Positions 1 to 40,663 of a DNA stretch of 40,663 bases are shown piece after piece; positions within the stretch are counted from its first letter, which is position 1; each line of letters opens with the position of its first letter. A program made the position numbers and the translations under genes. Below the pieces are notes generated by a model. It did not search any database. It had not been told where the DNA came from and saw only the letters and a list, made by a program, of their open reading frames with translations. Source of the stretch: Kofleriaceae bacterium (lineage in GTDB: Bacteria; Myxococcota_A; Polyangia; Haliangiales; Haliangiaceae); NCBI GenBank assembly GCA_046597055.1, contig JBKJLC010000193.1:1-40663 (forward strand). Direction: 5' to 3'.

Positions 1-249
1 GCAGGAGAAGCCCGAGATGTAACGGGCCGTCTTGCCGTCGAGGGTCTTCGTGTCGATAAATGTCCGCGAGCAGTTGTTCGGACAGAAGTTGCAGCGCGTG
101 GTCTCGATCAGGCGATCAACATCGACTTCGTCTCGGTCAACGACGAGACCACGCGCTGCAACTTCTGCCCGAACAACTGCTCGCGAACGTTCATCGACAC
201 GAAGACCCTCGACGGCAAGACGGCCCGTTACATCTCGGGCTTCTCCTGC
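1..249. repeat. 106-bp inverted duplication (1-106 vs 144-249), probable contig-end fold-back chimera
   Basis: The reverse complement of 1-106 matches 144-249 at 102/106 positions. All four differences are synonymous third-codon positions of the activase gene. Confidence 0.9.
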
Positions 250-1866
250 GAGAAGGGCACCGTCGAGAACATGGACGCGCTCAAGCTGCTCAACAAAGAG
301 CGCCAGAAGCGCATGAAGCAGTACCCCAACCTCGTCGACTACGAGGCGAAGCTCGCGTTCAAGAGCTTCTACGAGCCGGCGAAGATGCCCGAGCACGGAA
401 CGGCCGTGAAGGACGTCGTCGTCAAGCGGACGCTCCTCGGAGCGGTCCGGCACAAGGAGATCGAGCGCCCGTTCCAGCGCGCGAGCGCTGACGTCTGGGC
501 CAAGCGTAAGGACACCCGCGTCGGTATCCCGCGCGTCCTGAACCTCTACTCGACCGGCCCGTTCTGGCGCACGTATCTCGAGGTCATCGGTCTCGACTCG
601 CGCAACGTCGTGTTCTCCGACGAGACGAGCGAAGAGATGTGGCAGGCCGGCTGCAAGTACGGCTCGGTCGATCCTTGCTACCCGAGCAAGGTCTGCCAGT
701 CGCACATCCACAATCTCCTCTTCAAGCACCACGAGAAGAAGCCGCTCAACTACATCTTCTTCCCCGCGATCACGCACATCCCGACGTTCATCGTGAACCA
801 GATGGATACGGCGAGCTGTCCGGTCGTCTCGGGCACGCCGAAGGTCATCCGCGCAGCGTTCACGAAGGAGACCGACTTCTTCGCCGAGCGCGGCATCAGC
901 TACCTCGATACGGCGGTGACGCTGAAGGAGCCGCTGATGTGCAAGAAGCAGATGTTCGACGAGTTCGGACCGCTGCTGGGCCTGACGCAGGACGAGAACG
1001 ACTTCGCGATCGACGAGGCGTTCAAGGCGGTGCAGGCGTTCGAGGACGAGATGGAGAAGAAGGGTCGCGAGATCCTGAGCCAGGTGACCGCGGAGAACCG
1101 CGTCGCCCTCGTCATGCTCGGCCGCCCGTATCACAACGACCCGGGCCTCAATCACTCGGTGCTCGAGGAGTTCCAGGCGCTCGGCTATCCGATCCTGTCG
1201 ATGCGGTCGCTGCCGCGTGACAAGCCGACGATGGACAAGCTGTTCGCCGAGGACATCGCGAAGGGCGTCATCGATAGCGGCCTCGACGTGAGCGACGTCT
1301 GGCCAGAGAACTACTCGACGAACTCCGTCCAGAAAGTCTGGGCAGCGAAGTACGCGTCGCGGCACCCGAACCTCGCGTGCCTCGATCTGTCGAGCTTCAA
1401 GTGCGGTCACGATGCGCCGACCTATGGCCTGATCGACTCGATCATCGCATCGGCGGGCAAGGCCTACTCGGCTCTGCATGACATCGACGCGAACAAGCCG
1501 AGCGGCTCGATCAAGATCCGCGTGAAGACGTACGCGTACACGCTGATGCTCCTCAAGGAGAAGCTCGAGGATCAGGCGACGAAGACGGTCGAGCTCGACA
1601 AGACTGTGACCATGAAGAAGCTCGAGCTGATGGTCTCGCTGCAGCAGAAGCTGGCCTCCGTGGGCCGCACGGACGACAAGCTCGACAGCGAAGTCAAAGC
1701 GCTCGAGCTGGTGGTAGGTGAGTGGGTGGTGAACGACGAGCTGAAGACGAGCGCCGGCAAGGGCAAGCGTGCCATCGGCCTCAACGTGATCAAAGACAAC
1801 GCAACGAGTGGCGCTGGTAGCAACGCCGCTGGAACCCTCGCAAAAGCCCGCTCGGAGCGGGAATAG
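100..1866 (+). CDS. CoA-substrate-specific enzyme activase / acyl-CoA dehydratase activase-related protein (DUF2229-type C-terminal part), 5'-truncated
   Basis: The frame is open upstream of ATG 271 and contains RCNFCPNNC...SCEKG. Further motifs: VGIPRVLN, DPCYPSKV, ASCPVV, LGRPYHNDPGLNH, SSFKCGHDA, HDIDANKPSGSIKIR. The N-terminal BadF-type ATPase domains lie outside the window. Confidence 0.85.
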   Translation, partial: GLDQAINIDFVSVNDETTRCNFCPNNCSRTFIDTKTLDGKTARYISGFSCEKGTVENMDALKLLNKERQKRMKQYPNLVDYEAKLAFKSFYEPAKMPEHGTAVKDVVVKRTLLGAVRHKEIERPFQRASADVWAKRKDTRVGIPRVLNLYSTGPFWRTYLEVIGLDSRNVVFSDETSEEMWQAGCKYGSVDPCYPSKVCQSHIHNLLFKHHEKKPLNYIFFPAITHIPTFIVNQMDTASCPVVSGTPKVIRAAFTKETDFFAERGISYLDTAVTLKEPLMCKKQMFDEFGPLLGLTQDENDFAIDEAFKAVQAFEDEMEKKGREILSQVTAENRVALVMLGRPYHNDPGLNHSVLEEFQALGYPILSMRSLPRDKPTMDKLFAEDIAKGVIDSGLDVSDVWPENYSTNSVQKVWAAKYASRHPNLACLDLSSFKCGHDAPTYGLIDSIIASAGKAYSALHDIDANKPSGSIKIRVKTYAYTLMLLKEKLEDQATKTVELDKTVTMKKLELMVSLQQKLASVGRTDDKLDSEVKALELVVGEWVVNDELKTSAGKGKRAIGLNVIKDNATSGAGSNAAGTLAKARSERE

Positions 1867-1888
1867 ACTCTCGGCCAAGGAAACGAAC

Positions 1889-3736
<1,848 letters not shown>

Positions 3737-3764
3737 CGACGCGCGCGGGCCCCGGGCCCGCCTG

Positions 3765-3804
3765 ACGACGACGGGGAGGCGGCATCGCCTCCCCGTCGTC
3801 GTTT
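3765..3804 (+). terminator. Probable intrinsic terminator hairpin
   Basis: Perfect 17-bp stem acgacgacggggaggcg / cgcctccccgtcgtcgt with a 4-nt loop and a short T run, ~30 nt after the stop codon. Confidence 0.65.
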
Positions 3805-3871
3805 CGGGGCGAGCCGGGGTCGTGGCGACAGGACGCTTGCAGCGCCCGCAGCGCCGCGGCAGAGTGCGCCC

Positions 3872-4363
3872 GTGCCCATCCGCGACCGTCTCGATCGTCT
3901 CCGTGATGCTGGCTGGCGCGCGATCGCCGGCGGCGATGGCTCGCTCACCAGCACCGTCCGCAAGGTGAATGACGCGCTGGGGCGGCCGCTGGCGCCGGCC
4001 GACGAGCTGGCCGACCGACGGGCGTTCGAGCAGGGCTACGCCGGGGCCGCCCCCAAGGCGGGGGCCGCCGTGTCGTCGGCGCCGGTGACGGCCGCGCCGG
4101 TCGCGGCGCCGGTGTTCGTCTACTACTTCAAGGACAAGCAGTGGCGGGACGCCGGCAAGCTGACCGAGGTCCTGGATGCCAATGGCGTGCCCTACAAGCT
4201 CGTGAACCTCGAGGGCGACGAGGCGACCCAGGCCGCGGTCCGGCGCGACGCCAAGGGCCGGGGTGGCCCGCTGTGCTTCATCACCGGCGAGTGCGTCGGC
4301 GGCCGGGCCGAGCTGGTGAACCTGGCCCAGAACGGCGGCCTCAAGCGCCGGGTCTTCGGCTGA
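3872..4363 (+). CDS. Glutaredoxin-like domain protein lacking the active-site Cys motif
   Basis: The C-terminal part (VFVYY...VLDANGVPYKLVNL...PLCFITGECVGG..EL..L...G.L) follows the Grx pattern. An N-terminal helical segment and an Ala/Pro linker precede it. Confidence 0.65.
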   Translation: MPIRDRLDRLRDAGWRAIAGGDGSLTSTVRKVNDALGRPLAPADELADRRAFEQGYAGAAPKAGAAVSSAPVTAAPVAAPVFVYYFKDKQWRDAGKLTEVLDANGVPYKLVNLEGDEATQAAVRRDAKGRGGPLCFITGECVGGRAELVNLAQNGGLKRRVFG

Positions 4364-4432
4364 TCGCGCGCGGGGCCCGCGACCTTCTTCGTGGTTGCCG
4401 AATGGCCAGCGCGTCGCTACGTTCTCGCGCCA

Positions 4433-5080
4433 ATGCCGGAACTATCTTCGAAGCTGGCCAAGGACCTCGGGGTCAAGGTCAAGGCTGCCATCGATCGCGC
4501 TGACGAGCTCGGTGGCGACGTTCGCGACTACCTCACCGACCGCTGGCAGAACGACCCGCGGTTCGCGCACATGCGTGATCGGGTCGCGCGGATGCGGGGC
4601 CAGACCGTCGCGGTGGCCGCACCCAAGCCGGCCGCACCCACGGCGGTCGCCGCCGCCCCGGCGGCCGCGCCGGTCGCCAAGGTCGCGCAGGTCGGCCTCG
4701 GCAACCCGTCGCTGCCGGCGCAGATCTACGGCAAGAAGAGCTGCGCGTGGACCGGCCGCGCGATGACGGTGCTCGAGAAGCGTAACGTCGACTACGACTT
4801 CATCGACATGGAGGAGCCGGAGCACGAGAAGTACCTGCCGCTCCTCGCGACCGAGACCCACCAGCAGACGGTCCCGTACGTCTACCTGCGCGGCCAGTTC
4901 ATCGGCGGCTACAACGCCCTGGCCGAGGTCGAGCGGCTCGGGCAGCTCGAGTTCGCGCTGATGTCGCCCGAGCAGCGGGCGGCGGCGCCGGCCCACCTGA
5001 AGATGGTCGAGATCGCGGCCCGGCCGAACACCGACGAGGTGGCGCCGGCCGAGTCCGAAGGCTCGACCGCGGCCGAGTGA
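4433..5080 (+). CDS. Monothiol-type glutaredoxin domain protein
   Basis: IYGKKSCAWT, VDYDFIDM and TVPYVYLRGQFIGG match Grx motifs. An N-terminal helical extension and AP linker are present. Confidence 0.8.
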   Translation: MPELSSKLAKDLGVKVKAAIDRADELGGDVRDYLTDRWQNDPRFAHMRDRVARMRGQTVAVAAPKPAAPTAVAAAPAAAPVAKVAQVGLGNPSLPAQIYGKKSCAWTGRAMTVLEKRNVDYDFIDMEEPEHEKYLPLLATETHQQTVPYVYLRGQFIGGYNALAEVERLGQLEFALMSPEQRAAAPAHLKMVEIAARPNTDEVAPAESEGSTAAE

Positions 5081-5096
5081 CCGGAGCCCCCCGCGC

Positions 5097-5846
5097 ATGA
5101 TGGAAGCCCTCGCCAACCCTGACGCCTGGATCGCGCTGGCGACGCTGACGGCGATGGAGATCGTCCTCGGCATCGACAACATCGTCTTCATCTCGATCCT
5201 GGTCGGGCGGCTGCCGCCCGACCAGCGGGTCTGGGTGCGCCAGGTCGGCCTGATCGGCGCGCTGGTGATGCGGCTGGGCCTGTTGTTCGCGCTGTCGTGG
5301 ATCATGCGGCTGACCGAGCCGCTGTTCACCGTGCTCGGCCACGGCCTGTCGGGCCGCGACCTGATCATGCTCGGCGGCGGCACCTTCTTGATCGGCAAGG
5401 CCACGCTCGAGATCCATCACAAGCTGGAGGGCGAAGCAGCGCCGCAGACCGCCGGCCAGGCGGGGCGGGCCACGAGCATGGTGATCGCGCAGATCATGCT
5501 GGTCGACATCGTGTTCAGCCTCGACTCGGTGATCACCGCGGTCGGCATGGCCAAGCAGCTGTGGGTGATGGTGACCGCGATGATCCTGGCGGTCGCCGTG
5601 ATGCTCGTCTTCGCGGGCCGGGTCGGCGACTTCGTCGAGCGTCACCCGTCGGTGAAGATCCTGGCGCTGTCGTTCCTGATCCTGATCGGCGTGCTCCTCA
5701 CCGCCGAGGGGCTCGGCCAGCACGTCAACAAGGGCTACGTGTACTTCGCCATGGGCTTCTCGTTGACGGTCGAGCTCATCAACATCCGCCGCACCAAGGG
5801 CACCAAGCCGGTCCAGCTGCACACGAACGCCCCGTCCGCCGGCTGA
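5097..5846 (+). CDS. TerC family integral membrane protein
   Basis: EIVLGIDNIVFI, DIVFSLDSVITAVGM and HPSVKILALSFLILIG signatures. Confidence 0.93.
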   Translation: MMEALANPDAWIALATLTAMEIVLGIDNIVFISILVGRLPPDQRVWVRQVGLIGALVMRLGLLFALSWIMRLTEPLFTVLGHGLSGRDLIMLGGGTFLIGKATLEIHHKLEGEAAPQTAGQAGRATSMVIAQIMLVDIVFSLDSVITAVGMAKQLWVMVTAMILAVAVMLVFAGRVGDFVERHPSVKILALSFLILIGVLLTAEGLGQHVNKGYVYFAMGFSLTVELINIRRTKGTKPVQLHTNAPSAG

Positions 5847-5875
5847 CCGGCGGGGCGGGCGCCATCGGGGCGGCG

Positions 5876-7345
5876 CTACCAGGCGACCTGGGCCTGCAGC
5901 TTGAAGACGTCGCGGTCGGGGTCGGTGACCAGCGGGACCTGGCCGGCGCGCAGGCGGATCTTGTCGCCGTACCAGTAGTGCGAGTACTGGACGGCGAGCT
6001 CGCCCCAGTCGGCGAGCGGGAACGCGACCTTCGGTGACAGCACGCGGAAGCTGTTGTCGGCGTCGTAGAGGTCGAGGATCACGCGATCGAAGCGGGCCGA
6101 CAGCCGCACGCCGGCGTGGACGAGGTAGCTCGGCTCCACGCCCCACTTGAGGTACATGCGGCGGTCGCGGTTGATCACCGGATCCATCTCGTCGACCTGA
6201 TCCGAGCGGACCCAGGTGGCGAGGCCGAACGCGCGCAGCCCGATCCGGTCGGTGAGGCGGGTCGGGACGTCGGCGGCCAGGGTGTACATGCGGCCGGTGC
6301 CGTCGTTGCTCGACTCGAGGCCGAGGAAGTTCTCGGTCAGGCCGCGGCCGCCGGTCGAGTGCATGACCTCGAGCGCGGGGGCCAGGTAGAGCACCTTGTC
6401 CAGGTCGTAGAAGGCGAACGCCGCGTAGGCCGCGCCGAGCTCGCGCGGCAGCGGCGCGCGGACGTCGACGCCGGCGACCCACATGGTGCCGTCCTGGATC
6501 GGGCTGAGCTGGCGGACGTCGCGGGTCCACGTGCGCAGCAGGTAGGCGCCGAGGGTGGCGGGGCCGACCGGGTAGCTGCCCGCGAGGTTGGCGATCGGGG
6601 TCAGGCCCTGGTTCTGCTGCAGCTGGGCCTGGTGGAGGCCGATGCCGGTCTGGACCGTGCCACCGCCGGGCAGCTGGTAGGCGAGCTTGACGCCGCCCTG
6701 GTGGGTGCGGCCGAACACGTAGGTGTCGTAGGGCTCGAGGTGGCCGAAGCGATCCCAGAACACGCCGAGCTGGACCGTGAGCGGATCGTGGCCGAGGAAG
6801 CGGCGCGCGGTGACGCTGGCCTGCGCGATGCCGAGCTGGTTCTCGAGCTCGGGCGACGCGTAGTCGCTGTACAGCGAGGCGAACAGGCCGAACTCGACCC
6901 GGTAGTCGCCGCGGCTCGCCGAGAAGAACAGCTCCGACCAGTCGGGCTCGTACAGGCGGGTATAGGCGAAGCCCGACAGGTAGTAGTCGTTGTCGATCAG
7001 GAACGGTTCGCGCGGGGTGCCCTGGGTCGCGAGCGGCATGCGCGCGTAGCCGTGGAGCTCGAAGCGGACGCCGTTCACGTCGACGCTGACCGGGGCCACC
7101 GGCGCGGTCGGGGCGGTCGGGGCGGTGACGTCGACGGTCACCGACGCGTCGGCCGCGGGGGTCTCGATCGGCGCGGTCGTGACCACGGTGGCGGCGGCGG
7201 TGACCGGCGCGTCGTCAGCGCGCGAGGCCGGCGCCGGGTCGGCAGCGGGCTCGGTCGCGTCGTCGGCGGATTGGGCGGTGACGTGGCCGGCGCGCAGCAG
7301 GCACGGCAGGCCGAGGAGGACGAGGAGGCCAGGGCGCATGATCAT
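5876..7345 (-). CDS. Outer-membrane beta-barrel, LamB/maltoporin-like carbohydrate porin
   Basis: Signal peptide, then an Ala/Pro/Thr linker, then FELHGYARMP (cf. LamB VDFHGYARS). Alternating aromatic strands, ending in KLQAQVAW. The start overlaps the upstream stop (ATGA); alternative start at 7339. Confidence 0.7.
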   Translation of the reverse strand: MIMRPGLLVLLGLPCLLRAGHVTAQSADDATEPAADPAPASRADDAPVTAAATVVTTAPIETPAADASVTVDVTAPTAPTAPVAPVSVDVNGVRFELHGYARMPLATQGTPREPFLIDNDYYLSGFAYTRLYEPDWSELFFSASRGDYRVEFGLFASLYSDYASPELENQLGIAQASVTARRFLGHDPLTVQLGVFWDRFGHLEPYDTYVFGRTHQGGVKLAYQLPGGGTVQTGIGLHQAQLQQNQGLTPIANLAGSYPVGPATLGAYLLRTWTRDVRQLSPIQDGTMWVAGVDVRAPLPRELGAAYAAFAFYDLDKVLYLAPALEVMHSTGGRGLTENFLGLESSNDGTGRMYTLAADVPTRLTDRIGLRAFGLATWVRSDQVDEMDPVINRDRRMYLKWGVEPSYLVHAGVRLSARFDRVILDLYDADNSFRVLSPKVAFPLADWGELAVQYSHYWYGDKIRLRAGQVPLVTDPDRDVFKLQAQVAW

Positions 7346-9546
7346 CTCCTGAGCTGGGCGGTGCACGCCGGCAGCTCGGCGGCGGTGAGGAAGCCCGAGG
7401 CGACCAGGCGGCCGACGTCGCCCGGCCGGATCACCTCGACCCGGACCGCAGCCACCGGCACCGGGCGGCCGGCCAGGATCACGGTCGCGGCAGTGGCGCC
7501 GGGGTCGGGGCGCTCGCCGCGGATCAGCCGGGCCGCGACCTCGATCGCGGTCTCGGCCAGCGGCTGGATGTCCTTGAGCACCTCGATCGTCTGCTTGCCC
7601 TGGCACACGAAGTCGACGTTGGCGGCGTCGGCATCGGCGCCGGCGATGAACACGCCGGTGAGCCCGGCGGCGTCGATCGCCTGGACCGCGCCCCGCGCCA
7701 TCCCCGAGTTGTTGGCGAGGATCGCGTCGACCCGACCGCCGGCGCGGGCCAGCGCGTCCTCGACGGTGCGCAGCGCCTGCTCGGGCGACCACGCGCTGTG
7801 GCTCTGGCGCACGACGATCTCGAGGTCGCCGCGGGCGAGGTAGGGCCCCAGGACGTCGTCGTAGCCCCGGGTGATCTCGGTCGCGACGCTGTGGCCGGCC
7901 TGGCCGGTCAGCAGCACGTAGCGGCCGCGGCCGCCGGTGGCGGCGATCGCCGCCTCGGCCTGGAGCACGCCGACCCGGTAGCTGTCGTGCGACACGTAGT
8001 AGTCGAGGTCGGCGCTGACGATCGCGCGGTCGTACGCGATCACCTTGGCGCCACGCTCGTGGGCGAGCCGGACGTAGGTCGAGGCCGCCTTGCTGTCGGT
8101 CGGCTGGATCACCAGCACCTTGGCGCCGCGGCTGAGCACGTCCTCGACCTGCGCGATCTGGCGGGCGTTGTCGTTGTCGGCGGCCAGCGTCACCACCCGG
8201 AGCCCGAGCGCAGCTGCGCGGGCCTCGAAGTAGCGCTGGTCTTTCTGGTAGCGCTCCTCCTGCAGGGTCGACAGCAGGAACGCGACCTGCGGGCGCGCCG
8301 CCGGGGCCTTCGAGGCGAGCGCGGCGGTCACCACCATCAGCACCACCACGACCGCGAGCGAGCGGTAGAGCACGCGGCCGCCGCCCTTCGACAGCACGTC
8401 GAACAGGACCGCCGTCATCAGGATCAGCCCCTTCGCGATCAGCTGCCAGTTGGAGTCGACGGCGAGGAGGTTCATGCCGTTGGCCAGGGTGCCGAACACC
8501 AGCGCGCCGAGCAGCGTGCCGATCACCGAGCCGCGGCCGCCGAGCAGGCTGGTGCCGCCGATCACGACCGCGGTGATCACGTCGAGCTCGAGCAGCTGGC
8601 CCTGGCTGCCCGGGGTCACGCCGTTGACCCGGCCGGCCAGCAGCACGCCGGCGACCGCGGTCAGCACCCCGACGATCACGTAGACCCAGACCGTCACCCG
8701 GCGGACGTCCACGCCGGCGAGCCGGGCTGCCTCGGGGTTGCCGCCGACCGCGTACAGGTGGCGGCCGAAACGGGTGCGGCGGGTGAGGAAGGCGCCGCCG
8801 AGCACGACGATCGCCGCGACCAGCACCGGCACCGGGATGCCGCGGCCGCCGAAGATCCGCAGCACGAACGCGGCCAGGCCGAGCGGCCCGAGCACGCGCG
8901 CGGCCAGCACCACGCCCGGGGGGGGCGTGAGCCCGTGCGCGCGGCGACGCGCGGCGTCGCGGAGCGTCATGGTGATGCCGGCGGCGGCCGCGCCGAGCAC
9001 CAGCGCCCAGGTCGCGCTCACCGGCAGCGCGGCGGTGACGAACCCGAAGTCCTCGTGCATCGGCGCCAGGCCGCGCGCGTCGGACAGGACCAGCCCGAGG
9101 CCGCGGAAGGCGTTGAACCCGGCCAGCGTCACCACGAACGCCGGCAGGCCCAGGCGCGCGATCCACAGGCCTTGCCAAACGCCGATCGCCGCGCCGCAGG
9201 CGAGGGCGGCCGCGATCGCGACCGGCGCCGACACCCCGAGGCGCAGCTGCAGGAGCGCGGCGACCACGCCGGTGAGCGCGACCCCGGCGCCGACCGAGAG
9301 ATCGATGCCGCGGATGACGATCACCAGCGTCATGCCGACCGCGACCACCAGGATGTGCGCGTTCTGGGTGAGCAGGGTGGCGAGGTTGCGCTCGGTGAGG
9401 AACACGCCGCGGGTCGCCGGCAGGACCGCGAGCAGGACCCACAGCAGCAGCAGCACGCCGGCCATCGCCCCTGCGTTCAGATCGAGCTTGCGGGCCGGCG
9501 GCAACGGCGCGTGTCGGGGTGCCTCGGCGTTGCGTTCGAGTTTCAC
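7342..9546 (-). CDS. Fused CUT2 sugar ABC permease (XylH/RbsC-like) + periplasmic sugar-binding protein (XylF-like)
   Basis: Permease motifs GIDLSVG, TRFGRHLYAVGGNPEAARLAG and ELDVITAVVIGGTSLLGGRG. One extra TM helix follows, then the SBP (QEERYQKD, VIAYDR, DAILANN, GADAD). Confidence 0.88.
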   Translation of the reverse strand: MKLERNAEAPRHAPLPPARKLDLNAGAMAGVLLLLWVLLAVLPATRGVFLTERNLATLLTQNAHILVVAVGMTLVIVIRGIDLSVGAGVALTGVVAALLQLRLGVSAPVAIAAALACGAAIGVWQGLWIARLGLPAFVVTLAGFNAFRGLGLVLSDARGLAPMHEDFGFVTAALPVSATWALVLGAAAAGITMTLRDAARRRAHGLTPPPGVVLAARVLGPLGLAAFVLRIFGGRGIPVPVLVAAIVVLGGAFLTRRTRFGRHLYAVGGNPEAARLAGVDVRRVTVWVYVIVGVLTAVAGVLLAGRVNGVTPGSQGQLLELDVITAVVIGGTSLLGGRGSVIGTLLGALVFGTLANGMNLLAVDSNWQLIAKGLILMTAVLFDVLSKGGGRVLYRSLAVVVVLMVVTAALASKAPAARPQVAFLLSTLQEERYQKDQRYFEARAAALGLRVVTLAADNDNARQIAQVEDVLSRGAKVLVIQPTDSKAASTYVRLAHERGAKVIAYDRAIVSADLDYYVSHDSYRVGVLQAEAAIAATGGRGRYVLLTGQAGHSVATEITRGYDDVLGPYLARGDLEIVVRQSHSAWSPEQALRTVEDALARAGGRVDAILANNSGMARGAVQAIDAAGLTGVFIAGADADAANVDFVCQGKQTIEVLKDIQPLAETAIEVAARLIRGERPDPGATAATVILAGRPVPVAAVRVEVIRPGDVGRLVASGFLTAAELPACTAQLRR

Positions 9547-11213
9547 GCGTAGGTCTCCGTGACCGGGATGGGCAGGTTGGCGAGCGCGAGCCGCATGATC
9601 GCGAGGCCGGTGGCGGCACCGCGCGCGAGCTCGCCGGCGAGGCGACCATCGCGCAGGACCAGGACGCGGTCGGCGAGGTGCACGATCTCGGGTAGATCCG
9701 ACGAGGCGATCACGACCGCGTGGCCGCGGCCGGCGAGATCCCGGATCAACCGGTAGATCTCGGCCTTGGCGCCGACGTCGACGCCGCGGGTCGGCTCGTC
9801 GAGCAGGAGCACCCGCGGCGCCATCTCGAGCCAGCGGCCGATCACGACCTTCTGCTGGTTGCCACCCGACAGGGTCGCGACCTCGGCGCCGAGCCCGGGC
9901 ACCTTGATCCGCAGCTCCTGGACCTGCGCGGCCGCGGCGGCCTCGACCCGGGCGCCGTCGACGACGCCCCAGCGCGCGTGACGCCCGAGCGCGGCCAGCC
10001 CGAGGTTGTCGGTGACGGTGAGCCCCAGCACCAGGCCGGCCCCCTTGCGATCCTCGGGCACCAGCGCCAGCCCGGCGGCGATCGCGGCGCGCGGGGCGCG
10101 GGTGTCGACCGGTCGACCGTCGATCAAGACGGTCCCGGTGGTCGGCGTGCGCGCCAGCCCGAACAGCGCCGACAGCGTGGCGGTACGGCCGGCGCCCATC
10201 GCGCCGGCGAGCGCGACGATCTCGCCGGCGTGCACGCAGAACGACAGGTCGCAGACCACGGCGTGCTCGGGGCGCACCGCGTGGGCGACGGTGAGCCCGC
10301 GCACCTCGAGCACCGGGGGCGCGGCGTCGGCCACCTCGATGCGGCAGGGCGTCCGGCTGGGCGACCCGGGCTCGCGGCCGGTCATCAGCTCGACCAGCTC
10401 GTCGGCGCAGGTGTCGGCGGTGACGCGGATCGCGACCAGCTGGCCGTCGCGCAGGACCGCGACCCGGTCGGTCAGCGCCAGGATCTCGTCGAGGTGGTGC
10501 GAGATGTAGACGAAGGACGCGCCGGCGGTGCGCCGGGCCCGGACCAGCTCGAACAGGCGCTCGGTCTCGGTGGCGGTGAGCGCCGCGGTCGGCTCGTCGA
10601 GGACGATCAGCCCGCCGGGCCCGGTGTCGTCGCCGAGCGCGCGCGCGATCTCGAGGATCTGCTGGACCCCGACGCCGAGCTGGCCGGCGGGTGCGCGGAC
10701 GTCGAGGTCGGCCGCGAGCTCGCCGGCGACCCGGCGCAGGAGCGCGCGCGCCGCGGCCTCGCTGGCGGCCTCGTCGATCAGGCCGAACCGGGTGCGCTCC
10801 CGGCCGAGCAGCAGGTTGTCGGCGACCGACATCTCGAGGCAGAGGCTCAGCTCCTGGTGGACCACGGCGATGCCGGCGCGGCGGGCGTCGCGGGTGGAGC
10901 CGAATGCCTGAGGTCGGCCGCCGACGTGGAGCTCGCCGCGGAAGCTGCCGGCCGGGTAGACGCCGCCGAGGATCTTGATCAGCGTGGACTTGCCGGCGCC
11001 GTTCTCACCGACGAGGCCGAGCACCTCGCCGGCCTCGATCGCCAGCGACACGTCGGCGAGCGCGCGCACGCCGGGGAAGTCCTTGGTGATGCCGCGCAGC
11101 TCGATCCGCGGCGCGCGGGTGGCCTCCATCCCGGGCGCCAGCAGGACGCCCTCCATGACCACGGAAGGGCTGGTTCGATCAACCGGCTCCGGACGAACCG
11201 GGGCGGCGGTCAC
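9543..11213 (-). CDS. CUT2 sugar ABC transporter ATP-binding protein (XylG/RbsA-like, two NBDs)
   Basis: GENGAGKSTL, LDEPTAAL, LSGGNQQKV and LDEPTRGVDVGAK. GTGA overlaps with both neighbours. Confidence 0.93.
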   Translation of the reverse strand: MTAAPVRPEPVDRTSPSVVMEGVLLAPGMEATRAPRIELRGITKDFPGVRALADVSLAIEAGEVLGLVGENGAGKSTLIKILGGVYPAGSFRGELHVGGRPQAFGSTRDARRAGIAVVHQELSLCLEMSVADNLLLGRERTRFGLIDEAASEAAARALLRRVAGELAADLDVRAPAGQLGVGVQQILEIARALGDDTGPGGLIVLDEPTAALTATETERLFELVRARRTAGASFVYISHHLDEILALTDRVAVLRDGQLVAIRVTADTCADELVELMTGREPGSPSRTPCRIEVADAAPPVLEVRGLTVAHAVRPEHAVVCDLSFCVHAGEIVALAGAMGAGRTATLSALFGLARTPTTGTVLIDGRPVDTRAPRAAIAAGLALVPEDRKGAGLVLGLTVTDNLGLAALGRHARWGVVDGARVEAAAAAQVQELRIKVPGLGAEVATLSGGNQQKVVIGRWLEMAPRVLLLDEPTRGVDVGAKAEIYRLIRDLAGRGHAVVIASSDLPEIVHLADRVLVLRDGRLAGELARGAATGLAIMRLALANLPIPVTETYA

Positions 11214-13519
11214 GCGCGCACCCGCCGGCGGCGCGCGAGCAGGCCGATCGCGCCGGCGATCACGACCAGCTCGCCCCACGGCGTGGGCGCGTCGCCGCCG
11301 GTCCGGCACACGCAGGCCATGCCGGTGCGCAGGTCGTCACCGCCGGCGGCCGGCCCGCCGGGGCCACCGGGGCCCGCGTCGGGGTACTCGCCGAGGTCGA
11401 CCTCGCCGCAGTCGCTGGTCTCGTACCGCCCGGCGCGATCGAGCTGCGTCATCTGGTACGCGCCGGCGCCGTAGCCGACCATCGGGATCGAGCCGGCGTA
11501 CGCGCCGATCTGGCCGCTCGAGCTGCGCGTGTTGTAGAGCTCGGGCAGCAGGTCGAAGTTCACCGCCGCCTGGCCGGTCACCCAACCCAGGAGCTGGTCG
11601 GCCTGGGCGACCTCGCCGGCACGCCGGAACGCGGCCGACGCCCGCAGGTCGATCAGGATCCACTCGTCGGTGTCGTACTGGTCGGTCGAGCCCTCGAGGC
11701 GCTTGTAGCCCCCGGCCGGGGTCTTCAGGTACGAGAGCGCGCGCAAGGTCGCGGTCGCGATCGGGTCGTCGGCGCCGATCAGCGACCAGGTGAACGCCTC
11801 CACGGTCGCGCCGTCGCGGTAGTTCGAGCCCTGGGTCAGCTTCTGCAGCGAGCCGGCCAGCACCCGGTTGGAGTCGACGAACGCGTTCTTCAGCGCTTCG
11901 ACCGCGCGCCGCGACAGCTCGCGGTAGCGCTCGATGTCCTCGGGCCGGCCGGCGCGGCGGGCCAGCGCGGCCATGTCGCAGAAGCCACGCGCGGTGGCGG
12001 CGGTGGTGTACAGGAAGTGCTGGCGGTTGCCCCAGTGAACCTCCCAGATCGAGGCGTCGGCGATCGCCATGCCGTTGCTCTCGAGGTTGGCGGCCAGCGG
12101 CTCGGCGACCCCGGTCTTGATCGCGTCATAGACGCTGTCGCCCTTCTTCGTCATCGACGACAGCCACGCCGTATCCTCGCTGGCATCGACGTACGCGCGG
12201 GCCGCCCACAGGAACAGGCCCCAGCCGTCGATCTCGACGTTGCGGGTCGGCGCGCCCGAGTAGTCGGCCTCCTCCTCGCCGTCGCCGAAGTAGCGGACCG
12301 TGCTGATCCGGTAGTCGACGTTGTTGAGGTACGCGCCGTAGCGGCCGGCGTCGGCGCCGAGAAAGAAGTCGAGGCCCATGCGCGCTTCCTCCCAGTGTCC
12401 GGCGCGGGCCAGCGGCACGATCGCGTAGACCATGTCGCGGACCCAGCCGGTGTGCCAGCCACCGGGCGGCAGGCTGGCGAGGATCATCCCGTGGTTCTTG
12501 CGACGCGGCGAGGTCTGATACGGCTCGCGCACCTGGCCCATGCGCAGCACGGCCTCGGCCTGGCGCCACACCCGCAGCTCGGCGGGGCTGAGCCCCGGTG
12601 CCGGCGGCTTGCGCCACGCCTCCCACTCGGCGAGCGTGTCGGTGTAGAGCTGCTCGGGGCTGCGCCCGGCGAGAAAGGTGGTCCAGGCGCCGCGCGCGGC
12701 GGTGGCGTTGCCGTCGGCGTCGAACAGGACGGCCACGCCCCACCAGCGGGTCTCGCCGGCGGGCACCGAGCCGAGGTTGCGGACCAGGACGTTGGTGCGA
12801 TCGGTGCCGGCGCAGGTCGCCTGCATGGCCGGGTCCTGGCCGGCCGCGACCGCGGTGTACGCGTCGGTCGCGCAGCTCGAGCCGTCGACGCCGCCGATCG
12901 GCGCGTAGACCATGGCGCCTCCGCCGGGGCCGGTCTCCGACGCGGTCTGGCTGGCCTGATCGAACGTGATCGACTCGCCGTTGGCGCCGGGCACGTCCGG
13001 GTTGGGGGCGCTGCCGAGCTTGAAGTTGTGGATCGCGTACGCGGTGACCGACTGCGCCGACGACGAGGTGTTCTCGGCCCGCAGCAGCATGACCATCGCG
13101 TTGCCGTCGTAGCCGAACGGCGCGAAGAAGAACGTCTCGGTCTTCACGCTGCCGACGGTCGCGACCGAGCGGATGATGTTGCTCTGGTCGACGTAGCCGA
13201 CCTCGCTCGGATCGCGCGAGCCGAGCCACGCCGCCTGGGTACCGACCCGCACGCCGAAGAAGGTGTCGAACGCGAGGTTGCGGCGCACGATGCCATCGCC
13301 ATCGGGGTTGGCCGGGTTGGCGCGCAGGAAGCGGTAGGGCCGCTCCAGGTACTGCGTGATCGCGTTGGCGTCGACATCGAACACCTGGAAGCCGAACCCG
13401 TTGCCGGTGACGAGGTACTTGAACGAGCCGACTGGCTCGATCGCCTCCGCCGGCCGCGCAGGGACCGCCGCGATCAGGGTTGCGACCACCACCAGGGAGC
13501 CGTGCGCAGAGGACCTCAC
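11210..13519 (-). CDS. Secreted glycoside hydrolase family 15 (glucoamylase-like) with a C-terminal MYXO-CTERM-like anchor
   Basis: GH15 motifs WVRD, SIWEVH and LLPEL, and an N-terminal signal peptide. The tail is ACVCRTGG...W, a TM helix, then RRRR. Start placed at GTG 13519. Confidence 0.82.
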   Translation of the reverse strand: MRSSAHGSLVVVATLIAAVPARPAEAIEPVGSFKYLVTGNGFGFQVFDVDANAITQYLERPYRFLRANPANPDGDGIVRRNLAFDTFFGVRVGTQAAWLGSRDPSEVGYVDQSNIIRSVATVGSVKTETFFFAPFGYDGNAMVMLLRAENTSSSAQSVTAYAIHNFKLGSAPNPDVPGANGESITFDQASQTASETGPGGGAMVYAPIGGVDGSSCATDAYTAVAAGQDPAMQATCAGTDRTNVLVRNLGSVPAGETRWWGVAVLFDADGNATAARGAWTTFLAGRSPEQLYTDTLAEWEAWRKPPAPGLSPAELRVWRQAEAVLRMGQVREPYQTSPRRKNHGMILASLPPGGWHTGWVRDMVYAIVPLARAGHWEEARMGLDFFLGADAGRYGAYLNNVDYRISTVRYFGDGEEEADYSGAPTRNVEIDGWGLFLWAARAYVDASEDTAWLSSMTKKGDSVYDAIKTGVAEPLAANLESNGMAIADASIWEVHWGNRQHFLYTTAATARGFCDMAALARRAGRPEDIERYRELSRRAVEALKNAFVDSNRVLAGSLQKLTQGSNYRDGATVEAFTWSLIGADDPIATATLRALSYLKTPAGGYKRLEGSTDQYDTDEWILIDLRASAAFRRAGEVAQADQLLGWVTGQAAVNFDLLPELYNTRSSSGQIGAYAGSIPMVGYGAGAYQMTQLDRAGRYETSDCGEVDLGEYPDAGPGGPGGPAAGGDDLRTGMACVCRTGGDAPTPWGELVVIAGAIGLLARRRRVRA

Positions 13520-13531
13520 GGCGTGCCGGTG

Positions 13532-13547
13532 AGCAGGATGTGTGCCA
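13532..13547 (-). promoter_or_regulatory. Putative sigma54 (-24/-12) promoter of the GH15-ABC-porin operon
   Basis: TGGCAC-ACATC-CTGCT with exact GG-N10-GC spacing. The predicted TSS (~13521) lies next to GTG 13519. Confidence 0.6.
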
Positions 13548-13609
13548 CCGCTTGCCGGGACTGAAGCCACCAGATCCACGTTTCCGGCACGTGTCGTCGG
13601 CGTGAGTCG

Positions 13610-13624
13610 GTTGCGAAACGCAAC
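13610..13624. promoter_or_regulatory. Palindromic regulator/enhancer site GTTGCG-AAA-CGCAAC
   Basis: Perfect 6-3-6 inverted repeat, ~100 bp from both predicted divergent TSSs. Confidence 0.5.
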
Positions 13625-13698
13625 GTCAGCCGGCCCAGCTGGCGCTGCGATTGTCACCTCGCGGCCGGCGATCGCTGCGGGTCCGCGGCGTTACCAGC

Positions 13699-13714
13699 TG
13701 GCACGTGGCTTGAT
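13699..13714 (+). promoter_or_regulatory. Putative sigma54-like promoter of the CBM48 lipoprotein gene
   Basis: TGGCACG-TGGC-TTGAT gives GG-N10-GA, one mismatch at -12. The predicted TSS (~13725) lies next to ATG 13727. Confidence 0.45.
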
Positions 13715-13726
13715 CATCGCCGCTCG

Positions 13727-14155
13727 ATGCGCGCCGCCGTGGTCCTCGCTGCCGTCACCCTCGCGGGCTGTCATCCGCCGGGATGGGACCGGGCCGAGGG
13801 GGTCGACGCGGCCGCCAGCGTGGACAGCGCGTCGGGCGACGACGCCGCCGCGAGCCCCGACGCGAGCCTCGACGCGGTCGCGAGCTGCCTGAAGAGCTTC
13901 CGGCTCGATGGCCACGGCGCGGCCGCGAGCGTGCTCGTCACCGGCGACTTCGTTGCGTGGGCCGGGACCGCCGCTGACGGCGCGGTCGCGATGACGCTCG
14001 GCGCCGACGCCGCGTGGACCGCGCAGCGATCGTTCGAGCCGGGGACCTATCAGTACCGGTTCGTCATCGACGGCACCTGGCTACCGGATCCGGCCAATCC
14101 CACCACCGTCGACAACGGGCTCGGCGGCGTGAACAGCGTCGTCAGCTGTCCCTGA
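13727..14155 (+). CDS. Lipoprotein with a CBM48/AMPK-beta-type glycogen-binding domain
   Basis: Lipobox LAGC, then VTGDFVAW and PGTYQYRFVIDGTWLPDPANP...GGVNSV. Confidence 0.85.
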   Translation: MRAAVVLAAVTLAGCHPPGWDRAEGVDAAASVDSASGDDAAASPDASLDAVASCLKSFRLDGHGAAASVLVTGDFVAWAGTAADGAVAMTLGADAAWTAQRSFEPGTYQYRFVIDGTWLPDPANPTTVDNGLGGVNSVVSCP

Positions 14156-14158
14156 CGG

Positions 14159-15595
14159 TCACGACCCGGCGCCGCAGCGCGAGGCGCGGTCGAGCGTGGC
14201 GGCGTCGAGCACGCACTGGCGATCGGCATCGGGCCAGTCCTCCTGCGCGCACTGCGCCAGAAACTGCTCGAGATAGGCCGGCAGGCCCGCCTGGATCTCC
14301 GCCAGCGCGGCCTGCCGCTCGGCCGGCGTGACCGCACCGAGCTGCTGCTCGGCTTCCACGCCGATCAGCGCGACCGCCTTCTCGGCGACCTGCTCGCACG
14401 GGATCGCATGGCCCGCGCTGACCGGCGTCGGCCGCGGCGCCGGGTCCTCGTCATCCTCGTCGTCACCGGCCGGCTCGCCGACCGCGACCGTGGGCGCCGG
14501 GTCGGGCGTGGTCTCGTCGGCCGGCACCGACGGCGTGTAGTCGATCTCCTCGGCGGCGTCGTTGGTCAGGTGCGGCTCGAGCAGCTTGCGCCAGCTCGCC
14601 TGGATCTTCCCGTACTCCTCCTGGCAGCGGGCGGCGCGGGCCTTCGGCAGATTGCCATCGGCGACGAAGCTGCCGTACTTCTGCGGGTCGGAGCCGTAGA
14701 TCAGACACATGATGTTGTAGAAGCGCTGGCCGTCGAAGGCGTGCTCGTCCCAGAACGGGGTCTCGGCGCCGGCCTTCTGCTGGAGCTGGAACCAGTAGGC
14801 GCCCGACAGCGCCATCGCGACCCCGTCGTCGCCGGCGGCGAGCAGGATGAGCGTCGCCAGCTGATCGACCGCGTCTTCCTCGCGCCCGACCGCCGGCAGG
14901 TCGAGCTGGTGGATCAGCGCGTGGCCGGCCTCGTGATAGAAGCCGAACACGGTGGCGCCGACCACCGCCTGGCCGAGCTGCTCGTCGCTGCTCGCGGTCG
15001 ACTTGAAGATGTTGACGAAGTACGTCATCAGCTCGTAACAGACGATGATCCGCTTGCCGTTCGGATCGTAGAACGCGTTGATCACACCGCAGTCGGTGAG
15101 CTGGATGTCGACCACCCGCGGCAGCCGCACGGTCTTGTTGAGCCCGTCGGCGACCCGCTCGAACACCTGGTTCTCGGCGAGGATCGTGCGGAACTGCTCG
15201 TGAACCTGGTTCGGCGAAGCGGCGTAGGCGACCCGGAAGCCGGTCTGCTCGACGCCGGCAAAGCCACGCATGGACCCGGTCGCGATGCCGGTCTTGGCGA
15301 TCCGCGCCGGGTTGACCGGCTTGCCGGTCGCGGCCGGCTCGGTGCCGAGGCCCTCCATCTTCGCCAGCTGCTCGCCGGCGGCGGCGCCCATCTTCGAGGC
15401 CAGGGTCGGCGGCGCCACATCGGAGTTCTTGGGCGGCCGGGCCGCCCACGGGTCGTCGTCGACCGGTGCCGCGCCGGCGTCGCCCGGCGCCGCGGCCCAC
15501 GGATCGGTCCTGGCCAACTCGTCCGGCTTGGCCTTCGAGCAAGCCGCGACCGCGACGAGCCCGAGCGTGATCGCGAGACGTGAGCGCAGCTTCAT
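14159..15595 (-). CDS. DUF4344-family zincin metallopeptidase lipoprotein
   Basis: Lipobox VAAC, CGVINAFYDP, HEAGH...GREEDAVDQLA and WDEH...QRFYNIMCLIYGSDP. A small four-Cys helical domain ends the protein. Confidence 0.85.
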   Translation of the reverse strand: MKLRSRLAITLGLVAVAACSKAKPDELARTDPWAAAPGDAGAAPVDDDPWAARPPKNSDVAPPTLASKMGAAAGEQLAKMEGLGTEPAATGKPVNPARIAKTGIATGSMRGFAGVEQTGFRVAYAASPNQVHEQFRTILAENQVFERVADGLNKTVRLPRVVDIQLTDCGVINAFYDPNGKRIIVCYELMTYFVNIFKSTASSDEQLGQAVVGATVFGFYHEAGHALIHQLDLPAVGREEDAVDQLATLILLAAGDDGVAMALSGAYWFQLQQKAGAETPFWDEHAFDGQRFYNIMCLIYGSDPQKYGSFVADGNLPKARAARCQEEYGKIQASWRKLLEPHLTNDAAEEIDYTPSVPADETTPDPAPTVAVGEPAGDDEDDEDPAPRPTPVSAGHAIPCEQVAEKAVALIGVEAEQQLGAVTPAERQAALAEIQAGLPAYLEQFLAQCAQEDWPDADRQCVLDAATLDRASRCGAGS

Positions 15596-15742
15596 CCGGT
15601 CACCCCCGACCGACGAGCATAACGCGGTTCGGCGTCAGCAGACCGTACTCCATAGCTCTGTGGCAGAAGGCAGACCTCGTACCTGACTCGTGACCCCGGA
15701 CCCCGGAGTCAGTGTTGACCGCTTCGCTCCGCTCGCTGGGGG

Positions 15743-17028
<1,286 letters not shown>

Positions 17029-17032
<4 letters not shown>

Positions 17033-18411
17033 CGTGGCCTCCGACCGCGCGGCCAGATCCGCTCGACCGGCGCGGCCAGCGGCGCGTCGTCGACCTCCTC
17101 GTCGGCCGGCGTGCTGCCGTCGGGCTCGGCGATGATCACCGTGCGCGCGCGCGGCACCAGGTACTCGCGGGTGACCCGGATCAGGTCGGCCGCGGTCACC
17201 GCCGCGATCCGCTCGCCGAGCTCGCCGAGCGTGCGGAAGTCGCCGAGCGCGGTCTCGTGATGGCCGAGCGCCTCGGCCTTGCCGTCGGCGTCGACCAGCG
17301 CGGCCCAGTAGTCGGTCTCGGCCAGGTTCTTGGCCTTCTGCAGCTCGGCCTCGTCGGGGCCAAGCTCGGCCAGCTCGGCGATCACGCGATCGAGCTCGGC
17401 CAGCGACTCCTCGGCGCGGTGACCGCGCGCGCAGGTCACCGCGACCCGCAAGAGCGACGGATCCCGGAACGGCGTCAGCTGCACGTCGACGGTCGACGCC
17501 AGCTCGCGCTCGATCACGAGGCGGCGATGCAGCCGCGCCGACGGGCTGCCCGCGAGCAGCGTGGTGACCAGCTCGAGCGGGGCCCAGTCGGCGTGGTGCT
17601 GGCCCACCGCCTTCCAGCCGAGCAGGATGCGATCGCTGCCGATCGGCCGGCGCGCGCGGCGCACCCGCTCGGCCAGCTGGGGCGGCTCGGGCAGCTCGGC
17701 GCGGACGGGCAGGTTGGCCGGCGGCAGGTGGCCGTAGGCGGCCTGCACCAGCTCGAGCAGGCGGCGCTCATCGACGTCGCCGACCACGACCACGGTCGCG
17801 TTGTCGGGCGTGTACCAGCGTCGGTAGAACCCCTTGATGTCGTCGAGGCCGACGCCGCGGATGTCGGTCATCCAGCCGATGGTCGGCCACCGGTAGGGAT
17901 GGACCTCGAACGCGGTCGCCATCAGCTGCTCGTCGAGCCAGCCGTCGACGTCGTCCTCGACCCGCTCGCGGCGTTCGTTGGTGACGACGTCGCGCTCGGG
18001 CTCGACCGTGTCGGGCGTCAGCACCAGCCGGCTCATGCGCTCGCTCTCGAGCCGCACCGCCAGCTCGAGCTCTGCCGCCGGCAGGCTCAGCCGGTAGTGG
18101 GTCCAGTCGACCCACGTCGCGGCGTTGCTCTCGCCGCCGGTCCGTTCGACCACCCGGTCGAACTCACCGGGGGCGAGCGTCTCGGTCTGGTTGAACATCA
18201 GGTGCTCGAACAGGTGGGCGAGGCCGGTCTTGCCCGGCTCCTCGTGACGCGACCCGACCCGGTACCAGGTCTGGTACGAGACGATCGGCGCGATCCGGTC
18301 GACCACGGCGATGACGCCGAGCCCGTTGGCGAGCCGCCAGCGCCGCGCGACCAGCGTGCGGCCGAGTCGGCCTTCGGCCTCGAGTGTCACGCCGGCAGGC
18401 GCGTCGATCAT
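17029..18411 (-). CDS. M16 (pitrilysin) family zinc peptidase, catalytic subunit
   Basis: LANGL, YRVGSRHE, GLAHLFEHLMF (HXXEH), NAATW, HPYRWPTIGW and YTPDNA. Confidence 0.93.
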
Positions 18412-18480
18412 TCAGTGGTTCTAGCACGAGGTCCGCGCGCGAGGAGCCGCGCCCCAGCGAGCGTCGTACGCGGGCAGACC

Positions 18481-19626
18481 TCAGCCCGGCAGCGCGCCCG
18501 GGCCGTCGAACCCGATCACGCCGGCCGCGGCGAGCGCGCGCAACCGCGGCCCGGCGGCGAACGCCTGCGAGGGGGCCAGCACGCCGACGGGGCCGCCGGT
18601 GCGGGTCGCCAGCGCGAGCGCCGCCTCGGCCGCGATCGTGGCGGTGGTCGCGTAGACGTCTCCGCCGGCGACGACCACCTGGGCGCGCTCGTGGCCGCGC
18701 CGCGCCTGCGCGACCACGGCGAACCGCGCGCGCGCCCGCGCGTCGGCGTCGGGGACCCGGGTCGGATCGACCAGCGGCGCCAGCAGCGCGTCGAGCCAGC
18801 GCCCGGCCACGCCGCCCGCCAGCGCGAACAGCGGCGCCGCCCGCTCGTACATCGCCCACGCGCCGCCGAGCGCCACGTAGGTCTCGACCGCGGCGACCTC
18901 GAGGTGGCGCGGCACCGTGATGATCTCGCCGGCCGGAAACGAGCGCGCGCTGCGCGGCCCGCGCGGGCCGAAGTCGAGGTCGAGGCGGCGCGCGCCCGGG
19001 CGCACCGGGTCCCAGCGGTGGCTGCGCCAGGTCACGCCGGGCCCGGTCACGGTCGCCAGCAGCGAGCGCTGGGTCCCCGGCGTCGGCGTGAACTCGTCGA
19101 GCGCGTAGCCGATCGCGAGCTCGTCGAGCGGCGGGGTGGCGACCAGCCGGTCGGTGCCGTCGGCGAGCGTGGCGTCGCCGGCCAGCGCGGCGGCGGCGCA
19201 GCGCGCGGCCCAGTCGCCGAGCGCGACCTCGACGCCCATCCCGCTGACCACCGCCAGCCCGGCGCGCCGCGCGGTCGACTCGTGCTCCTCGTAGGACGCG
19301 CGCAGGAACGCCTGCTCGCGGGCGAGGTCGATCCAGTGGGCCCCCGCAGCCAGCGCGGCGGCCAGCACCGGCGCGCCGATCCGGGCGAACGGCCCGGCAC
19401 AGCCGATCACGACCCGGGCCCCCGCGAAGGCACGCGCCAGCGCCGCGGGATCGTGGGCGGCCGCGACCAGCACCGGCGGATCACCGAGCCGGGCCGCCAC
19501 CGCGCGCAGCCGCACCCGATCGCGCCCGACCAGCACCACGCGCGCGCCGCGCGCCACCAGCGCGGCCGCGACCAGCGCGCCGGTGGTGCCGCTGGCCCCA
19601 TAGATGAAGATCGCCTCGGTCGACAT
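18481..19626 (-). CDS. Saccharopine dehydrogenase-like NAD(P)-binding oxidoreductase (trans-acting enoyl reductase family)
   Basis: IYGASGTTG Rossmann motif, CAGPF...G.PV and HWIDLARE. ATG 19626 overlaps the upstream TGA. Confidence 0.82.
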   Translation of the reverse strand: MSTEAIFIYGASGTTGALVAAALVARGARVVLVGRDRVRLRAVAARLGDPPVLVAAAHDPAALARAFAGARVVIGCAGPFARIGAPVLAAALAAGAHWIDLAREQAFLRASYEEHESTARRAGLAVVSGMGVEVALGDWAARCAAAALAGDATLADGTDRLVATPPLDELAIGYALDEFTPTPGTQRSLLATVTGPGVTWRSHRWDPVRPGARRLDLDFGPRGPRSARSFPAGEIITVPRHLEVAAVETYVALGGAWAMYERAAPLFALAGGVAGRWLDALLAPLVDPTRVPDADARARARFAVVAQARRGHERAQVVVAGGDVYATTATIAAEAALALATRTGGPVGVLAPSQAFAAGPRLRALAAAGVIGFDGPGALPG

Positions 19627-21059
19627 CAACGTACCTCGACGCGCAGGGCGAGCCACGCGACGTGGTCCCATCGCCGGTAGGTCCCAGCCGCGCTGGGCAG
19701 GCCATAGCCGGCGCGCACGGTCGCGCACGCCGGGAGATCGAAGTCGTGGCCGCGGTCGACGCAGTCGAGTCGGTCGATCGGATCGAACGCGCTCGGGTCG
19801 GCGTCGACCGGCAGCTGGTAGCCGAGCTGGTAGCCGGCCTGCACGATCCACTGCGAGCCGACGCGAAGCTGGCCTCCGATCGCCGCCGTCATCTCGGGCC
19901 CCCAGGGCGAGGTCGGCGAGATCCGATGGCCGCCGGTCGCGCCGGTGTCGACGCCGAACCGACCGCCGACGATCAGGGGCTGCCCGACGTCGATCTGCTC
20001 GAGGCCGAGCTCGACCGCGACCGCGTCACGCAGGCCGCGCGCGCGCGGGAAGTACTCGGGCACGCGGCCCGCTTCGAGATCGCCGCCGTGGGTGCGCACG
20101 TCGAAGGTGCCGACGTTGGCCAGCCGCCGCCAGCGCACCTCGGTGACGATCTCCCACTCGGGCGCGACCGCGGTGCGGGTGCCCAGCCGCCACACCTCGG
20201 GCAGCTCGACGAACACGGTGGCTTCGCCGCTGGCGACCCCGCCACCGTCGCGGGGCGCGGCGTCGATCCGGGCGGTGCCCGAAAGCTCGAACGAGCCCAG
20301 GCTCCACGGTCGCTGGTACGACAGGCCGAGCAGGGTCGCGCTGGGCAGGCGGACCAGCAGCCCCGCCGACAGGATCAGGTTGTTGATGTCGAGCAGGTAA
20401 TCGGGGGCGACCCGGAGCGTCCACAGCTCGGTGGCAGCCGGGTGCTCGAGGCCACACGCCACGCCGCCGCAGTCGCTGGTGACGCCGCGGTCGGGATCGC
20501 GACCGGCGTCGAGCGCCGTGTCGCGCGCGAACTGGAGCGTGGTGCGGCGTTCGGACAGCGTGGCGGAGAATGCCAGGTGGATCGCGCGCCCGTAGCGGTA
20601 GCCGCCGGCGAGCGAGAACCAGTCGACCCGCCGGCTGCGGGTGCCCAGGCTGTGGTAGGCGAGGGCGGCCTCGCCGGTCAGGGTCTCTTCGGGCGGCGCC
20701 AGCGCGGTGGTGGCCGCGATCATGCCGCCAGGCCACGCGAGGATCGCGCCGACCTGACCGCCGGCGCCGAAGGTCCGGCCCCGCGCGGTCGCGCCGGGCG
20801 CGCTGGCGCCGTCGGCGCTGACCACGTCGCGCGCGACCGAGATCTGCTCGAGGCGGGCCGCGCCGTTGAGGAACAGGTGCCAGCCGGGGATCAACCGCAG
20901 CAGGCTGGCCGGATTGGCGATGATGCTGCCGGTGTGAGCCCCGGTCGGGCCGGCGAACACCGCGCCATCGAAGGCCTCCTCCGCCGGCGACGCCGACGCC
21001 GCGGCGCCGAACCACGCCGGCGCGACCAGCGCGGCGATCGCGACCCAGCGGACGAGCAC
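19626..21059 (-). CDS. Outer-membrane beta-barrel, FadL/OmpP1-like transporter
   Basis: Signal peptide, an N-terminal NPA hatch motif (IIANPASL), amphipathic beta strands and two Cys pairs in loops. Confidence 0.6.
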   Translation of the reverse strand: MLVRWVAIAALVAPAWFGAAASASPAEEAFDGAVFAGPTGAHTGSIIANPASLLRLIPGWHLFLNGAARLEQISVARDVVSADGASAPGATARGRTFGAGGQVGAILAWPGGMIAATTALAPPEETLTGEAALAYHSLGTRSRRVDWFSLAGGYRYGRAIHLAFSATLSERRTTLQFARDTALDAGRDPDRGVTSDCGGVACGLEHPAATELWTLRVAPDYLLDINNLILSAGLLVRLPSATLLGLSYQRPWSLGSFELSGTARIDAAPRDGGGVASGEATVFVELPEVWRLGTRTAVAPEWEIVTEVRWRRLANVGTFDVRTHGGDLEAGRVPEYFPRARGLRDAVAVELGLEQIDVGQPLIVGGRFGVDTGATGGHRISPTSPWGPEMTAAIGGQLRVGSQWIVQAGYQLGYQLPVDADPSAFDPIDRLDCVDRGHDFDLPACATVRAGYGLPSAAGTYRRWDHVAWLALRVEVR

Positions 21060-21111
21060 CGCCGCACGGTAGCACCGATGCCTCGGGCCCGCTCGCGACG
21101 CCTCCCCCGGT

Positions 21112-21140
21112 TTGACGGCCCGCGAGGTGGCTCCTATCAT
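21112..21140 (+). promoter_or_regulatory. Sigma70-type promoter TTGACG-N17-TATCAT
   Basis: Near-consensus hexamers with a 17-nt spacer, upstream of TTG 21164. Confidence 0.65.
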
Positions 21141-21163
21141 CGCGCGCTCAACCCGAGGTCGCC

Positions 21164-22495
21164 TTGACTCGATCATTCTTCGCCACGTTGTTTCTCCTCG
21201 GCGCCTTCGCCTGTCTCGGTGTCGGTCTGACCGGCTGCGAGAAGACGTCCCACGACAGTCTCGACAAGTGGATGACCTCGAAGAAGGGGCCCGGCAAGCT
21301 CAGGTCGGCCCTGACCGACTCGAGCCTGGATCCCGATCTGTCGGCGCACGCCGCGCAGAACCTGCTCCGCCGCGGCGAGGAAGAGCACGTCCACAAGGCG
21401 CTCGAGACGATGAATACGCCCCGGCGCGAGCTGGTGGTCGCCAAGCTCGCGCCCCGGCTGTGGGCGATGGCGCGGCTCGAGGGCGAGATGGCGCAGCCGA
21501 CGCCCGCGCAGATGACCGCGAAGGACACCCTGTTCGAGGTGCGCGGTTGGGCCGATGTCGGCACCCGCGACGTCATCGACGGCTACCTCACCGACTGGCT
21601 TACCGGCGGCTACTTCGAGGGGCGCGCGGTCGCCGGGCGCTACCAGGGCGTGCAGGTGATCCGCGCGCTCGGACCCAAGGCGGGCGAGCGCCTGATCGCC
21701 GAGGCCAACCGCGTGATCGCCACGCCCGATCGCGACGGCCGCCGCCGCGCGATCGGCGGCCAGCTGCTGCTCGGCCTGGCCGCGTCCGGCTCGCCCGACG
21801 CGGTCAAGCTGGTGCTCGACATCTTCGCGATGGATCGTGGGGACGAGTCGCTGCCCGGGCGCGCGATGGGGGCCCTGTTCCGCGCGTACCTGGATCCCCA
21901 GGGCCTGTTCGATCTGGCCGATCCCAAGGCGCTGGTGCCGAGCGTGGGGCGGCTGGCCGAGATCGCCAAGGACGACCGCCAGAGCGCGCAGACGACCAAC
22001 GATGCCGTGCAGCTGATCCGCGCCGCCGGGCTGCCGCACTGCCTGGATCCGCTGGTGTCGATGGTCGCGCATCCGCATCGCGATCCCCGGTTCCGCTGGG
22101 TCGCGGTCAACAATGCGCTGCGCTGCGGCGGCGCCGGGGCGCTCGGCAAGGTCGCCGAGCTGCTGCCGACCGCGGGGGCCGAGGCCAGCTACGAGGCCGA
22201 GGTGCTCGGCGGCGCGACCTGGAAGAGCTTCAACGCCATGGGCGACCGCGACGCGTTCGTCGAGTCGTCGCGGGCGCTGCTCGGCTCGTCGAGCTGGGTC
22301 GCGCGCTGGCTCGGGATGGAGGCGCTCGGCGCGCTGCAGTCGAAGGCCGATGCCGGTCGCATCGCCGCCCTCGCGAAGGACCGCGCCAGGCTGACCGGCT
22401 TCTGGGGCGACCAGACCGAGGTCGTGAAGGGCGATCGCAAGCCCGAGCCCACGCTCGGTCAACGGGCGCAGGAGATCGCGCAAGCCTTGAAGTAG
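21164..22495 (+). CDS. Hypothetical all-alpha (HEAT/ARM-like) lipoprotein
   Basis: Lipobox LTGC, host-like codon usage and a repetitive helical pattern. Confidence 0.7.
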   Translation: MTRSFFATLFLLGAFACLGVGLTGCEKTSHDSLDKWMTSKKGPGKLRSALTDSSLDPDLSAHAAQNLLRRGEEEHVHKALETMNTPRRELVVAKLAPRLWAMARLEGEMAQPTPAQMTAKDTLFEVRGWADVGTRDVIDGYLTDWLTGGYFEGRAVAGRYQGVQVIRALGPKAGERLIAEANRVIATPDRDGRRRAIGGQLLLGLAASGSPDAVKLVLDIFAMDRGDESLPGRAMGALFRAYLDPQGLFDLADPKALVPSVGRLAEIAKDDRQSAQTTNDAVQLIRAAGLPHCLDPLVSMVAHPHRDPRFRWVAVNNALRCGGAGALGKVAELLPTAGAEASYEAEVLGGATWKSFNAMGDRDAFVESSRALLGSSSWVARWLGMEALGALQSKADAGRIAALAKDRARLTGFWGDQTEVVKGDRKPEPTLGQRAQEIAQALK

Positions 22496-22631
22496 GTCTC
22501 GTGCGTACGTGGGCCGCCATTTCGCCCCGGAAAGCAGCACCCACGCCGCACAAGTAGTATGCTGCCCGTCGGAGAGGGAGCCGCGTCGCGGCGGCGGGCG
22601 TCGACGGAGCAGCAGCAGGAGCCATGCAGGG

Positions 22632-23426
<795 letters not shown>

Positions 23427-23440
23427 CAAGGGTGGGGTGA

Positions 23441-23957
23441 AGCGGGGGCCTGCGGCTGCGGAGCCCGCCAGCTTCGTTGGGACACAGGTCTTGGTCCTCC
23501 CTCGTCCTCATTGACAGACGTCAACTCCGGCTCGGGGCCCTCCCCCCGCCTCGCTGGCAGGCTTCCTCGCTCGCGGCAGCTGGACCTCGAACGGCACAGC
23601 TGCGCGCACGCTCGAAGATCCAGTCGGCCGTGTACGTCGCCCCCGGAAAGGGCCGAACCTGACGCTCTCCGTCCGTTTGCCCTGAGCCGCCGACGCGGAG
23701 CGGAGGGCGTGTTGAAGGGCGATGCTCGCGATTGATCACAAGTCTTTGTGTGATCGGAAGCGCTCACCTTTCCCGGTGGCCCTGAGCCGGCGCCGCAGGC
23801 GCCGTGTCGAAGGGCAGAGCGCCAAGGTGCTGCACGTGATCTTCGACGGGCTGCCCTTCGACGGCGGGCTCGCTTGCGCGCGCCCTGGCTCAGGGACACC
23901 GGGAAAGATGTGCGGGATCCTGAGGGCGATGGCGGGCTCCGCAGCCGCGGCCCCGCT
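23441..23957. repeat. ~520-bp structured intergenic element bounded by ~28-bp inverted repeats, with three nested REP-like hairpins
   Basis: 23452-23470 is the perfect reverse complement of 23930-23948. Internal copies of CCCTGAGCC-hairpin-GT(C/T)GAAGGGC lie at 23673-23720 (+), 23768-23817 (+) and 23851-23907 (-). Confidence 0.8.
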
Positions 23958-23958
23958 G

Positions 23959-26802
23959 CTACACGTTCTGTAGCTGGAGCTGGACCTTCTCGCCGCGCTT
24001 CATGCCCAGCCGCGAGTAGATGATGAGGGCCTCGCGCAGGAGGTCCTTGCCAGCCTCGGCCTCGCCGTTCTCGAGCTTGTACTGCGCGTACATCTCGAGG
24101 CCGCGCGCGCTGGCGGCGTCGTTGCCGATGCCGCCGAGGACCGCGAGCCCGCGCCGGAAGAAGCTCTCGGCTGGCGACTCGCCGGGCGTCTCCATCACCT
24201 CGGTGCTGTCGGCGTCGTAGAGGCTGGTCGACAGGACCTTGCCCAGCGCGAGCAGGGCCTGGCCCTCCTTCTCCTTGAGGCCGGCGTGGGTCGCGACCGC
24301 CAGCGCGCGCTCGGCGAGCTCGCGGGCCAGGCCGACCTTGCCGAGCTGGTTCTCGAGCAGCGCGAGGTGGCGGGCGCACTCGCTCTCGAGCTGCCGGTCC
24401 TCGATGTCCTCGATGATCTCGAGCGCGTCCTCGAGCCGGCTGCGCGCCTCCTCGAGCTTGCCCTCCTCGAGCGCGAGCTCACCGAGGTTGGTCAAGACCA
24501 TCGCCGCGTAGGGCAGGGCGCCGATCTCCTCGGCCTCGGTCAGCGCGGCCATCCAGCCGGCGCGCGCGTCGGCGAGCTCGCCGACGTCGTAGGCGAGCAC
24601 CGCGAGGTTGTTCTGCGAGACCACCGCGCCCCAGCGATCGCCGGCGGCGCGCCGCAGCTCGAGCGCCTCGCGGTGGCAGTTGAACGCGGCCTCGAACTGG
24701 CCGCGGTCCTGCTGGACGTTGCCGAGGTTCGACAGCGACGCCGCGATCGAGCGCGGGTCGCCGCCCTTGCCGCGGCGGGCGAGCGCCTCGGTGATCTTGC
24801 CGTGGGCCTCGTCGTAGCGACCGAGCAGGTGCAGCACCTTGCCGATGTCGTCGAGCGACGCGGCGATGCCGCGCTGGTCGCCGGCCGAGCGGAACAGCTC
24901 GGCGCCGCGCTCGAGGTACTCGAGCGACAGCTTGAGGTCGCCCTTGCGCCGCCACACCCGGCCCATCTTGTTGAACGCGACCGCGGCCTTGGCCTTCGAC
25001 GCGCCCACCCACGACAGCCGCAACATGCGCTCGAACGCGCCCAGCGCCGCCTCGAAGTTGCCGATCAGCTCGTAGATCGAGCCGAGGTCGTGCCAGAGGT
25101 GGATGCGCGCCGCGAGATCGCCGTCGCCGACGCAGGCGAGGGCCCGGTCGTACAGGCGGATCGCGCGCTCGTTGTGGTACGCGGCGCGCGCGCCCTCGGC
25201 GGCCCGGCGGTAGCGGCCCGCGGCCTCGCGCGCCTCGCCGGCGAGCTCGAGATGGCGGGCGACCTCTTCCTGCGCGACCGCGCCCCGGCCCTCGGGCCGC
25301 AGCTCGAGCCACTGCGCTGCCAGCCGGTGGTAGCGCCGGCGCGAGTGGTCGTCGATGCCGCCGTAGACCAGCTGCCACAGGATCGGATACGCGAAGCGCA
25401 GCTCGCGCTCGCCCGGCAGGGTCGGGGGATCGATCTCGATCAACCACTCGCGCTCGATGAGCTTGCCGAGCGAGGCGTTGACCGTGATCCGCGAGTGATC
25501 GCCCGACGCGGCGATCTCGCCCAGCGTGGGCCCGTCGGGATCGGCGCCGCGGGTGCCGACGATGCCCTCGGCCCGCTCGAGCGCCAGCATCGCGTCCATC
25601 CAGCACACCTCGCCGATGACCGCGGCCATCTCCAGCACGCGGCGATCGACCGGCTCCATCACGCCGAGCCGGGCCGAGACCAGCTGGTCGTAGGTGCGGG
25701 GCAGGTCGGTGGCGGCGAGCCGGACCGCGTCGAGCCGCCAGCCGGCGCCGGGGCCGCGCACGATGCAGTCGCCTTCGAGCAGCAGGCGGACCAGCTCGTG
25801 GACCGCGCGCGGCGAGCCGCCGAGCGTGCGGGCGTGGATCAGCAGGCGCTCGGGCACCGCGCCCAGCGGCGCCAGCAGCTCGCGCAGCAGGTGATCGGTG
25901 TCGGCCGGCGCCAGCGGGCCCAGCTCGATCCGCTCGGGGGTGACGTCGCCCTCGCCGAAGCTCGGATAGCGTTCGGCGATGGAGGCGCGCGCGGTCGCGA
26001 CCAGCAAGATCGGCGAGCTGCGCAGCCCGGCGGCGAGGTACTGGACCAGGTTGATCGTCTCGGGCCCGGCCAGCTCGAGGTTCTCGAGCACCAGCACCAG
26101 CGGTCGCCGCTCGGCGTCGGCGGCGAGGAACCGGCGCAGCGCGAGGAACGTGCGAGTCTCGAGCGCCTGCGGCGACTCGACCAGCGGGCCGACCACCGGG
26201 CTGTCCTCGAAGTCGATCCGCATCAGGTGCGCGAGCAGGTGCGCGACCTCGGTGACCCGCGCCGGCGGCAGCACGTCGGCGACGCCACCGATCACCCGCT
26301 CGCGGGCCTCGGGCGCGGCGGTCCCGGGCGCGATGCCGAACCGCTGACCGAGCAGCCGCGCGAACGCCGCGAACGACCCCGCCTGATCTTCGGTCGCGCC
26401 GATCAAGATCCGCAGCTCCGGCGTCACCTCGCGGCACGCGCGCGCCAGCTCGGAGACCAGGCGGCTCTTGCCCATCCCGGGCTCGGCCAGCACCACGGCG
26501 AACCCGATCGCCTGGGTCGACGTGGCCGTCTTCCACGCGTCCACCAGGCGATCGAGCGCGACGCGCCGGCCGGTGAAGCGGGTGTGGAGGTCGTAGACCG
26601 CCGGGATGGCGACCGTCCGCTCGTCCTCGCCGTCTCCGAACAGGTCACCCGCGTCGATGTCGGCCAGACGGTCGATCGACCGTTCGAGGCCACCGCCGAC
26701 GCCCGGCGTTCCGGATCCCCTCACTGCCCCACCGTACCATGTCGATGTAGATACCGGCCCGCGAGCTGGGCCCGAAGCATCTGAATTCCCGTGCGTTTCC
26801 AT
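23959..26802 (-). CDS. STAND-like AAA ATPase (AAA_16) with C-terminal TPR repeats
   Basis: FTGR, Walker A AEPGMGKSRL and Walker B region LVLVLENLE, followed by multiple MalT/TPR_12-like repeats (A.SL.NLG......G....A). Confidence 0.88.
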   Translation of the reverse strand: METHGNSDASGPARGPVSTSTWYGGAVRGSGTPGVGGGLERSIDRLADIDAGDLFGDGEDERTVAIPAVYDLHTRFTGRRVALDRLVDAWKTATSTQAIGFAVVLAEPGMGKSRLVSELARACREVTPELRILIGATEDQAGSFAAFARLLGQRFGIAPGTAAPEARERVIGGVADVLPPARVTEVAHLLAHLMRIDFEDSPVVGPLVESPQALETRTFLALRRFLAADAERRPLVLVLENLELAGPETINLVQYLAAGLRSSPILLVATARASIAERYPSFGEGDVTPERIELGPLAPADTDHLLRELLAPLGAVPERLLIHARTLGGSPRAVHELVRLLLEGDCIVRGPGAGWRLDAVRLAATDLPRTYDQLVSARLGVMEPVDRRVLEMAAVIGEVCWMDAMLALERAEGIVGTRGADPDGPTLGEIAASGDHSRITVNASLGKLIEREWLIEIDPPTLPGERELRFAYPILWQLVYGGIDDHSRRRYHRLAAQWLELRPEGRGAVAQEEVARHLELAGEAREAAGRYRRAAEGARAAYHNERAIRLYDRALACVGDGDLAARIHLWHDLGSIYELIGNFEAALGAFERMLRLSWVGASKAKAAVAFNKMGRVWRRKGDLKLSLEYLERGAELFRSAGDQRGIAASLDDIGKVLHLLGRYDEAHGKITEALARRGKGGDPRSIAASLSNLGNVQQDRGQFEAAFNCHREALELRRAAGDRWGAVVSQNNLAVLAYDVGELADARAGWMAALTEAEEIGALPYAAMVLTNLGELALEEGKLEEARSRLEDALEIIEDIEDRQLESECARHLALLENQLGKVGLARELAERALAVATHAGLKEKEGQALLALGKVLSTSLYDADSTEVMETPGESPAESFFRRGLAVLGGIGNDAASARGLEMYAQYKLENGEAEAGKDLLREALIIYSRLGMKRGEKVQLQLQNV

Positions 26803-26825
26803 GACGATTCCCCCCACGACGCCGG

Positions 26826-26855
26826 AACCTAAGGGTGGGCCCCACTGCTTGTCAA
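26826..26855 (-). promoter_or_regulatory. Sigma70-type promoter TTGACA-N18-TAGGTT
   Basis: Consensus -35 and a TAnnnT -10 upstream of ATG 26802. Confidence 0.6.
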
Positions 26856-26881
26856 TCGCCGCGAATAGAGGGTGTGCGTCC

Positions 26882-27784
26882 TTACGATCCCGGCCGAGCC
26901 TGCCTCGGGGCGCAACGGGCGGTCAGGGCGTCCCGATAGCGCTGGGTGCGCTCGGCAATGGCGGCGGGCACCGGGCGCGCCGCGGTGCCGTCGACCATGA
27001 AGTAATGAAGCGAGACCGGGAGGACCGGCGGCCGGCCGCGGCGGATGCGCCGGCAGTTGGCGGCCTCGAGGTCGGCCAGGATCCCGGGCAGGGCGGCCAC
27101 CGTGTCCGGCTTGGTGTCGTGGAGGACGACGATGCCGCCGCCCGATGCCATCACCTGGTCGACCACGCGCTTGCGGAGTTCGGCGTGGCCGTCGGTGTCC
27201 CAGTCCCGAGGGTCGATGCTCCATAGCAGCTGGGTCAGCCCCCGTGCGGCCAGCACCTGGTCGAGGTGGTCCGAGCGCTCGCCGTAGGGTGGCCGGATCA
27301 TCGTGGGCGCGCGGCCGAGGATCTCCGCGATCAGCGCCGCGTTCGCGTCGATCTGGTGGTCGCGGTCGGCGTCGGCGAGCCCGGTGAGGACCTGGTGGCC
27401 GAACGTGTGGTTGCCGACGTCGTGACCGCGGGCAACGATGTCGCCGAGGATCGCCCGCGCGCGCGGCCCGCGCGAGCCGGTCAGGCTCTTGCCCACGATG
27501 AAGAAGGCGGCCGGCACGTCGCGGGCGGCGAGCGCGGCCAGCACCCGCGGCGTGTGCGCCGAGGGGCCGTCGTCGAACGTGAACGCGACCACGCCGGGGC
27601 GGCCATGCCCCCGGACCACGCCGGAGGCGCCGAGCCCATCGCCGCCGCCCGGCCCCACCGGTGGCCGCTCGCGGTCGGGGGCGGGCAAGGTCGCGGTCAC
27701 CGCGGCCGGCGGGCGATCGGCGGCGGCCGCGCCGACCAGCAGGACCAGCCCAGTCATCACCGCCGCCAACGAGCGCGCGCCCAC
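26882..27784 (-). CDS. Secreted polysaccharide deacetylase (CE4/NodB)
   Basis: Signal peptide and motifs FTFDDGP, GNHTFGH, RPPYG, DPRDW and VLHD. Confidence 0.92.
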   Translation of the reverse strand: MGARSLAAVMTGLVLLVGAAAADRPPAAVTATLPAPDRERPPVGPGGGDGLGASGVVRGHGRPGVVAFTFDDGPSAHTPRVLAALAARDVPAAFFIVGKSLTGSRGPRARAILGDIVARGHDVGNHTFGHQVLTGLADADRDHQIDANAALIAEILGRAPTMIRPPYGERSDHLDQVLAARGLTQLLWSIDPRDWDTDGHAELRKRVVDQVMASGGGIVVLHDTKPDTVAALPGILADLEAANCRRIRRGRPPVLPVSLHYFMVDGTAARPVPAAIAERTQRYRDALTARCAPRQARPGS

Positions 27785-27822
27785 CTGGCGACGCTAGCAC
27801 GCAGCCGCGCTACCATGGCGCC

Positions 27823-28812
27823 GTGGCCACGGCGTCCCCTTCAGCGCGTGGGCGGGTCGTGGCCACGGCGTGCCTGCCGGGCGACCTCGCCCGCCTGCTT
27901 CCGGACCACGACGTGGTCGGTCCGACCACCGGGGTGTGGCCGCGCGAGCGCTGGCTGGCCGAGCTGCCCGGCGCCGACGCGCTGGTCCCGCTGGTGTCCG
28001 ACCGCATCGACGACGCGGTGCTCGCCGCCGGGCCGGGCCTGCGGGTGGTAGCCAACTACGGCGTCGGGCTCGACAACGTCGACGTCGCCGCTGCCAGCGC
28101 GCGCGGGATCGCCGTGACCAACACGCCGGACGTGCTCACCGAGGCCACTGCGGATCTGACGTTCGCGCTGATCCTGGCCGCCGCCCGCCGGCTCGGCGAG
28201 GGCGAGCGCCTGGTCCGCACCGGCGCCTGGCAGGGCTGGGCGCCCGAGTTGCTGCTCGGCGCCGACGTCTGGGGCCGCACCCTCGGCATCGTGGGCCTCG
28301 GCCGGATCGGGCGCGCGGTGGCGCGCCGCGCGCTCGGGTTCTCGATGCGCGTGCTCCACGCCGGCGGTGACCGGTGCGACCTGCCGATAACCGCGGTGCC
28401 GCTGCCCGAGCTCCTGGGCGCGAGCGACGTCGTCAGCCTGCACTGTCCGCTGACCGCCACCACCCGCGGCGTGATCGACGCCGGCGCGCTGGCCTCGATG
28501 AAGCCGGGCGCGATCCTGGTGAACACCGCGCGCGGCCCGCTGATCGACGAGGACGCCCTGTGCGACGCGCTCGCAGCCGGCCGCCTCGGTGGCGCCGGCC
28601 TGGATGTGTTCGTGGGCGAGCCGCGGCTGAACCCGCGCCTCCACGACGCGCCCCGCCTGGTCTTGGCGCCGCACCTGGGATCCGCTACCACTACCGCTCG
28701 AACCCGAATGGCCGAGCTCTGTGCGCACGCGGTGCGAGACGTCCTGGCCGGACGCCGCCCCGCTCACCTGGTCAACCCCGACGCGATCGCGCGGCGGATC
28801 GGCGGGGCGTGA
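27823..28812 (+). CDS. D-2-hydroxyacid dehydrogenase (glyoxylate reductase/D-glycerate dehydrogenase-like)
   Basis: GVGLDNVD, TNTPDVLTEATAD, GLGRIG, VNTARG, GLDVFVGEP and PHLGSAT. Confidence 0.92.
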   Translation: MATASPSARGRVVATACLPGDLARLLPDHDVVGPTTGVWPRERWLAELPGADALVPLVSDRIDDAVLAAGPGLRVVANYGVGLDNVDVAAASARGIAVTNTPDVLTEATADLTFALILAAARRLGEGERLVRTGAWQGWAPELLLGADVWGRTLGIVGLGRIGRAVARRALGFSMRVLHAGGDRCDLPITAVPLPELLGASDVVSLHCPLTATTRGVIDAGALASMKPGAILVNTARGPLIDEDALCDALAAGRLGGAGLDVFVGEPRLNPRLHDAPRLVLAPHLGSATTTARTRMAELCAHAVRDVLAGRRPAHLVNPDAIARRIGGA

Positions 28813-28813
28813 C

Positions 28814-30364
28814 GTGAGCGAGCCACACGTCCTCATCGTCACCAGCGCCAGCGCCGACGCGTCCGCGGTGGTGCCGGTGCTCGCGGCGTGCGAGGCGGCC
28901 GGCATGCGGGTCCGCGCGATCGACGTCGGCGCGGCCGGGGCCGCGGGCGCCGGCATCTCGGACCGGATGCGGCGCGCGCTGCTCGGCGAATCCACCGAGC
29001 GCCGCCTGCGCAAGGAGATGGACGCCAACCCACCCGACGTGGTGATCGCGTTCGATCCGTTCTCGGCCCAGGCGCTGTCGATCGCGCGCGACCAGGCCAC
29101 CAACCCGGCGCCGGTGATCGCGGTGGTCAGCGAGCTGGAGCCGCGGCCGGCCTGGGGCGAAGCCGACGCCGACCGCTACTGTGCGATCGACAACGAGACC
29201 GCGGTCGCGCTGGCCGACGCCGGCGTCGAGGATGATCGGATCCTGGTGGTCGGGCCGATCGGCGAGCGGGCCTGGGCTGACGCCGCCAGCGAGGACCGGC
29301 TGGCCCTGCGCACCCGGTTCGGGATCAGCGGCAAGGCGGTCGTGGTGGAGGTCGCCGGCATGGGCGCCGAGCTGACCGGCCAGCTCGCGCTGCAGCTGTC
29401 GCTCGCCGACGTCAGCGATGGGGTCACCTACCTGTTCGATGCCGCCGGGGACGTCGACGCCGCCCAGATGCTGCGCCGGCAGGTGCCAGCCCTCGGGTTG
29501 CGCGCCAAGCTGTTCGGCCAGTCGGCCGACGCCGCCCGCTACTGGCGCGCCGCCGACGTGGCGGTGGCGCGGCCCCGGCCCCGCGCGATCGCGCGCGCCC
29601 TGCTGGTCGGCGCGCGCCTGCTCGCGCTGGTCGACGACGGCATGCCTGATGCCGCCAAGATCGCCGCGGCGCTCGAGGCGCGCGGCAAGGGCGTCGGCGC
29701 CCGCGGCGTGCTGCTGCTGACCAGCTCGCTCGAGACCGCGCTCCGGGTCGGCGCGACCACGCCGGCGGCCGACGGCGCCGACCAGGTGGTCGAGGTCGCG
29801 TGGGCGGTCGCGGTCGACCGCCGGGCCGTGATCGAGGAGCGCCACGCCGCGGCCCGGGCCGAGACCCACGCGCGCATCAAGGACGCCACCGCCGCGGCCA
29901 GCGCCGCCGCGCGCTCGGTCGCGATGCCGGGCGAGCTCGAGGATCTCGGGGGCGCCGCCGCCGCCCCGGTGGGCACCATCCCCGACGAGCGCGACCTGGC
30001 GGCGCTCACCCGCGAGGCGGTCGAGCGCAAGGCGCAGCTGGCGCGCGAGGTCGAGGCTGCGCGCCTGGCCACCGACGGCCCGACCATGCACCGCCTGCTC
30101 GCTGAGCTGGCCGCGCTCGATCGCGAGCTCAAGGACCTGGAGACGGCGACCGCCGCCGCTCGCGCGGCCGGCGCCCGTCCCGCCGCGGCCCCGCCGCCGC
30201 CGCGACCGGCCGCCGAGTCGGCGCGGCCCCGGCCCGCGGGTCCCGACCCGATGGCCGAGCTCCGCCGCAAGGCCGCCGCCGCCAGCGGCCGCTCGTCGGC
30301 CACGATCGACGACGAGCTCGAGGCTTTGAAGCGCAAGATGACTGACCCGTCGAAGAAGAAGTGA
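28814..30364 (+). CDS. Degenerate MGDG-synthase/UgtP-like (GT28) domain fused to a coiled coil with a PspA-like C-terminus
   Basis: PPDVVI, W...DADRYC...LADAGVEDDRILVVG and ADVAVARP echo GT28 motifs, but GxGH is missing. The protein ends in TIDDELEALKRKM. Confidence 0.6.
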   Translation: MSEPHVLIVTSASADASAVVPVLAACEAAGMRVRAIDVGAAGAAGAGISDRMRRALLGESTERRLRKEMDANPPDVVIAFDPFSAQALSIARDQATNPAPVIAVVSELEPRPAWGEADADRYCAIDNETAVALADAGVEDDRILVVGPIGERAWADAASEDRLALRTRFGISGKAVVVEVAGMGAELTGQLALQLSLADVSDGVTYLFDAAGDVDAAQMLRRQVPALGLRAKLFGQSADAARYWRAADVAVARPRPRAIARALLVGARLLALVDDGMPDAAKIAAALEARGKGVGARGVLLLTSSLETALRVGATTPAADGADQVVEVAWAVAVDRRAVIEERHAAARAETHARIKDATAAASAAARSVAMPGELEDLGGAAAAPVGTIPDERDLAALTREAVERKAQLAREVEAARLATDGPTMHRLLAELAALDRELKDLETATAAARAAGARPAAAPPPPRPAAESARPRPAGPDPMAELRRKAAAASGRSSATIDDELEALKRKMTDPSKKK

Positions 30365-30681
30365 CCGTGCCGCCACGCCCTGCCCATGCACTCGCCCGCG
30401 TTGCCCGTCGGGTCGGTCGGCTGTGGCCGGCGCTGCTGACCCTGGTTGCCGCGGCCATCTTGCTCGCCGGCTGCCCGCCGAAGAAGGCGCCGCCGCCGCG
30501 CCAGAAGCCGGCCGGGCGGGTCGAGAAGAAGCCCAGGAAGAAGCCGGTGGTGATCAAGCCGCGTCACGGCACCCACGAGCACGCGCACGGCGATCACCCG
30601 CACGGGGGCGGCGATCACCACCATCATCCCCATCCTCATCCGCACATGGCGGGCGGCGATGGTCACCACCACCCGAACTAA
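30361..30681 (+). CDS. Small Lys-rich/His-rich lipoprotein, possible metal binder
   Basis: GTGA overlap with the upstream gene, lipobox LAGC and a C-terminal tract rich in His/Pro/Gly. Confidence 0.7.
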   Translation: MTVPPRPAHALARVARRVGRLWPALLTLVAAAILLAGCPPKKAPPPRQKPAGRVEKKPRKKPVVIKPRHGTHEHAHGDHPHGGGDHHHHPHPHPHMAGGDGHHHPN

Positions 30682-30764
30682 GCCCGTGGTCCGGCAGGGG
30701 TCGCCCGTCGTGCTCGGCGCAGCCCGAAGCGCGGCGTCATCACCGCCCGACCGCGTCCGACGCG

Positions 30765-31553
30765 CTAGCGCACCGTGATCGCGGTCAGCGCCGGCAGCTT
30801 GGCCGTGCGCGCGTCGCCGGTGGTGCGGCCGCGGGCGCGCCGCCACAGCCACGGCGCCAGGTAGGTCCGGCCCCACGCGGCGTGGTCGGCGAGCTGCGCG
30901 CGCCAGCCGACCGCCGGCAGCGCGGGCAGGGGCGCCAGCCAGCCCTGGTCGGAGCCGGGCAACCCGAGCGTGGCCGCGAGGCCGGCGGCGATGCGCGCGT
31001 GGCCGTCGCTGTTGGCGTGCAAGCGATCGCGGCTCCACAGCCGCGGATCGCACGCGAGCGGGTAGGTGGCGAGATCGAGGATCGTCGCGCCGGTGACCGC
31101 CGAGACCCGGCGCAGCTCGTCGTTGAGCGCGCGGGTCCGGATCGAGAGGCCCCGGGCCAGCGGCGTGATCGCGAGCCGGCGCGCGATGTCGGGCAGCGTG
31201 AACGTGATGACCCGGCAGCCGCGCTCGATCAGCGCGCGCTGCGTCGCGCCGATGTCCGCGGCCACCGCCCGGGCGTCGAAGCCGCCGCGCAGCAGATCGT
31301 TCATGCCGCCGACCACGGTGGCGAGATCGGGCGCCAGCGCGAGGGCCGGGCCGAGCTGCTCGTCCTTGATCTGCCGCGCGCACCGGCCGCGCACGGCCAG
31401 ATTCGCGTAGGCCACCGAGCCCTGCGAGGTCGCGAGGTGTTCGGCAAGCCGGTTGGCCCAGCCGCGATAGCCCCCCGCCTGGTCGGGATCGTCGAGGCCC
31501 TCGGTGCTGCTATCGCCGAGGGCGACGTAGCGCTCGAAACGGGGGGCGGTCAT
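30765..31553 (-). CDS. SGNH/GDSL hydrolase
   Basis: YVALGDSSTEG, YANLAVRG, GGMNDLL and DRLHAN. Confidence 0.92.
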   Translation of the reverse strand: MTAPRFERYVALGDSSTEGLDDPDQAGGYRGWANRLAEHLATSQGSVAYANLAVRGRCARQIKDEQLGPALALAPDLATVVGGMNDLLRGGFDARAVAADIGATQRALIERGCRVITFTLPDIARRLAITPLARGLSIRTRALNDELRRVSAVTGATILDLATYPLACDPRLWSRDRLHANSDGHARIAAGLAATLGLPGSDQGWLAPLPALPAVGWRAQLADHAAWGRTYLAPWLWRRARGRTTGDARTAKLPALTAITVR

Positions 31554-31586
31554 GGCGGCGGACCTTGCGGCACCCGCCGCGGCCCG

Positions 31587-31943
31587 TCAACCGTTGGTGC
31601 CGGCGCGGCCGTAGCGGTCCTCGAGCCGGACCACGTCGTCGAGCTCGGGGGTCGACACCTCGAGCACCTCGGTGTCCTCGACCGCGATCATGCGGTGGCG
31701 CAGGCCGGGTGACACGTGAAACGGCTGCATCGCCGTCAGCTCGGTCACCTGCGTCGATTGGTCTTCATCGAAGTGCTCGAGGCGCATGCGCCCGGCCAGC
31801 ACCATGAACGTCTCGTCCTTGACCCGGTGGTACTGCAGCGAGAGCGCCTCGCCAGCCCGGATATGCAGGATCTTGCCGACGTAGCGGTCGGTCTTGGCCC
31901 AGATCAGCTCGTGACCCCAGGGCTTCTCGACCCGCGTGGTCAC
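31587..31943 (-). CDS. Cupin domain protein (mannose-6-phosphate isomerase type II C-terminal-like)
   Basis: VEKPWGHE, LSLQYHRVKDET, HRMIA and EVSTPELDDVVRLEDRYGR. GTGA overlap with the upstream gene. Confidence 0.88.
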   Translation of the reverse strand: MTTRVEKPWGHELIWAKTDRYVGKILHIRAGEALSLQYHRVKDETFMVLAGRMRLEHFDEDQSTQVTELTAMQPFHVSPGLRHRMIAVEDTEVLEVSTPELDDVVRLEDRYGRAGTNG

Positions 31944-32725
31944 TTGGTGGGCGGCTTGGCCGGCGGCTTGGCCGGCGGCTTGGCCGGCGGCGGCGCCGGC
32001 GGGGTGGCGGTGCTCGGCTTGGTGACGCTCAAGTCGCCGGACGCTTCGCCGCTGGTCGGCTCCGGCGCGACGAACTTGTCGCGCACACCCGGGACCTCCT
32101 CGCGACGGTCGACCTTGTTGTCGTAGTCGTCGTCGTAGAGGATCGCGACCAGGTGGCCGTCCTTGTACTGCTCCCAGTAGTCGGGGGTGCCATCGGCGTT
32201 GCGATCGCGGCGGACCGCCGTCAGCGTCTCGAACCGGTCGTAGACCTCGCGGATGTCGTATTTGCCGTCGAAGTCGCTGTCGCGCTCGACCTCGATCCGC
32301 TTGCCGGACTTGGGATCGTAGACCGCGTACATGTCGAACCGGCCGTCGTAGTCGAAGTCGGCTTTCTCGAAGGCGTTCGTGCCGCGCGGGGTGTAGCCGA
32401 CGACCCAGTCCTTGCGGCCGTCGTGGTCGAAGTCGACCTGCTTGCACGACAGCACCTCGAGCTTGGTGCCGCCCTGATCCTCGATCTTGTACATCTTCCA
32501 GACGTCAGGCTTCTGGTCGCGGTTGAGGTCGTAGGTGATGACGTTCTTGCCGCTGGTCTCGCACAGGGTCGGATCGACCTTGGCGACCGTGCTGGATGGG
32601 TCACCGCCGGCGTTGGCCAGGGTGTCCTTCTTCTTGTTCTTGCCGCATGCCGTCCCACCCAGGGCGACAAGCGACGCCAGCAGCGACGCTGTCGCACCGT
32701 GAAGGATTCCCGAGAGGATCCGCAT
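31940..32725 (-). CDS. Lipoprotein with six DxDxDG-type (probable Ca-binding) beta-hairpin repeats
   Basis: Lipobox-like GTAC. Repeats DLNRDQKPD, DFDHDGRKD, DFDYDGRFD, DSDFDGKYD, DRNADGTPD and DDDYDNKVD, then a PPAK-repeat tail. Confidence 0.8.
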   Translation of the reverse strand: MRILSGILHGATASLLASLVALGGTACGKNKKKDTLANAGGDPSSTVAKVDPTLCETSGKNVITYDLNRDQKPDVWKMYKIEDQGGTKLEVLSCKQVDFDHDGRKDWVVGYTPRGTNAFEKADFDYDGRFDMYAVYDPKSGKRIEVERDSDFDGKYDIREVYDRFETLTAVRRDRNADGTPDYWEQYKDGHLVAILYDDDYDNKVDRREEVPGVRDKFVAPEPTSGEASGDLSVTKPSTATPPAPPPAKPPAKPPAKPPTK

Positions 32726-32783
32726 GAGTCGGAGCGTAACGGGGGTCGGGAGGGTACGCAAGGTTCCGTCGACGGCAGCGTGG

Positions 32784-32812
32784 TTGACCCGTGACCTACC
32801 GCAACGTATGGT
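32784..32812 (+). promoter_or_regulatory. Sigma70-type promoter of lepA, TTGACC-N17-TATGGT
   Basis: Near-consensus hexamers with a 17-nt spacer. This supports the start at ATG 32836. Confidence 0.65.
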
Positions 32813-32835
32813 GGTTCGCTTCCGAGCCCTTCAAG

Positions 32836-34638
<1,803 letters not shown>

Positions 34639-34693
34639 GCCCCATGAGCTCTCGCCGGATGCCGGACGTCGGTCGCTCGGGTTGTTCGCGCTG

Positions 34694-35842
34694 ATGACGA
34701 TGTCGAGCGTGACGGTGGCGAGCCGGCTCGACCGGCGGGTGATCAAGGAGGCGCGCGGCCTGGTCCGTGAGGGCCGCTCGGCGCTGGGCCGTCGGCTGAA
34801 CGAGCCCGACGCGCGCATCCTCAAGGACCGGTTGACCCGGGTCGAGGCCGGGCTGCGCAGCAACGATCTGGCCACGGTGCGGCGCGAGCTGCCCGGGCTC
34901 GACGCCGTGGTCGACAAGCTCGCCATCGCCAGCCACAAGTCATCGTGGCGCGAGTACGTCGAGTCGATCGGCGTCGCCATCATGATCGCGCTGCTGCTGC
35001 GCGCGTTCGTGGTCGAGGCGTTCAAGATCCCGTCGGCGTCGATGATCCCGACCATGCAGATCGGCGACTTCATCTTCGTGAACAAGTTCCTCTACGGCGT
35101 CCGGGTGCCGTACACGCGCACCAAGCTGTTCGAGGTCCGCAAGCCGGACAAGGGCGAGGTGATCGTGTTCATGAACCCGTGCACGCCCGAGCGCGACTTC
35201 ATCAAGCGCATCGTGGCGGTCGCCGGCGACACGGTCGAGGTCCGCTGCAACGTCCTCCACGTCAACGGGGCCGCCACGCCGTCGGTGCACGTGGCCGAGC
35301 GCTGCGAGTACTGGGACCTGGACGAGGAGCAGGAGATCTGGGAGACCAACACCCAGAAGGGCGCGCCGTGCAGCCACTTCCGCGACACGCTCGGCGGCTA
35401 CACCTTCAGCACCTACCACGACGCCGATCGGCCGCTGCACCCCGACGAGCCGGGTCGCCACGACTTCCCGCAGGTCCCGCGCGACGACCTCGAGCGTCTG
35501 CAGCAGGGCGACGGCATGCCGTCCTGCCGCGGCACCGACCGCCGCAATCCCGAGGAAAAGGCGCGCTCGATCGGCGTCATCGAGCGCACGGTGCCCGAGG
35601 GCACGAGCCCGGCCAGCGCGTGTGCGTTGCACGCGCACTACCGGGTGCCGCCCGGCCACGTGTTTGTGATGGGCGACAACCGCGGCAACTCGGCTGATTC
35701 GCGCACGTGGGGCCCGGTCCCGCTCGATCACATCAAGGGCAAGGCGATGTTCGTCTGGTTCTCGAAGGGCGAGCCGGTCAAGCGCATTTACACGTTCAAC
35801 ATGAACATCCGCTGGGACCGCATCGGCGACTTCGTCCACTGA
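34694..35842 (+). CDS. lepB: Signal peptidase I
   Basis: AFKIPSASMIPT (catalytic Ser), DFIKRI (catalytic Lys) and MGDNRGNSADSR. It follows lepA. The start is uncertain (34682/34694/34700). Confidence 0.95.
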   Translation: MTMSSVTVASRLDRRVIKEARGLVREGRSALGRRLNEPDARILKDRLTRVEAGLRSNDLATVRRELPGLDAVVDKLAIASHKSSWREYVESIGVAIMIALLLRAFVVEAFKIPSASMIPTMQIGDFIFVNKFLYGVRVPYTRTKLFEVRKPDKGEVIVFMNPCTPERDFIKRIVAVAGDTVEVRCNVLHVNGAATPSVHVAERCEYWDLDEEQEIWETNTQKGAPCSHFRDTLGGYTFSTYHDADRPLHPDEPGRHDFPQVPRDDLERLQQGDGMPSCRGTDRRNPEEKARSIGVIERTVPEGTSPASACALHAHYRVPPGHVFVMGDNRGNSADSRTWGPVPLDHIKGKAMFVWFSKGEPVKRIYTFNMNIRWDRIGDFVH

Positions 35843-35927
35843 CGCCACGGCCGGGCCCGCTCGATCGCGCCGACCACGCACGCCCCCGACGGATCCACAT
35901 CGACCGGAGACCTCACCATTTCCGCGC

Positions 35928-36905
35928 TCACGGCCCGCCGAACCAGGCCTCGAGCACGCACGCGGCCGGCTTGCCGCGCGGGGTGTAGCCCTTGTCAGCA
36001 GCCCCGCCCGCGCCCGACCACTCCCACACGAACATCCCGGCGAGCCCTGGCTGATCGGACCACGCGCGGACCAACGCGGCGAACGCGCGCCGCTGCTCCT
36101 CGAGATCGACCGCGGCATCGCGGGTGTAGTCCCACGGCGCGGCGGCGGCACCATCGATCGACGGGTAGCCGATCTCGGTGATCCACAGCGGCAGGTCGTG
36201 GGCGCGGGCGGCCGCCAGCAGCGCCGCCCGCGGCTTGGTCCAGGCACGGGTCAGGGCGTCCTCCGACGCGGTGGCCGAGGTGGTCAGCTCGAAGTAGCCG
36301 GTCACGCCGATCGCGTCCAGGCGGTCCCAGAAGCTCACGTGCTCGAAGTGGTCCCAGTTCGCGGAGTAGAGGAGGGCGCCGTCGAACGTGCGCTCGACCC
36401 GCGAGATCAGGTGGTACCAGCGCTCGCGCCAGGTCTCGGTCGAGCCGAGCTCGGAGCCGACCAGCAGGGCGGCGGCGCCGCCAGCCTGGGCCAGCCGGGC
36501 GTAGTGGACGATGAACCGCTCATAGCTGGTCCACCAGGTGCCGACATCGGACGGCGCGATGGTCCCGCGCCACGCGCCCGGTCCGGTCCGGTCGAGCGTG
36601 ACGATCGGGAACAAGGTCACCCGCAGGCCATGGGCGTGCGCGGCCGCCAGCGCGGCCACGGTCACCTGGTCGCCGACGGTGAGCGGACCTGGGCCGAGTC
36701 GCACCGCCTTGACGTCGGTCTGGGACCAGGTGACGACCAGCGCGACGTCGGTGGCGCCCAGCGCCGCCAGCTCGGCCAGACGTGCGGTGGCGTCGGCTGG
36801 GGTGGTGCCCGCCCACAGGCCCAGCGCAACGCCGCGATGACGAGGTGGGGCGCCGGGTGCGGTCGCGGTACAGGTCGTGCGGCCCGCGGCCCGCGCGCCC
36901 GCTAC
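35928..36905 (-). CDS. GH113 (beta-mannanase family)/GTA TIM-barrel glycoside hydrolase domain with no in-frame start of its own
   Basis: WRGTI, LLVGSEL (acid/base Glu), YSANWD, GVTGYFEL, ITEIGYPS (nucleophile Glu) and YTPRGKPA. It lies in the -1 frame relative to the upstream gene. Confidence 0.8.
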   Translation of the reverse strand, partial: VAGARAAGRTTCTATAPGAPPRHRGVALGLWAGTTPADATARLAELAALGATDVALVVTWSQTDVKAVRLGPGPLTVGDQVTVAALAAAHAHGLRVTLFPIVTLDRTGPGAWRGTIAPSDVGTWWTSYERFIVHYARLAQAGGAAALLVGSELGSTETWRERWYHLISRVERTFDGALLYSANWDHFEHVSFWDRLDAIGVTGYFELTTSATASEDALTRAWTKPRAALLAAARAHDLPLWITEIGYPSIDGAAAAPWDYTRDAAVDLEEQRRAFAALVRAWSDQPGLAGMFVWEWSGAGGAADKGYTPRGKPAACVLEAWFGGP

Positions 36906-36911
36906 TTTTTT
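36848..36911 (-). other. Candidate -1 programmed ribosomal frameshift signal (A_AAA_AAG + downstream hairpin)
   Basis: The upstream CDS ends CCA AAA AAG TAG. A GC-rich stem-loop (36900-36848) begins 4 nt after the heptamer. Confidence 0.6.
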
Positions 36912-37519
36912 GGGGTCTTGGCCGGCAGCGACAGCTGCTTGAGCGAGGTCGCCAGGGCGTCGCCGACCGCGAGCTCGATCGCCTGCTGGATCGCGTACGT
37001 GCGGTCCTTGGGACGCAGCTTCTTGCCGATGTCGATCTTGATGGTCGAGCTGCCGTCGCCCGAGAAGCCCATCTTCCGCTCCGGGATGGTCTCGCCGAAC
37101 ATGCGCAGCGACAGGCGGATGATCAGCCGCTTCTCCTGGTTGATCGCGGCGTCCTTCTCCTCGATCTCCTCCTCGAACGAGGTGATCTCGACGTTGACCT
37201 TGAAGGCACCGTCGATCCGCTTCTTCTTCAGCCATGCGCGGAACTTCTTGGCGTCGGCGGTCGGGTCGGGCGCGCCCGCGAGGCTGGCGACCAGCTGCGG
37301 ATGCCCGGCGAGCGCCTTGGCCACCTCGGCCTTGGTCGGCTCGAGCACGTCGGCGGTCTTGTCGGCGGGGACGCTCTTGACCGCGACCTGGTCGATCGAG
37401 AGGAAGTACTTCTTCTTGGCGGCCGAGGCCGTCGCGGGGAACGCCAGCAGCGCCAGCAGCGCGACGAGCGCGACGCCAGCGACGGAGTGGGGGCGCGAGG
37501 GGCGCATGGCCGGCATCAT
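36902..37519 (-). CDS. Secreted hypothetical alpha/beta protein
   Basis: Signal peptide ending ASA-A and strong host codon usage. Alternative starts at 37516 and 37507. Confidence 0.8.
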   Translation of the reverse strand: MMPAMRPSRPHSVAGVALVALLALLAFPATASAAKKKYFLSIDQVAVKSVPADKTADVLEPTKAEVAKALAGHPQLVASLAGAPDPTADAKKFRAWLKKKRIDGAFKVNVEITSFEEEIEEKDAAINQEKRLIIRLSLRMFGETIPERKMGFSGDGSSTIKIDIGKKLRPKDRTYAIQQAIELAVGDALATSLKQLSLPAKTPKK

Positions 37520-37553
37520 GCCGAGTCGGACGTGCGCGTGCTACCGTTCATTC

Positions 37554-37700
37554 ATGGTTCGTCGACGGTGGCCCGACGTGATCATCGTCGTCGCGATCCT
37601 CGGCCTGACCGGTGCGGGCGTGTGGGCGATCTGGGGCGACGCGATCTGGGGCACGCGCGACCAGCCCAGCGTCGAGCACGTCGAGGGCGACGGCATCTGA
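37554..37700 (+). CDS. 48-aa single-TM protein, Flp-pilin-like
   Basis: MVRRRWPDVIIVVAILGLTGAGVWAIWGDAIW..., preceded by TGCTACCGT-N6-ATG. It lies directly upstream of a CpaF-like gene. Confidence 0.55.
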   Translation: MVRRRWPDVIIVVAILGLTGAGVWAIWGDAIWGTRDQPSVEHVEGDGI

Positions 37701-37737
37701 CCCGTCCGTACGGCCTCCGATCGGGCGCCGGCGTGGC

Positions 37738-37767
37738 TTGACCGTGGGTTGCGGGAAACGTTAGGGT
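37738..37767 (+). promoter_or_regulatory. Sigma70-type promoter TTGACC-N18-TAGGGT
   Basis: Lies upstream of the GGGAGA RBS and ATG 37835. Confidence 0.5.
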
Positions 37768-37834
37768 TTTCGGGCTGGAGGGCGGGTTTTCGGCCCCTGG
37801 CGTGGCCCTGCCTCGGCGTGTTCCGGGAGACCCA

Positions 37835-40144
<2,310 letters not shown>

Positions 40145-40293
40145 GCCCGGCGGTGCCGGCGGTGCCGCCGGTGCGTTTGCCGACGTCGCCGCGGTCCATC
40201 GCACCACGCGCCGCATGATCGCGCTGCTCTGAGGCCTGCGGTGCACCGCGACGTGAACATCTCCAGGCGCAGGCGATCGGGACTGAGCAGGTC

Positions 40294-40417
40294 TCCGTTC
40301 GTCCGGCGCCCAGAGCTCGCGCGAGCGAGCTCGCAGTCGAATGACGCCGCTCGGCCACCAGGGCGTCCTTCGACTGCGCCCGCCGCTTCGCGTCGGGCTG
40401 CGCTCAGGACGAACGGA
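40294..40417. repeat. Inverted pair of REP-like hairpins, same family as those at 23673-23907
   Basis: 40294-40348 and the reverse complement of 40362-40417 share TCCGTTCGTCC...GCAGTCGAA(G/T)GACGCC. Confidence 0.8.
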
Positions 40418-40428
40418 AGCGAAAGTGA

Positions 40429-40663
40429 TCAGGGCGCGGGCGCGGGCGCGGGCGCAAGTGTGGGCACGGGCGGAAGTGTGGGCGTGGGCGCCCCTGCGGA
40501 TCCCTTCGGCGGCTTGGGCCGGCTGGCGCCCCAGAGCAGGGCCACGAGCCGATCCATGTCGACGTCGAGCTGCGCATCGCTGGCGACCCAGCCCCACAGG
40601 GCGGCGAGCTCGACCGCGGCGCGCACCTCGCTGGCGCTACCGCAGGCCATCTCGAACGAGCGA
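40429..40663 (-). CDS. Four-helix-bundle protein (23S rRNA IVS protein-like family), 5' part outside the window
   Basis: FEMACGSASEVRAAVELAALWGWV...DRLVALLWG matches the family C-terminus. The tail is encoded by GCGCCC-type hexamer repeats. Confidence 0.78.
   Translation of the reverse strand, partial: RSFEMACGSASEVRAAVELAALWGWVASDAQLDVDMDRLVALLWGASRPKPPKGSAGAPTPTLPPVPTLAPAPAPAP

Follow-up and report, generated by a model that had tools for sequence, protein, structure and literature searches.

A candidate conserved -1 frameshift linking a putatively exported protein to a GH113 glycoside hydrolase without its own start codon in Kofleriaceae

A GH113 hydrolase in the -1 frame of its upstream neighbour

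The window, by which we mean the whole 40,663-nt stretch of Kofleriaceae DNA that was analysed, carries on its minus strand a gene for a 205-aa protein (37519-36902) with a Pro/Lys-rich tail that ends CCA AAA AAG TAG. The last base of CCA and the two lysine codons form the slippery heptamer A_AAA_AAG (36911-36905, minus strand), which reads as X_XXY_YYZ in the upstream frame, and the 0-frame stop TAG (36904-36902, minus strand), which ends the short product, follows it directly. The coordinates that an earlier note on this DNA had given for the reading frame, the heptamer and the adjoining stop are confirmed. Read from position 36905, the -1 frame has no stop for 325 codons and contains a complete GH113 glycoside hydrolase. 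The frame begins with a linker of 21 codons (36843-36905, minus strand) with the peptide TTCTATAPGAPPR, which has no ATG, GTG or TTG and no hydrophobic core and lies upstream of every canonical start, and it continues into a GH113 TIM-barrel domain of 304 aa (35928-36842, minus strand). As the note had maintained, GH113 has no start before the barrel: the motif of strand 1 begins at codon 22 of the -1 frame, 46 codons before the earliest ATG, GTG or TTG of that frame, a GTG at 36704 (codon 68) that lies inside the barrel. There is no canonical start within 10 nt of the upstream stop in this window, and the codon that overlaps the stop is GTA. Gene callers would presumably cut such GH113s short inside the barrel. 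The -1 product has only two Cys codons, one in the linker (36872) and one at the C-terminus (35960), again as described.

Two of the codons at the site had been called rare, and the genome bears this out. In 5290 crudely called genes, AAA accounts for 1.6% of Lys codons and CCA for 3.4% of Pro codons, and the upstream gene uses each of them once (AAA in 1 of 24 Lys codons and CCA in 1 of 13 Pro codons). Eleven of the 5290 genes contain an in-frame A_AAA_AAN, and this is the only one in which it stands directly before the stop; slippery sites are expected to be rare in high-GC genomes (10.1101/2025.10.02.679949). A genome-wide scan for the cassette returned three matches, namely this locus, one ordinary ATGA pair and one doubtful case, and a promoter and terminator scan of 35700-37900 returned nothing. 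The A-run in this window consists of six A, and contigs from three runs (X1, X3 and X4, all from one study, X1 being possibly the source; contigs rather than raw reads) span the slippery site with 0 gaps and no seventh A. None of the sequencing runs listed as containing the locus was of RNA.

The upstream protein has a signal-peptide-like N-terminus (residues ~1-33, judged by eye). It contains no Cys anywhere in its 205 residues, hence no N-terminal lipoprotein Cys, and matches no Pfam family. Its AlphaFold model (pLDDT 91) can be superimposed on CsgG (VIA Z 12.8, rmsd 3.0, 142 aligned residues), PelC (Z 11.0) and LptE (Z 10.5), with Z values of 9-13 and identities of 6-16% across the set of CsgG, PelC, LptE and PqiC, and the mature part is predicted to share the fold of this set. 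Because the N-terminal lipoprotein Cys is absent, we do not class the protein as a ring-former of the CsgG/PelC type. The common fold proves no function for it, and a four-copy complex prediction of the domain, with a score of 0.00, speaks neither for nor against a ring. Monomeric LptE-type proteins score like the ring-forming CsgG and PelC in these comparisons. The ESM Atlas places the protein in unnamed Myxococcota clusters only, with the nearest named families below 0.9.

The hydrolase is an intact enzyme fold. The domain matches PF22612 (E 1.1e-43, 150 bits against a cut-off of 27) and 3CIV (E 1.5e-35), and 59 positions are invariant among 38 aligned GH113s, including the two Glu residues (E152 and E244 of the -1 product) that we take to be catalytic from the alignment to 3CIV and by analogy with clan GH-A. 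The GH113 beta-mannanase AaManA (3CIV/4CD7) is alike in sequence, in structure (Foldseek TM 0.82-0.83) and in the aligned positions of both Glu, but identity to it is only ~30%, and the GH113 described here comes without a start or a signal peptide of its own.

Conservation of motif and phase among relatives

The upstream protein is present in 41 of 61 related genomes. GH113 occurs in 39 of the 138 family genomes and in 169 of a sample of 401 from the class. Across the phylum, the upstream gene turned up in 7 of 301 genomes sampled. Additional loci came from metagenome (58) and genome (35) contigs that we infer to belong to the Kofleriaceae, Myxococcota. The upstream gene is in view in 154 of the resulting 192 loci; without 4 that end before its stop and 43 duplicates, these give 107 distinct junctions, and the other 38 loci, with GH113 but no upstream gene in view, were left out of the count. 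Junctions were classed, without regard to the motif, by the presence of GH113 and of a hydrophobic core in the leader (at least 5 L/I/V/F in 10 residues). One junction (L056), whose GH113 is broken further on, was classed by motif search, and another (L041) is a borderline member of the class with its own signal peptide. Seven of the 107 were too short to class, and 3 of these 7 carry the motif.

GH113s without a signal peptide make up 48 junctions, which include genomes of nine genera, and GH113 lies in the -1 phase in all 48. A strict in-phase heptamer is present in 43 of them (A_AAA_AAA in 27, A_AAA_AAG in 12, A_AAA_AAC in 3 and G_GGA_AAG in 1), an in-frame A_AAA in 47, and one or the other in all 48, counts in which kin junctions are not independent of each other. 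The heptamer that the earlier note had singled out, A_AAA_AAG, is therefore the one present here, but it is not the usual one in the family, which mostly has A_AAA_AAA. In the five junctions without a strict heptamer, which have G_AAA_AAA (three times) or A_AAA alone (twice), slippage would have to involve a single tRNA. GH113s with their own signal peptide (n = 14) are distributed over the three phases as 7/4/3, with six GTGA overlaps and the motif in none, and junctions without GH113 (n = 38) have the motif twice, in L019 and L127. In L127, as seen by eye, only the tail of GH113 remains. No in-frame fusion was found in any of the 48 signal-peptide-less junctions, nor in 8000 candidates among longer proteins, a search that carries little weight.

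Heptamer, stop and -1 phase are thus kept across nine genera, as the earlier note would have led one to expect of a programmed site. Nineteen different distances from stop to barrel occur, ranging over 17-221 nt and all of the form 3n+2, and the A-run holds its codon phase whether it stands 0 or 1 codon before the stop. The 5' A of the site is supplied by CCA (15), GGA (8), GCA (7), CGA (6), TCA (3), CAA (2), AGA (1) or ACA (1); since it is kept across rare codons of Pro, Gly, Ala, Arg, Ser, Gln and Thr, the base and not the residue is under selection. The ratio of AAA to AAG is 42:762 in the body of the 48 genes as against 82:23 in their last four codons, and the other two classes, which share the Lys-rich tail, have 1:16 and 12:61 in those four codons. 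The GC3 of the linker does not tell the frames apart (0.85/0.83/0.87).

Homopolymer runs attract assembly errors and slipped-strand mutations, and GH113 is often lost in the family, both of which would be in keeping with an assembly error, a phase-variable DNA tract or a decaying pseudogene at this site. Against such an origin stand the contigs of three runs without an indel, the single phase shared by every junction of the class with an in-frame allele never seen, and the invariant positions of the enzyme, both Glu among them. Conservation refutes this reading, and we regard it as exceedingly improbable. Taken together, the sequence comparisons strongly support the locus as a new candidate conserved chromosomal frameshift in a high-GC genome.

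Most outgroup GH113s have signal-peptide-like N-termini, a feature that the 48 junctions have lost. Among 38 loci with a complete C-terminus, 25 have both the linker Cys and the tail Cys, 11 have neither, none has the linker Cys only and 2 have two tail Cys only, a co-occurrence for which the Fisher value overstates the case because kin are not independent. The pattern fits a disulfide in an exported fusion. An AlphaFold model of the -1 product shows the linker ordered from about residue 10, around Cys12 (residues 1-9 with pLDDT below 50, residues 11-20 with a mean of 82), and a disulfide between Cys217 and Cys521 of the fusion probably clamps the linker to the barrel. In one locus (L004) both Cys have moved.

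Slippage, its probable agent and the downstream stem

We consider it highly likely, judging from the conserved sequence, that the fusion is made by slippage of one kind or another, and we favour programmed -1 ribosomal frameshifting, with a minor exported fusion of ~530 aa, as the likely form that it takes. Most ribosomes would terminate at TAG, giving the 205-aa precursor, and a minority, with Lys-tRNAs on AAA and AAG, would re-pair one base back on AAA AAA, the delay at the site coming probably from the stop codon and from the GC stem 4 nt downstream. A tandem slip of the two Lys-tRNAs would keep all 205 residues and add 325, and the ~530-aa precursor would be exported by the upstream signal peptide, such that two exported proteins would be obtained from one start codon. 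The purpose of the shift would most likely be dosage and export, with little hydrolase made per upstream protein and that little tethered to it. A_AAA_AAG is among the most efficient motifs in E. coli (PMC4066793). The efficiencies of E. coli dnaX cannot be assumed here, because the family mostly has A_AAA_AAA and because the genome, with two tRNA-Lys(CUU) genes and one tRNA-Lys(UUU) gene, has tRNA-Lys(CUU), which has been suggested to hold AAG tightly and may explain polymerase slippage in T. thermophilus dnaX (PMC5009743).

The same fusion would arise by ordinary translation if RNA polymerase added one A, and such transcriptional slippage may coexist with ribosomal slippage and may predominate in one sub-clade. 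An A-run is found in all loci but one, and four related loci (L026, L028, L045 and L144) have 9-10 A, one of which (L026) has hardly any downstream fold (-5.1 kcal/mol); polymerase slippage is cited with 9 A (PMC1088944; PMC5009743). In dnaX the two mechanisms are swapped among species, with a second Lys tRNA as the suggested reason (PMC5009743), and both Lys tRNAs occur in this genome. However, runs of 6-7 A prevail (41 of 48 loci), 3 more loci have 3-4 A and only 4 of 48 have at least 9, while the phase stays fixed; the six A of this window fall below the ~9 expected for slippage of the T. thermophilus dnaX type. Heptamers such as G_GGA_AAG and G_GGA_AAA suit the re-pairing of tRNAs and not the polymerase, and a stem placed 3' of the site would presumably act on ribosomes. 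As the main route in the family, transcriptional slippage seems unlikely to us.

A different outcome, a separate cytoplasmic enzyme and no fusion, would follow from re-initiation at the stop-overlapping codon, with the junction as a decayed GTGA coupling and the A-run as an enhancer. The -1 phase is indeed the phase of ATGA/GTGA coupling, which 6 of the 14 outgroup pairs use, low-level initiation at a -1-frame AUA behind an SD-like sequence has been described (PMC4066793), and coupling and recoding can coexist (PMC3711429). The stop-overlapping codon is ATA in 26 of the 48 junctions and ATG or GTG in 4, but it is GTA in 10, as in this window, and CTA in 4, with CTG in a further 4. GTA and CTA are very poor start codons. 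The 4 junctions with an overlapping ATG or GTG count against frameshifting, as do 12 of the 48 with a canonical start more than 2 codons before strand 1. A canonical start no further than 10 nt from the upstream stop is found in 4 of the 48 slippery junctions versus 9 of the 14 with their own signal peptide. Re-initiation sits poorly with an A-run that keeps its codon phase and with a GC stem right over the start, which would be expected to hinder initiation. Moreover, it would leave GH113 without a signal peptide, whereas the paired Cys point to an oxidising compartment and the outgroup enzymes mostly begin like exported proteins. We judge re-initiation to be improbable, and ribosomal frameshifting remains our preferred reading.

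A 3' stem-loop or pseudoknot 4-10 nt downstream is usual, though not obligatory, in bacterial -1 frameshifting. The long GC hairpin proposed in the earlier note (36848-36900, minus strand) is the minimum-energy structure, but 122 of 200 shuffles fold as strongly (z +0.30), and it is not significant. The stem shared with relatives is shorter (about 36873-36900, minus strand): it starts 4 nt after the heptamer, is homologous to the stems of relatives, has 7 of the first 10 anchored pairs and is a candidate 3' stimulator, although in this window it is no stronger than controls. Across the family, the 40-nt folding energy is lowest in windows beginning 0-6 nt after the site, with -20.7 kcal/mol after the site versus -16.6 kcal/mol further on, and it is lower there in 31 of 45 loci; in 13 of the 45, this window included, the stem is no stronger than the locus's own downstream controls, and the mean z against shuffles is only -0.66, with z below -2 in 6 of 48. 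Pairing anchored at the heptamer and the Cys codon reaches 67%, against 29-52% in slid registers, with C-G/G-C swaps (17 loci), a level attained by 1 of 2000 arm shuffles. The choice of anchors was made by eye after some of the same sequences had been viewed, and length excluded 13 of the 30 Cys-bearing loci. A 3' stem in the family is thus likely, with modest support for the short homologous stem. An SD-like element is not conserved (GGAG, GAGG or AGGA upstream in 9 of 48); such a 5' stimulator is present in dnaX and apparently absent in csoS2 (PMC5009743). The stem is not an intrinsic terminator, since none of the 48 junctions has TTTT in the first 80 nt past the stop.

Origin, genomic context and known counterparts

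In a FastTree phylogeny of 102 upstream proteins (185 columns, 5 short ones left out), all signal-peptide-less junctions fall into one clade (support 0.62), and the junctions in which GH113 has its own signal peptide lie outside it. The earlier note had counted relatives with an independent GH113 start and signal peptide as evidence against recoding. Such relatives do exist, but they lie outside the slippery clade of this weakly supported tree and none of the 14 has the motif; being outside the clade and without the site, they mark the ancestral state. Within the clade GH113 was lost at least 5 times, and the motif is gone as well except in L019 and L127; two sister pairs, L105/L115 and L046/L018 (support 0.99), show the loss of GH113 together with the motif. 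The simplest order of events would begin with a GTGA-coupled operon that already had the -1 phase, in which an A-rich slip site then arose in the Lys-rich tail, the start and signal peptide of GH113 were lost, and the site decayed wherever GH113 was lost later. The best reading of these data is that the frameshift device evolved from an ordinary translationally coupled two-gene operon, and that it would have replaced a coupled pair of the kind still seen in the outgroup, where GH113 has its own start, often a GTGA over the stop, and its own signal peptide. The coupled, the slippery and the lost states all survive, which opens to direct test how programmed frameshifts arise from overlapping genes of an operon.

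Tad/Flp genes lie head to head with the pair in the window and in most paired loci that were scanned, namely an FHA-CpaF-type ATPase in the family and a Flp pilin, a prepilin peptidase and a secretin N-domain in outgroups. Tad-like machines reportedly kill prey in Myxococcus, and a link between the pair and Tad-like prey killing is a lead, not a result. Decoration of a ring by the fusion is possible. More specifically, and as a doubtful proposal, the upstream CsgG/PelC-fold protein might be an envelope oligomer that works with the Tad/Flp machine, and the overlap-derived -1 shift might set the share of its subunits that carry a glycan hydrolase directed at self polysaccharide or at the prey envelope, a cellular counterpart of phage coat decoration. 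If this were true, one family would show a recoding signal at every stage of its life, from its birth in GTGA coupling, through drift between ribosome and polymerase, to its decay upon gene loss.

A search of the openly accessible literature returned no description of this locus, and the GeneTack paper (PMC3711429) mentions neither Haliangium nor Myxococc- in its main text or in the 2 supplements searched. Nor did the literature consulted contain an enzyme that lacks both a start codon and a signal peptide and is exported on the signal peptide of its neighbour. Few conserved frameshifts are known in non-mobile chromosomal genes (PMC5009743), and shifts predicted to fuse two genes number 129 of 18,672 in Gammaproteobacteria (10.1101/2025.10.02.679949). 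The family offers a natural series of motifs (A_AAA_AAA, A_AAA_AAG, A_AAA_AAC, G_GGA_AAG and A_AAA before the stop) that tests the rules of frameshifting in the presence of two lysine tRNAs.

Three known systems resemble parts of this arrangement. In E. coli dnaX, A_AAA_AAG occurs with a 3' stem-loop in a non-mobile chromosomal gene, much like the heptamer and the candidate stem of this locus, and in the 'reversed' dnaX predicted in Chlorobium phaeobacteroides the 0-frame stop comes directly after the site and only a shift gives the long product, as would be the case here (PMC5009743). Unlike dnaX, the locus described here has no conserved SD stimulator, its family prefers A_AAA_AAA, its products would be exported, and the extension is a formerly separate gene. 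The earlier note had regarded recoding in a chromosomal gene for a carbohydrate-active enzyme as very unusual, but there is a precedent in fucA1 of Sulfolobus solfataricus (alpha-L-fucosidase, family 29), a chromosomal glycosidase that needs a -1 shift, with A_AAA_AAT and a putative stem-loop; its frameshifting amounts to 5% in E. coli and joins two parts of one enzyme, 81 and 426 aa (PMC1616953). Here, in contrast, two complete and unrelated folds would be joined, the short product stands as a protein in its own right, and nine bacterial genera have kept the site. Finally, in G/GT of phage lambda and in the Ig-like extensions of the T3 and A2 coats, a -1 shift at the end of a gene adds a C-terminal domain to a minority of subunits (PMC5009743), much as we propose for this locus, with the difference that the pair studied here is cellular and chromosomal and that the added domain is an enzyme.

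Slippery sites with possible alternative routes to the downstream frame

At four of the related loci compared with the window (L015, L045, L116 and L144), a slippery site occurs together with an ATGA or GTGA start-stop overlap, and a signal peptide is absent; translational coupling and frameshifting could both be operating at these loci. Runs of 9-10 A's are found in one sub-clade (L026, L028, L045 and L144), of which L026 is without the downstream stem, and in this sub-clade a switch from ribosomal to transcriptional slippage is possible. Three further loci (L046, L047 and L143) have minimal sites, consisting of A_AAA alone immediately 5' of TAG (CGA AAA, ACA AAA), at which slippage would need to involve a single tRNA, with the stop codon in the A site.

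Outside these loci, we found an in-frame A_AAA_AAG in the source genome, five codons 5' of the stop of a gene that by eye resembles an ECF sigma factor (contig G000:C193, about 88166-88838, plus strand). The -1 frame of this gene ends after about 10 codons, and the gene downstream is probably an anti-sigma factor.

Broken and lost GH113 genes

The slippery G_GGA_AAA is retained at the end of the upstream gene at L127, and the -1 frame after the stop holds a short stretch with likeness to the last GH113 helix only, which, judged by eye, is the remnant of an internal deletion. In the L056 genome, additional frame breaks interrupt GH113 and leave it in two pieces, reflecting either assembly error or decay. 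Where GH113 has been lost, the signal peptidase I gene, judged by eye, often seems to lie directly 3' of the upstream stop.

Genomic surroundings of the gene pair

Convergent with the GH113 end in the window are genes for a LepA-like GTPase, so named by eye (32791-34638), and signal peptidase I (PF10502; 34682-35842), both on the plus strand. The minus strand carries a probable lipoprotein (31940-32761), with repeated DxDxDG-like motifs and a tail of PAKP repeats, and tRNA-Arg(CCG), called by ARAGORN (20992-21078).

Tad/Flp-type genes are head-to-head neighbours of the gene pair (37802-40144 and 37560-37700, plus strand). The smaller ORF (37560-37700) encodes a single hydrophobic helix with no Pfam match and looks pilin-like by eye. 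The head-to-head arrangement recurs at L035, L043, L060-L063, L065-L067, L163, L171, L178, L181, L183 and L187; the Tad/Flp-type neighbours are FHA + T2SSE ATPase genes within the family, and Flp pilin, A24 peptidase and secretin N-domain genes in the outgroups.
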